NCBI GenBank assembly: GCA_002010665.1
Contig: MTON01000024.1
Location: forward strand, 149,830-206,070
DNA length: 56,241 bases
Reading direction: 5' to 3'
From: Candidatus Aminicenantes bacterium JdFR-78
Lineage (GTDB): Bacteria > Acidobacteriota > Aminicenantia > JdFR-78
Within the stretch, counting starts at the first letter, position 1, and the number at the start of each line of letters is the position of its first letter. A model generated the notes under the pieces. That model had not been told where the DNA came from, did not search any database, and saw nothing but the letters and a program-made list of their open reading frames with translations. Of the stretch, positions 1-56,241 are shown piece by piece. The translations under genes were made by a program, and so were the position numbers.

Positions 1-1074
1 TCTTTTTGCTCTCTCAATTTCTTGTTCAAGTCTATTATAAAAATACCTATAATTGTATAAATCAGTCAATTCATCCGTTATTGAAAGATGATGAAGTTTT
101 TGATTGGTTAAATATAATTCAAAAATAATACCTAAATAGCTTGCTATGGAAGTAAAAATTTCCAATTCATGATCAGAAAAATCATTCAGTTTTTTACTCT
201 CTAAATTTATAACACCAATTACTTTGTTTTCGACTTTAATTGGAACACACAGCTCAGATTTTATATCTCTATCGAGACTTATATATCTCTTATCTTTACT
301 CACATCCGGAATAATTATACTCTTCCCTGTTTTAGCAACCCATCCTGTTATTCCTTTACCCAGAGGTATTCTTGCTTTTTCTTTAAAATAATCTGGATAA
401 ACATAAAAAGGCTCAAGAATTTCGTCCTTCTCATTTAAAAGCAGAAAGGCTACTTTTGAATAGCCCATTTCTTTTACAATTAAGCCATGAAGTTTTTTAA
501 TCATATTTTCTAAGGTGTTCTCTTTTGATATGGCTTTTGTCATTTCTCTGAATATGTAGATTTCTTTTTCCAATAATTTATTGTGAAAATTAAGATATTC
601 TAAAACAATCCATTTTCGTATACTTTGAAAATAATCTGAAAGCGAAGCTTTCTTTTTAGCAGAAATTTCTCTCAAAGGGCAATTAATTCCTAAAAGAAAT
701 CCTATAAATTTTTTTTCCTCTGTTAAAAAAGGAAAAAAAACAAAATCGGTTGCATTTTGAAATTTATTCCTAAAAAATTTATAAAGTGTATTTGAAGAAT
801 CTTTTTCGGTTAATTTTCTTAATATTTTTCTCTTTGGAATGAATTGCTTCTTTAAAGAAGGAAAAACAATAATTTCTTTTGATGTTAATAACTCTTTAAA
901 TTTTTGTTTCTCAATTAGGATATAGATTAGAATTTTTTCACAGCCTGTTTTCCTTTTTATTTTATATAAGATTTCATTTAAAGCTTTTTTATTTTTTGAA
1001 TTAACAAAGTCATAAAAGGAACCTGAAATTCTTCTGAGGTAAGTTTCCTTATCCCCTTTGCTTAAATAATCCAT
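1..1074 (-). CDS. GAF-sensor diguanylate cyclase (GGDEF), runs off the left edge of the window
   Basis: Not in the ORF track. ATG at 1074 after AGGCAGGA. Manual translation gives a GAF-like stretch (GKGITGWVAKTGKSIIIPDVSKDKRY...SELCVPI) followed by LSITDELTDLYNYRYFYNRLEQEIERAKR, the typical start of a GGDEF domain. Confidence 0.85.
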   Translation of the reverse strand, partial: MDYLSKGDKETYLRRISGSFYDFVNSKNKKALNEILYKIKRKTGCEKILIYILIEKQKFKELLTSKEIIVFPSLKKQFIPKRKILRKLTEKDSSNTLYKFFRNKFQNATDFVFFPFLTEEKKFIGFLLGINCPLREISAKKKASLSDYFQSIRKWIVLEYLNFHNKLLEKEIYIFREMTKAISKENTLENMIKKLHGLIVKEMGYSKVAFLLLNEKDEILEPFYVYPDYFKEKARIPLGKGITGWVAKTGKSIIIPDVSKDKRYISLDRDIKSELCVPIKVENKVIGVINLESKKLNDFSDHELEIFTSIASYLGIIFELYLTNQKLHHLSITDELTDLYNYRYFYNRLEQEIERAKR

Positions 1075-1155
1075 TTTCCTGCCTTTTTAACTATAATAAA
1101 TAATTTAGATTAAGTCAAATTTCATCTAAAATAGTAATGAACCAAATTATATAAA

Positions 1156-2274
1156 TCAGAGTTTCAAAAATAATTCAGTAAGTAAAGTAGTCCTCTCTAG
1201 AAGAGAAGCAATATATAAATGTTCATTTTCACTGTGGATGCCATTTCCCACTGGGCCAAGACCATCCACAGTTGGTATTCCTATATTAGAAGCAAAAGAA
1301 GCATCAGAACCTCCACCTGACTTTCCAGCTTTTATCTCAATTCCTAATTTTTTTCCAATTCTTTTTATTCTTCTAAATAGATTGAATGAAACTCTCGTTT
1401 TTTCCATTGGTGGTCGGAAACTTAAAACTTGGAACTTTAATTTAGCTCCTTCCATTTTTGGTTTTAAATAATTAAAAAAATCAATTATTTTTTCTTTATC
1501 TTTTGTTTTCCAGAACCTTATATCCAAGATTGCCTCTGCACTGTCTGGAACAACGTTTACTTTTTCGCCACCTCTGATTAATCCAACATTTATAGTTATT
1601 CCTCCTTTTTGTACTTTTTTTAATTTTAATAATTGATGCGAGAGTTCAATAATTGCATTTACTCCTTTATGAGGAGAACTTCCATGTGCTGATTTTCCAA
1701 AAGTTATTAATTTCCCAACCATTCTTCCTTTTCTTTGCATCTTTAAGGAGCCGTCAGGGAGAGCTGGCTCGAGACAGAGGACATATTTTGATTTTTTTGC
1801 AGAGTCAATTATAAATTTCTCAGAATGATGGCTACCTGTTTCTTCTTCTGAATTACAAAATACAGATATTGTTTTCTTTGGTTTTAAACCCGAATCTTTA
1901 ATAGCTTTAAATGCAAAATACACCATAACTGCTCCTGCTTTCATATCAAGAACACCTGGTCCGAAAATTTTCTCCCCCTCGATTTTGAAAGGCATTTCCT
2001 TAATCTTTCCGATCTTCCACACTGTATCTATGTGCAAAAGCACAAGAATTTTTTCATTACTTTTTCCTGGGAGTTCAGCGAAACCAAAATCTCCTATTTC
2101 CTTTTGAGTTATTTTGGATGTTTTTATTCCAAGTTTTTTCAATTCTTCAAAATAAAAATTTGAACATTTATCTACTGCATTTTTATCATGAGTAGGAGAT
2201 TCTAGAAATACAAGTTCTTTTAAAAAATTGATAATTTCTTTTTCTCTTTTTTTGAAATATTCGCTAAAATTCAT
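1156..2274 (-). CDS. M20 family metallopeptidase (glutamate carboxypeptidase/CPG2-like)
   Basis: HIDTV, GPGVLDMKAG, SEEETGS, GGGSDA and HSENE motifs. Confidence 0.9.
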   Translation of the reverse strand: MNFSEYFKKREKEIINFLKELVFLESPTHDKNAVDKCSNFYFEELKKLGIKTSKITQKEIGDFGFAELPGKSNEKILVLLHIDTVWKIGKIKEMPFKIEGEKIFGPGVLDMKAGAVMVYFAFKAIKDSGLKPKKTISVFCNSEEETGSHHSEKFIIDSAKKSKYVLCLEPALPDGSLKMQRKGRMVGKLITFGKSAHGSSPHKGVNAIIELSHQLLKLKKVQKGGITINVGLIRGGEKVNVVPDSAEAILDIRFWKTKDKEKIIDFFNYLKPKMEGAKLKFQVLSFRPPMEKTRVSFNLFRRIKRIGKKLGIEIKAGKSGGGSDASFASNIGIPTVDGLGPVGNGIHSENEHLYIASLLERTTLLTELFLKL

Positions 2275-2359
2275 TTTTTACTCCTTTTCATTTGAGTAAA
2301 TGGATTTTACTATATTTTAATTTGACAAACAACTGATTTTTAGAAATTATAAATTATGT

Positions 2360-2974
2360 ATGAGAAAGAAAATTTTAGTCGTCTTTATATTTCTGTTTTT
2401 TATATGTGCCAATTTAAAAGCTCAAAAAATCTCTTTTGCTTTAGGTCTCAAAGTTCAGTATGCTGATCCAGTAAAAAAAATCTATAATGGCGATTTTATG
2501 TCAGGATTACTTTTCAATCTTAAAATAGGGAATAATTTTATGATAGAAATTGATTCAGGAAACTGGAAAAGTCAAGTAAAAGAAAAAAATAATCTTTATC
2601 CGGGCGAACTTTCAGTAACTCCTATTTTGGTAAGTGGCATATTTATTTATCCTATTAAAGATTCACTTTATCCATATTTTTCAATTGGATTCGGCTATTA
2701 TTTCAATCATTTTCAAATTTCTGAGGAAATAATAACGATTCCTGAAATAAAGATTAATCAAGACATAGAGGACAGTTTTGGATTCCAAACTGGTTTGGGA
2801 ATTGATTATATTATAGCTTCTACCCTTGCCTTAAATTTGGATGTAAAATATTGTTGGATTTCACCTAAAGGAGAGACAATAATAACCTATATTGATGATA
2901 AAGTGAATCAAGAGATTTTTAATTTGAATTTAAATAATCTTCTTTATAGAATTTGTATTAAGATTTACTTTTAA
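2360..2974 (+). CDS. Outer-membrane beta-barrel protein (OmpW/OmpA-like, about 8 strands)
   Basis: Signal peptide, PYFSIGFGYY and LNLDVKY strands, C-terminal Phe. Confidence 0.7.
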   Translation: MRKKILVVFIFLFFICANLKAQKISFALGLKVQYADPVKKIYNGDFMSGLLFNLKIGNNFMIEIDSGNWKSQVKEKNNLYPGELSVTPILVSGIFIYPIKDSLYPYFSIGFGYYFNHFQISEEIITIPEIKINQDIEDSFGFQTGLGIDYIIASTLALNLDVKYCWISPKGETIITYIDDKVNQEIFNLNLNNLLYRICIKIYF

Positions 2975-5115
2975 AATCTCCACCAGTAAGAGAACTTTAC
3001 GAAAAAAGTTCTTTTCTTTCTTACAAAAACATCCATTTCTTTTTCCTGAGTGTCATCAAACCCTAAATAGAAAGTAGTGCCTGGTCTATATTCCCAGCTT
3101 ATAAGAAAGGAATTAAAAAGCTTTTTATAATAGCTATGATAATCTGTAATAAATCTGAAGGAAAGGGTTCTTGAAATTTGAAGGGTAATTTTTTGTCTAA
3201 TGGTGTTTATATCATAAACTTTTTCTCCTCCTTTCTTTTTAAAAAACTTGCTGTTTTTGAAATAGTATGAAATTCTTAGAATAGATGAGGGCCTTATCTC
3301 TGTTTTTATATAATGATTTATTCTAAAACCCAGATACGGGTTTTTAGGATCATAATAAATTCCGTCCCCAATTAAAAAGTTGTAACTTCCGCTTAACCAC
3401 TTAAATGGTTGAGAGCTTGCACTTAAATAAAAATAATTCTTATGGAAATTTATTCCTGCCCATCTTTCCATGTAATCTGAATACTTAATGCTTAAAATAG
3501 TTTCTTTAGAACCCCTCATATAAATTGAAAAAATTTTTGCTTCATCTGTTAAGATATTTTTAAAGTCATACCATCTTCTATAATGAATCATTGGTCTTAA
3601 AAATATTAGAAATTTTTTCTGGGGATAGTACTTATAGGCAAGTCTTATGTCAAATTCTTTTACATTATTTCTTATTATGAAACCTGATGAAGCTTCAAAA
3701 TCAGGATGTATACTAAACCAGCTTACATCAAAAAAAATCTTTCTAGAAGAATGTTTAAACCATAAAGCAAGGGCAGGGACTAATGACGTAGTTTTATTTT
3801 TGAACTTAGTCTTAGAATAAAGAGCTTGGAAAGTAAAATAGTAATATTTTTTAAATTTAAATTGGCCATCAAGTCCAAAAACTCTATTATATCGTGATAG
3901 AGAACCAATATTTTGCCCAATTTCTTTGTCTGTCAAAATGAACCCAATGTATGATTCAGAATATAAATCTCTTTTTAGACGCAAAATATTAAAAAGAGCA
4001 TTATCTTTTTTCCTGCTTTCCACTCCACTTATTTCCCACAGGCTTTCTGTTGGATTTTCATCATACGCATTTATATATCCTATGGTTGTCTTTCCAATTT
4101 TTCCTGTTAATTTTGCTCCCCATAAGGGATCGATTATTCTTCTTGTATAGACAATTGGAATTAATGTTTCAAAAATATCCTTCGCTTCATAGAAAAAAGG
4201 CCTTTTTTCTGGATAATAGAGTGCATATCTTAAATTTATATCAACTTGTGGCAGATCAGCCTCTATATGACTGAAATCAGGATTATAGGAGAAATCGGCA
4301 GTTAGATTTGATGTAATTCCATATTTAAAATTTAATCCAAAATCAGAGTCAAAATTTTCGCCCATCCTTTTCAGCCCAGTAGCCACCGGCATGATTTCTA
4401 AATTTCTGCCTCTCTCGATTTCTCCATCAATTTCCAAAGTTCCTGCTTGAATCAGATAACCAGTTATATCTCTCGTCAATGGGATCCAATGTATTCGTTC
4501 ACTTTTTCTTCTTATTCTTCTAAAAATGTGAATTCCCCACCTTTGAACCGAAGTATTTGGAAAACGGATGCTTTTAAAAGGGATTGCTATTTCAACGGTG
4601 TATCCATCTTTGTTAATTCTTCCTTTTGAGATAAAATAAGTATCCCAACTCAGATCTTCCTTTAAAGGTTCTTCAGTTACTATACTATCCTCTTGAATTC
4701 CCAAAGGATTCACAACGAACTGAAAGGCTCTTTTCTTTGCATTAAAAGTGTCAAGAACAAATCCTACAAAGTCATCAAGGGAAATATGGTCCCTTTTTGA
4801 AAGTGATGCTCTTATTTTATCGGGTTCAGAGTCAAAACATTGAAAGGCTACATATAAATTCTTTTTATCGTAGCCAATGTAAGCAATTGTTTTTTCTGTA
4901 GGTGGTGAATTTTCTTTTGGTTCAAATTGTGTGAATTTTTCAATTTTAAAAGCCTCTTTCCAGCACTCATCATTTAATAAGCCATCAATAACAGGGGGTT
5001 GGGATAATTTCGGAACTTTAATATAGTATTTTTCATTTATTTTTCCAGCATTTAATAATAATTTTAAACTAAAGAAAATGATTATTAATAATTTGAATCT
5101 TACCCCATTCGCCAT
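2971..5115 (-). CDS. CBM9-like sugar-binding / DUF5916-type outer-membrane protein
   Basis: Signal peptide, PVIDGLLND..W and YTVEIAIPFKSIRF (CBM9/DOMON-like), NPDFSHIEAD and EKRPFF motifs, barrel-like C-terminus KFSYWWRF. Confidence 0.75.
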   Translation of the reverse strand: MANGVRFKLLIIIFFSLKLLLNAGKINEKYYIKVPKLSQPPVIDGLLNDECWKEAFKIEKFTQFEPKENSPPTEKTIAYIGYDKKNLYVAFQCFDSEPDKIRASLSKRDHISLDDFVGFVLDTFNAKKRAFQFVVNPLGIQEDSIVTEEPLKEDLSWDTYFISKGRINKDGYTVEIAIPFKSIRFPNTSVQRWGIHIFRRIRRKSERIHWIPLTRDITGYLIQAGTLEIDGEIERGRNLEIMPVATGLKRMGENFDSDFGLNFKYGITSNLTADFSYNPDFSHIEADLPQVDINLRYALYYPEKRPFFYEAKDIFETLIPIVYTRRIIDPLWGAKLTGKIGKTTIGYINAYDENPTESLWEISGVESRKKDNALFNILRLKRDLYSESYIGFILTDKEIGQNIGSLSRYNRVFGLDGQFKFKKYYYFTFQALYSKTKFKNKTTSLVPALALWFKHSSRKIFFDVSWFSIHPDFEASSGFIIRNNVKEFDIRLAYKYYPQKKFLIFLRPMIHYRRWYDFKNILTDEAKIFSIYMRGSKETILSIKYSDYMERWAGINFHKNYFYLSASSQPFKWLSGSYNFLIGDGIYYDPKNPYLGFRINHYIKTEIRPSSILRISYYFKNSKFFKKKGGEKVYDINTIRQKITLQISRTLSFRFITDYHSYYKKLFNSFLISWEYRPGTTFYLGFDDTQEKEMDVFVRKKRTFFVKFSYWWRF

Positions 5116-5169
5116 TGCTCAAAGCATTCGGGATTATATCAAAATTTAAATTAAATGACAATATTTGTA

Positions 5170-5198
5170 TTGACTTTCTTTATGCAAAAATTTAAGAT
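5170..5198 (+). promoter_or_regulatory. sigma70-like promoter of the kinase operon
   Basis: TTGACT-N17-TAAGAT. Confidence 0.5.
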
Positions 5199-5219
5199 AT
5201 TCACAAAGATTAAATAAAA

Positions 5220-7595
5220 ATGGTAGATATACTATTTAAAATAAAAGCATTAAAAATTCCTGATTTTGAAATCGCGAATTTACCAATATCGATTCAGTTT
5301 TTAATATATTTCTTTATCCTTATTGTCTTCATAAAATTAATAAAAACTCTGGATAGAAGTTTAATTGTATCTCTATATAATAATACTCCTTTTCTTTCTA
5401 ATTTTTTCACAATTCTTTTCAAGAGCTTTGCTTTAAGTAGAAAAGCAAAGAGAAATTATAATTTAGGCTACATAAAAGAAGCAGGTGAGATTTACGAGAA
5501 ACTTGGAAAATATAAAAAGGCCTTAAAAATATATAAAAAAACCAAAAGCCATTTAAATCTAGCTCACTTGTATCAGAAAATTGGAGAAATAAAAAAATCT
5601 GAAAAATTATATCTTAAATATGGACTTTTTTCAGAACTAATAGATTTCTATATATCAACCGGAAAAACTGAAGAGGCAGTTAAATTGTATCTAAAAAAAG
5701 AAAAATACTCAGAAGCAGCACATTTATTATTGCTTTTAAAAAAATGGGAAGAGGCAGGAGCACTTTTTGAAAGAGAGAAAATGTATTATGAAGCTGGAAG
5801 AGCTTTTGAAAAAGCTGGTCTAATTGGGAGAGCTACCATAAATTATGAGAAATGGTATGAAACCAACAGGGAACTAATTTCAAGAAACCAAGAAGCAAAG
5901 AAAAAATTTGAAAACATAATTGGTGCACTTGAAAATGCTGGAAAGATAGATAAATGTATGGGGATGTTAACTGAACAAAATATGTTCGAGAAAGCGGGTG
6001 AAATATGTAAAAAACATGGAAAATTAGAGGAAGCAGCAGATTATTTTAAGAAATCAGCTAATTTCTTTCAAGCTGCAGAGGTTTACAAAAAGCTTGGAGA
6101 TGAAAAAAGAGAGTTCCAAATGCTTGGAGAGGCATATTTTGCTAAAAATCAAATAGGGAAAGCTGCTCAATATTTTGAAAAAAGTGGTGATTACGAAAGA
6201 GCAGCTAAATTATACGAATGGGATAATCAAGATGATAAGGCTGCTGAATGTTATTATAAGAGTAAAAATTTCGTTCTTGCAGGAGATAGTTACCTAAGAC
6301 GAGGAGAGATGGAAAAGGCTGCTGAATGCTATGAATTAGGAAAAGATTTTCAGCAAGCAGCTTCTATATATCATCAAATTGGGAATTTAACAAAAGCACT
6401 AACCCTTTACAAACTATCAGAAGATTATTTTAATGCAGGTAAAGTTGCTTATGAAATGGGTGAGGCAGAAACTGCTTTAGAATTTTTAAGAAAAGTCCCA
6501 TATGAAAGCCCAAATTTTTTTCAAGCTAATTTTATTGCAGGAAAAATTTATCTTGAAAGAGAAGAGTATGACAAGGCAGAAGAAAGATTTTTAAAAGCGA
6601 TAAATGATGAAACTATAAATGACGGAAATAAAGAATATTATTATTACTTAGCACGAACATATGAAGAAAAACAAAAATATGATGAGGCAAAGACTTTATA
6701 TAATAGAATCTATGAGTTTGATAAAGAATTTAAAGATATTGAAAATAAAGTTGAAGAAATAGAGAAAAAAGCATTAGAAAAAGCAAAATTTGAAAAAGCA
6801 GTAGAGGATTCGTCAGAAAGATACAGAATAATTGAGAAAATTGGTGAAGGAGGAATGGGCGCAGTATACAAAGCAGAAGATTTAATCTTAAAAAGGATTG
6901 TTGCTCTTAAAATGTTAAATAAAGAATTTTTACAGAAAAGAAAAGCAGTAGAAAGGTTTTTGAGTGAAGCAAGAACTTCTGCTTCTTTATCCCATCCTAA
7001 TATAATTACTGTTTATGATGTAGGACAAATAAGTGAAAGCTATTTTATTTCTATGGAATATATTGAAGGTGAAACTTTCATGGATTATTTAAGAAAGGTT
7101 GGTAGACTTACAGTTCCCCAATTAATTTTTGTTGCCTATCATCTTTTTAAAGCTCTGGATTACGCTCATAAAAAAGGAGTTATTCATAGAGATATAAAAC
7201 CCCATAACATAATGCTTACAAAAGATAAACAGATAAAAGTAATGGATTTTGGAATTGCAATTATCCTTACTGGTGAAAATAGAGAAATGACATTTAGTGG
7301 AACTCCTTATTATATGGCGCCTGAACAGATTCTTGGGACATCAATAGACCATAGAACAGACCTTTATTCAGCAGGAGCTACCCTTTATCATTTAGCAGCA
7401 GGAAGGCCTCCTTTTGCAGAAGGAGATGTGTTTTCCCAGCATCTTTCTAAAAAGCCAACCTCTTTAAGAGAAATTAGAAAAGATATTCCTCATCAGCTGG
7501 ATTATATTATTTTAAAATGCCTTGAAAAAGATAAAGTAAATAGATTCCAATCTGCTGGAGAAGTTCTAAACGAACTTAGAAAAATCAGAATTTAA
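5220..7595 (+). CDS. Membrane-anchored TPR/SNAP-like repeat protein with C-terminal Hanks-type Ser/Thr kinase
   Basis: N-terminal hydrophobic helix and repeated AAxxYExAG helices; kinase motifs GEGGMGAVY, VALK, HRDIKPHN, DFG, GTPYYMAPE. Confidence 0.9.
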   Translation: MVDILFKIKALKIPDFEIANLPISIQFLIYFFILIVFIKLIKTLDRSLIVSLYNNTPFLSNFFTILFKSFALSRKAKRNYNLGYIKEAGEIYEKLGKYKKALKIYKKTKSHLNLAHLYQKIGEIKKSEKLYLKYGLFSELIDFYISTGKTEEAVKLYLKKEKYSEAAHLLLLLKKWEEAGALFEREKMYYEAGRAFEKAGLIGRATINYEKWYETNRELISRNQEAKKKFENIIGALENAGKIDKCMGMLTEQNMFEKAGEICKKHGKLEEAADYFKKSANFFQAAEVYKKLGDEKREFQMLGEAYFAKNQIGKAAQYFEKSGDYERAAKLYEWDNQDDKAAECYYKSKNFVLAGDSYLRRGEMEKAAECYELGKDFQQAASIYHQIGNLTKALTLYKLSEDYFNAGKVAYEMGEAETALEFLRKVPYESPNFFQANFIAGKIYLEREEYDKAEERFLKAINDETINDGNKEYYYYLARTYEEKQKYDEAKTLYNRIYEFDKEFKDIENKVEEIEKKALEKAKFEKAVEDSSERYRIIEKIGEGGMGAVYKAEDLILKRIVALKMLNKEFLQKRKAVERFLSEARTSASLSHPNIITVYDVGQISESYFISMEYIEGETFMDYLRKVGRLTVPQLIFVAYHLFKALDYAHKKGVIHRDIKPHNIMLTKDKQIKVMDFGIAIILTGENREMTFSGTPYYMAPEQILGTSIDHRTDLYSAGATLYHLAAGRPPFAEGDVFSQHLSKKPTSLREIRKDIPHQLDYIILKCLEKDKVNRFQSAGEVLNELRKIRI

Positions 7596-8548
7596 TGAAA
7601 GCACTTGTTTTTAAAAATAACGAGATTTCTCTAAATGAAGTTCCTATTCCAGAAATTAAAGAAGACGAAGCTCTTATTAAGATTTTAAAAGCAGGAATAT
7701 GTAATACAGATATAGAGATTTTAAAAGGTTATATGAATTTTGAAGGAATTCTTGGCCATGAATTTGTTGGTATAGTTGTTGAGGCTAAAAACAAAAAATG
7801 GATTGGGAAAAGAGTAGTTGGAGAGATAAATATTGGATGTGGTAAGTGTGAGTATTGTTTAACTGGGAGAAAAAATCATTGTCCTTCAAGAAAAGTGGTT
7901 GGGATTTTAAATAAAGATGGAGCATTTGCAGAATACATTACGCTTCCAATTTCAAACCTTTATATTGTTCCTGACAAAATTTCTGATGAAAAAGCAGTAT
8001 TCACAGAACCACTGGCTGCAGCATTAAGAATCACGGAGCAGATTGAAATAAGAAAAAACGATAAAGTATTAATAATAGGAGATGGAAAAATTGGATTATT
8101 AATTTCTCAGGTCATGAAATTAATGAATTGTGAAACCTATTGTATGGGAAAGCACAAAAGAAAATTGAAAATTCTGGAAAATAAAAACATTAAAACTTTA
8201 TTAAAAGGAAAGAATATAGATCATAGATTTGATATAGTTATAGAGGCTGCGGGAAAGAGGGGAGGTATAAAACAGGCATTAAAATATGTAAAGCCAGAAG
8301 GTAAAGTGATTCTAAAAAGCACTTACCATGGCAGAGTAGTCCTTGATATTTCTTCAATTGTGGTGAATGAGATTAATGTCACTGGTTCAAGATGTGGTCC
8401 ATTTAATAAAGCGTTGGAACTATTGGAAAGAAATCTGGTCGAAGTAGAATCTTTAATTGATGGAGAATACTCATTATGTGAATGGGAAAAAGCCTTTGAA
8501 CAGGCATTAAAAAGTGAAAAATTAAAGATATTATTTAGAATTAATTGA
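7595..8548 (+). CDS. Zinc-dependent medium-chain alcohol dehydrogenase (threonine/sorbitol dehydrogenase-like)
   Basis: GICNTD, GHEFVG, structural Zn motif CGKCEYC...C, GDGKIG. Confidence 0.88.
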   Translation: MKALVFKNNEISLNEVPIPEIKEDEALIKILKAGICNTDIEILKGYMNFEGILGHEFVGIVVEAKNKKWIGKRVVGEINIGCGKCEYCLTGRKNHCPSRKVVGILNKDGAFAEYITLPISNLYIVPDKISDEKAVFTEPLAAALRITEQIEIRKNDKVLIIGDGKIGLLISQVMKLMNCETYCMGKHKRKLKILENKNIKTLLKGKNIDHRFDIVIEAAGKRGGIKQALKYVKPEGKVILKSTYHGRVVLDISSIVVNEINVTGSRCGPFNKALELLERNLVEVESLIDGEYSLCEWEKAFEQALKSEKLKILFRIN

Positions 8549-8619
8549 CTTTCCTTCCAAATTTTCTTAAAAAATGCTATACATAAATGTTAATATTTTT
8601 TACATTAGGAGTCTCAAAA

Positions 8620-9525
8620 TTGAAAACACAAGAATATATTGAAGAAATAATTAAGTTAAAAAAGGAAAGAAATGCAATAATTCTTGCACATAATTATCAA
8701 AGAGGAGAAGTACAAGATATTGCAGACTATATAGGCGATTCTCTTGGTTTGAGTCAAAAAGCTGCTGAAGTTAATGAAAAGGTTATAGTTTTTTGTGGGG
8801 TTCATTTTATGGCTGAAACTGCTTCGATTCTTGCTCCTAATAAAACTGTTCTTATACCTGATATCACAGCAGGATGTCCCATGGCAGATATGATCAGTGC
8901 GCAGGAGATGAAGGAATGGAAGAATAAATATCCTGGAAGACCTGTTGTATGTTATATAAATTCAACTGCAGAGGTAAAAGCTGAATGTGACTTTTGTTGT
9001 ACTTCTTCTAATGCAATAAGAGTAATTGAAGCTGTAAATTCTAATGAAATTTTATTCGCACCCGACCAGTATCTTGGAAGTTATATTGCTTCTCAAACAA
9101 ATAAGAAACTTATCTTATGGGATGGATATTGTTATGTGCATAGGATGATATTACCTAAGCATATTTTAGAAAAAAAGAAAGAATTCCCAGAAGCAGAGGT
9201 TTGGGCTCATCCAGAATGCAGAGGAGAGGTATTGGAATTGGCTGACAAAATCCTTTCTACAGGAGGTATGGTAAAGCAAGCGAGATTAACAGACAAAAAA
9301 GAAATTATAATTGCCACAGAAACAGGAATTATCTATAGACTTAAAAAGGAAAATCCGGATAAAAATTTTTATCCTGCTTATGAATATGCAATATGCAGTA
9401 ATATGAAAAAGATAACATTGAGAAAAGTCCTCGATTCTTTGAAAGAAATGAAATTCGTAGTTAAAGTTCCAGAAGAAACTGCTGAGAAGGCAAAGGATGC
9501 TATAGATAGAATGATAAGAATTTAA
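8620..9525 (+). CDS. nadA: Quinolinate synthase A
   Basis: ILAHNYQ, FCGVHFMAE, GCPMA, WAHPEC. Probable TTG start at 8620 after AGGAG; the ORF track starts at 8587. Confidence 0.95.
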   Translation: MKTQEYIEEIIKLKKERNAIILAHNYQRGEVQDIADYIGDSLGLSQKAAEVNEKVIVFCGVHFMAETASILAPNKTVLIPDITAGCPMADMISAQEMKEWKNKYPGRPVVCYINSTAEVKAECDFCCTSSNAIRVIEAVNSNEILFAPDQYLGSYIASQTNKKLILWDGYCYVHRMILPKHILEKKKEFPEAEVWAHPECRGEVLELADKILSTGGMVKQARLTDKKEIIIATETGIIYRLKKENPDKNFYPAYEYAICSNMKKITLRKVLDSLKEMKFVVKVPEETAEKAKDAIDRMIRI

Positions 9526-9527
9526 GA

Positions 9528-10616
9528 ATGAGAAAAGCTTATTTAGGTTTAGAAGATGGGTCTATTTTTGAAGGAGAAACATTTTTCAATAAAGAATTTG
9601 AGCGTTATGGAGAAGTAGTTTTTAACACTTCAATGACAGGGTACCAAGAAGTTCTGACTGATCCTTCTTACAAAGGACAAATTGTTGTAATGACTTATCC
9701 TTTAATTGGAAACTATGGAGTTAATAGTGAAGATTTAGAGTCTTCGAAAGTTCAAGTTGAGGGTTTTGTGATTCGAGAATTAAGTAAAATTTCAAGCAAT
9801 TGGCGGGCTGAAAAGAATTTAAAAGATTTTCTTGTTGAAAATAATGTATTCACTCTGACAGAAGTTGATACTCGAGCAATTACAAGAAAAATTAGAATTT
9901 ATGGGGCAATGAAAGGTCTTCTAACTAATAGGAAATATTCAAAAAAGGAATTAATTAAAAAAGTTAGGGAATTGCCATCAATTTCTGAACAGGATTTAGT
10001 TAAATATGTTACAACAAATAAAATTTATTTTTACAATGGAAGAACGGGAAATCCTTTAATCGTTGTTTTAGATTTTGGAGTCAAATTTAATATTTTAAAA
10101 GAATTGAAAAAAAGAGATTTTGATATTGTTGTTTTTCCAGCAAGAACAGATTATGAACTTATATTATCTTATAAACCAGCAGGAGTTGTTCTTTCAAATG
10201 GTCCCGGAGATCCAGCAATTGTGTGCTATGGTATTGAAACAACTAAAAAACTTTTAAATAAAGTGCCAATTTTGGGAATTTGTCTTGGTCATCAAATTCT
10301 TGGACTTGCACTTGGAGGAAAAACATATAAATTAAAATTCGGACATAGGGGAGGGAATCATCCTGTAAAAGATTTGAAGACAGGAAAAGTTATGATTACA
10401 ACACAAAATCACGGTTTTGCTATTGACTTCGAAAGTTTTAAAGATGAAAAAATAGAATTAACCCATATCAATTTAAATGATAATACAGTTGAAGGAATCG
10501 GACATAAAGAAATTCCTTTTATCTCAGTTCAATTTCACCCAGAATCATGTCCTGGGCCTCATGACACAACTTATCTTTTTGATGAATTTAGAAAATTGGT
10601 TATAAGTCGAATGTAA
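9528..10616 (+). CDS. carA: Carbamoyl-phosphate synthase small subunit
   Basis: GEVVFNTSMTGYQE, SNGPGDP, GICLGHQ, QFHPE. Confidence 0.97.
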   Translation: MRKAYLGLEDGSIFEGETFFNKEFERYGEVVFNTSMTGYQEVLTDPSYKGQIVVMTYPLIGNYGVNSEDLESSKVQVEGFVIRELSKISSNWRAEKNLKDFLVENNVFTLTEVDTRAITRKIRIYGAMKGLLTNRKYSKKELIKKVRELPSISEQDLVKYVTTNKIYFYNGRTGNPLIVVLDFGVKFNILKELKKRDFDIVVFPARTDYELILSYKPAGVVLSNGPGDPAIVCYGIETTKKLLNKVPILGICLGHQILGLALGGKTYKLKFGHRGGNHPVKDLKTGKVMITTQNHGFAIDFESFKDEKIELTHINLNDNTVEGIGHKEIPFISVQFHPESCPGPHDTTYLFDEFRKLVISRM

Positions 10617-10670
10617 ATTTTTTGAAATTAATCTTTTATTTAGGAAAATATATTATACGAACAATTAAAT

Positions 10671-13600
10671 ATGCCAAAAAGAAAGGACATTAAAAAAATA
10701 TTAATAATTGGTTCGGGTCCAATAATTATAGGGCAGGCATGTGAATTTGATTATTCTGGTTCGCAAGCATGCAAGGCACTGAAAGAGGAAGGCTATAAAA
10801 TAATTCTTGTTAACTCAAATCCTGCAACAATCATGACTGACCCCGAAATGGTAGACAAAACTTATATTGAACCTCTTGTTCCCGAAATATTGACTAAAGT
10901 TATTCAAAAAGAAAAACCAGATGCTATACTTCCTACTCTGGGAGGACAGACAGCTTTAAATTTAACTGTTGAGCTTTTTGAACAGGAAGTCCTTAAAAAA
11001 TATAACGTAAAAATAATTGGAGTAAAGGTTGATTCTATTAAAAAAACCGAAAATAGAGAGTTATTCAAAAAAACAATGGAGGAAATCGGATTAGAGGTTC
11101 CAAAAGGAGGGACTATTCGTAATACTGAAGAAGCTTTAAGATTACTCGATCTTATCAGTTTTCCTATAATAATCAGACCCTCTTTCACTCTTGGAGGTAC
11201 TGGTGCAGGTATTGCATATAATATGGAAGAATATAAGGAAATGATTGAGTGGGCACTTCGTGTCTCTCCAATTCATGAAGCATTAATTGAGGAATCAGTA
11301 ATTGGATGGAAGGAATATGAGTTGGAAGTAATGCGGGATTCAAAGGATAATGTGGTAATTATTTGCTCGATAGAAAATTTTGATCCAATGGGCGTTCATA
11401 CTGGTGATTCTATCACAGTTGCTCCTGCACAAACCTTAACTGATAAAGAATACCAAAAAATGAGGGATAAAGCCTTAAGAATAATTCGCGCTGTAGGAGT
11501 TGAAACAGGAGGTTCAAACATTCAGTTTGCTGTAAATCCTAAAAATGGAAGAATGCTGGTTATTGAAATGAATCCTAGAGTTTCAAGAAGCTCAGCACTT
11601 GCTTCAAAAGCTACAGGTTTTCCAATAGCAAAAATAGCTGCTAAACTTGCAGTTGGCTATACCTTGGATGAAATTCCAAATGATATTACAAAGAAAACAC
11701 CTGCATCATTTGAACCAGCACTTGACTATTGTGTTGTCAAAATACCACGATGGGATTTTGAAAAATTTCAAGATGTAAATACAGAAATTACAACTCAAAT
11801 GAAATCTATTGGAGAAGTTATGGCAATCGGTAGAACTTTTAAAGAAGCACTTCAGAAAGCTTTGAGAGGTCTAGAAAAAGAGAATTCTGGAATTGGAGTT
11901 TGTTATTTAAAAAATCATTTCAAAAATTTGGATATTGAAGAGATAAAATCAAATCTAAGAAAACCCTCTCCAGACCGTTTATTCTATATTCAGGCAGCTT
12001 TATTAAAAAAAATAGAAATTAAGGAAATACATGAACTCACAGGTATAGATCCTTGGTTTTTAGACCAAATAAAACAAATCCTTGAATTCGAAAATGAATT
12101 AATTTCTCATCAATCCAGGGTTCAAAAAATGGGCTTATCATCTCTTACTCCTCAATTAATAAAAAGAGCAAAACAATTTGGAATGTCAGATTATCAAATC
12201 GCGGTTTCTTTAAGGGAAACACCTGAAAACATTAGAAATTATAGAAAAAATCATAATATTGAATCAGTAGTTAAATGCGTTGATACATGTGCAGGAGAAT
12301 TTGAAGCATTTACCCCGTATTATTATTTAACTTATGAGGAAGAAGATGAAATCAAACAAAGCAATAACAAAAAAATAATGATTTTAGGAGGTGGTCCAAA
12401 TAGAATCGGGCAAGGCATTGAATTTGATTATTGTTGTGTGCATTGTGCTTATGCATTAAAGGAAGAAGGAATTGAATCCGTTATGGTTAATTCAAATCCA
12501 GAAACGGTAAGTACTGATTATGATACATCTGATAGACTGTATTTTGAGCCGTTATATGAAGAAGATATTTTGAATATTATTGAAAAAGAAAAGGTAGATG
12601 GAATTATAGTCCAATTTGGAGGACAAACTCCTCTAAATCTGGTTAAAAAAATCAAAAAATTTGGGAATAGTTATATAAGAATTATTGGCACTGCACCAGA
12701 CAAAATAGATATTGCAGAAAATAGAAGCAGATTTAAGAAGTTTATATCAAATCTTAACCTAAATCAACCTCCGGGTGGAGTTGCCTGTTCAGTTGAAGAA
12801 GCAATTAGAATTGCAGAAAAAATTGGTTATCCTCTCTTAGTAAGACCTTCATATGTAATTGGCGGAAGAGCAATGGAGATAATTTATTCTCGCTCTATGT
12901 TTGAAAACTATTTTCTCAATCAGACTATAAAAGTATCAAGAGAATATCCTATTTTAATAGATAAATTTATTGAGGATGCAATTGAAGTTGATGTTGATGC
13001 AATATCTGATGGAGATACTGTAGTCATTGGAGGTATAATGGAACATATTGAAGAAGCAGGTATTCACTCTGGTGATAGTAGCTGCGTTATACCTCCTGTT
13101 ACACTGGCTAATTCTCAAATTGAAGAAATAAAGCGCCAAACCAAATTAATTGCTACAAAGCTAAGGGTAAGAGGACTTTTAAATATTCAATTCGCAATAA
13201 AAGGTGATTTAATTTATGTCTTAGAAGTTAATCCAAGAGCTTCCCGAACAATTCCTTATGTAAGTAAAGCAATTGGTATTTCATTAGCTAAATTAGCGAC
13301 AAAAGTTATAATAGGAAAAAAATTAAAGGATTTAGGCTTTACCAAAGAAATTATACCAAAGCATTTTGCTGTAAAATATCCTGTTTTTTCCTTTGATAAA
13401 CTACCAGGAGTTGATCCAGTTCTTGGTCCAGAAATGAAGTCCACTGGAGAAGTAATGGGAATTGATTCAGATTTTGGAAAAGCTTTTGCAAAAGCTTACA
13501 TTTCTGCTGGACATAATTTACCTACAAAGGGAACAGTTTTCATAAGTGTTAAAAATAAAGATAAAAGAGCAATTATATTTATAGCAAAAAAATTAAGTGA

Positions 13601-13931
13601 TATAGGTTTCAGACTAATAGCTACACAAGGGACAGCTAATGTCTTACAAAATAATGGATTGGATGTAAAGTCAATATTAAAGGTCTATGAAGGAAGACCA
13701 AATGTTATTGATTTAATTAAAAATCAAGAAATTGATATCATAATAAATACCCCTACAGGTAAGGGCCCAAAACAGGATAGTCTAAATATTAGAAAAATAG
13801 CTATAAAAAGATCAATCCCATGTATTACTACAATTTCTGGAGCATATGCCTGTGTAAATGGAATTGAGGCACTTCAAAAGGGAAATCTTGAAGTAAAAGC
13901 TTTACAAGAATATTTTTCATATAATCTTTGA
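10671..13931 (+). CDS. carB: Carbamoyl-phosphate synthase large subunit
   Basis: [30 protein letters not shown] start, duplicated ATP-grasp domains, C-terminal MGS domain. Confidence 0.98.
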
Positions 13932-13947
13932 TTTTTTTTCTTATTTC

Positions 13948-15312
13948 TTAAAAAAATTCATCATGAATTGCAATAACTGCCTTTTTTAAATCTTTCTCTT
14001 TCACAACAAAATAATAAGCAACTTCAGATGCACCTGAAGAAATCATTTCAACATTAATATTCTTTTTAGCAACTGCCGAAAAAACTTTTGCTGCAATACC
14101 TTTTCTTTTTTTAATACCTTCACCAACAACTGCAATGAGTGCAATATCTCTCACTAAAACAAATTTCTCAATAACTCCTCCACATAAATTATTCAACACT
14201 TCATGACTTTTCTCTAAATCCCTTTTATTAATTAACAAGTTTATACAGGTTTGAGATGTGAGAATTGAATAAATATTTATTCCTTTTTGAGAAAGAAGAT
14301 TACCAATTTCTCCTATAATTCCGGGCTTATACCCAACCCCAGGTCCATAAATTCTAAAAACACCTATTTCATTATTAAAGGTAACACTTTTAACAATATT
14401 CTTTTTAACATACCCTTTTGGCAAAATCAGTGTACCTCTTCCACCATCTTTATAAAAATTCCTTATTATAATTTTTGTTTTCAATTCTGTTAAGGGTTCA
14501 ACAGTACGAGGATGTAAAATTTTTGCTCCAAAATAGGAAAGTTCTGCCGCCTCGTAATGTGACAATCTGGTTATTCTCTTTGCATTTCTTACAATTTTTG
14601 GATCAGCGCTCATGAAACCATCTACGTCTTTCCATATTTCTAAAATAGGAGAATTTAATGCATAAGCAACAACAGCTGCACTATAGTCAGAGCCATTTCT
14701 TCCAAAAGTTGTAATTTTTCCTTTTTTAGTGCATCCGTAATAACCTGTAATAACAGGAATAATTCCTTTATTTAACAATGGAACAACATGTTTTTCAAAA
14801 TTCAATTTTGTCTCTTTTAAATCAACAGTTGCATTTTCAAATGAGTCATCAGTTATTATTTTAATTTTCTCAGATTCTAGCTCAGTAGCCTTTATACCAT
14901 TCTGGGTTAAAATTTCAGAAAGGATTATAGCTGAAAACCGTTCCCCATAACTTAGAATATTTGCTTTAATAGAATCTGTTAACTCTCTAGTGTAGGCAAC
15001 TCCATATAATAATCTTTCAAGTCTTTTTATTTTATAGGAGATTTTTCTTTTTACTTTTTTCTTAAAATTTCTGTCATAAATGGTGTTTTCAATTAAAAAT
15101 TCGTGCTTTTTATGAATTTTATTAAGAATTTGTTTTATTTTATTTTCAGATTTTAAAGCTAATTCTATTGCGTGGAAAAGCATATCAGTAACTCCAGAAA
15201 CTGCGGATACAACAATTGCAGTTTTGCTCTTCTCATCTCTAATTATTTCTACTACTTTTAAAAAATTCTCAGGATTGTTCAAACAAGCTCCTCCAAATTT
15301 TGTTATTTTCAT
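13948..15312 (-). CDS. lysC: Aspartate kinase with two ACT domains
   Basis: KFGG, VVSAVSGVTD, GRNGSDYSA, DVDGFMSADP, ELSYFGAKILHP. Confidence 0.92.
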   Translation of the reverse strand: MKITKFGGACLNNPENFLKVVEIIRDEKSKTAIVVSAVSGVTDMLFHAIELALKSENKIKQILNKIHKKHEFLIENTIYDRNFKKKVKRKISYKIKRLERLLYGVAYTRELTDSIKANILSYGERFSAIILSEILTQNGIKATELESEKIKIITDDSFENATVDLKETKLNFEKHVVPLLNKGIIPVITGYYGCTKKGKITTFGRNGSDYSAAVVAYALNSPILEIWKDVDGFMSADPKIVRNAKRITRLSHYEAAELSYFGAKILHPRTVEPLTELKTKIIIRNFYKDGGRGTLILPKGYVKKNIVKSVTFNNEIGVFRIYGPGVGYKPGIIGEIGNLLSQKGINIYSILTSQTCINLLINKRDLEKSHEVLNNLCGGVIEKFVLVRDIALIAVVGEGIKKRKGIAAKVFSAVAKKNINVEMISSGASEVAYYFVVKEKDLKKAVIAIHDEFF

Positions 15313-15313
15313 T

Positions 15314-16366
15314 TTAATTCTCTATTATTTCTTTTTTTAATGCATATTCAGCATTTAACACACTTGTTCCAGCTGCTCCTCTTACAAGATTATTCACATG
15401 AAGAAAAAAGCTTATTTTATTGTTCTTTCTTCTTATCCTTCCTATTACTACTGCCATTCCTTTTTCTGTATGTATATCAAAAATTGGCTGTGGTCTATCT
15501 TTTTCGTTTATTAATATTATCGGTCTCTCAGGTGCAGAGGGTAGTCTTAATTTTTGTGGTTCTCCTTTAAAATTGATTAAATTTTTAATAAAAAGGCTTT
15601 CATTTATTTCTCTTTCAAATTCAAGAGTTATGCATTCTAAATGTCCAAAAGGCACAGGTACTCTTGCACAATTTGCTATTACTTCAATTTCTTTTTCTTT
15701 GATTTTTCCATTAACTAATTGCCCAAGAATTTTTTTTGTCTCTCTTTCAATTTTCTCCTCTTCATCTTTTATATATGGGATAACATTTCCAAATATACTC
15801 ATTGCAGGTATTCCTTTTCTTCCAGCTCCTGAAATAGATTGATATGTTGTAATTATTGCAGATTTCAATTTTAAATTTAAAATTGGCTTTAGGGCCATTA
15901 CAAACCCTGAAGTCGTACAATTTGAATTGGTAATTACAAATCCTCCGTATTTATTTTTCTGTTTTTCTGCTAACTCAAAATGTTCAGGATTTATTTCTGG
16001 AATTATAATAGGTATTTCTTCATTCATTCTATGAGCGCTTGCATTAGAAAAGATATATAATCCGTTATTTCTTAATTCAATCTCAATATCCTTTGCCACA
16101 GAAGAGGGAAGAGCACTAAAAACTATTTTTATATTGTTTTTTATAAAAGTTTCAATACTGGTTTTCTCAATTATCAAGTTTTTTACAATATTGGGAATTT
16201 CTCCTTTCAACATCCAGTTTACTACTTCATTATACTTTTTTCCCTCTGAGTTTGATGACGCTGTCAAACAGGAAATTTCAAAATAAGGATGATTGGAAAG
16301 CATTTTAATAAACTGTTGTCCTACCAAGCCAGTGCATCCCATAATTCCAACTCTCAATTTTCTCAT
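15314..16366 (-). CDS. asd: Aspartate-semialdehyde dehydrogenase (archaeal/fungal-like type)
   Basis: GCTGLVGQ, SNASAHRM, NSNCTT, QSISGAG, NNLVRGAAG. Confidence 0.95.
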   Translation of the reverse strand: MRKLRVGIMGCTGLVGQQFIKMLSNHPYFEISCLTASSNSEGKKYNEVVNWMLKGEIPNIVKNLIIEKTSIETFIKNNIKIVFSALPSSVAKDIEIELRNNGLYIFSNASAHRMNEEIPIIIPEINPEHFELAEKQKNKYGGFVITNSNCTTSGFVMALKPILNLKLKSAIITTYQSISGAGRKGIPAMSIFGNVIPYIKDEEEKIERETKKILGQLVNGKIKEKEIEVIANCARVPVPFGHLECITLEFEREINESLFIKNLINFKGEPQKLRLPSAPERPIILINEKDRPQPIFDIHTEKGMAVVIGRIRRKNNKISFFLHVNNLVRGAAGTSVLNAEYALKKEIIEN

Positions 16367-16381
16367 CTTTTAATTTAAAAA

Positions 16382-17098
16382 TTACCCTTTAGTGATAAGA
16401 ATAGGATCGATTTCTGCCTGAACTATTTCAGGTAGATTCCCAGCTAACCCTATAATATCTCCATAAAAAACCATTATTCCATCAATCTCATCCATCATAA
16501 ATGATTCAATGTTTTCTTCAATTATCTTTCTGTCTTTTTGTTTTATTGAATTACAGAGTGAGGTAGCTACAGCATCTGCTAAGGTAACATTTTTTGAAAT
16601 GACGACCACTGCATCTGCTTTTCCAAAGCTTAAAGAATGACCTATTGTGGCAGATGATGTGCAAATTCCTATAATAGAATCACAAGGATAAAATTTTAAC
16701 CCGATATTACAAACATTTTCTCCAGAATAAATTCCAACAATTATAGGATGATTTATTTTCATTGCAATATCTCCTCCATTATCTACAATTGCATGCTTGG
16801 CTCCTTCCTTAATTAATGCCTTTAAAGTATATTCAGCAATTGCTCCAGCTACGCATGCCATAGGACCAACACCTGCCTTAGCACTTTCCACAGCCATTCT
16901 CTTCACGATCTCAGGAGCATTATAGGGAACAATATAGGGCTTTAAAGTTGACTTGAATAAAGGGTCATTTTTTATGTAATCTTCAAGTAATTTCCTCTGA
17001 TTTATTATTTCTTTCTCTGCAATAGGTATAAATCTTTCCTCACATATCAGGGATATAATAGTTTCCTTAATTTTTATTTTAGTCCTCTTAATTGCCAT
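16382..17098 (-). CDS. UPF0280/COG2122 ApbE-like protein (MA1715-like, sulfur assimilation)
   Basis: GVGPMACVAGAIA, DNGGDIA, GICTSSATIGHSLSFGKADA. Confidence 0.85.
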   Translation of the reverse strand: MAIKRTKIKIKETIISLICEERFIPIAEKEIINQRKLLEDYIKNDPLFKSTLKPYIVPYNAPEIVKRMAVESAKAGVGPMACVAGAIAEYTLKALIKEGAKHAIVDNGGDIAMKINHPIIVGIYSGENVCNIGLKFYPCDSIIGICTSSATIGHSLSFGKADAVVVISKNVTLADAVATSLCNSIKQKDRKIIEENIESFMMDEIDGIMVFYGDIIGLAGNLPEIVQAEIDPILITKG

Positions 17099-17101
17099 TT
17101 T

Positions 17102-18451
17102 TCACTGAACATATATAGCTCCAACAGGGCATACGTCTTCACAGATTCCACATCCATTGCATTTCTGTGAATTCACATGAATATTCCACTTCTGGTCATG
17201 ATAGAAAACATCCTCCGTACAAATAGAAATACAAACTCCACAATGAATACATTCATTCTCATTCCTGAACAAATATTTTTCTTCAGGAATTTCAACCTTT
17301 TTTTCTTTAAAAAATTCTATCTCCTTAGGTTCATTCATAGCCATAGATTGAAAAGTTTCCTTTAAGGAGAGTTTTTGAACTGGCTTAGTTAAGAAAAACT
17401 TTCCATTTTCTATCCACTCCTTTAATACTTGAGCAATTAATTTTGCTTTATAAAAACTCGAAAGGGGAGAAGTTTTAACTTTTTTACCATTAATCTCAAT
17501 ATAACCAGATTTCAATTCTGCATAGCTTACCTTTCGTAGAATCGGTCTTGAACGAGAAGGAATCCCATAATCTAGAACATTTGTAATTATATCTGCATCA
17601 CTTAATCCAGTATAATGAGCTATTTCTTCATTCAAAATAGGTATGGGAATGCCAATTCCCAAATACAAGGTGCAGCCATAACCACTGAAAGTTGCAGCTT
17701 TTAAAAATTTACTAGTCATTTCTTTTAGATTTCCGATTACCATTAGTGTGGAAAATTGGTTTTTGGGATCATGTTGGGTCCCGTTTCCAATTATGTATCC
17801 TTGGGTTCCTCCAATAAATATTCTAGTTCCAATACCAATAGTTTCAAAAAAGGGATCATTCATGAGGGGAGATAGCTCTCCTGCTCCTGAATAGGTCGCA
17901 TTTCCAAAATTCGGAAGAAGTTTACCCATGTATGTATAAAGAATTCTGTTAGAAGAATTTGTAGCTACATTATACTTTTGATATGCATTTCTTGGATTGC
18001 ACATAATAGCCTGATTTAAATCATCAATTGTGAGTTGTGTCTCTATGTATTTTCTTGGATAACAATCAGTTCCATATGCTTCAGCTCTCACAATAACAGG
18101 TTTTCTATTAATTAAATCTTCAATTACATGTGCACCTCCATATTTTATACCTAAGGACTCGGATGGTTGAGTTGCACCTAGATAAGCATCAACTGCAGCC
18201 ACGCCTGTGTATGCTTCAACTCCGTTTATCCATACCTTAGACATTTTAATCGGTGGATCCGCATGACCAAAATTAATCCAGACTCCAGAGGAACACATTG
18301 CTCCAAAAGTTCCAGTTGTTACAACATCTACCTTTTCAAAAGCTTTTTTTGGTCCAATTTCTTTTACAATCTTGGTCATTTCATCAGCTGTAACCACTTT
18401 TACCTTTTCTTTTTTAATTTTTTCATTTATTTCTTCTATAGTTCTTGTCAT
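17102..18451 (-). CDS. Homocysteine biosynthesis protein (DUF39; aspartate-semialdehyde sulfurtransferase MA1821/MJ0100-like) fused to a C-terminal 2x[4Fe-4S] ferredoxin
   Basis: [51 protein letters not shown]; C-terminal [11 protein letters not shown] and [12 protein letters not shown]. Confidence 0.9.
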
Positions 18452-18506
18452 TTCAAAACCTCCAAAAGGAATAAAAATTTAAATTTTCGAAAGGGATTAT
18501 TTATAA

Positions 18507-18557
18507 TTCGGGAAGGAATCCCGAACACGGGTTTAAAGTATAGCACCCGTGTTCGGG
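18507..18557 (-). promoter_or_regulatory. Overlapping alternative hairpins in the 5' leader of the homocysteine operon (attenuator-like)
   Basis: Perfect 13-bp stem 18520-18532/18545-18557 and competing 7-bp stem 18507-18513/18519-18525; GC-rich within AT-rich DNA. Confidence 0.6.
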
Positions 18558-18613
18558 TTACGCATTATCATGGCAGGAATTATTATCCAATAAATTTCAA
18601 TTAAATTATCCAT
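18533..18613 (-). CDS. Putative leader peptide MDNLIEIYWIIIPAMIMRNPNTGAIL (26 aa)
   Basis: ATG 18613 to TAA 18533, just downstream of a promoter; 7 Ile and 3 Met codons; the stop codon lies in the hairpin loop. Confidence 0.45.
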   Translation of the reverse strand: MDNLIEIYWIIIPAMIMRNPNTGAIL

Positions 18614-18622
18614 TAGGTGATA

Positions 18623-18651
18623 TTTATAAGAAAAGTTATATAAATTGTCAA
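18623..18651 (-). promoter_or_regulatory. sigma70-like promoter of the homocysteine operon
   Basis: TTGACA-N17-TATAAA on the minus strand, overlapping the stop codon of the YHS gene. Confidence 0.6.
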
Positions 18652-18935
18652 GGCTTTTTTAAAAAGCCTTTTTTATATTCTTCTATGAATTTTTCCTTAC
18701 ATTCCTTTGAACAGAAATAGTATTTTTTACCATTTATATTAACTTCTATTGCATCTTCTACTGGAAGATAGGTATTACAAACCTCGTCTTTAATCATTAA
18801 ATTTGATTTTTTCTGTTGAGGAGGTTCTTTAGGCAATTTGAAAAACGAGCTCCATTTATTTATAAATCTAATGAATTTTATTAATAAATATAATACAAAT
18901 ATCAAAAATCCAATTAAAATTAATTTTACAAGCAT
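18648..18935 (-). CDS. Small membrane-anchored YHS/TRASH-domain protein
   Basis: N-terminal TM helix; KDEVCNTY...GKKYYFCSKECKEKF. Confidence 0.8.
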   Translation of the reverse strand: MLVKLILIGFLIFVLYLLIKFIRFINKWSSFFKLPKEPPQQKKSNLMIKDEVCNTYLPVEDAIEVNINGKKYYFCSKECKEKFIEEYKKGFLKKP

Positions 18936-19022
18936 ATTAAAAATTTAGGCTATTTTTATATGAAAGTCAATTAATTTGACTTTGTCTATCTAATTATTTA
19001 AAATGGAAAAACGAAATTATTA

Positions 19023-20504
19023 ATGAAAAAGAGAGGAATAGTCTTAATTTCCATATTTTTGATCCTTTCTCAAATTATATTTTCACAACAGAATCCTTCT
19101 CCTTATGGAATAAATGGACATGTTCCAAAAAATAGAACTCTATCACTAATAAAAAATGCGGGAATAAAATGGGTAAGAGTTGATTTTAACTGGTATGAAA
19201 TCGAAAGTTCCAAAGGAAATTTTAACTGGAAAGAAATGGATAGAGTTGTGAATAACTCAATAGATAAGGGTTTAAGTATACTTGGAGTCCTTGCTTATAC
19301 ACCTTCTTGGGCAAATAATGGCAAGTCTAAAAATTATCCACCCTTAAAAAAACAGTACTGGACAAATTTTGTTAAAAAAGTCGTGAGAAGGTATAAAAGT
19401 AAAGTCAAATATTGGTCAATGTGGAATGAGCCGAATTTGGAAAAATTTTGGTCTGGAACTTTAGATGAGTATGTATTCAATATTCTAATCCCTGGAGCAC
19501 AAACTGCAAAATCGATTGACTCCAATTGTAAAATTGTTGGACCAGATTTATCACATTTGACTACTGGAGATAATATGTGGAACATATGGCTAAGGGCTAT
19601 TTTAAGAGAAGCAAAGGATTATATTGATGTAATTTCTCACCACATTTATGATATTAGGGGACCAACTTATATTTTCGATAAATTAGAAAATGATCAAGGT
19701 CCTCTGCTTCCATCTGTTCTTAGAGTGCTTAAAGAAGAAGGAGTAGATAATAAACCTTTCTGGATTACAGAAACTGGTTGGCCTACAGATGAAGTAGGGG
19801 AGGAGGTTCAGTCAAAATATTATCTCGAGTTTCTTCAAGGAATGAGAAATAGGTCATACATAAATAAAATCTTTTTTTATGAGATAATAGATGACCCAAG
19901 ACCTGAAATTCCTAAATATGGGATTATTTATAATAATTTTACTCCTAAAAAAGCCTATTATACCTATAAGGACTTCATAGCAGGGAAATATCCTCCTGAA
20001 GAACCTGAAAACAAGGGTGAAAGTGATACTAATTGTCCCATAATAACCACATTAAATAAAGATAAAAATTCTTCAAGAAAAATAATATATCTTAAATCTT
20101 TAAGAGATAATTTATTAAAGTCCACAATCCGCGGGAATGAAATTATAAAGCTATATTACAGATATTCGCCAGAAGTCAATTCAATTCTCCTAAATTCTCC
20201 GTATGCTCGTGAATTAGCATTAGAATGTTTAAAGCCTTTTGTGAAATTTAGTGAAGAATTATTTAAAAATCCTTTAGAATTAGAAAATAAGAAATTTTAT
20301 TTGAAACAAAGAGACTGGGAAAAGATTGAGGAATTCATAGAAATTTTGAGAGCTTTTGCAAGTCCTGAATTGTTTAGAATTGTTAATGAAATAGAGGAGA
20401 GATTACCTCAATATAAAGAAAAATCATTGAATGAATTAATTTTAAAATTAGAATTTGAATTTTCATTTTTAAGAAAAGAAAAAGAAAATAAAAATGAAAA
20501 ATAA
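19023..20504 (+). CDS. Secreted clan GH-A glycoside hydrolase (GH5/GH39-like) with C-terminal CFI-box-CTERM-like domain
   Basis: Signal peptide, WNEPN acid/base and ITETG nucleophile motifs; tail CPIITT...LRDNLL...G..IIKLYYRYSP. Confidence 0.8.
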   Translation: MKKRGIVLISIFLILSQIIFSQQNPSPYGINGHVPKNRTLSLIKNAGIKWVRVDFNWYEIESSKGNFNWKEMDRVVNNSIDKGLSILGVLAYTPSWANNGKSKNYPPLKKQYWTNFVKKVVRRYKSKVKYWSMWNEPNLEKFWSGTLDEYVFNILIPGAQTAKSIDSNCKIVGPDLSHLTTGDNMWNIWLRAILREAKDYIDVISHHIYDIRGPTYIFDKLENDQGPLLPSVLRVLKEEGVDNKPFWITETGWPTDEVGEEVQSKYYLEFLQGMRNRSYINKIFFYEIIDDPRPEIPKYGIIYNNFTPKKAYYTYKDFIAGKYPPEEPENKGESDTNCPIITTLNKDKNSSRKIIYLKSLRDNLLKSTIRGNEIIKLYYRYSPEVNSILLNSPYARELALECLKPFVKFSEELFKNPLELENKKFYLKQRDWEKIEEFIEILRAFASPELFRIVNEIEERLPQYKEKSLNELILKLEFEFSFLRKEKENKNEK

Positions 20505-21111
20505 GAAATTGATCATCGTGATGGTTATTCTGACTACATATAATATTGGATTTGCCCAAAAATCCAATACTGTTTCCTCACGATGGGCATTGGGAGTTGG
20601 AGGAGGATGGTATGGAATGCCAGAAGAAATTATGAGTAAATTAGTATATGAATCTCCTGCTTTGAGAGGAAGTACTTATTTTTTAAAATTAAGTTATGAA
20701 GAGGGTACTAAAAGCTTTATTTCTACTGTTTTTCAACTTTCTTTTGTTTATGAGAAAATGTCAGGTTCAGGTATTTGGCGCTACAAAAAAAACTGGGATT
20801 CAATTAAAGGAAGCATTGATTTGACTCAATATTTGATGAGTATTTCAACTATTTTCAATTTTTTCAATAACTTACCATTAAATCCATATTTTGGAATTGG
20901 TCTTGGTCTGGGCAAGTTAGATATATTTGTAAAAGGACAGCTTGTAAAAGACATTGAAATAGAAGAACAGGATGAAATTGGCCTTTATATTCCTGTTTTA
21001 TATATTCCAATAGGGTTGAGATTAAAAGTATATGACTTGTTTGAAATTAAAGTTGAAACAGGATTTCAGAACGGATTTTATATGGGTGGAATTCTCTCCA
21101 TATATCTTTAA
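20494..21111 (+). CDS. Outer-membrane beta-barrel protein
   Basis: Signal peptide, NPYFGIGLGLG strand, alternating aromatic pattern; overlaps the hydrolase stop codon. Confidence 0.6.
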   Translation: MKNKKLIIVMVILTTYNIGFAQKSNTVSSRWALGVGGGWYGMPEEIMSKLVYESPALRGSTYFLKLSYEEGTKSFISTVFQLSFVYEKMSGSGIWRYKKNWDSIKGSIDLTQYLMSISTIFNFFNNLPLNPYFGIGLGLGKLDIFVKGQLVKDIEIEEQDEIGLYIPVLYIPIGLRLKVYDLFEIKVETGFQNGFYMGGILSIYL

Positions 21112-21167
21112 CATCTTAAAAATAAAAATAGCTTTTTATAAATGGATTGTTTAATTGTTTTTATATT

Positions 21168-21195
21168 GGGTCGTATAAGATATATTATGTAAACC
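21168..21195 (+). other. dif: dif-like XerC/XerD recombination site
   Basis: GGGTCGTATAA-GATATA-TTATGTAAACC: 11-6-11 architecture matching E. coli dif GGTGCGCATAA-TGTATA-TTATGTTAAAT; intergenic between convergent genes. Confidence 0.8.
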
Positions 21196-21250
21196 AATAA
21201 CATATAGATTAAAAAATAAAAAAATGTAAAAAATTCTATTGGGAAAGGAT

Positions 21251-22090
21251 TCAACTTTCAGATTCTAATTGTCTAATGATTGTTTTCAAAATCTCAATTA
21301 TTTCACTTTTTTCAACACTGCTTTTTCTAAAAACTATACTTAATTGATATTCTTTTCCTGGAGGGCGAAATTTAAAAATATAATTTTTTGGCTTTTCAAC
21401 TTTTTTTTCTTTATCCACTTTGAGTTGTTTTGTTAATTTCCGAGTATCTTCACGAGTAAGCCCTTCTTTTTTTATTCTTTCAACAAGTTCTATCATTTTC
21501 TCCTTAGATGGTTGGCGAGCAATTTGAACCAATACTGTCTTTGCTTTTATATTATATTCGCTGCACAATTTTCTTACTTCTTCAGGAATTTTTAATAGGC
21601 TTAAAGTTTCAGTAATTGAAATTCTTGATTTACCAATTTTTTTAGCTATTTCTTGATGTGTATATCCATAAATTTCCACAAGTGCTCTAAGCCCGTCGGC
21701 TTCTTCAAATGGATCTAAATCTTTTCTGTGTAAATTTTCAATCAAGGATATTTCCAGTGACTCTTTATCATCAACATTCATTTCTATACATGGAACTTCT
21801 TTTAAGCCAGCTTTTATTGCAGCTCTATATCTTCTTTCTCCAGAAATTATTTCATATCCTTCACCTTTAGGTCTAACAATAATTGGTTCTAGAATACCTT
21901 TAGATTTAATCGATAAAGCTAAATCATCAATATTGCCCAATTCACTTCTTGGTTGATTAGGATTTGGATATATTTTTTCAATAGGTATAACTCTTAATAA
22001 AGGGCTTTTTGAGATAGATGAAAGGAGTTCAACAAAATGAGTGTCATGTCGCATTTTAAAGGAATCTGGTAAACCTATTTTTTTAGGCAC
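21251..22090 (-). CDS. parB: ParB/Spo0J family partition protein
   Basis: PNPNQPR, GILEPIIVR, ISGERRYRA (CTP-binding box), LIENLHRKDL and an HTH; GTG start. Confidence 0.92.
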   Translation of the reverse strand: MPKKIGLPDSFKMRHDTHFVELLSSISKSPLLRVIPIEKIYPNPNQPRSELGNIDDLALSIKSKGILEPIIVRPKGEGYEIISGERRYRAAIKAGLKEVPCIEMNVDDKESLEISLIENLHRKDLDPFEEADGLRALVEIYGYTHQEIAKKIGKSRISITETLSLLKIPEEVRKLCSEYNIKAKTVLVQIARQPSKEKMIELVERIKKEGLTREDTRKLTKQLKVDKEKKVEKPKNYIFKFRPPGKEYQLSIVFRKSSVEKSEIIEILKTIIRQLESES

Positions 22091-22850
22091 GGCTTATTAT
22101 CTCCTCAACAAGATTTTTATACTGAATTGCACCTGATGAGTTTGGAGCAAAGGTGAAAATTGATTCCTTATATGCAGGACTTTCTTCCAATCTTACACTT
22201 CGCGTTATTATTGTTTTAAATACTACAGGGCCAAATACTTCTTTGATTTTGTTAATCACATCTTTGGATATAACTGTCCTTTTATCATGAAGAGTTATCA
22301 AAACTCCTAAAATTTTTAAATCTGGATTAGCTCTCTGTTTTACTTTTTCAATAGTCTCAAGTAAATCATCAGTGCCTTCCAAGGATAAATAAGATGGTTG
22401 AATAGGAATCAGAATATAAGAAGCTGCAACCATAGCGTTTAATGTTATTAATCCTAATGTAGGTGGAGTATCTATTATTATATATTCATATTCTTTTTTT
22501 AACCCTTCTATTTTATCCTTTAAACGGTAATAACTATCTATTTCACCAAGAAGAGTTGATTCTAATTTAGCCATTGAAATTTTTGATGGGATAAGGTGCA
22601 GCCCAGGCACAGTAGTATTTAAAATAATATCTTTTAATGTGATATTTGAATCAGTTAAAGCTTCATATATGGATTTTTCTATTTTTTCTGGATTTAATAC
22701 ATAAGAAATAGTTGAATTTGCCTGAGGATCAACGTCCACAAGCAGAGTTTTAAACCCTTTAAAGGCAAGAGCTGCGGAAATATTAATAGCAGTTGTGGTC
22801 TTCCCTACTCCACCTTTTTGATTCGCGATTGTAATAACAGTATTTTTCAT
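22083..22850 (-). CDS. parA: ParA/Soj family ATPase
   Basis: NQKGGVGKTTT, DVDPQAN, IIIDTPP, RSVRLEESP. Confidence 0.95.
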   Translation of the reverse strand: MKNTVITIANQKGGVGKTTTAINISAALAFKGFKTLLVDVDPQANSTISYVLNPEKIEKSIYEALTDSNITLKDIILNTTVPGLHLIPSKISMAKLESTLLGEIDSYYRLKDKIEGLKKEYEYIIIDTPPTLGLITLNAMVAASYILIPIQPSYLSLEGTDDLLETIEKVKQRANPDLKILGVLITLHDKRTVISKDVINKIKEVFGPVVFKTIITRSVRLEESPAYKESIFTFAPNSSGAIQYKNLVEEIISRA

Positions 22851-22899
22851 ATTTGTTTAATTTATAACATTAATAACCGAAAAAAATCAAGTATTTAAT

Positions 22900-22915
22900 T
22901 GTCGGCATGCAGACA
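22900..22915. promoter_or_regulatory. 16-bp near-perfect palindrome, candidate parS/operator
   Basis: TGTCGGCATGCAGACA (one mismatch), about 10 bp upstream of the putative parA -35 (TTGATT, 22885-22890, minus strand). Confidence 0.4.
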
Positions 22916-22922
22916 TTTTGGA

Positions 22923-22959
22923 TGACAATTATTGTCACAGTTGTTGACAAATTTTGTCA
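22923..22959. promoter_or_regulatory. Tandem palindromes, candidate enhancer-binding-protein sites (UAS)
   Basis: TGACAATTATTGTCA (22923-22937) and TGACAAATTTTGTCA (22945-22959), both perfect 7-1-7, offset by 22 bp. Confidence 0.6.
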
Positions 22960-23019
22960 TAAAATACTAATAAATTTGGTTATCTTATTGAAAATAAAAA
23001 AGATAGTTTATGAATTTTT

Positions 23020-23035
23020 TGGCATGGTTTTTGCA
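23020..23035 (+). promoter_or_regulatory. sigma54 (-24/-12) promoter
   Basis: TGGCATGGTTTTTGCA = GG-N10-GC; strong SD AAGGAGG downstream, before 23063. Confidence 0.8.
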
Positions 23036-23062
23036 GAATAAGATAGTGAAAGGAGGAGAAAG

Positions 23063-23689
23063 ATGGGATTAAATAATAGAATACATAAATTTGAAAAATT
23101 GAATGAACCCCAACAAGAAATATTAGAATTATTATTTAAATTAGTAAAATATGTTGAAAATAGAGAGCAATATTCAGTTGGACATTCAGAAAGGGTTGCC
23201 TACTATGCCAAAAAAATTGGTAAAAGATTAAATCTTCCTCCTGAAAAATTAGATAAATTAGAATTAGCAGGATATTTACATGATGTAGGAAAGATATCCA
23301 TAAGTGATGTAATTCTACAAAAGACAGCTCCTTTAACATTTGAGGAGAGATTAATCATTCAACAGCACCCCCTCACTAGTTGCGAAATATTATCTCCCTT
23401 TAACTTTCTTAGACCTATAATTCCAGCTGTAAAATATCATCATGAAAGATGGGATGGTTCTGGTTATCCAGAAGGCCTTAAAGAGAAAGAAATTCCTCTG
23501 GAAGCAAGAATACTGGGAATAGTTGACTCCTTTGAAGCTTTAAGTTCAAAGCGTCCTTATAGAAACAAATTTACAATAGGAAAGATTTTTGAAATTTTTG
23601 AAAAAAATTCAGGAATTCTTTTTGACCCTGAAATAACTGAGATTTTCATTGATATAATGAAGAGCGATACAATAACTCTTTATTTTTGA
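23063..23689 (+). CDS. Stand-alone HD-GYP cyclic-dinucleotide phosphodiesterase
   Basis: GHSERVA, LHDVGK, HHERWDGSGYP, RPYR. Confidence 0.9.
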   Translation: MGLNNRIHKFEKLNEPQQEILELLFKLVKYVENREQYSVGHSERVAYYAKKIGKRLNLPPEKLDKLELAGYLHDVGKISISDVILQKTAPLTFEERLIIQQHPLTSCEILSPFNFLRPIIPAVKYHHERWDGSGYPEGLKEKEIPLEARILGIVDSFEALSSKRPYRNKFTIGKIFEIFEKNSGILFDPEITEIFIDIMKSDTITLYF

Positions 23690-25362
23690 TAGACTATTTT
23701 ACCACCAACAATTGTCATTTCAACATGAGTATTAAGTATTTCTTTTGCAGGAATACTCAATAAATTTTTTGATAAAATCACAATATCTGCCAATTTCCCC
23801 TCTTCAATTGAACCTTTTATTTTTTCTTCAAAACCTGCATAAGCTGCATCAATTGTAAACATTTTTAAAGCTTCATATCGAGTTACCCTCTGTTCAGGAT
23901 ACCATCCTCCTTTTGGCCAGCCTTTATGGTCCTGCCTAGTACATGCCGCGTAAATACCCCATAAAGGATTTGCATTCTCCACAGGTGCATCTGAACCTCC
24001 AGCAATTCTAACTCCTGTATTTATTAAAGATTTCCATGCATATGCATATTTAGCTCTCTCTGAACCAAGTCTATCCACAGCCCAATACATATCAGAAGTT
24101 GCATGAGTTGGTTGCATAGAAGGTATCACATTTAATTTTGCAAATCTTGGGATATCTTCTTCTGTTAAAACCTGAGCATGTTCGATTCTAAATCTATGAT
24201 TTTTTGTCTGAGATACGGTTTTAAAAGCTTTTTCAAAAAGATCAAGGGTCAATCTGTTTGCTCTATCACCTATTGCATGAACACAAACCTGGAAACCTTT
24301 TTTCAATGCTTTTTTCATTACTTCCAAAGCCTCATCCGGATCAAAAGTTATAAGACCAGTATTTGTAGGATCGTCATTATAAGGTTCAAATAATGCTGCA
24401 CCTCTTGAACCAAGAGCACCATCAGAAAACATCTTGATACTTCTTACTGTTAAAAAGTTATTTCCGTATCCTATTTCAGGTCCTTTTTTAAAATATTCAT
24501 CAATTGCATCTCCAGGCCATCCAAGCATGACATATAATCTTACAGTTAATTTGTTTTCGTTTATTAATTCCTTGTAAATTTTTATAGTTTCTAAATCCAC
24601 TCCCGCATCATGAACTGTTGTGAGGCCGAGAGAAGAACATTCTTTTGATGCCAGAATAGCCATTTCTTTCTTCTCTTCATATGTAGGGGAAGGCATAATT
24701 TTCTTTACAAGAGACATGGCTTCGTCAATTAAAACACCAGTTGGTTTTCCTGTTTCTGGGTCCCGGAGAATTTTTCCTCCTTTAGGATCTGGGGTTTGTT
24801 TTGTAATTCCAGCTTTTTTCAAAACAAGACTATTAACCCATAGGGCATGACCATCAATTCTTCTTAAAACAACAGGATTTTTTGGAGATACTGAATCTAA
24901 ATCCCATCGTGTAGGAAATTCTTTTATTGGCCAGTCATTCTGGTCCCATCCTCTCCCAAGGATCCATTTTCCTTCTCCTTCCTTTAAAATTCTATTTTTA
25001 ACAAGCTTAACAATTTCCTCTTTTGAAGTCGTTCCTACAAGATTCAAAATTCTCTTTGTATTCCCTAACCCTAGGAAATGTATATGCGCATCTATAAATC
25101 CAGGAACAACTGTTTTCCCAGTCAAGTCAATGACTTTTGTTTGGACTCCAATTAATTTTTCTACTTCTTTATTTTTTCCTACTTTAACAATTTTATCCCC
25201 AATTATTGCAACAGCTTGTGCACTTGGTTTTTTTGGGTTCATGGTAATTACATTTGCATTTAATAAAACCATATCAGCTTGTTTTCTTACGCAGGTTATA
25301 AACAAACTAAGCAAAAATCCTATAAAAAATAAAAAAATAAATATTTTTTTAACAAAAAGCAT
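23680..25362 (-). CDS. YtcJ-like amidohydrolase (amidohydro_3), probable lipoprotein
   Basis: PGFIDAHIH, HAIGDRA, RIEHAQ, GSDAP; N-terminal hydrophobic stretch ending in ITC. Confidence 0.88.
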   Translation of the reverse strand: MLFVKKIFIFLFFIGFLLSLFITCVRKQADMVLLNANVITMNPKKPSAQAVAIIGDKIVKVGKNKEVEKLIGVQTKVIDLTGKTVVPGFIDAHIHFLGLGNTKRILNLVGTTSKEEIVKLVKNRILKEGEGKWILGRGWDQNDWPIKEFPTRWDLDSVSPKNPVVLRRIDGHALWVNSLVLKKAGITKQTPDPKGGKILRDPETGKPTGVLIDEAMSLVKKIMPSPTYEEKKEMAILASKECSSLGLTTVHDAGVDLETIKIYKELINENKLTVRLYVMLGWPGDAIDEYFKKGPEIGYGNNFLTVRSIKMFSDGALGSRGAALFEPYNDDPTNTGLITFDPDEALEVMKKALKKGFQVCVHAIGDRANRLTLDLFEKAFKTVSQTKNHRFRIEHAQVLTEEDIPRFAKLNVIPSMQPTHATSDMYWAVDRLGSERAKYAYAWKSLINTGVRIAGGSDAPVENANPLWGIYAACTRQDHKGWPKGGWYPEQRVTRYEALKMFTIDAAYAGFEEKIKGSIEEGKLADIVILSKNLLSIPAKEILNTHVEMTIVGGKIVYQK

Positions 25363-25414
25363 TTAATCAACCTCCAAGATTGGATTATAAGAATATTAAG
25401 ATATATTGTTATGG

Positions 25415-25508
<94 letters not shown>

Positions 25509-25590
25509 TCCACGCTTTTTTATTTTAACATTTATTATTTCAAAGTCAATCTTCCTTTAACAAATGACCATTTGCCATTAACCATATAAA

Positions 25591-25683
25591 TGGCGGAGGG
25601 AGAGGGATTCGAACCCCCGTCCCGGGATCTACCCGGGAAGCGATTTTCAAGACCGCCGCCTTAAGCCACTCGGCCATCCCTCC
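25591..25683 (-). tRNA. tRNA-Ser(TGA)
   Basis: GGAGGGA...TCCCTCCGCCA, anticodon arm gcggt-ctTGAaa-atcgc, long variable arm, encoded CCA. Confidence 0.97.
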
Positions 25684-25718
25684 TTCTTTAAAAATTTTAA
25701 TAATCTTAGCCAAAATTA

Positions 25719-27687
<1,969 letters not shown>

Positions 27688-27754
27688 TTTTTTCCTCCAT
27701 TTTTAGTTTATAGTGGATTTGAATTATAAAAATCAAGAATAAAAATAAAATCGC

Positions 27755-27802
27755 TTGACAAAACTTCTTTAAAATATTAGATTAACTAAATGGTTAGTTA
27801 AT
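27755..27802 (+). promoter_or_regulatory. Promoter and TetR operator palindrome
   Basis: TTGACA-N17-TAGATT; ATTAACTAA-atgg-TTAGTTAAT (27781-27802) lies between the -10 and the ATG. Confidence 0.7.
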
Positions 27803-28405
27803 ATGACAAAAGAAAGAATTCTTAAAGTAGCGCAAGAAATATTTTCCAAAAAGGGATTTGATTCTACAACTACCCAGGAAATTGCAGAGAGAGCTAAAGT
27901 TAATAAAGCAATGATTCATTATTATTTCAAAAATAAGGAAGGTCTTTACATTGAAATTTTAAGAAAACTTTTTAGTGAAATTGCTTCAAAAATCCTGAAT
28001 ATTTTTTCAATGAATTTGACTCCACCTGAAAAATTTAAATTATTAATATCCGAATACATAGATTTTATTTCAAAAAATAGATTTCTTCCCCCTTTGGTTT
28101 TAAGGAGTGTTCTCAGTTATAAAAGAAATATATATGAAATAATAAAAGAAATAATGCTTCCAGTTTATAAAAAAGGAGAAGAAGTCTTTGACGAAGGCAA
28201 ACGAAAAGGTTATTTCTACGATTATGATTATAAGAATTTAATACCAACTTTAATTGGTGCCATTATTTTTTATTTTATTGCACATCCTGTTTTCTCCTTC
28301 ATATGGGAAGATAATCCTCTTTCGAATGAAAATTTAGAAAAGAGAAAAAACGAATTAATAAAATTCATCGAAAAAGCTTTAATAAAAAGCACGGAGGAAA
28401 AATGA
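27803..28405 (+). CDS. TetR/AcrR family regulator
   Basis: KERILKVAQEIFSKKGF...IAERAKVNKAMIHYYFKNKEGL HTH. Confidence 0.92.
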   Translation: MTKERILKVAQEIFSKKGFDSTTTQEIAERAKVNKAMIHYYFKNKEGLYIEILRKLFSEIASKILNIFSMNLTPPEKFKLLISEYIDFISKNRFLPPLVLRSVLSYKRNIYEIIKEIMLPVYKKGEEVFDEGKRKGYFYDYDYKNLIPTLIGAIIFYFIAHPVFSFIWEDNPLSNENLEKRKNELIKFIEKALIKSTEEK

Positions 28406-29406
28406 AAAATTCAATAAATATTTTCTGGATTTTTACTATTTCAAGTTTAATATTCAGCCAAATATTTATATCAAACTGCAAAAATAAGAAGGAAATTAAA
28501 ACAATAGAAGTCTCAGGCATAATTGAAGCAATAAAAGTTGAAATCAGGTCAAAATTGCAAGCAGAAGTGAAAGAAATCTTTATAAAGGAAGGACAGAAAG
28601 TTAAAAAGGGAGATTTATTATGTTTGCTTGATAAAGAAAAATTACAAATTCAATTAAATCAAATTAAAGCAAATATTGAAATGGCAAATTTAAAATTGAA
28701 GCTTTTTGAAAAAGGCACTAAAAAAGAGCTTATTGCAATTGCTAAAAATCAATTGGAAAGTGCCAAAAAAGAATATATGTTAGCCAAAACAAATCAGGAA
28801 AGAATGTCAAGGCTTTTTGAAAAAGGAGCAGTATCACAATATCAAAAAGAAAGAGCAGATTTAGAATTAAAACTTGCAAAAGAGAAATACGAAAGTGCAC
28901 TTGAAAATTATAATCTTGCGCTTAGAGGAAAAGAGAAGGAAGAAATTGAGATGGTCAAAGCAGAAATAAAAAATCTCGAAGCAAAAGAAAAATTTCTCTT
29001 TAGTCAATTAAAAGATACTGAAATTCGTTCTCCAATAGATGGATATGTTGAAATTAAACATGTGGAAGTGGGCGAATTGGCTTTACCGGGAACAATTCTT
29101 TTCACTCTCTTAGATTTAGGCAGAACATATGTTAAAGCATACATTCCTGAAAGATATATTGGCTTAATAAAAAGAGGGAATCTAGTTGAAGTATATTCTG
29201 ATTCTTATCCTAATAAAATTTTTAGGGGTGAGGTAGATTATATTTCTGACGAAGCAGAATTTGTTCCAAAAGAAGTGCAAACTAAAGAAGAGCGCCTGAA
29301 ATTAGTATTTATGATTAAATCTTATCTTAAAAATCAAAAACGAGAATTGAAACCTGGAATGCCAGTGGATGTGAAAATATTTGTTGGTGAATCGGTAAGT
29401 CGGTGA
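28402..29406 (+). CDS. HlyD family membrane-fusion protein (YbhG-like)
   Basis: EGQKVKKGDLL lipoyl-like motif, coiled coil, AEFVPKEVQTKEER, LKPGMP. Confidence 0.9.
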   Translation: MKNSINIFWIFTISSLIFSQIFISNCKNKKEIKTIEVSGIIEAIKVEIRSKLQAEVKEIFIKEGQKVKKGDLLCLLDKEKLQIQLNQIKANIEMANLKLKLFEKGTKKELIAIAKNQLESAKKEYMLAKTNQERMSRLFEKGAVSQYQKERADLELKLAKEKYESALENYNLALRGKEKEEIEMVKAEIKNLEAKEKFLFSQLKDTEIRSPIDGYVEIKHVEVGELALPGTILFTLLDLGRTYVKAYIPERYIGLIKRGNLVEVYSDSYPNKIFRGEVDYISDEAEFVPKEVQTKEERLKLVFMIKSYLKNQKRELKPGMPVDVKIFVGESVSR

Positions 29407-29445
29407 ATTGGTTATTTATAAATAATAGCGATAATAAAGTAAAAA

Positions 29446-30372
29446 GTGATTATTTTAAAGACTGTAAATTTATTTAAAAGATTCAATCAGATTATAGCTA
29501 TCAACAATATTAATTTAGAAATTGAGAAAGGCAAAATTATTGGTATAATTGGTCCTGATGGTGCTGGAAAATCAACTTTATTAAGACTGTTAGCTGGGCT
29601 TTTAAAACCTACCTCTGGCTCAGTTATTTTTAAAGAAATCGAGATAGCAAAATTTCCATCTAAAATTAAAGAAAAAATTGGATACATGCCTCAGCATTTT
29701 AGTCTCTATGGAGACTTAACAGTTTTTGAAAATTTAAAATTCTTCGCAGATTTATATCAAATATCTCGTGAAAAATTTAAAAAGAAAGTGGAGGAATTAT
29801 TGAATTTTAGCCGTCTAAAAGCTTTTAAAAATACTTTAGCAAGAAATCTCTCTGGAGGGATGCAAAAAAAACTTGCTTTAGCTTGTAGCCTTTTTCACAC
29901 ACCTGAAATTCTTCTATTAGACGAACCAACAACAGGGGTTGACCCTATCTCAAGAAAAGAACTGTGGCAGCTACTTTATCAATTAAATAATCAAGGAGTG
30001 ACAATATTATTTACTACTCCTTATATGGATGAAGCTCAGAAGTGTCAAAAAGTTGGTTTAATTCATGAAGGACAATTGCTAGCTTATGAAAATCCTGAAA
30101 AATTAATTAAAGAAATGAAAGAAGAAATTATAGAACTTATTACTGAAGAAAAGGAAATTAGAACAAAATTAAAAAACTGGCCAGAATTAAAAAATATATA
30201 TCCTTATGGAGACACTCTTCACTTGGTTTTTAAAGCTGGAAAAGTCAAAATCGAAGAAATAAAAAACAGATTAGAAAATCAAAAAATCGCTATCAAAAGT
30301 ATTAGAAAAATTACTCCATCTTTTGAAGATGTATTTTTCTCCTTAATTCAAAAAATTAAAACCGAAAATTAA
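29446..30372 (+). CDS. ABC transporter ATP-binding protein (YbhF N-half-like)
   Basis: GPDGAGKS, LSGGMQKK, LLDEPTTGVDP. Confidence 0.92.
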   Translation: MIILKTVNLFKRFNQIIAINNINLEIEKGKIIGIIGPDGAGKSTLLRLLAGLLKPTSGSVIFKEIEIAKFPSKIKEKIGYMPQHFSLYGDLTVFENLKFFADLYQISREKFKKKVEELLNFSRLKAFKNTLARNLSGGMQKKLALACSLFHTPEILLLDEPTTGVDPISRKELWQLLYQLNNQGVTILFTTPYMDEAQKCQKVGLIHEGQLLAYENPEKLIKEMKEEIIELITEEKEIRTKLKNWPELKNIYPYGDTLHLVFKAGKVKIEEIKNRLENQKIAIKSIRKITPSFEDVFFSLIQKIKTEN

Positions 30373-30376
30373 GAGA

Positions 30377-31111
30377 ATGTTTGCTATAGAAGTATATAAT
30401 TTAACAAAAAAATTTGGTGAGTTTGTTGCAGTTAATAATATTTCTTTTAAAGTAGCAAAAGGAGAGATTTTTGGCTTTTTAGGACCAAATGGTGCTGGGA
30501 AATCTACAACCATTAGAATGCTATGTGGAATTATGAGACCCACTTCAGGAGAAGGATTAGTAGGTGGCTATTCCATTAATAATCAGCCTGAAGAAATAAA
30601 AAAAATAATTGGATATATGTCTCAAAAATTCACCTTATACCAGGATCTTACTGTAGAAGAAAATATAAATTTTTATGGCGGAATACATGGTTTATCCTCT
30701 TCAGCCATAAAAGAGCGTAAAAAATGGGTCATAAAAATGGCGGGGCTTATTGGAAAAGAGAATTATTTAACTCGAGAACTTTCAGGAGGATGGAAACAAC
30801 GCTTATCTTTAGGATGTGCAATTCTTCATCAGCCAGAAATATTATTTTTAGATGAGCCTACAGCCAGTGTAGATCCTATTTCTCGAAGGGATTTCTGGGA
30901 TTTGATTTATAATCTATCAGAAAAAGGGACTACAATTTTTGTTACTTCTCATTATATGGATGAAGTTGAAAGATGCCATAGAATTGCAATTATTTATTCA
31001 GGAAAAATAATAGCTATGGGGTCTCCCAAGGAATTAAAAAAAGAATTTACAAAATCTGAAAAGTCAACTTTAGAGGAGGTTTTTATATCAGCTATTGAAA
31101 GAGAAAAATGA
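30377..31111 (+). CDS. ABC transporter ATP-binding protein (YbhF C-half-like)
   Basis: GPNGAGKS, LSGGWKQR, FLDEPT, SHYMDE. Confidence 0.92.
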   Translation: MFAIEVYNLTKKFGEFVAVNNISFKVAKGEIFGFLGPNGAGKSTTIRMLCGIMRPTSGEGLVGGYSINNQPEEIKKIIGYMSQKFTLYQDLTVEENINFYGGIHGLSSSAIKERKKWVIKMAGLIGKENYLTRELSGGWKQRLSLGCAILHQPEILFLDEPTASVDPISRRDFWDLIYNLSEKGTTIFVTSHYMDEVERCHRIAIIYSGKIIAMGSPKELKKEFTKSEKSTLEEVFISAIEREK

Positions 31112-32244
31112 AAAGTAGAATCTTTCCTATTATAAGAAAAGAATTTATTCATATAATTAGAGACCTAAGAAGCCTTTATTTAGCAATATTTTTACCAATT
31201 ATTTTATTAATTCTTTTTGCCTATGCTATTACTTTTGATATAAAACAGATTCCTATAGGAATAATAGATCAAGACAATACTTCTTTAAGTAGAAGTTTAA
31301 TTTCTACAATAAACTCGAGCGAATTCTTCCATTTATCTTTTATCTCAAATCATTATATCAATTTAGATAAATTTCTTGGTGAAAGAAGAGTTAAATTAAT
31401 GTTAATAATTCCAGACCATTTTTCCCATGATATTTCTGAAGGCAAGAATACTCCTCTTCAAATTTTAGTAGATGGAAGTGACAACAATACTGCTTTAATT
31501 GCATTGGGATATATATCAAAACTAATTAATAATTTTTCATTTAATCTTTTTAAAAAATTTTTAAATAAGAAAGGAAACATTCTTTTTAAAGAATTACCTT
31601 TAATAAATATCCAGGAAAGATTTTGGTACAATCCAGGACTAAAGAGTCCTTTTTTTATAGTTCCAGGACTGATTGCAGTAGTGATGATGATTTTTACAGT
31701 ATTATTAACCTCCTTAACAATTGCAAGAGAATGGGAGACCGGAACTATGGAACAATTAATTATTACTCCAACAAAGCCCATAGAAATTATAATAGGCAAG
31801 CTCATCCCCTACTTTTTTCTTGGCATGTTCCAAATCTCCGTTATAATTCTTATTGGATTTTTATTATTTAAAGTTCCCCTTAAAGGAAATATAATTTTTC
31901 TTTTCATTATTTCAGGAATATTTTTAATCACTGGTTTAGGAATTGGACTTTTTATATCCACTGTTACAAAATCTCAACAACTTGCTTTTATGTTCTCCGT
32001 TATATTTACTTTATTGCCCGCATTCCTTCTTTCTGGATTCATTTTTCCTATTTCAAGCATGCCTAAAATCATTCAATTTATAACATATTTAATACCTGCA
32101 AGATACTTTTTAACCATTTTAAGAGGAATTTTTCTTAAAGGAATAGGTTTTTCTTTTCTATGGCGAGAGGTTTTAGCATTAATTTTATTTGGAGTCATTA
32201 TAATTTTTGCATGTGCTAAGAGATTAAGATTAAGCTTAGAATGA
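31108..32244 (+). CDS. ABC-2 permease (YbhS-like)
   Basis: KEFIHIIRD, AREWETGTMEQL, LLSGFIFPISSMP. Confidence 0.9.
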   Translation: MKSRIFPIIRKEFIHIIRDLRSLYLAIFLPIILLILFAYAITFDIKQIPIGIIDQDNTSLSRSLISTINSSEFFHLSFISNHYINLDKFLGERRVKLMLIIPDHFSHDISEGKNTPLQILVDGSDNNTALIALGYISKLINNFSFNLFKKFLNKKGNILFKELPLINIQERFWYNPGLKSPFFIVPGLIAVVMMIFTVLLTSLTIAREWETGTMEQLIITPTKPIEIIIGKLIPYFFLGMFQISVIILIGFLLFKVPLKGNIIFLFIISGIFLITGLGIGLFISTVTKSQQLAFMFSVIFTLLPAFLLSGFIFPISSMPKIIQFITYLIPARYFLTILRGIFLKGIGFSFLWREVLALILFGVIIIFACAKRLRLSLE

Positions 32245-33359
32245 AAATGTTTAGCACAATTATTCATATTGTTCGAAAAGAGTTTATTCAAACTTTCCGT
32301 GATAAAAGAATGTTGATGCCCATTTTTATAGCACCAATAATTCAGTTAATCTTATTTGGATATGCTGTTACAACTGATGTAAAGAATATATCAATTGGTA
32401 TTTTGGATTTTGACCAAACACAGCAAAGTAGAGAGCTCATAACTAAATTTTCAATAACAGAATATTTTAATTTATCTCATCAAGTATTTTCTTATAATGA
32501 TGTAGAATATCTCTTACAGAAAGGAGAAGTTAAATCCTTTATTATTATTCCTCCAGAATTTGGAAAAAATATAAAAAAGATGAAAAAAACATCTTTACAA
32601 GTAATAATAGATGCCACTGATGCCAATTCTGCAAATATTATTATGAGCTATATTTCAAAATTAATAGGAGAATATTCAAAAAAGATTTTAATAAATGTAG
32701 AAAATTGGGAATTTGGTAATATAATTCTTGCACCCAGGATTTGGTATAATCCTGAATTAAAAAGTGCAGTGTATATGGTACCTGGAGTAATATGTTTAAT
32801 TTTACTTATCACCACAATAATTTTAACCTCCTTAGCTATAACAAAAGAGAAAGAAATGGGAACAATTGAACAATTAATTGTGTCTCCTATAAAAACCTGG
32901 GAATTAATTTTAGGGAAAACAATACCTTTCGTTATAATTGGTTTTTGCGACATTATTCTTATTGTTTTAGCCGGAAAATTAGTATTTGATGTTCCAGTCA
33001 GGGGAAGTCTTTTATTTCTTTTTGGAGCTTCTTTTATTTTCATTCTTACTACTTTAAGTATAGGTCTTTTTATCTCTACTATTTCACGAACTCAACAACA
33101 AGCAATGATGACTGCGTTTTTCTTTATTGTTCCAGCAATGCTTCTTTCTGGCATATTCTCTCCTATTGAAAATATGCCCAAAATAATTCAATATATTACC
33201 TATTTCAATCCTCTTAGATATTTTGTCAAATTAGTAAGGGGCATACTTTTAAAGGGCAATAATTTATCTATTTTATGGCCTGAAGTATTAATTTTATCAA
33301 TTTTCGGAATTGTAGCTATTGTACTCAGTTCTTTAAGATTTAGAAAGCATATTGAATAA
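32241..33359 (+). CDS. ABC-2 permease (YbhR-like)
   Basis: [33 protein letters not shown]. Confidence 0.9.
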
Positions 33360-33401
33360 AAATTTTAAAAAATAAAATCTTTTTGACATTGAGAAAAGAA
33401 A

Positions 33402-33429
33402 GTATTATAAATTTATCTGAAAATAACAC
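33402..33429. promoter_or_regulatory. NikR operator overlapping the nikR -10 box
   Basis: GTATTA-N16-TAACAC (E. coli NikR site is GTATGA-N16-TCATAC); promoter TTGACA (33383)-N17-TATAAA. Confidence 0.7.
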
Positions 33430-33442
33430 TAAAGAGGAAAAA

Positions 33443-33859
33443 ATGAGTGAACTTGTAAGATTTGGAATATCCATTGATCATGATTTAATCAAAAAGTTTG
33501 ATGACCTGATCAATAAAATAGGCTATAAAAATAGATCTGAAGCTATTAGAGATTTAATAAGAGAGCGTCTCGTTGAAGAAGAATGGAAAAAAGGAGAAGA
33601 AACAATTGGTATTATCAGCCTTGTTTATAATCATGAAATCAGAGAACTGACAGATAAACTTACAAATATTCAACATAAGTATTATAATTTAATTATTTCC
33701 TCTACTCACATTCATTTGGATGAGCACAACTGTCTTGAAGTTATTGTGGTTAGAGGAAAAAGTGACTTAATAAAAAAAGTGGCAGAACAATTAATCAGCA
33801 CAAAAGGGGTAAAACACGGTAAATTATCAATGACCACGACTGGTAAAGAAATTAAATAA
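33443..33859 (+). CDS. nikR: Nickel-responsive regulator
   Basis: RFGISI ribbon, [23 protein letters not shown]; ATG at 33443 after GAGG (ORF track starts at 33383). Confidence 0.95.
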
Positions 33860-33886
33860 AAGAAAAAAATTAAAGGAGAAAAATCG

Positions 33887-34528
33887 ATGAAACGATTTAT
33901 TCATGTTTTAATTATTTTTTTATTATTTACTTTAATTAACTGCAAAACTGTAATTATACCTCCAAAAGTTGATGTTTCTTTAATTGAGAAATTAGCGGTT
34001 TTACCTTTTACAGGCTCTTACACTTATGCTGAAATCGGGAGAAAATTAGCAGATGGAATTGTAATTGAGTTTTCAATGAGACCAATTAATTTTGAAGTTC
34101 TTGATCCTGGAATAGTTGATTCAGCTTTAAGAAATACTGATATCTCGATGTTCATTACTATTGACCCTACGAAAATAGGAGAATATTTGAAAGTCAGCAC
34201 CCTTTTAATGGGAAGAATTGAGGAATTTTTAATTCCTCCTCCAAGAGTAAGTGGTCCATATTTTGATAAAAAAGCACAAAAAAACAGATATAAGATAGAA
34301 CAGGAGTCAGTGCTTTCAGTCACTTTTAGAGTAATAGATGTTAAAACCGGAAATGTTCTATTCGCTAATAGAGAGGTAACGAGTATCTACCAATATGACT
34401 ATTACTATGAAGATGAAGAAGTTCCTGTGCTTGATATGAGTCCTTATGAAATAGAACGGGAACTTATAAGAAGAACTGCTTACAAAATAGCCCGCAATTT
34501 TTACCCTTATAAGAGCTTTACATTTTGA
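33887..34528 (+). CDS. Lipoprotein, CsgG/TolB-N/LpoB-like fold
   Basis: Lipobox LINC, KLAVLPF, FRVIDVKTGNVLF. Confidence 0.6.
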   Translation: MKRFIHVLIIFLLFTLINCKTVIIPPKVDVSLIEKLAVLPFTGSYTYAEIGRKLADGIVIEFSMRPINFEVLDPGIVDSALRNTDISMFITIDPTKIGEYLKVSTLLMGRIEEFLIPPPRVSGPYFDKKAQKNRYKIEQESVLSVTFRVIDVKTGNVLFANREVTSIYQYDYYYEDEEVPVLDMSPYEIERELIRRTAYKIARNFYPYKSFTF

Positions 34529-35606
34529 AAATCACTTTTTCTGCTAAATTATGAAATTTTTTTCTAATATTATTAAAATTAATATCTCTATATTCAGGAT
34601 GAATGCGATTTGTTAGAAATATAAAAATACCCTTTTTCTCAGCATCTATCCAGAGACTTGTTCCTGTAAAACCAGTATGTCCTATTGATTTTCGAGAAAA
34701 ATTATCACCCGCAGATGAAACTCGAGAGCTAGCAAGTTTCCATCCTATTGATCTGTATTCTGTTGAGTATGAAGTATAATTTGTATAAAAGAGGTCTATT
34801 ATCTCTGATTTAAACAAAATACTGTAATCTTTTAAAAATTGAAGAGCTAAGCAATGTAAATCTTCAATATTGGAAAATAAACCTGAATTTCCCGAGATTC
34901 CTCCCATAGAATAGCAATTATGGTCATGAACTTCTCCCCAAATAATGGTTTTACGCCAGCCATTGTAATTTTCTCCTTTGCTTCCGCATCTTTCTTTCTC
35001 ATATTTATTTCCTCTCTCTGTGGGAGCAATTTGATTTCTTATATTCCCTGGGGGGTTAAAATAAGTATTCTTTAATTTTAAAGGGTTAAATAAAAATTCT
35101 TTTGCCAATTCATTTAAACTTTTGCCTGTGATTTTTTCTAAAATATCTCCAAGTAAAATATAACCGATACAACTATAAATTACTTTCTTTCCAGGTTTTG
35201 CTTCAAGCAATAATTTATTTAAAATAAAATCTATCATTTCTTTTTTATTCTTTCCTTCAAGATATAAAGGATACCATGCTGGAAAACCCCCTTGATGTGT
35301 AAGCAGTTCAATAATCTTAATTGATTTCTTTTCTTCAGGAATAGATGAGTAAAATTTACCCAATTTGTAATCAAATTTTAAAATTCTATTTTGAAAAAAT
35401 AATCCATAAAGAGATCCTATAATTAGGGGTTTAGTCAAAGATGCAATGTCATATATTGTATTTATAGTCGCCTTAATCTTTACCGGCTCTATAACAGAAA
35501 AACCAATACAATTTTTCTTAAGAACTCTCTCACCTTTTGCAATAAGATAACAGGCACCTGGGAAGTTACCTGCTTTAATTTGAGAAGACAGGAATTCATC
35601 AATCAT
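34518..35606 (-). CDS. Serine hydrolase, beta-lactamase/class C-like family
   Basis: ASLTK (SxxK), LLTH, YSC, GHTGFTGT. Confidence 0.88.
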   Translation of the reverse strand: MIDEFLSSQIKAGNFPGACYLIAKGERVLKKNCIGFSVIEPVKIKATINTIYDIASLTKPLIIGSLYGLFFQNRILKFDYKLGKFYSSIPEEKKSIKIIELLTHQGGFPAWYPLYLEGKNKKEMIDFILNKLLLEAKPGKKVIYSCIGYILLGDILEKITGKSLNELAKEFLFNPLKLKNTYFNPPGNIRNQIAPTERGNKYEKERCGSKGENYNGWRKTIIWGEVHDHNCYSMGGISGNSGLFSNIEDLHCLALQFLKDYSILFKSEIIDLFYTNYTSYSTEYRSIGWKLASSRVSSAGDNFSRKSIGHTGFTGTSLWIDAEKKGIFIFLTNRIHPEYRDINFNNIRKKFHNLAEKVIFKM

Positions 35607-35609
35607 TAA

Positions 35610-36533
35610 TTATTTTTCTGCCCGAGCTTCTTTTAAAACTTGATATGCTAATTTTAAAGCTGTAAGTCCTTCTTCACCTGTTACTTTTATTTTCTTTTTC
35701 CCCATAACACCCTGAAGGAAATTATCTAATTCTTTTTTTAAAGGCTCTTCTTTTTTTATCTTTAAGGTCTGTGTATTGATTTTTTCTCCATCAAGCGAGA
35801 AAACTTTTACTTCCTGATCTATATAATCAACAGAAAAATAAACATTCGGTTGGAAAACTCTTAATTTTCTTATTTTTCCATGATGAACTCGGCTTGCTGT
35901 CACATTTGCCACACATCCTGAATTAAATTCTAAACGAGCATTTGCAATATCGATTTTATCTGTTAAAACATGTGTTCCTGTTGCTTTAATAACTTTGACC
36001 TCATCCTTTACCAAAGCTAATATTATATCCAAATCATGAATCATTAAATCGAGTATGACATCAATATCCAAAGAACGGGCAGAAAAGGAACCAAGCCTTT
36101 GTACTTCTATGAATTTTGGTTCAGTTACTATTTTTTCCAATTCTTCCACTGCAGGATTAAATCTTTCGAGATGCCCAACCTGAAGAATTATATTTTTTTC
36201 TTTTGCAATTTGAACTAATTTTTCTCCTTGTTCAACAGTTTCTGTTATTGGTTTTTCAACAAGAACAGCTTTCCCATGTTCGATTAAGTCTTTTGCTATT
36301 GAATAATGCTCTGATGTAGGGGTTGCAACAACTGCAGCATCTATTAAATCAATAACCTCTCTATAATCCATGAAGTACTTTACTCCATGTCTGTTACCAA
36401 TTTGCATCGCCTTATCATAATCAATATCCACAACCCCAACTAATTCAGCATTTTCGAGATAAGAAAGTATTCTTGTATGCTGAGTTCCAAGATATCCAAC
36501 TCCAATAACCGCTATTTTTACTCTATCTCTCAA
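35610..36533 (-). CDS. Gfo/Idh/MocA oxidoreductase (GnnA-like)
   Basis: GVGYLG, VEKP, GHLERFNP, DLMIHD; directly downstream of lpxA-lpxI. Confidence 0.8.
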   Translation of the reverse strand: MRDRVKIAVIGVGYLGTQHTRILSYLENAELVGVVDIDYDKAMQIGNRHGVKYFMDYREVIDLIDAAVVATPTSEHYSIAKDLIEHGKAVLVEKPITETVEQGEKLVQIAKEKNIILQVGHLERFNPAVEELEKIVTEPKFIEVQRLGSFSARSLDIDVILDLMIHDLDIILALVKDEVKVIKATGTHVLTDKIDIANARLEFNSGCVANVTASRVHHGKIRKLRVFQPNVYFSVDYIDQEVKVFSLDGEKINTQTLKIKKEEPLKKELDNFLQGVMGKKKIKVTGEEGLTALKLAYQVLKEARAEK

Positions 36534-37366
36534 ACTTTTTCTCCTAATAAGATCGATTTCTGTTTAAGAGCAATAACACAAATATCATTATTATTTGCAT
36601 ATGAAATAACTTTATCCTGATCAAGGAAAATGGTTTTTTCTGCCTCAATACAGAGACACTTTCCCTTTACACTTGCAATCTTTTCAACAGTGGAAAAACC
36701 AACTACTGGCACATCAAATCTCATGTCCTGATATGGCCTCCCAACCTTTACAACCACAATTCCCTTTCCTGCCAATTTTCCTGCTCTGATAATTGTTTCA
36801 TCAGTTCCTTCCATTCCCTCAACTGCAATCACTGCTTTTTCTTTTACAACCACTGTTTGACCAATATCTAAGGATGCTATTCTTTTCGCTATCCTCCATC
36901 CGAACTTAATGTCTTCTAATATTTTTTTAGAGGGCATGTCGTTTGTAAAAACTCTTTCCTCTGGAAAATAATCTTTCAAAAGTAATTTAATATTCTTAAT
37001 TTTAAAATTAAATTTCATTAAATAATTTTTTAATAACAAAAAAAGTGAATAAGGTTTTTTATCACTCAGTTCATTTATCAAACTGAGCACTATTCGGTTT
37101 TTATTCTGTAATCTATCAATCAAGGAATAATTTATTTTACCAGTTAGAATTAAATCTCTTATTTTGTTTTTCTTTAAAAAATCAATTAAATTTAAAAATT
37201 CTTCAGGTTCAAACCAGATAAATTCATCAGAAATAGCCTCTAATTTCGAATCTGTATAATTTCTTATTCCAGCAACAACTGTAAAAAAACCCCTCTTTTT
37301 AGCTTCATTAATCACAATTTCGGTTATCCTTCCTTTTCCTGCTATTATACCAATTCTATATCCCAT
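36530..37366 (-). CDS. lpxI: UDP-2,3-diacylglucosamine diphosphatase
   Basis: GIIAGKG, DIGQTVVV, AVEGMEGTD, QDMRFDVP. Confidence 0.9.
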   Translation of the reverse strand: MGYRIGIIAGKGRITEIVINEAKKRGFFTVVAGIRNYTDSKLEAISDEFIWFEPEEFLNLIDFLKKNKIRDLILTGKINYSLIDRLQNKNRIVLSLINELSDKKPYSLFLLLKNYLMKFNFKIKNIKLLLKDYFPEERVFTNDMPSKKILEDIKFGWRIAKRIASLDIGQTVVVKEKAVIAVEGMEGTDETIIRAGKLAGKGIVVVKVGRPYQDMRFDVPVVGFSTVEKIASVKGKCLCIEAEKTIFLDQDKVISYANNNDICVIALKQKSILLGEKV

Positions 37367-38166
37367 GCATCAGCCCTCTTTTTGATAATACCTCTCTTTG
37401 AAGTTCTAATAAAATTTATGATTTCTTCTATTTCTGGAATAGGATCAAATTCCTCCTGAATTTTTTTCAGAGCCTGAGAAGTATTCATATCTGACCAGAA
37501 AATTATTTTGAAGACATTTTTCAAAATTTTTATCTTCTCATTTGGAAATCCCCTTCTCCTCAAACCTATTACATTCACGCCAAAAATTAGTGGGGGTCTA
37601 CCACCTGCAACTCTTGCAAAAGGAATAACATCCTGAGTTATTATAGAATAACCTCCGATAAAAGCATATTTCCCTACTCGGCAAAATTGATGGACACCAC
37701 TGAAAGCTCCTATAGTTGCAAAATCATCTACTTTTACATGACCTCCAAGAGTAGCACCATTTATGAAAATTGTATCATTTCCGACTTTACAATCATGGGC
37801 TATATGTGTATAAGCCATAAAATAATTATTATTTCCAATTAATGTTATTCCACCTCCTTTGACAGTTCCTCTATGAACAGTAATAAATTCTCGAAAGACA
37901 TTGTTATTACCTATTTTTACCCCGGTTTCTTCACCTTTATATGTTAAATCCTGAGGTTCTGTTCCAATTGACGAATAGGGGGAGAAATAACAGTTTTCCC
38001 CTATTTCAGTATTACCCGTAATATAAACACTGGCGGCTATCTTCGTCCCCTTCCCTATTCTTACATTTTTATCTATTATGCAAAAGGGTCCTATTTCTAC
38101 TCCAACATCGAGCTCAGCATGTGGGTGAACATACGCTCTCTCGTCAATAAAAACTTCATTTCTCAT
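37345..38166 (-). CDS. lpxA: Acyl-ACP--UDP-N-acetylglucosamine O-acyltransferase
   Basis: Hexapeptide repeats, PQDLTYKGE, HIAHDC, VHQFCRVG. Confidence 0.95.
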   Translation of the reverse strand: MRNEVFIDERAYVHPHAELDVGVEIGPFCIIDKNVRIGKGTKIAASVYITGNTEIGENCYFSPYSSIGTEPQDLTYKGEETGVKIGNNNVFREFITVHRGTVKGGGITLIGNNNYFMAYTHIAHDCKVGNDTIFINGATLGGHVKVDDFATIGAFSGVHQFCRVGKYAFIGGYSIITQDVIPFARVAGGRPPLIFGVNVIGLRRRGFPNEKIKILKNVFKIIFWSDMNTSQALKKIQEEFDPIPEIEEIINFIRTSKRGIIKKRADAWDIELV

Positions 38167-38599
38167 CTTTTTCTAAATCAACCAGAGCAGCTAAGATCTC
38201 AGCTTCTGCAACAAGATTATTTTCTACAAAAGCCTTTCCGCCAATTCTACAAAATCTTTCCTTTAAATTTAACAATGTTAATTCCATTTTCAATTGATCT
38301 CCTGGAACAACTGGCCTTCTAAATCTTGCTTTTTCAATACCAGTTAAATAAATCAACTTCTTTTCCCTTTCTGGGATGGAGCCTATTAACAGCAAAGCAC
38401 CAGTCTGTGCCATTGCTTCAAGAATTAATACTCCAGGCATTACAGGTTTTTTGGGAAAATGTCCTTGGAAAAACTGCTCATTGATTGTGACATTTTTAAT
38501 ACCCACTATCCTTTTTCCCTCTTCAATTTCGATTATTTTATCCACCAATAGAAAAGGATATCGATGAGGAAGGAGACCAAGAATTTTTTCAATATCCAT
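38156..38599 (-). CDS. fabZ: 3-hydroxyacyl-ACP dehydratase
   Basis: LPHRYPFLLVD, FQGHFP, PGVLILEAMAQ. Confidence 0.97.
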   Translation of the reverse strand: MDIEKILGLLPHRYPFLLVDKIIEIEEGKRIVGIKNVTINEQFFQGHFPKKPVMPGVLILEAMAQTGALLLIGSIPEREKKLIYLTGIEKARFRRPVVPGDQLKMELTLLNLKERFCRIGGKAFVENNLVAEAEILAALVDLEKDEK

Positions 38600-38600
38600 C

Positions 38601-39146
38601 TTACTTTTTAGTAGATTTTTGTTTGGTATATTTTTGATTATATCTTCTTATTACCTCATCCGTAATATCAACAGCTGGGTCCCAATAAATTGCACCAGCA
38701 TCTGCAAGGTCCACAATTAAAGTGTAGCCCTTTTCCTTTCCAATTTGCTGAATAATTGGTAATATTTCATTTCTCATTTTTGTGAACAATCTGGCTCTAA
38801 GAGAGGCTATTTCTCTTTGTGAATCTTCCCAAAATCTCTGCCTTTCAGTTCTTTTTCTCTGTAATTCATCTCCAAGCCTAGTAAGAGTATCTGGGTCAAG
38901 AGCAACTCTCTGTGTTGCAATTTTATTCTCAAGTTGCTGAATCTCTTTGTCCATTTTGTCCAGCTTGTTCTGCATTTCCTTAGTTTTTTTATCAAGTTGA
39001 GCAAGAACCTCTTTTCCTCGATTTGAATTAAAAAGAATTTTTTGAGAATCAACTACACCTATTTTTACTATTTGTTGTGCATTAAGAAATGAAAAAGAGA
39101 GGATGAGGATTCCTAAAATTAGTAAAATCTTCCCTTTTACTTTCAT
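38601..39146 (-). CDS. skp: OmpH/Skp periplasmic chaperone
   Basis: Signal peptide, KIGVVD, coiled coil, DITDEVI; position after bamA. Confidence 0.9.
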   Translation of the reverse strand: MKVKGKILLILGILILSFSFLNAQQIVKIGVVDSQKILFNSNRGKEVLAQLDKKTKEMQNKLDKMDKEIQQLENKIATQRVALDPDTLTRLGDELQRKRTERQRFWEDSQREIASLRARLFTKMRNEILPIIQQIGKEKGYTLIVDLADAGAIYWDPAVDITDEVIRRYNQKYTKQKSTKK

Positions 39147-39158
39147 ACTCGTACCTCC

Positions 39159-41465
39159 TTAAAAAGTTGTGCCAACACCAAACCTGACTGCAAAATGGGA
39201 GTCTGTTGGTCTTACAGTTCTTGGATTATATGCAAAAATTAATCTAAAAGGGATTCTTAAAGCTGGCACAAAAATTCTTGCCTCAAGTCCCATAGAAGAA
39301 TAAACATTTGAAAGACTTATTTTCTCATCAATCCCATAAGCATTTCCCATATCATAAAAAAGTATTAATTGAAGGGGTCCGCCTACAGGAATTTTATATT
39401 CTGCATTAAAAACAAATGTTTTATTTCCTCCAATGTTTGCTCCTCTTTCATTTCTTGGTCCAATTGAATAAATTTCAAATCCTCTAATTGATCTTTCTCC
39501 TCCAAGGTAAAATTTTTCCCAAAAGGGAAGTACCTGACCCTCTAATGGTTTCACATATTGTAATTCTATGTGGAAACCAATAACGTGTTTCCTTAATGGT
39601 TTATACCATGTCCACTCCACACGAGGATTTATCAGACTTATGTCTCCTCCCAGAAAAGTTCCCCCTAATCTTGCAGATACCAAATAAAGCGTTCCTCTTG
39701 TTGGATTAAGTGGACTATCCACAGTTGAACGATAAATGGTCCATGTCAAACTGCTAACTGTTCTCTCTGCAAGGGCATAATACGCATAATATGGATCATA
39801 AAACCATGGCAAATTTTCATTTATGTCACTTACTTTCACGCGTTCATAACCATAGGATATGTTTGTTCTCCAGAAACTCTTAATTCTTGCACCACATATA
39901 AAGCTGAATCCTTTACTTTTTCTATTATAAAGGAATGGAAGGTTAATCCATCTATCATAAATACTTCCACCAAGAGAAATTGGATAATCAAGAAAATAGG
40001 GCTCTGTAAAACTGAATGAATAATTCTTTGTTCTTCCCCCTGTTAAAAGCATGATTTCAAAGGACTCACCTGTTCCTAAGAAATTAACAGTAGAATAAGA
40101 TAAAGAGACAAATGTCCCCTCATAACCACTGTATCCTGCTGAAAACTGAATATTTTGTCTCTGTAATTCTTTTACATATACTGTAACATCTATTTTGGTG
40201 TAATCTTTAGGATCAGGCTTTACGTCAGGCATTTTTTCAATTTCAACAAGTCCAAGCTGTTTCATTCTCATTAGAGAGTTTTCAAATAAAAGAGTACTGA
40301 ATCTATCCCCTTCTCTAAGTAAGAATTCTCTTCTTAAAACTTTATCCTTTGTGTAGTTATTTCCCTTGAACTCTAATTTTCCAAGATAACAGATTTCATT
40401 TTCTCTTATTGCAAGTGTTAAATCAACTATTCTATCCTTTGGATTCAAATTTTCTATTGGGAAAATTTGGAAATAAAAATATCCCTGATATAAGTAAACT
40501 TTTCTAATTTCATCAATCCCATCCTCTATGGCTTTTGTGCTATAGAAATCTCCTTCCTTCAATTTAATAAATTTCCTAAGAATTTTTGAAGGTAAAGCCT
40601 TATTCCCCTCAAATTTAATTTTTCCAAGTCTGTACCGCGGTCCTCTTTTAATTGGGATTATGATTTTAACCATTTTTTGTTTTTTAAGATAAAAAGTTCT
40701 TTTTTCAACTTCTACAATTTTAGGCTCTCCTACTTCAGCTTCCATATATCCAAGTTCCTTTAATTTTTTCTTAATATTTTCGAGATCCTTCTCAAGTTTA
40801 GCTCTTGAAAAGACATCCTTTTTCATTACCCAATAAAGTGGAGTATGAGGTTTTATTTCTTTCATAGCCCATATTAATTCGCTGGGACGTATTCCTTTAA
40901 GCCCTTCAAATTCAATACTCGCAACTCTTACTTTCGGTCCCTCATCAATTATAAAATTAACTTCAACCTCGTTTTTCCCTATTTTTTTTGTCTCCACTTT
41001 CACTTTACCATAAGGGAGACCTTTTTCTATTAATAGATCTTTAATCACTTTCTCAACTTTTTTAATTTTTACAGGATTATAATAGGAATAAGGAAGTAGA
41101 GAGACGTCCTCTTCTTTTAATTTATCAATTATTTCATCTTCCTTTACCTTTTTCCCACCCTTATAATTAACAGCTTTAATGATTGGATTTTCCTTTACTA
41201 TGATTTTTATTATTTTCCCATTCGCACCATCTTCCTCTTCCATTTTTAGATAGGAGAAGAATCCTGTAGACCATAGAATTCTAAAGTCTTGCCTTAATTG
41301 GGAAGGATCAAAATAATCCCCTTCTTTTACAGTAAGATAATATAAAATTGTCTCGGAGGATACTCTGTCATTCCCTATAATTTCTATTTTTTCAATTTTT
41401 TCCTGAGAAAAAGTGAATCCTGAAAATATTAAAAGTATAGTTACTAAAAATATGTACTTTTTCAT
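39159..41465 (-). CDS. bamA: Outer-membrane protein assembly factor
   Basis: POTRA repeats, FYLGGERSIRGF, C-terminal Phe. Start moved to the ATG at 41465, which gives a signal peptide (ORF track starts at 41531). Confidence 0.95.
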   Translation of the reverse strand: MKKYIFLVTILLIFSGFTFSQEKIEKIEIIGNDRVSSETILYYLTVKEGDYFDPSQLRQDFRILWSTGFFSYLKMEEEDGANGKIIKIIVKENPIIKAVNYKGGKKVKEDEIIDKLKEEDVSLLPYSYYNPVKIKKVEKVIKDLLIEKGLPYGKVKVETKKIGKNEVEVNFIIDEGPKVRVASIEFEGLKGIRPSELIWAMKEIKPHTPLYWVMKKDVFSRAKLEKDLENIKKKLKELGYMEAEVGEPKIVEVEKRTFYLKKQKMVKIIIPIKRGPRYRLGKIKFEGNKALPSKILRKFIKLKEGDFYSTKAIEDGIDEIRKVYLYQGYFYFQIFPIENLNPKDRIVDLTLAIRENEICYLGKLEFKGNNYTKDKVLRREFLLREGDRFSTLLFENSLMRMKQLGLVEIEKMPDVKPDPKDYTKIDVTVYVKELQRQNIQFSAGYSGYEGTFVSLSYSTVNFLGTGESFEIMLLTGGRTKNYSFSFTEPYFLDYPISLGGSIYDRWINLPFLYNRKSKGFSFICGARIKSFWRTNISYGYERVKVSDINENLPWFYDPYYAYYALAERTVSSLTWTIYRSTVDSPLNPTRGTLYLVSARLGGTFLGGDISLINPRVEWTWYKPLRKHVIGFHIELQYVKPLEGQVLPFWEKFYLGGERSIRGFEIYSIGPRNERGANIGGNKTFVFNAEYKIPVGGPLQLILFYDMGNAYGIDEKISLSNVYSSMGLEARIFVPALRIPFRLIFAYNPRTVRPTDSHFAVRFGVGTTF

Positions 41466-41634
41466 AGTTTTTTTATAACATAGTAAATTCATTTTTTCAA
41501 ATATAATCCTTCCCCAAATAACTTTTCGCATCTTGACTAATTCCAGTAAATCTGCTACCGTTAAATTCAGTCAGCGACTTTTAATTATTCTATTATATAT
41601 CCTTCTGTCTGGATCATGAATAAGGAGGCTTATA

Positions 41635-42591
41635 ATGAAGTTAAAGAAATTTTATGAGAAGGCAGTGGAAATAGGAATTAAAAATGATTTAAGGCCAAAA
41701 GAAGAAATTCAAAAACTACTCAATGATGAAAAATCCAAATTTGAAAAACTACCCAATGAAGAGAGGGAATTTTTTGACAGGGATAGACTTTTCAATCCTT
41801 ACGCAGACACTCGAATTTTAAACGGTGATCCTGAAACCGAGGTACGGAGAATTATTGTTGGCATAGACATGGAAATCGGTGAAATTCTTCTTACTTATCT
41901 TCTTAATCAAAGGGAAGAAAATAAAATAGACCTTATAATTTCCCATCATCCAGAAGGCACAGCTCTTGCTCAATTATATCAAGTTATGAAACTTCAATCA
42001 GATATTTTGGCTAGATTTGGGGTCACATTGAGTGTTGCTGAGCAATTAATGGAAAAAAGAATTAATGAAGTTGAACGCCGACTCCTTTCCCTGAACCATA
42101 TCCGACATACAGAAGTAGCCCGTCTCCTTGGCATTCCAATGATGTGTATCCATACTCCTGCTGATAATTGTGTTACCAGTTATTTGAATAAACTTTTTGA
42201 AAAAGAAAAACCCTATCGTTTGAAAGACCTGCTCGAAATACTTAAAAATATACCTGAATATCGAATTTTTCAAAAGTACCAGATTTTTCCAAAAATAGTT
42301 AATGGCTCTGAAAACAATAAATGTGGAAAAATATATGTTGATATGACAGGAGGAACAGAGGGATCAAAGGAAATCTTCGATCAACTTGCAACTAGCGGAA
42401 TAAGCACGCTTGTAGGAATGCATTATAGTGAAGAACATATAAAACAAGCAAAAAAAGCCAATGTGAATGTTATTATTGCAGGTCATATTCCAAGTGATGT
42501 TCTGGGACTTAATTTACTTTTTGATGAAATAGAAAAGGAAGAATCTCTTGAATTTGTAGAAATTTCAGGTTTCAAACGAATTCGCCACTAA
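41635..42591 (+). CDS. NIF3-like (NGG1p-interacting factor) metal-binding protein
   Basis: VGIDME, ISHHPEG, HTPADN, GMH, AGHIPSD; SD AAGGAGG. Confidence 0.75.
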   Translation: MKLKKFYEKAVEIGIKNDLRPKEEIQKLLNDEKSKFEKLPNEEREFFDRDRLFNPYADTRILNGDPETEVRRIIVGIDMEIGEILLTYLLNQREENKIDLIISHHPEGTALAQLYQVMKLQSDILARFGVTLSVAEQLMEKRINEVERRLLSLNHIRHTEVARLLGIPMMCIHTPADNCVTSYLNKLFEKEKPYRLKDLLEILKNIPEYRIFQKYQIFPKIVNGSENNKCGKIYVDMTGGTEGSKEIFDQLATSGISTLVGMHYSEEHIKQAKKANVNVIIAGHIPSDVLGLNLLFDEIEKEESLEFVEISGFKRIRH

Positions 42592-42618
42592 TGAATTATT
42601 GAGAAATAGACCTAAATA

Positions 42619-43521
42619 TTATTGACTTCTTGCAAGAGCTATGAGAGCACGCATAAGCTTAAAACCTTCAATATAATCTTTGATGACAAAATAAACTGTT
42701 CTTCCATTTTTTCTTTTAACTCCTGGGATAAGCTCTGGATAATCCGCCTGATAGCTAAAATTGAATTCAAGTTCAAAAGTATAAGGTGGATCAAGTTTAA
42801 AAGGTTTGATTTTACTTCTTTTCTTCAAAGCTAATTTTGTTTTTTCTCTTAATAATTTAAAAGCCTTATTTAAAGGCAAGCATTTTGCTGCATATCTTCC
42901 AATTCCTTCTTTTACTGGAACTACTTCAATTTCTTTACTAAGAAGTTCTTTAGCTTGAAAGCATACTTCTGAATCTCCCGAAACTAGAACCACAGGAACA
43001 TCAAAATAGCCTGCAACAAGAGCGTTAATTCCTACTTCTGGCATTTCAATATTGTTTATTCTGATTGAGTAAATTGAGGAACCCGAGTATGTGTGATCTA
43101 AAACTCCATTTTTTGTTCCTGCTTTTGCATGATAACCTATGAAAATTACTGCATCAAAAGAATCGTCTATTCCTTGCATCATACTGAGAGGTTTCGGCGA
43201 ACCTGTTATTAGATATGCAGAAGGGTGAAGTTCGCTTAATATTATGTTTCTCATGCTTCCATGAGAATCATTCACTACAATTTCTGTTGCTCCAGCATCA
43301 AGAGCACCCTGGATCACAGCATTGGTCTCCTCTATCATCCATTTACGAGCTATATTATAATCCTTACCTGCAGAAGAACTCTGCTCTCTATGCACAACTC
43401 CTGCTATTCCTTCCATATCTACTGAAATGTAAACCTTTAATTTTTCAGCAGAAATCAGATAATTATTCACTGAAATTAAAATCAAAATAAAAATCAATAC
43501 CCTAAAAATCTGCTTATTCAT
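42619..43521 (-). CDS. M55 D-aminopeptidase (DppA-like) with signal peptide
   Basis: ISVDMEG, VNDSHG, GYHA, HTYS. Confidence 0.9.
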   Translation of the reverse strand: MNKQIFRVLIFILILISVNNYLISAEKLKVYISVDMEGIAGVVHREQSSSAGKDYNIARKWMIEETNAVIQGALDAGATEIVVNDSHGSMRNIILSELHPSAYLITGSPKPLSMMQGIDDSFDAVIFIGYHAKAGTKNGVLDHTYSGSSIYSIRINNIEMPEVGINALVAGYFDVPVVLVSGDSEVCFQAKELLSKEIEVVPVKEGIGRYAAKCLPLNKAFKLLREKTKLALKKRSKIKPFKLDPPYTFELEFNFSYQADYPELIPGVKRKNGRTVYFVIKDYIEGFKLMRALIALARSQ

Positions 43522-43534
43522 GATTTTCTCCTCC

Positions 43535-44614
43535 TTATCCCAATTTTTTCTTTAAAAAAGATATAAATTTTTCTCTATATGGAAAAAGTGCAGGAGTTCC
43601 TCCTGTATGAAGAAAAACTATATTCTCTCCTTCTCTAAAATATCCATTTTTAATTAGATCGAGCATTCCTGCCATAGCTTTTCCTGTATATACAGGATCA
43701 AGAAAGATACCCTCCTCTCGTGCAAGAAAAGCAATCGCTTGCGCTACCTCTTGATTAAGCACACCATACCCTTCCTTTAAATAATCATCGAAAACAATTA
43801 TCTCTTTATCTTCAATTTTTTCCTTGATGTTAATTGCTGATAAAGTATGTTCTATTATGTTTTTCACATATTTTCTCATTGTTTCTTTGTCTTCAGAGAC
43901 GCATATTCCAACAATTCTTGTCCAGGGAGAAAGCAATTTTGCTCCAATTATTAAACCAGCCTGAGTGCTTCCTGAACCTGTTGCAATAATAACAGAATCA
44001 ATTTTAATTTTTTCAGCCATTGTCTGTTCATATAATTCTAAAAATACCTCTAAATAAGCAATTGCTCCCAATGGAACACTCATTGAACCCTCAACTAAGG
44101 ACCCCCCAATTGGAGCAATATATGGAGTATTTCCTTTTTGTTTTTCCTTTTTTACTATTTCCTCTACAAAGTCTTTTACATCACTAAGCTCCATTGTCTT
44201 TTTTTCTTTTTCAACTTCAATGATTTTAATTTCTGCATCCAAAATAAGATCAAGTAAAAGATTTCCATCGTATTCTTTTGAAAAAGCTGGTTTTTTAAAA
44301 AGCAATAACACTGGCTTTATTTTTAATTTCTTCGCTGCAGCTGTAAGCTGTCTGCACCAGTTAGATTGGACTCCAGCCCATGTAATTACACAATTTGCTT
44401 TCTGGTGTAAAACATCAGCCATTATGAATTCTAATTTTCGAGTTTTATTCCCTCCAAAAGCCAACCCAGTTTGGTCATCTCTTTTAATAAAAATATTATA
44501 ATATTTAAACATTGCAGAAAGATTATTTAATTTTTCAAATGGCGTAGGTAAAAATGAAAGTTTTACTCTTGGAAATTTTTTAATTTTATTTTTCAAATCC
44601 TGAATCGAAATCAT
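43535..44614 (-). CDS. D-cysteine desulfhydrase / ACC deaminase family PLP enzyme
   Basis: IKRDD, GGNKTRKLEF, QSNW, LDPVYTGKA, HTGG. Confidence 0.88.
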   Translation of the reverse strand: MISIQDLKNKIKKFPRVKLSFLPTPFEKLNNLSAMFKYYNIFIKRDDQTGLAFGGNKTRKLEFIMADVLHQKANCVITWAGVQSNWCRQLTAAAKKLKIKPVLLLFKKPAFSKEYDGNLLLDLILDAEIKIIEVEKEKKTMELSDVKDFVEEIVKKEKQKGNTPYIAPIGGSLVEGSMSVPLGAIAYLEVFLELYEQTMAEKIKIDSVIIATGSGSTQAGLIIGAKLLSPWTRIVGICVSEDKETMRKYVKNIIEHTLSAINIKEKIEDKEIIVFDDYLKEGYGVLNQEVAQAIAFLAREEGIFLDPVYTGKAMAGMLDLIKNGYFREGENIVFLHTGGTPALFPYREKFISFLKKKLG

Positions 44615-44636
44615 TTCCTTTCTCCTAGGTTTTCTA

Positions 44637-44855
44637 CTAATCCATTATATCTTTTTTTATCCTCTCAAATTCCTCTCTATCAATTTCTCCTCGAGCATAT
44701 CTCTTTTTAAGGATATCAAGAGCAGTTTCATCTTTACTTTGTTTAGCAAACCACTTAATAAAAAATATTAAGATAATAATTATTATTGCCCATCCCATAA
44801 CCCAGATTATTCCCCATAAACCACTCCACACCCAGTTTTTTGTCCACCACCATAT
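44637..44855 (-). CDS. Small membrane protein with SHOCT domain (start codon uncertain, possibly ATA)
   Basis: Trp/Gly-rich N-terminus, TM helix, ALDILKKRYARGEIDREEF. Confidence 0.7.
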   Translation of the reverse strand: MWWWTKNWVWSGLWGIIWVMGWAIIIIILIFFIKWFAKQSKDETALDILKKRYARGEIDREEFERIKKDIMD

Positions 44856-44868
44856 TTTTATTCCTTTC

Positions 44869-45396
44869 CTAAAGATTAATTTCTCTTTCTTTTCCTGATA
44901 CTGCCTCAAGGGAACTAGCAAATTCTTCAGGTCTTTGAGATCCAATTAATAATTGCTTTCCATCTATAAATTCAATTTGAACTCCGCGATTTCCCCTAAT
45001 ATTATAGGCTTTTCCATGTTTTCCATAACGTATTCCCCATCCACCATATTCTTTAATAGGATGATAAGTTACAACTTTGAATTTTTTTATTCTCTCATAG
45101 GGAAATTTTTCAAAAGAAAAATGGAAAGGGTAAAAACGAATATAGAGTGCATCAGCTCGAACCTCTGTTATAAGTTTTGTTGAAAAAAATAAAATAGGAA
45201 ATCCAATTCCGAAAATTAACCAGAATATAACAACAATAATATCAGACACAGGTTCTTTCCCCAAAGGCTTTCCTAATAATACCTGTGTTCCAAACCAGTA
45301 CCAGAAAAAACCAGAAATTGAAAGAATAAGAAGTCGAATCCATATTTGATTAAATCTCTGAACTTCTCTGAAATAGACAATTTTTGAATCAGGCAT
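44869..45396 (-). CDS. DUF6141-like membrane protein (bacterial PH-like)
   Basis: FREVQRF, two TM helices, EYGGWGIR, LIGSQRPEE. Confidence 0.65.
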   Translation of the reverse strand: MPDSKIVYFREVQRFNQIWIRLLILSISGFFWYWFGTQVLLGKPLGKEPVSDIIVVIFWLIFGIGFPILFFSTKLITEVRADALYIRFYPFHFSFEKFPYERIKKFKVVTYHPIKEYGGWGIRYGKHGKAYNIRGNRGVQIEFIDGKQLLIGSQRPEEFASSLEAVSGKEREINL

Positions 45397-45464
45397 TTTG
45401 ATTTTTCCTAAAATACTATAACTTCAACCTTTCCCTTTTTCAAGCGATAAAATAAAAAACTCGA

Positions 45465-45956
45465 TCATTCTTTTTTCGAATAAATAAATTCTTTTTTCAA
45501 TGAATAAGTATACGGAAGATTTCTGTTTTTCCAACCATTAATAGTTCTGTGACCTTGTTCATCTTTTTCTCCTTCAAATCCCTCCTTTATACTGAATACA
45601 TTGAGGAAACCCGCCTTTCTTGCAATGCTTGCAGCTTTTAAGCTTCTCTTACCACTTCGACAAATAAAAATTAAAGTATCGGTTTTTGTAAAACGAGCTT
45701 TTAAATCTTGGATGAAATTTTTATTTGGTATTAATTTCTGTTTCTCTTCAGACCAGAACATTAAAGGGATATTATACGCTTTTTCTGGATGTCCAATAAA
45801 AACATATTCTGCGATACTTCTTACATCAACCAGATACGTTCTTGGATTCTTGAGCATTTTGTAAGCCTCATCAGGTAAAATTTCTTCAATATCTTGAGCA
45901 ATAGAAAAACTAAAGATTGAGAGAAGAATAATAAAAAATAAATTTGACTTTCTCAT
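45465..45956 (-). CDS. Exported rhodanese-like protein
   Basis: LVDVRS..EY, ICRSGKRS, GFEG, GW; ATG at 45956 after GAGGTG gives a signal peptide. Confidence 0.85.
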   Translation of the reverse strand: MRKSNLFFIILLSIFSFSIAQDIEEILPDEAYKMLKNPRTYLVDVRSIAEYVFIGHPEKAYNIPLMFWSEEKQKLIPNKNFIQDLKARFTKTDTLIFICRSGKRSLKAASIARKAGFLNVFSIKEGFEGEKDEQGHRTINGWKNRNLPYTYSLKKEFIYSKKE

Positions 45957-46096
45957 ACCCACCTCTTTTTTCTGAATTCTAAATTTTAACAAATTATATA
46001 TCATTTCCATTGGACAGAGTCAATTTTTGGAAAAAATTATAAAAATTAATATTTGACAGGATAATTTTATTTTTATAACTTTATATTTGAGTAAAA

Positions 46097-46492
46097 ATGA
46101 GTGAATATACTGAAAAACATGCAAAATCTGGATTAAAGGAAAAGTTACCCAAAATTGAATGTTTTCCTAATCAATTTGAGGGATACGAAATAAAAATTGA
46201 AATTCCTGAATTTACCTCTGTATGCCCTAAAACCGGACTCCCTGATTTTGGAAAAATAACCATTAGATACATGCCCGACAAATACTGTGTGGAATTAAAA
46301 TCATTGAAAATGTATATTTTGGGTTACAGAAATCTTGGAATTTTTTATGAAAACGCAGTTAATAGGATACTTGAAGACTTTGTTAAGGCTTGTAAACCAA
46401 AATGGGCAATTGTAACTGGTGAATTTAATCCAAGAGGAGGAATAAAGTCAATTGTTGAAGCAAGATATCCACGGAACAGAAGTGAAAAGTGA
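46097..46492 (+). CDS. queF: NADPH-dependent preQ0 reductase (type I)
   Basis: EFTSVCPKTGLPDFG, VELKSLK, PRGG. Confidence 0.95.
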   Translation: MSEYTEKHAKSGLKEKLPKIECFPNQFEGYEIKIEIPEFTSVCPKTGLPDFGKITIRYMPDKYCVELKSLKMYILGYRNLGIFYENAVNRILEDFVKACKPKWAIVTGEFNPRGGIKSIVEARYPRNRSEK

Positions 46493-46495
46493 GGT

Positions 46496-46524
46496 TTGAC
46501 AATAAAAAAAATATATTCTATAAT
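46496..46524 (+). promoter_or_regulatory. Consensus sigma70 promoter of ssrA
   Basis: TTGACA-N17-TATAAT. Confidence 0.85.
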
Positions 46525-46540
46525 TTTAAAGTGATTGACT

Positions 46541-46890
46541 GGGGGCGAAAAGGGCTCGACGGAGATAATGAGGCGGAAGCAGCATGCCGAGGTTCCACCA
46601 ACCTCGTTAAAAAGGTGGAAAAAAAGAAGTGCAGAAACTCTGCCTGTCGCTGCCTAAAAAGTAAGGCAGCCATCCCTTTAGCCTTTTCCCGCGGGGCTTG
46701 AGGGATGTCGGTGAGCGGGATAGCGACCCGGATTTGTCCTGAGTCCGGGAAGCGAAACTTTATCAGGACTAGTCGATGGGTGTTTTGCCTCTTCGAACCC
46801 CATCGATGAAGATTTAAGAAGAGGATAAGCATGTAGAACCTTCTCGCCGAAGATCTCCGGACGCGGGTTCGATTCCCGCCGCCTCCACCA
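46541..46890 (+). ncRNA. ssrA: tmRNA; tag reading frame 46631-46657 encodes AETLPVAA*
   Basis: GGGGGCG/CGCCTCC-ACCA acceptor stem with G3.U, CTCGAC, GCATGCCGAG, T-arm GGTTCGATTCC; tag ends in AA-stop. Confidence 0.96.
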
Positions 46891-46905
46891 CAATTAATAA
46901 AGATA

Positions 46906-48024
46906 ATGAAGAAGAAATATCTGCTATTAATAATTTTTTTATATTTAATACCAAGCTTAGAGGGGCTAACTCTTAAGGTTAGGTACGCTGACCATCCTGA
47001 TTTTACTCGAGTTGTCATAGAATCTTACACAGCTTTCTCTTATCAGATTTATACCACTCCTGGAAAAATTGATGTAGTAATTAATGGAAATTTTACTTTT
47101 GGAATTCAACGAAAAAAAGTCCATAGCAGAATTTTAAAAGAATTCTATTGGGAAAAGAACGGTTCAAATACTATTTTTAAAGTAATCCTTAAAAAAGACA
47201 GATTCACCATTGATTATTTCACTTTAATAAATCCTTTTAGACTTGTACTCGATATAAAAGAATTATCTTCGCCTGTTATTCCTGAATTGGAAGGGAAAGG
47301 AGCTGGAGGGATATCTAATTTAAATAGAGGCATCCGCTATACGAAAACCATTATTATTGACCCAGGACATGGGGGTTCTGATAGAGGAGCAAGAGGACCT
47401 TCTGGTCTTCTGGAAAAGAATGTCACCTTAGCAATCGCAAAAGAATTAAAATCAATTATAGAAAGAAACTTACCAGTAAGAGTAGTTCTTACAAGAACAG
47501 AAGATATAAATATTTCATTGGAGGATAGAGCATCCATAGCAAATAATCAAAAAGCAGATATGTTCATAAGTATTCATACAAATGCTTCTTATCGAAAATC
47601 AGCGCATGGTTCTGAAACCTATTTTTTAAGCTTGCACGCAAGTGACGAAGAAACAAGAAGACTTGCTTATTTTGAGAATAATTCTGATAAATTAGAAGAT
47701 GAAATTTTCCCTGAAAATGCAGAGGATATAAAATTAATTCTCTGGGATCTGGCACAAACTTCCTATCTGAAACAGAGCAGTCAGCTGGCAGAGACTATTC
47801 AGAATGAGCTGAATTATCTTCTTGGAACAACCAATAGAGGAATTAAACAAGCTCCTTTTAAAGTTCTATCAAATGTTGCTATGCCTGCTGTTTTAATAGA
47901 AGTGGCATTTATAACCAATCCCGAGGAAGAAAAGAAACTTTCTTCTGTAAAATTCCAGCGTCAGGTTGCACTTGCAATTTTTAGAGGCATAATTAATTAT
48001 TTAAAATCAACAGAAGTTAAATAA
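46906..48024 (+). CDS. N-acetylmuramoyl-L-alanine amidase (AMIN + Amidase_3)
   Basis: Signal peptide, NPFRLVLDI, IDPGHGG, SIHTN, LIEVAFITN. Confidence 0.92.
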   Translation: MKKKYLLLIIFLYLIPSLEGLTLKVRYADHPDFTRVVIESYTAFSYQIYTTPGKIDVVINGNFTFGIQRKKVHSRILKEFYWEKNGSNTIFKVILKKDRFTIDYFTLINPFRLVLDIKELSSPVIPELEGKGAGGISNLNRGIRYTKTIIIDPGHGGSDRGARGPSGLLEKNVTLAIAKELKSIIERNLPVRVVLTRTEDINISLEDRASIANNQKADMFISIHTNASYRKSAHGSETYFLSLHASDEETRRLAYFENNSDKLEDEIFPENAEDIKLILWDLAQTSYLKQSSQLAETIQNELNYLLGTTNRGIKQAPFKVLSNVAMPAVLIEVAFITNPEEEKKLSSVKFQRQVALAIFRGIINYLKSTEVK

Positions 48025-48612
48025 ATGAAAAGGAAAGAGAGAATTTTGCTGATATCTCTTTTTATAATAGTTTGTATTCTCATTATTTTAATAATTTTAA
48101 GTTTGAAAACAGAAAAAATTAAAGTTAGTAGGGAGGTAACTCAGACCTATTTTCCAAACATTGAAGAAACCACAGAAAAACGAGAAGTGACCATTTTCTT
48201 TCCCTCTGAAGAAGACTCTTTGCTTTATCCAGAAGCAAGAGAAATTTATTTAACTCCTTCTCTTATACAACAAGCGAAACAGGTCATTTTAGAACTAATA
48301 AAAGGGCCAGAAAATAACCATTTACCCACACTTCCTCCAACCACAAAATTAAGGGAAATTTTCATTACAAATGACGGAACTGCTTACATTGACTTCTCAA
48401 AGGAGATTTATCAACAACACCCAGGAGGTTCAGAGGCTGAGATAATATCCATATACGCTATAGTTAATTCTTTAACTTATAATTTTCCTCAGATAAAAAG
48501 AGTCCAGATCTTGATCGAAGGTCTGGAGAAAGAAACTTTGAACGGACATATAGATTTGACAAAACCTTTTTCCCCTCGTTTTAATCTAATAGCCTCAAAT
48601 AAAGAACCCTGA
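48025..48612 (+). CDS. GerMN domain protein
   Basis: N-terminal TM helix, ELIKGP, AYIDFS, IVNSLT, VQILIEG. Confidence 0.85.
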   Translation: MKRKERILLISLFIIVCILIILIILSLKTEKIKVSREVTQTYFPNIEETTEKREVTIFFPSEEDSLLYPEAREIYLTPSLIQQAKQVILELIKGPENNHLPTLPPTTKLREIFITNDGTAYIDFSKEIYQQHPGGSEAEIISIYAIVNSLTYNFPQIKRVQILIEGLEKETLNGHIDLTKPFSPRFNLIASNKEP

Positions 48613-48629
48613 AAGCATTTTAAATTAAA

Positions 48630-49940
48630 ATGACTCTACCCAAAGTTGCAATTATTGGCTTTCCAAATGTAGGAAAATCTACCCTTTTTAATAGAATTCT
48701 CGGAAGAAAAAAGGCTTTGGTGCACTCGTTACCAGGCATGACAAGGGATAAAATATACGGAATAGCAGAATGGAAAAATAAGAGATTTGAGTTAATTGAT
48801 ACTGGAGGACTATTCAGTAATTCTGAAGAGCCATTATCTGAACTTGTTGAAAAAAAGGCAATAGAAGCAGCAGAAGAGGCAGATGTTATATTATTTGTAA
48901 TCGATGGACGCAGAGAAATTCTTCCAGGTGAAGAAGAATTATTTGTTTTACTTAAAAAATTAAACAAACCTATATTAATCGTTGTGAATAAAATAGATAC
49001 CCTATCTGCAAAAAGAAAACATGTTGATGCGTATAAATTCGGAAGCGAAAAAATTCTATTTATTTCAGCTGAACATAAAAAAGGAATTGAAGAATTGAAA
49101 GATTGTTTAATTAAATATTTACCTGAAGGAAAAAAGGATAAAATCTCAGAAAAACCAGTTAAAATTGCAATAGTGGGGAGAATAAATGTAGGTAAGTCCT
49201 CTCTTATTAACAGATTACTCGGAGAAGAAAGATTAATAGTTAGTGAAATACCAGGAACAACAAGGGACAGTGTGGATACCCTTGTAAAAAGAGAAGGAAA
49301 ATATTTTATTCTGATTGATACAGCGGGCATAAGAAGGCTTGGAAAAACTAAAGATAAAAAAGAAAAAGCAGCTATAATTAAAGCAAAGAAAAATATAAAA
49401 GAAGCTGACGTTATCTGTCTTGTTCTTGATGCTCTGGAGTCCCCTACTCATCAAGATGCAACAATTGCTCAATTGGCAGCTCTATCTTGGAAGCCTTTAA
49501 TTGTTGCTGTAAACAAATGGGATTTAATTCCAAAGAATCAGCAAAATACGGTGATTTTTGAGGAAAGAATTTACCAAAAATTATCCTTTGTGAGTTATGC
49601 ACCTTTAATCTTTGTTTCTGCAGTTACAGGAAAAAGAGTTGTTAAAATTCTCGATCTTTCCCTCCAAGTTTATGAAAATAGTTTTAAAAGAATTCCTACT
49701 CCTCAGTTAAATAGATTCTTACACGAAATTATTAAATCTAATCCTCCTATTACGAAAAAGAGAGAACCTATTAAAATTAAATATATGGTTCAGACTGGCG
49801 TTCATCCGCCCACTTTCTCTCTATATTCCTCAAAAAAGCAACCTCTTCTTCCAAATTATGAGAAATTCTTTACAAATAAGATGAGAGAAGAATTTGATTT
49901 ATGGGGAACACCTATAAAACTTATTATTAAAAGGAAATAA
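48630..49940 (+). CDS. der: Ribosome biogenesis GTPase Der
   Basis: Two G domains (GFPNVGKS/DTGG/NKID and GRINVGKS/DTAG/NKWD) plus a KH-like tail. Confidence 0.96.
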   Translation: MTLPKVAIIGFPNVGKSTLFNRILGRKKALVHSLPGMTRDKIYGIAEWKNKRFELIDTGGLFSNSEEPLSELVEKKAIEAAEEADVILFVIDGRREILPGEEELFVLLKKLNKPILIVVNKIDTLSAKRKHVDAYKFGSEKILFISAEHKKGIEELKDCLIKYLPEGKKDKISEKPVKIAIVGRINVGKSSLINRLLGEERLIVSEIPGTTRDSVDTLVKREGKYFILIDTAGIRRLGKTKDKKEKAAIIKAKKNIKEADVICLVLDALESPTHQDATIAQLAALSWKPLIVAVNKWDLIPKNQQNTVIFEERIYQKLSFVSYAPLIFVSAVTGKRVVKILDLSLQVYENSFKRIPTPQLNRFLHEIIKSNPPITKKREPIKIKYMVQTGVHPPTFSLYSSKKQPLLPNYEKFFTNKMREEFDLWGTPIKLIIKRK

Positions 49941-50018
49941 AAAATTAATATTGATTTATAATAGATTAAATATTATCTTATAAATTCAATATTTTTAGTT
50001 AACTAGGAGGAGAAATAC

Positions 50019-51545
50019 ATGAAAAGAGTTTTAATAAGTGTTTATGATAAAACTGGACTTATTGAATTTAGCAAATTTTTAGTAGAAAATGAATGGGAAA
50101 TAATAGCTACCAGAGGGACTTCAAAATTTCTCGAAAAAAATAAAATACCAAATACTCCTATCGAAAAATTAATCAATTTTCCTGAACTTCTGGGGGGTCG
50201 AGTTAAAACACTCCATCCATTTCTTTTTAGTGCGATTTTAGCTCGAAGAAATAGGGAAAAAGACTTAGAAGAGATAGAGAAATTTAATATTAAACCAATT
50301 GATATGGTTGTAGTAAATCTATACCCTTTTAAGGAAGCTACTTCAAGAGAAGAGTTAAAACTTGATGATGCCTTAGAATTTATAGATATTGGAGGAGTTT
50401 CTTTAATTAGGGCATCAGCTAAGAACTTTAAAGACGTAATTGTTGTTGTTGACCCAAATGACTATTCCGAGATTACTCGTTTATTAAAAGAAGAAAAGGA
50501 CATAAGTTTTAATAAAAGAATTGAATTTGCTAAAAAAGCTTTTCAAATCACCTCGGAATATGATTCTTATATCTTCAATTATTTAAACTCTCTTACAGAA
50601 AAGAAAGAATTTTTTACACCCGTAATAAATTTAAGTTTATTAAAAATTCAGGAATTGAGGTATGGCGAGAATCCCCATCAAAAGGGAGCTTTATATAGTG
50701 AACCGGATTCCCCTTTTTTTCAGAATATGATCAAATATCAAGGTAAGGAATTATCTTTTAATAATTTACTTGATATAAATTCAGCATATGAATTATGCAT
50801 GGAATTCAAAGAGCCTTTCTGCTGTATAATTAAACACAACAGCCCATGTGGTGCTGCATTAGGTAAAAATGCTCTTGAGTCCTTTGAAAAAGCTCTTCAG
50901 ACTGACCCACTTTCTGCTTTCGGAGGAATAATAGGTTTTAATTGTGCTGTAGATGAACAGGTTGCTTCAGAAATAGTAAAATCTTTTTATGAAGTTGTAA
51001 TAGCTCCTGAATTTTCGGAAAAAGCACTTGAAATATTTCAGATTAAAAAGAACTTAAGGGTCGTGAAATTCCCTTTCGGAATTCTGAATGAAATGGATTT
51101 TAAAAGAATAACTGGAGGTTGGCTTGTTCAAGAAAAAGATAGTATTGATTATGTGAAAGAAAAACTAAGAGTGGTAACGAAGAAAAGACCTTCTGAGAAG
51201 GAACTCAAAGATTTACTCTTTGCATGGAAAGTTGTAAAATATGTAAAATCCAATGCTATTGTCTTTGCTAAAGATCTGCAAACAGTTGGAATTGGTGCAG
51301 GTCAGATGAGCAGGGTTGATGCAGCAAAAGTTGCAATCTCAAAAGCTCGACTTCCTCTTAAAAATTCAGTTGTAGCTTCAGATGCCTTTTTCCCGTTTCC
51401 TGATGCTTTAGAAGAGTGCATTAAGGCAGGCGCTTCTGCATTTATCCAGCCCGGAGGTTCAATTCGAGATGAAGAAGTTATAAAAACAGCGGATAATTAT
51501 GGTGTTTCAATGATATTTACAGGAATAAGACATTTCCGACATTAA
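50019..51545 (+). CDS. purH: Bifunctional AICAR transformylase / IMP cyclohydrolase
   Basis: LISVYDKTG, GRVKTLHP, LRYGENPHQ, SDAFFPF, RHFRH. Confidence 0.97.
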   Translation: MKRVLISVYDKTGLIEFSKFLVENEWEIIATRGTSKFLEKNKIPNTPIEKLINFPELLGGRVKTLHPFLFSAILARRNREKDLEEIEKFNIKPIDMVVVNLYPFKEATSREELKLDDALEFIDIGGVSLIRASAKNFKDVIVVVDPNDYSEITRLLKEEKDISFNKRIEFAKKAFQITSEYDSYIFNYLNSLTEKKEFFTPVINLSLLKIQELRYGENPHQKGALYSEPDSPFFQNMIKYQGKELSFNNLLDINSAYELCMEFKEPFCCIIKHNSPCGAALGKNALESFEKALQTDPLSAFGGIIGFNCAVDEQVASEIVKSFYEVVIAPEFSEKALEIFQIKKNLRVVKFPFGILNEMDFKRITGGWLVQEKDSIDYVKEKLRVVTKKRPSEKELKDLLFAWKVVKYVKSNAIVFAKDLQTVGIGAGQMSRVDAAKVAISKARLPLKNSVVASDAFFPFPDALEECIKAGASAFIQPGGSIRDEEVIKTADNYGVSMIFTGIRHFRH

Positions 51546-51551
51546 CAATTA

Positions 51552-52028
51552 TCAAAACAAAGCTTTAAAAAAATAAAATGTCATTATCCCTGAAACAACT
51601 AATTTCAAAACAGTTCCAGTAATTATTCCTATGAAAACTCCCCATCCAGCTTTAAAAGCTCCATAAGTCTGCTTCCCGCTTATGACTTCGCCTACAAAAG
51701 CACCAAGAAAAGCTCCTATTATTATTCCCAGAGGTGGAAAATAAAAAAAACCAACAATCATTCCTATTACTGCGCCCCAGAAACCAAATTTTGAAGCTCC
51801 AAATTTTTTTGCACCAAATGCAGGAATAACGAAGTCTATAGCTGTAACTAAAATGGTCAGTCCAGCCATTGCAATGAGAAACTCAGGACTAAACACTTCC
51901 CATTTTTTTGAAATTGAAAGAGAGATAAGAGCTAAATAACTCAATGGTGGACCAGGAAGGCCAGGAACAACGCACCCAATGATTCCTAAAATTATTAAGA
52001 GAATGCCAATAATAGTAAAAACAAACAC
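51552..52028 (-). CDS. DUF456 family membrane protein
   Basis: VPGLPG, GAKKFGASK, Gly-rich TM helices. Confidence 0.8.
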   Translation of the reverse strand: MFVFTIIGILLIILGIIGCVVPGLPGPPLSYLALISLSISKKWEVFSPEFLIAMAGLTILVTAIDFVIPAFGAKKFGASKFGFWGAVIGMIVGFFYFPPLGIIIGAFLGAFVGEVISGKQTYGAFKAGWGVFIGIITGTVLKLVVSGIMTFYFFKALF

Positions 52029-52552
52029 TATTTTGCAAGTTCTGCAAGTTTTTTCAGGTCAAGCAAATTGGCTATTTTTTTCAATTCTGATGTATCTTTT
52101 ACATTATCTTCTGTTAAGTTAACTAGAAATCTATCCTTAACAAGAATTATTATCATAGCTTCTTCACTTCCATATTCATATTTCTCAACCCCAGGAAATC
52201 CCTTTACTGTTATCTTTTTCACATATTCTTCTGAAGAATCGATTTCAAAACTTGTCATCATTTTAAAGCTAGCATAGACCATAGGTATGTAACTTCCATC
52301 AATAATTTTAATTTCTAAATCCTTCTCACCTAATACATAACTTCTTTCCACCTGAGAAATCTTAAAATTTCCCATAGAAACTGTAGAGCCTTTTGGTTCT
52401 CCTTTAGCCTGCCATCCAGGAATATCAATTAAAAAATTAATTAATTTACGCCAATTTACTGGTTCTACTGGTTTTTGTGGCTGAGCAAAGAGATTAATAA
52501 TAGAAATAAGAAGAACAGAACTAAAAAATAGAATTAAAATTTTCCTCTTCAT
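52028..52552 (-). CDS. Exported hypothetical protein
   Basis: Signal peptide, SD GGAGGAGG; no family recognised. Confidence 0.7.
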   Translation of the reverse strand: MKRKILILFFSSVLLISIINLFAQPQKPVEPVNWRKLINFLIDIPGWQAKGEPKGSTVSMGNFKISQVERSYVLGEKDLEIKIIDGSYIPMVYASFKMMTSFEIDSSEEYVKKITVKGFPGVEKYEYGSEEAMIIILVKDRFLVNLTEDNVKDTSELKKIANLLDLKKLAELAK

Positions 52553-52579
52553 AGTTTTCCTCCTCCATAAATTAAAGTT

Positions 52580-53560
52580 TTATAGAAATCCCCTTTCCTT
52601 CATCCATTTATTATTAAAAATTGTGCTTAAATATCTTGAGGCGCTATCCGGAAAAATCGTTACTATTCTTGCTGGTTTATTAAGTTTTTTCGCGAGTTTA
52701 AGAACCCCCCACATTGCTGCTCCACTTGAGCCTCCAACTAAAAGACCTTCTTTTCTGGCGATTTCTCTTGTGCATAAAAAAGCCTCTCTATCTGTAACTT
52801 GATAAATATCATCTATAATAGAAAAATCTACACAATTAATTAAAAATTCATCACCCAATCCTTCAATAAGATAGGGTTTTGGTTTAACTTTTTTCTTTTT
52901 GTGGAAATAATCATAAAAAACTGAACCTAAAGGATCAATTCCTATTACCTTTATATTTGGGTCTTTTTCTTTTAGGTATTTTCCAACTCCACATATTGTT
53001 CCCCCTGTCCCTATACCTGCAACAAAATAATCTATTTTCCCTTCCATTTGCTCCCAGATTTCAGGACCCGTTGTCTTATAGTGAGTTTCATTATTTTCTC
53101 TGTTATTATGTTGATCAGGAAAATAACAATTCGGTATTTCTTGTGCTAAAAGCGATGCAATATTGTTATAGCTGTAAGGGGACTCGGGCGGAAGGGTGTG
53201 ATCAACCATATGAATTTCAACACCCAATGCCCTCAATTGATCAATTTTCTCTCTGCTAATGCTGTCTCTAACTATAACTTTTAATCTATAGCCTTTCTGA
53301 ATAGCTACCAAAGCTAAACCAAGCGCTGTATTACCTGAGGAACTTTCAATTATTAAATCCCCTGGTTTAATTCTACCTTCTTTCTCTGCTTTTTCAATCA
53401 TGTATTTTGCAATTCTATCTTTAATACTACCCATAGGATTCATGAATTCGAGTTTCGCATAGACTTCGCAACAAATGCCTTCAGTGATTTTATTCAATTT
53501 AACAAGAGGAGTATTTCCTATTGCTTCTAATGGGTTATCAGCACTTTTTTTCATTTCCAT
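52580..53560 (-). CDS. Cysteine synthase / cystathionine beta-synthase family PLP enzyme
   Basis: IGNTPLV, NPMGSIKDR, SSSGNT, GTGGT, IEGLG, PDSASRYLS. Confidence 0.9.
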   Translation of the reverse strand: MEMKKSADNPLEAIGNTPLVKLNKITEGICCEVYAKLEFMNPMGSIKDRIAKYMIEKAEKEGRIKPGDLIIESSSGNTALGLALVAIQKGYRLKVIVRDSISREKIDQLRALGVEIHMVDHTLPPESPYSYNNIASLLAQEIPNCYFPDQHNNRENNETHYKTTGPEIWEQMEGKIDYFVAGIGTGGTICGVGKYLKEKDPNIKVIGIDPLGSVFYDYFHKKKKVKPKPYLIEGLGDEFLINCVDFSIIDDIYQVTDREAFLCTREIARKEGLLVGGSSGAAMWGVLKLAKKLNKPARIVTIFPDSASRYLSTIFNNKWMKERGFL

Positions 53561-53688
53561 TTTAAGAAATTAAGAAAAATTTTAGCTTAATTTAGAAAGT
53601 CTGTAAAGACTTTTAATAAATAATTTGACAAGTCCATTAAAATGGAATTATTCTTAAAATTGTAACTTTCAGGATAAAAGGAGGAAAA

Positions 53689-54201
53689 ATAAGAAAAATT
53701 AAAATAGTAAAGTGGCTAATTGGAGCAAATATTCTATTATTCACGTTGAGCTGGATTATGTCTTTTGTAGCTTTTCCAAAATTGCCTGAAAAAATTCCCG
53801 TGCACTTTAATTTTTCCGGTAAACCCGATTCATGGAAAGAAAAATCTGTATTTTCCTTCTTTCTTCTCCCCATAATACAAACAATTTTTATAACCGGTTT
53901 TTTCTTATTAGCTTATTTCAGTCATTCCGTTAATTTTCCTAAAAAAGAAAGTCTGTCTACCCTTTCTCCTGAAAAAAGAGAAATAATTTATTCCCTAATT
54001 AAAGAATTTGTTTTTTTAGTTATGATATTTTTCAACCTTCTTTTCATCCATCTCCAAAGAAGTGTAATTCTTACAGCCCATCAGATAACCCGGGGAATAG
54101 ATAAAAGTTACTTTTACAGTATAATTGGAATTATTTTTATGCTTATATTTCTATACTTCCTGAGGATAAAGGTAAAAATAAAAGAACTTCTTATATCTTA
54201 A
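53689..54201 (+). CDS. DUF1648 membrane protein (SdpI-like N-terminus), probable ATA start
   Basis: LPEKIPVHFNFSGKPDSW; in-frame extension from 53746 to an ATA 4 nt after AAGGAGG completes the first TM helix. Confidence 0.75.
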   Translation: MRKIKIVKWLIGANILLFTLSWIMSFVAFPKLPEKIPVHFNFSGKPDSWKEKSVFSFFLLPIIQTIFITGFFLLAYFSHSVNFPKKESLSTLSPEKREIIYSLIKEFVFLVMIFFNLLFIHLQRSVILTAHQITRGIDKSYFYSIIGIIFMLIFLYFLRIKVKIKELLIS

Positions 54202-55902
54202 TTACTTTCTCTTCTTCCCTTTTTTCTCAAATTTTACCAACTTGCATAGAATCCAATTATCAGGGTCAAAAAGAATTTCTCTGGGTATTTGGTCAAAAGA
54301 GAATTCGAAAACATTATTTTCATTTTCCACCCAAATTATTTTTCTCAATTCTCCTGTTGGAAAAATGAATTTTAACTCTATCGGCATAATGAAAATAGGA
54401 GAATCTTTTTGAATTTGATTTATTATTATTCTAATTTTATTAAGTTCTGTTACGCCCCATCCAAACTGGTAAACAGGATAGCCTGATTTATAAATCCACT
54501 CATTAAAAAACCACTCCAGACTTTCTCCATAAATTTCTTCGCATATCTGTTGAAAATTGTTGGTGGATGCATTACTATAGGCATAAAGCAAAGCATATCT
54601 TTTCAATATTTTCCAAAATTTTGAATCTCCAACTATAAATCTCAGCATATGAAGAACCCATGCTGCTTTTTCATATTCTATTGAACAGAAAAGATGTCCA
54701 GAAGGTGGATTGTAAACTGGATGATCAGAACCTCTATGCAGGTTAAAATATATACTTTTAAAATTAGCCATTCGGGATTTTAATCCCTCAAAACCATAAA
54801 TATGCTCATGCCACAAAGCATCAGAATAAGTGGCAAAGCCCTCATTTAACCATATATCTGGCCAGTCTGATAATGTAACAAGGTCTCCCCACCATTGATG
54901 AGCTAATTCATGCGCTACTATCCAGTCATATTTATGATTACCAGTTATTAATGTTGAAGGATAAGAAGTACATGTTTGATGTTCCATTGCTATACTTCCA
55001 GGAATCTCTGCCATACCATATTTTTCTTCAATAAAAGGATATTCTCCGAATAAACTGGAAAAAAACTTTACCATGGACGGAGTAACGGAGAAATCTTCTT
55101 GAGCAGGAACAAAATCTTCCGGATAAACAAAATAGACGATTTCCATATCTTCTCCTTTACTTGAAAGATAATAATCTCTGAAGATTTCATAATTGGTAGC
55201 AGAAATAGATATTAGATAAGTAGCTATAGGATAATCTTCTTTCCAGAAATAAGTAACTGTATTGTCATTATTCGCAATCGCATTGATCAATTTTCCATTG
55301 GATGCTACTATCATTCCAGCTGGAACAGTAACCTTTATTTCAACTGTCGCCTTGTCAGAGGGGTGGTCATAACATGGAAACCAGTAGCGAGCGCCGCTTG
55401 GTTCATTTAAACTCCAGATGATGGGATAGTTATTATGATAAGAAAAATTGAGTCCTTCCTTGGGATTACCGTAATAGGAAATCTCTATTTCGGTTTTTTC
55501 ATCCATGTTGAGATTCTGAGATAAATAAATATCAAGTAAATTATTATGATGAACAAAATCAAGTAAAAATTTTCCTTGCATAATTTTAGTGATTTTTAAA
55601 TTATCCGCCAGATGAAGGGTAATTTTATTGAGATTATTGACAAGACTTCGAATTTGAATTGAGACATTACCATGAATAATGCGAGAATCGAAATTAATTC
55701 TCCAATTAAATTTATAGTGTAAAACATCAAAATTGTGTTCGGTTATTCCTTTGAGTAAAGCCAGGAAGTCATATTTTAATTTTTTATGATGGGGTATTTC
55801 TTGAGCTTGAAGTGAAAGAGTGATTATTAATGAAAGAATCAGAAGAAAATTTCTTTTGATAAGATTCAATCTATTAAAATTTATAAAATTTGACAATTTC
55901 AA
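54202..55902 (-). CDS. M1 family aminopeptidase, exported
   Basis: ARYWFPC.D.PSDKA, AMEH, HELAHQWWG, WLNEGFATY, YEKAA. Confidence 0.92.
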   Translation of the reverse strand: MKLSNFINFNRLNLIKRNFLLILSLIITLSLQAQEIPHHKKLKYDFLALLKGITEHNFDVLHYKFNWRINFDSRIIHGNVSIQIRSLVNNLNKITLHLADNLKITKIMQGKFLLDFVHHNNLLDIYLSQNLNMDEKTEIEISYYGNPKEGLNFSYHNNYPIIWSLNEPSGARYWFPCYDHPSDKATVEIKVTVPAGMIVASNGKLINAIANNDNTVTYFWKEDYPIATYLISISATNYEIFRDYYLSSKGEDMEIVYFVYPEDFVPAQEDFSVTPSMVKFFSSLFGEYPFIEEKYGMAEIPGSIAMEHQTCTSYPSTLITGNHKYDWIVAHELAHQWWGDLVTLSDWPDIWLNEGFATYSDALWHEHIYGFEGLKSRMANFKSIYFNLHRGSDHPVYNPPSGHLFCSIEYEKAAWVLHMLRFIVGDSKFWKILKRYALLYAYSNASTNNFQQICEEIYGESLEWFFNEWIYKSGYPVYQFGWGVTELNKIRIIINQIQKDSPIFIMPIELKFIFPTGELRKIIWVENENNVFEFSFDQIPREILFDPDNWILCKLVKFEKKGKKRK

Positions 55903-56241
55903 CTGGTAAGTAAACTTTTAAAAGTATAGAGTTTGTACAATCTTCTAAGAGTCTCGAGATTGCTTAAAGCAGCAAGTATGACCAATGTCAGGAATAGCTG
56001 ATTTGTTATTCCACCAAGAAAAATGATGAATAATCTCATGTCCCTTCCAAAGAATCTGAAAAACTTATGTTCAGAATTAATTTTTAAAATCAATCTATCA
56101 TAAAATTGAGCTGTATAACTGACCAAATAGGTACCGGTCAATGCGATAAATCCAAGAAACCAAACCCACTTTGCATTAGAATGTAACCAGATATTGTGGG
56201 TTATTCCAATTATTATTATTCCATCTGCGTATCTATCTAAA
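55899..56241 (-). CDS. CDP-alcohol phosphatidyltransferase (DIPP synthase-like), 5' end outside the window
   Basis: Frame is open to the window edge: LDRYADG...ALTGTYLVSYT...GRDMRLFIIFLGG. Confidence 0.75.
   Translation of the reverse strand, partial: LDRYADGIIIIGITHNIWLHSNAKWVWFLGFIALTGTYLVSYTAQFYDRLILKINSEHKFFRFFGRDMRLFIIFLGGITNQLFLTLVILAALSNLETLRRLYKLYTFKSLLTS

Follow-up and report, generated by a model that had tools for sequence, protein, structure and literature searches.

The window, a stretch of 56,241 nucleotides from the draft genome of Candidatus Aminicenantes bacterium JdFR-78, appears to carry a complete second ParABS-type module (parS2-parA2-parB2) that is physically coupled to the single dif site at the chromosome terminus. 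The probability of this reading is put at roughly 60%. The parA2 and parB2 genes are paralogues of an origin-proximal parAB1/parS system. Chromosomal ParABS is the textbook machinery of origin segregation, and the handling of the terminus is credited to unrelated factors: MatP, ZapT, FtsK/XerCD and the XerD-dependent unloading of SMC. A ParABS site kept beside dif across a class would put the ParB clamp to use at the replicon's opposite pole, and the dif-linked ParABS suggests that the terminus is dealt with here in a manner not yet described. No description of a terminus- or dif-linked ParABS, or of a ParB from Acidobacteria, was found in the literature searched, supplementary files apart; term look-ups in PMC12704722 and PMC7022226 returned neither. 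The features of the locus are collected in Table 1.

Table 1. Position of the parAB2-dif locus and of the neighbouring core genes within the window.
Feature	Position	Strand	Remarks
carAB	9528..13931		core genes
dif site	21168..21195	+	28 bp, 11-6-11 layout
dif, XerC-type arm	21168..21178	+
dif, spacer	21179..21184	+	6 bp
dif, XerD-type arm	21185..21195	+	faces parB2
parB2	21251..22090	-	279 aa, GTG start; ParB_N + HTH_ParB; stop codon at 21251-21253
parA2	22083..22850	-	255 aa; Pfam AAA_31, CbiA
Divergent intergenic region	22851..23062	.	between parA2 and an HD-domain gene; holds the candidate parS2
Candidate parS2	22900..22915	.	16-bp parS-like palindrome, from comparative genomics
TGACAA-N3-TTGTCA palindromes (two)	22923..22937, 22945..22959		promoter-type, found beyond the locus too
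tRNA-Ser genes (two)	25415..25683
serS	25719..27002

The dif Site and the Terminus

A sequence-only reading of this DNA had placed a 28-bp dif-like site 55 bp beyond the parB stop codon, and these coordinates hold. The 28-mer (GGGTCGTATAAGATATATTATGTAAACC) consists of two 11-bp arms with partial dyad symmetry and a 6-bp spacer, as dif is described in PMC5357621. Its arms are presumed to be of the XerC and XerD type after model dif sites. It occurs once in the 2.53-Mb genome; the next site is more than seven mismatches away, and a whole-genome mismatch search returned neither a rival copy nor a better dif. A degenerate pattern made from the 28-mer matches 35 of 41 class relatives with at most one mismatch. 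Without mismatches, the pattern is found in 123 of the 151 class genomes, mostly in single copy, and its reversed control has no matches at all. The recombinases XerD (390.6 bits against a cut-off of 329.6, TIGR02225) and XerC (356.8 against 335.15, TIGR02224) are both encoded outside the window, and FtsK is encoded elsewhere in the genome (PF01580, 225 bits).

It might be argued that the 28-mer is not a functional dif and that the locus does not lie at the terminus. This is barely credible. It could draw on the state of the assembly, a draft of 42 contigs in which the skew can be drawn per contig only, and on the complete chromosome of one relative (G041), where dif lies just 41% of the circle from dnaA and the surrounding skew is ambiguous, being flat on the right side with a local maximum 23 kb off. 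Against it stand the uniqueness and the layout of the site, its single-copy recurrence in relatives, the presence of XerC, XerD and FtsK, and the skew itself. On the contig of the window (C1), the cumulative G-C curve peaks at 163 kb and has a plateau from 159 to 174 kb, and dif, at 171 kb, falls inside this plateau; the skew changes from +0.056 on the left to -0.097 on the right (Mann-Whitney p=0.001). The skew switch is thus found at the locus that the sequence-only reading had assigned to the terminus. In three single-contig relatives (G156, G148 and G094) dif is near-antipodal to dnaA, at ~54%, ~54% and ~48% of the circle (range 46-54%; genome sizes rounded). Judged by its layout and position, the 28-mer is the dif of this chromosome, located at the terminus, and XerCD recombination is predicted to take place there.

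The core genes that had been named as its surroundings (serS, tRNAs, carAB) were all located in the window (Table 1). The reported lack of integrase, dnaA, mnmG and rsmG genes in the window was also confirmed: integrase-family matches in this genome are confined to three contigs (C32, C26 and C24), with none on the contig of the window, no mobility gene lies in the window, and the other three genes are on a further contig, C2. This contig carries rnpA-yidC-jag-mnmE-mnmG-rsmG-parA1-parB1-bactofilin at 169.8-178.5 kb, as well as dnaA and the sole perfect canonical parS of the genome, 30 bp upstream of parA1. All of these are grouped around the skew minimum of C2, at 152-161 kb, and the parS is near it. 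The origin markers therefore lie away from the locus, and, since a canonical parAB1 with its parS sits at the skew minimum of another contig, the parA2 and parB2 of the window are a second system. Both par systems are found on one contig in four relatives (G017, G041, G042 and G043). The earlier proposal of a second ParABS at the terminus has thus stood with respect to location and second copy; the positioning or segregation of the terminus and the coupling to FtsK/Xer that it added are still conjecture.

The parA2 and parB2 Genes and Their Products

The two genes overlap by 8 bp. The parA2 gene encodes a small deviant Walker-A ATPase of the Soj type, and the overlap couples its translation to that of parB2. 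ParA2 matches Pfam AAA_31 at 2.6e-60, and 20 orthologues all keep the deviant Walker A box KGGVGKTT (K12-T19) and the aspartates of Walker A' and Walker B (D39/D41, D127).

ParB2 has the Pfam domains ParB_N (PF02195, 4.6e-29) and HTH_ParB (PF17762, 1.3e-19), and its residues 35-228 align with a solved Spo0J chain (1vz0_A) at 1.5e-42. The boxes NPxQPR, GERRYRA and ENL(H/Q)RKDL are followed by the HTH. The residues G84, E85, R86 and R87 of the arginine box (GERRxR) are invariant in 13 orthologues; N43, P44, Q46, R48, E118, N119, L120 and R122 are invariant too and align with solved Spo0J and ParB chains. The NPxQPR and ENLQR boxes are taken to have a role in CTP binding.

The canonical LG(R/K)GL-type motif that stimulates ParA is absent from the N-terminus of ParB2, whereas ParB1 carries a motif of the LGKG type. 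A different conserved peptide is found there instead, K-x-G-L-P-x-S-x-x-M-R-H-D-T-H-F-V, and the MRHDxHxVE motif pointed out from the sequence was recovered, with M13, H15, D16, H18 and V20 invariant in the 13 orthologues. The C-terminal ~50 residues have no Pfam match, although P243, F254 and L268 are conserved; the ParB_C dimerisation domain (PF23552), which ParB1 has, was not detected in ParB2 by Pfam.

The Candidate parS2 Site

Comparison with relatives revealed a 16-bp parS-like palindrome (TGTCGGCATGCAGACA) that differs by one arm mismatch from the perfect palindrome of a relative in the same genus. Fifty bp separate it from the parA2 start codon, upstream of which it lies, and 1705 bp from dif, whose XerD arm faces it. 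It is the sole match in the window at up to three mismatches, where none is expected, and no second copy occurs in the genome, where the next best site has two mismatches. The exact pattern was found in 123 of 151 class genomes, as against two genomes for the reversed control, and most relatives have one site per genome, upstream of parA2 in most loci. Among the matches listed, palindrome and exact dif share a contig at a distance of 0.18-2.7 kb in 65 of 69 genomes. The arms vary symmetrically, from GGC..GCC to GAC..GTC. Covariation of the ParB2 HTH with the GAC variant (T-to-S and S-to-T in family f3) was considered and set aside, as one or two events explain it and it is confounded by phylogeny.

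Two further palindromes upstream of parA2, of the form TGACAA-N3-TTGTCA, were rejected as parS2. The genome has nine of them, each in an intergenic region; a TTGACA hexamer resembling a -35 element is part of the motif, and a second palindrome often accompanies it. These features make them look like promoter or operator elements.

A similar explanation may be offered for the 16-bp palindrome itself, namely that it is a mere operator or promoter of parA2-parB2, or the site of some other protein, and that ParB2 has its targets elsewhere in the manner of Noc or KorB. The position of the palindrome in the promoter region of parA2 and the single site per genome in most relatives would agree with this, as would the existence of ParB-family proteins without a partition role, with Noc and KorB among the solved relatives of ParB2. 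However, in the families f2 and f6, where the par genes are not adjacent to dif, the palindrome lies 0.12-2.7 kb from dif in all eight genomes with a dif match and none was found beside the relocated par genes. It is distant from every par gene there, and hence cannot serve them as an operator. In 23 of 60 loci outside Aminicenantes, moreover, the palindrome is found inside parB2 (+516 to +534, as TGT CGG .. GCC GAC), which is no position for a promoter. There it encodes the peptide CR[LR]ADI through fixed synonymous codons; in loci that lack the palindrome, this peptide varies. Finally, ParB2 scores 172.5 bits with the Noc model (TIGR04285), under the cut-off of 315 and lower than ParB1 (247.9). 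The operator explanation is therefore considered improbable, and the palindrome is likely to be the docking site of ParB2, in so far as this can be read from sequence.

Conservation of the Link with dif

ParB2 orthologues are present in 40 of 41 class relatives, and in 27 of 30 class loci parA2 immediately precedes parB2. The adjacency of parAB and dif, on which the sequence-only reading had relied, is widely kept: dif lies less than 250 bp past the parB2 stop codon in 27 of the 41 relatives and in 10 of 12 families. The neighbours change around the constant parA2-parB2-dif unit, with a rho-lon flank in 7 of 13 loci, and beyond dif the relatives have variable or defence-type genes (a transposase, GmrSD and an integrase-domain protein).

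The exceptions in f2 and f6 strengthen the link with dif, because the genes have been relocated there and the parS-like palindrome is still beside dif. In f6, parB2 is found 63 kb from dnaA. In a genome of another class (G043, 4.5 Mb), a local skew maximum (p=0.007) lies 10 kb from ParB2, and dnaA is 2.17 Mb away, in agreement with a terminal position. In G042, ParB2 is just 33-35% of the circle from dnaA, which speaks against one.

In the ParB2 tree, the families f1-f7 are recovered as clades, and f5, f6 and f9 sit on open nodes. The match between clades and families f1-f7 speaks for vertical descent. ParB2 is a distinct, vertically inherited subfamily across Acidobacteriota. The same link leaves traces in Vicinamibacteria, Blastocatellia and Terriglobia. 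About 37 of the 60 loci outside Aminicenantes have neither the palindrome nor a dif-like site within 6 kb when simple degenerate patterns are used, and generality across the phylum is accordingly unproven.

These data bear on a second alternative, which is unlikely as well, if a little less so than the operator explanation. The locus could be a relic: a plasmid or Xer-integrating element with a parABS system would have entered dif in an ancestor, the par genes would have been retained for some other task, for instance regulating genes or positioning cargo, and the nearness to dif would be inherited synteny without function. Xer-integrated carriers of par genes do exist. The gonococcal genetic island is presented as a 57-kb IMEX at dif in PMC5357621, and ParA and ParB are named among the clusters of such islands in PMC3334931. 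The best partial NCBIfam scores of ParA2 also belong to plasmid RepA/ParA models, all under the cut-off, and the transposase, GmrSD and integrase-domain genes across dif in relatives may be counted in favour of a relic. Nevertheless, no second dif-like site occurs within seven mismatches genome-wide (a strongly degenerate one could escape this test), the window is devoid of mobility genes, and the tree fits vertical descent. Passive synteny leaves unexplained why the palindrome stays intact at dif after the intervening genes were replaced (f2) or lost (f6), and why no new site is found beside the genes that moved.

Loss of ParA2 and the N-Terminal Peptide of ParB2

No ParA2 was found genome-wide in nine of nine tested genomes of the families f5, f6 and f9. 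In exactly those genomes, ParB2 is without its first ~27-31 residues. A predicted complex of two ParA2 chains with ATP and ParB2 residues 1-40 received a score of 0.35 (best control 0.00). Of 80 solved complexes, 58 attain this mark, and of 110 mismatched pairs 2 do; only 7 of those 80, plus both mismatches, attain it without exceeding 0.60. The prediction runs share at least 62% of their contacts, and the partner pLDDT is at least 47. The model weakly suggests that the ParB2 peptide contacts ParA2.

The loss of ParA2 in three families indicates that movement of the terminus by ParA is not the universal role of the system. Together with the f6 parB2 so close to dnaA, it also argues that active partition of the terminus is not universal. 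Where ParA2 was lost, ParB2-parS2 alone would mark dif, so that the conserved core role is most likely that of a terminus mark.

Proposed Mechanism

Taking the preferred reading of a second, dif-coupled ParABS module, we infer that the ParB2-parS2 complex would mark dif and the terminus, and that ParA2, where present, would position this complex. ParB2 dimers would assemble first at parS2, turn into closed, CTP-gated clamps and extend over the surrounding 1-3 kb, and dif would then lie within the ParB2 nucleoprotein complex. In genomes with ParA2, the N-terminal peptide of ParB2 would engage nucleoid-bound ParA2-ATP, and the sister termini might thereby be positioned or separated. The core role of the complex could be to organise the terminus, to tether it to FtsK or the division site, to handle SMC, or to gate XerCD. 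The system probably originated as a par cassette that was fixed at dif early in Acidobacteriota.

The fullest version of this mechanism is put forward tentatively, with clearly less confidence than the module itself: a second, terminus-specific centromere in Acidobacteriota, at which ParB2 loaded at parS2 would coat dif and give the terminus a partition complex of its own. ParA2, where present, would move this complex, and the positioning or segregation of the terminus would be mechanically coupled to dimer resolution by XerCD/FtsK and to division. If true, ParABS would here do at the terminus what MatP/matS or ZapT do elsewhere, and the chromosome would be the first in which origin and terminus each have a dedicated Par centromere. 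Since the 16-bp site and the protein pair are defined, and variants in which ParA2 was lost or the genes were relocated exist in nature, the handling of the terminus outside Proteobacteria becomes directly testable; the classes with an in-gene site include cultured members.

Comparison with Known Systems

The parAB2 module resembles the origin-proximal ParABS systems (Soj/Spo0J/parS) in having a small deviant Walker-A ParA, a ParB with ParB_N, GERRxR, ENLQR and HTH, and a 16-bp palindrome with TGT...ACA ends. In some lineages the site lies inside parB, just as B. subtilis has a parS inside its spo0J gene. Unlike those systems, parAB2 is located at dif and the terminus and shares its chromosome with a canonical origin system. 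The core of its site is CGGC..GCCG, usually in one copy, and ParB2 has the peptide GLPxSxxMRHDTHFV in place of the LGKG type of ParB1 and no Pfam match to ParB_C.

Noc, with its NBS sites, is also a ParB paralogue with altered specificity for a 16-bp site, and its solved chains are close relatives of ParB2 (E 4.7e-37). NBS sites are many and are scarce near the terminus. In contrast, ParB2 falls under the NCBIfam cut-off for Noc, has its own ParA and has a single site at the terminus. ParAB2/parS2 of Vibrio cholerae chromosome 2 likewise adds to one cell an orthogonal second ParABS that recognises a site of its own. It serves a separate replicon, near the origin of that replicon, whereas both systems share one chromosome here.

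MatP/matS is the organiser of the Ter macrodomain in enterobacteria. ZapT of Caulobacter is a terminus-marking system according to PMC7858052. Both are functional analogues only: they share with ParB2-parS2 a sequence-specific mark at the terminus that could link it to division, but the protein families are unrelated, and in most lineages the system considered here has a ParA partner. One or two parS2 sites lie tight by dif, compared with many sites over a macrodomain.

Two other systems have genes at dif. The gonococcal genetic island and other IMEX have par genes adjoining dif, as here. They have two flanking dif-type sites, a patchy distribution and transfer genes, as opposed to one dif, no mobility genes, and a locus that follows the species tree. 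The streptococcal difSL-xerS, a gene linked to its own dif site as one inherited module (described in PMC5357621), shares the genetic linkage of a gene to dif. There the linked gene is the recombinase, whereas in the present locus a partition pair and its site are linked and XerC and XerD are encoded elsewhere.

Position of dif and of the origin-side partition genes

The 28-bp site that the sequence-only reading had called dif-like has the layout given for dif in PMC5357621, namely two 11-bp arms with partial dyad symmetry and a 6-bp spacer between them. No second 28-mer within seven mismatches was found anywhere in the JdFR-78 draft genome (2.53 Mb, 42 contigs, 32% GC; the window is C1:149830-206070), and looser core motifs yielded no comparable candidate. 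The genome encodes XerD (TIGR02225, 390.6 bits against a cut-off of 329.6), XerC (TIGR02224, 356.8 against 335.15) and FtsK. On contig C1 the cumulative G-C is highest at 163 kb, and the surrounding plateau (159-174 kb) takes in dif, which is at 171 kb. The skew changes from +0.056 on the left to -0.097 on the right (5-kb windows, Mann-Whitney p = 0.001), and the plus-strand coding share drops from 55% to 40% across the switch.

A degenerate dif pattern was found with at most one mismatch in 35 of 41 relatives, single-copy in most (reversed control: 5 matches in 4 genomes), and exactly in 123 of 151 genomes of the Aminicenantes class (control: 0). In three single-contig class genomes dif is nearly antipodal to dnaA, at separations, from rounded genome sizes, of ~54% (G156: dif 2.827 Mb, dnaA 0.504 Mb, genome 4.3 Mb), ~54% (G148: 0.936, 2.654 and 3.2 Mb) and ~48% (G094: 1.060, 2.658 and 3.3 Mb). 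Two relatives fit less well. The complete chromosome G041 has dif and dnaA 41% of the circle apart, with a local skew maximum 23 kb from dif and a flat right side; in G042 no more than 33-35% of the circle separates ParB2 from dnaA.

The gene context had been described correctly: serS with two tRNA-Ser genes and carAB are present, contig C1 gave 0 integrase-family matches, and dnaA, mnmG and rsmG are all located elsewhere in the genome. They lie on contig C2, away from parA2-parB2, together with a distinct parA1-parB1 cluster and a canonical parS, so that the window's pair is indeed a second module. ParB1 has the usual LGKG-type N-terminal motif and a ParB_C domain, and a search with the canonical parS consensus found one perfect site in the genome, 30 bp upstream of parA1. 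Skew on C2 reaches its minimum at 152-161 kb, with dnaA at 111.5 kb. ParB1 and ParB2 are about 33-40% identical, and both systems share one replicon in relatives (same contig in G017, G041, G042 and G043). The two Par gene sets are orthogonal and come with different 16-bp palindromes, that of the first set at ori and that of the second at dif/ter.

On C2, rsmG is seemingly split: of the GidB model only the first half is matched, by a 105-aa ORF, and the 98-aa ORF after it has no family match. The cause could be a frameshift or an assembly error, or the split may be genuine. A bactofilin gene directly follows parB1, an order that recalls the parAB-bactofilin linkage known in Myxococcus.

Coordinates of features in JdFR-78 and relatives
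Feature	Position	Strand	Remarks
dif 28-mer GGGTCGTATAAGATATATTATGTAAACC	window 21168-21195		55 bp past parB2 stop codon
parB2	window 21251-22090	-	279 aa, GTG start; Pfam ParB_N + HTH_ParB
parA2	window 22083-22850	-	255 aa; Pfam AAA_31/CbiA; 8-bp overlap with parB2
Candidate parS2 TGTCGGCATGCAGACA	window 22900-22915		50 bp upstream of parA2 start; 1705 bp from dif
205-aa ORF	window 20494-21111		across dif from parB2
HcyBio fusion	window 17102-18451		adjoins asd and aspartokinase
tmRNA gene	window 46541-46890		tag peptide AETLPVAA
TGACAA-N3-TTGTCA	window 22923-22937, 22945-22959; C3:210419; C4:81234; C4:102432; C5:17461; C11:56451; C21:140; C22:6814
ATGTAAACA-N2/3-TGTTTACAT	C3:~210435-210460; C4:~81205-81230; C4:~102450-102475; C21:~110-135
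rnpA-yidC-jag-mnmE-mnmG-rsmG-parA1-parB1-bactofilin	C2:169.8-178.5 kb
rsmG	C2:175925-176556		L010:10926-11557 (fetched locus)
Bactofilin gene	C2:178167-178526		L010:13168-13527
Terriglobia-like motif CGNGAATAATCNATGTTATANAC	G043:C1:454220-454242; G044:C168:22114-22136; G045:C6:63179-63201; G046:C18:609-631; G042:C4:2457-2479

Conserved adjacency of parB2 and dif

Conservation in relatives, on which the proposal depended, was found: in 27 of 41 class relatives the distance from the parB2 stop to dif is under 250 bp, with the TTATGT arm of dif facing parB2 in all 27. Of 80 loci taken from named records, 20 Aminicenantes-type ones show the same. The adjacency spans every genome in 10 of the 12 class families apart from G032, which gave no match to either ParB2 or dif. 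It is broken in f2, where parA2-parB2 and dif are on separate contigs, and in f6, where an orphan parB2 sits in a glyQ-glyS-parB2-glycosyltransferase operon 63 kb from dnaA. The parA2-parB2-dif block is present in 13/13 loci compared (parA2 of L120 was not resolved by ORF picking); rho-lon(-tig) follows beyond dif in 7 of them, often after inserted genes, and the genes upstream of parA2-parB2 vary as well. This arrangement is, with high confidence, real and conserved.

On the side of dif opposite parS2 the neighbouring genes vary and are often defence-type or mobile, including a GmrSD-like nuclease, an 889-aa protein with a phage-integrase domain and a DDE transposase (L122:9969-11738, from G017; L126:4321-6990, from G022; L060:6577-7869), which fits dif as an insertion hot spot. 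The 205-aa ORF of JdFR-78 matches neither Pfam nor NCBIfam and is not kept at this position in relatives. Elsewhere in the window are a tmRNA gene and a fusion of a homocysteine-biosynthesis enzyme with a 4Fe-4S dicluster domain, which suggests that this bacterium has a methionine or homocysteine route of archaeal type.

A palindrome that follows dif

Upstream of parA2, most class loci carry a perfect 16-bp palindrome, TGTCGGCATGCCGACA, varying at the two central bases or by a symmetric arm change (GGC..GCC to GAC..GTC). The copy in the window is the only match there at three mismatches or fewer (0 expected) and is unique in the genome. The exact pattern TGTCGRCNNGYCGACA occurs in 123 of 151 class genomes, mostly once (reversed control: 2 genomes). 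Among the palindrome matches listed, which cover 69 genomes and leave 57 further sites outside the count, an exact dif is on the same contig 0.18-2.7 kb away in 65; of the other four, G100 and G031 have no dif match, G076 has the two sites on different contigs, and in G034 the dif, 1.3 kb away, has one mismatch.

The f2 and f6 genomes are the decisive cases, for there the parS-like site follows dif and not the genes. In all eight of them that have a dif match without adjacent par genes, the palindrome (at most one mismatch) is 0.12-2.7 kb from dif on its XerD-arm side, and none was found beside the relocated par genes. The genes between palindrome and dif are not the same in G013 as in G018, and G008 has one palindrome on each side of dif. 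Neither relocation of the genes nor loss of ParA2 has removed the palindrome from beside dif, and its association with the system suggests that it is the cognate parS2 of ParB2.

Another palindrome, the 15-bp TGACAA-N3-TTGTCA, has nine copies in JdFR-78, all intergenic, against ~0.3 expected on a rough base-composition estimate. It contains the -35-like hexamer TTGACA and looks like a promoter or operator element common to some regulon. Right beside it in four of those promoter regions is a further palindrome, ATGTAAACA-N2/3-TGTTTACAT, which may be the operator of some repressor; its half-site resembles the XerD-type arm of dif.

The ParB2 subfamily and its link to ParA2

Residues 35-228 of ParB2 align to solved Spo0J, ParB and Noc chains (best 1vz0_A, E = 1.5e-42) and more weakly to KorB. 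The NPxQPR, GERRxR and ENLQR boxes are invariant across orthologues, and the nucleotide-pocket motifs of ParB2 and ATPase motifs of ParA2 are conserved. The distinctive N-terminal motif noted earlier belongs to a strongly conserved peptide, G-L-P-x-S-x-x-M-R-H-D-T-H-F-V, unlike that of ParB1. Orthologues were found in 40 of 41 class relatives, every one of which also has ParB1, and, by record titles, in Vicinamibacteria, Blastocatellia, Chloracidobacterium, Terriglobia/Acidiferrales and others; in the ESM Atlas the closest clusters belong to Aminicenantota/Acidobacteriota. Families f1-f7 form clades in a maximum-likelihood tree of 37 ParB2 sequences plus ParB1, as expected for vertical descent, in a tree whose ParB1 outgroup branch is very long and several of whose deep nodes are open.

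Directly upstream of parB2, parA2 is present in 27 of 30 class loci. No ParA2 was found genome-wide in any tested genome of f5 (4), f9 (1) or f6 (4), where ParA1 alone was detected, and the same genomes, and no others, have a ParB2 that begins near residue 27-31 and lacks the N-terminal peptide. This co-loss suggests that the peptide is a ParA2 contact. A predicted complex of two ParA2 chains, ATP and ParB2 residues 1-40, run with three controls, gave weak support: it scored 0.35 (best control 0.00) and attained a mark reached by 58 of 80 solved complexes and 2 of 110 mismatched pairs, of which only 7 solved complexes, and both mismatches, score 0.60 or less. Runs agreed in at least 62% of contacts, with partner pLDDT of at least 47; likeness to solved ParA-ParB peptide complexes may have boosted the score. 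In f5, parS2-parB2-dif is still compact, about 0.9 kb, without ParA2.

The system outside the class

In 23 of 60 non-Aminicenantes loci the palindrome lies inside parB2, at +516 to +534 nt, always as TGT CGG .. GCC GAC coding C-R-[L/R]-A-D-I, even at 65-70% GC. The same peptide varies in palindrome-free lineages (CIESGI, CKKYDI, CHENNI), which argues that the DNA constrains the peptide there and not the reverse. A dif-like site is 0.3-4.5 kb downstream of parB2 in six of the 60 (L102, L107, L112, L088, L090, L108); a simple pattern found none within 6 kb in the remainder. In G043 (61% GC, 4.5 Mb), ParB2 is 2.17 Mb from dnaA; in a 400-kb sample the cumulative skew is maximal 10 kb away from ParB2 (+0.034 versus -0.029, p = 0.007).

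A different 11-6-11 palindromic motif, CGNGAATAATCNATGTTATANAC, with spacer TCGATG or TCAATG, occurs once per genome in five Terriglobia-like genomes (control: 0), 1.5-2.9 kb downstream of parB2 in three and close to another contig's end in two. It may be a lineage-specific dif variant; in one of the five, G045, there is a classical dif-like site as well, at 4.5 kb from parB2.

Proposed role and comparison with known systems

We favour, at a probability of about 0.6, a dif-linked ParB2-parS2 complex as the functional reading. ParB2 would load at parS2 and spread over dif as a CTP clamp, and ParA2, if present, would position the complex via the N-terminal peptide. The core, ParA2-independent role would be to mark the terminus, whether by organising ter, tethering it to the divisome or FtsK, affecting SMC or gating Xer recombination; any one of these roles is less probable than the complex itself. 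The system may go back to the capture of an ancient par cassette at dif.

All components come from known families, namely ParA, ParB and dif/XerCD. ParB2 aligns to solved Noc chains, yet it falls below the NCBIfam Noc model (172.5 bits against a cut-off of 315) and passes the generic ParB domain model alone. Full-text literature searches, and term look-ups in one survey on the ParB-CTPase fold (2025) and one ParB review (2020), turned up no dif-linked terminus ParABS. The novelty lies in a chromosomal ParABS whose site stays next to dif at the terminus, with a parS core and a ParB N-terminal peptide that are both distinct.
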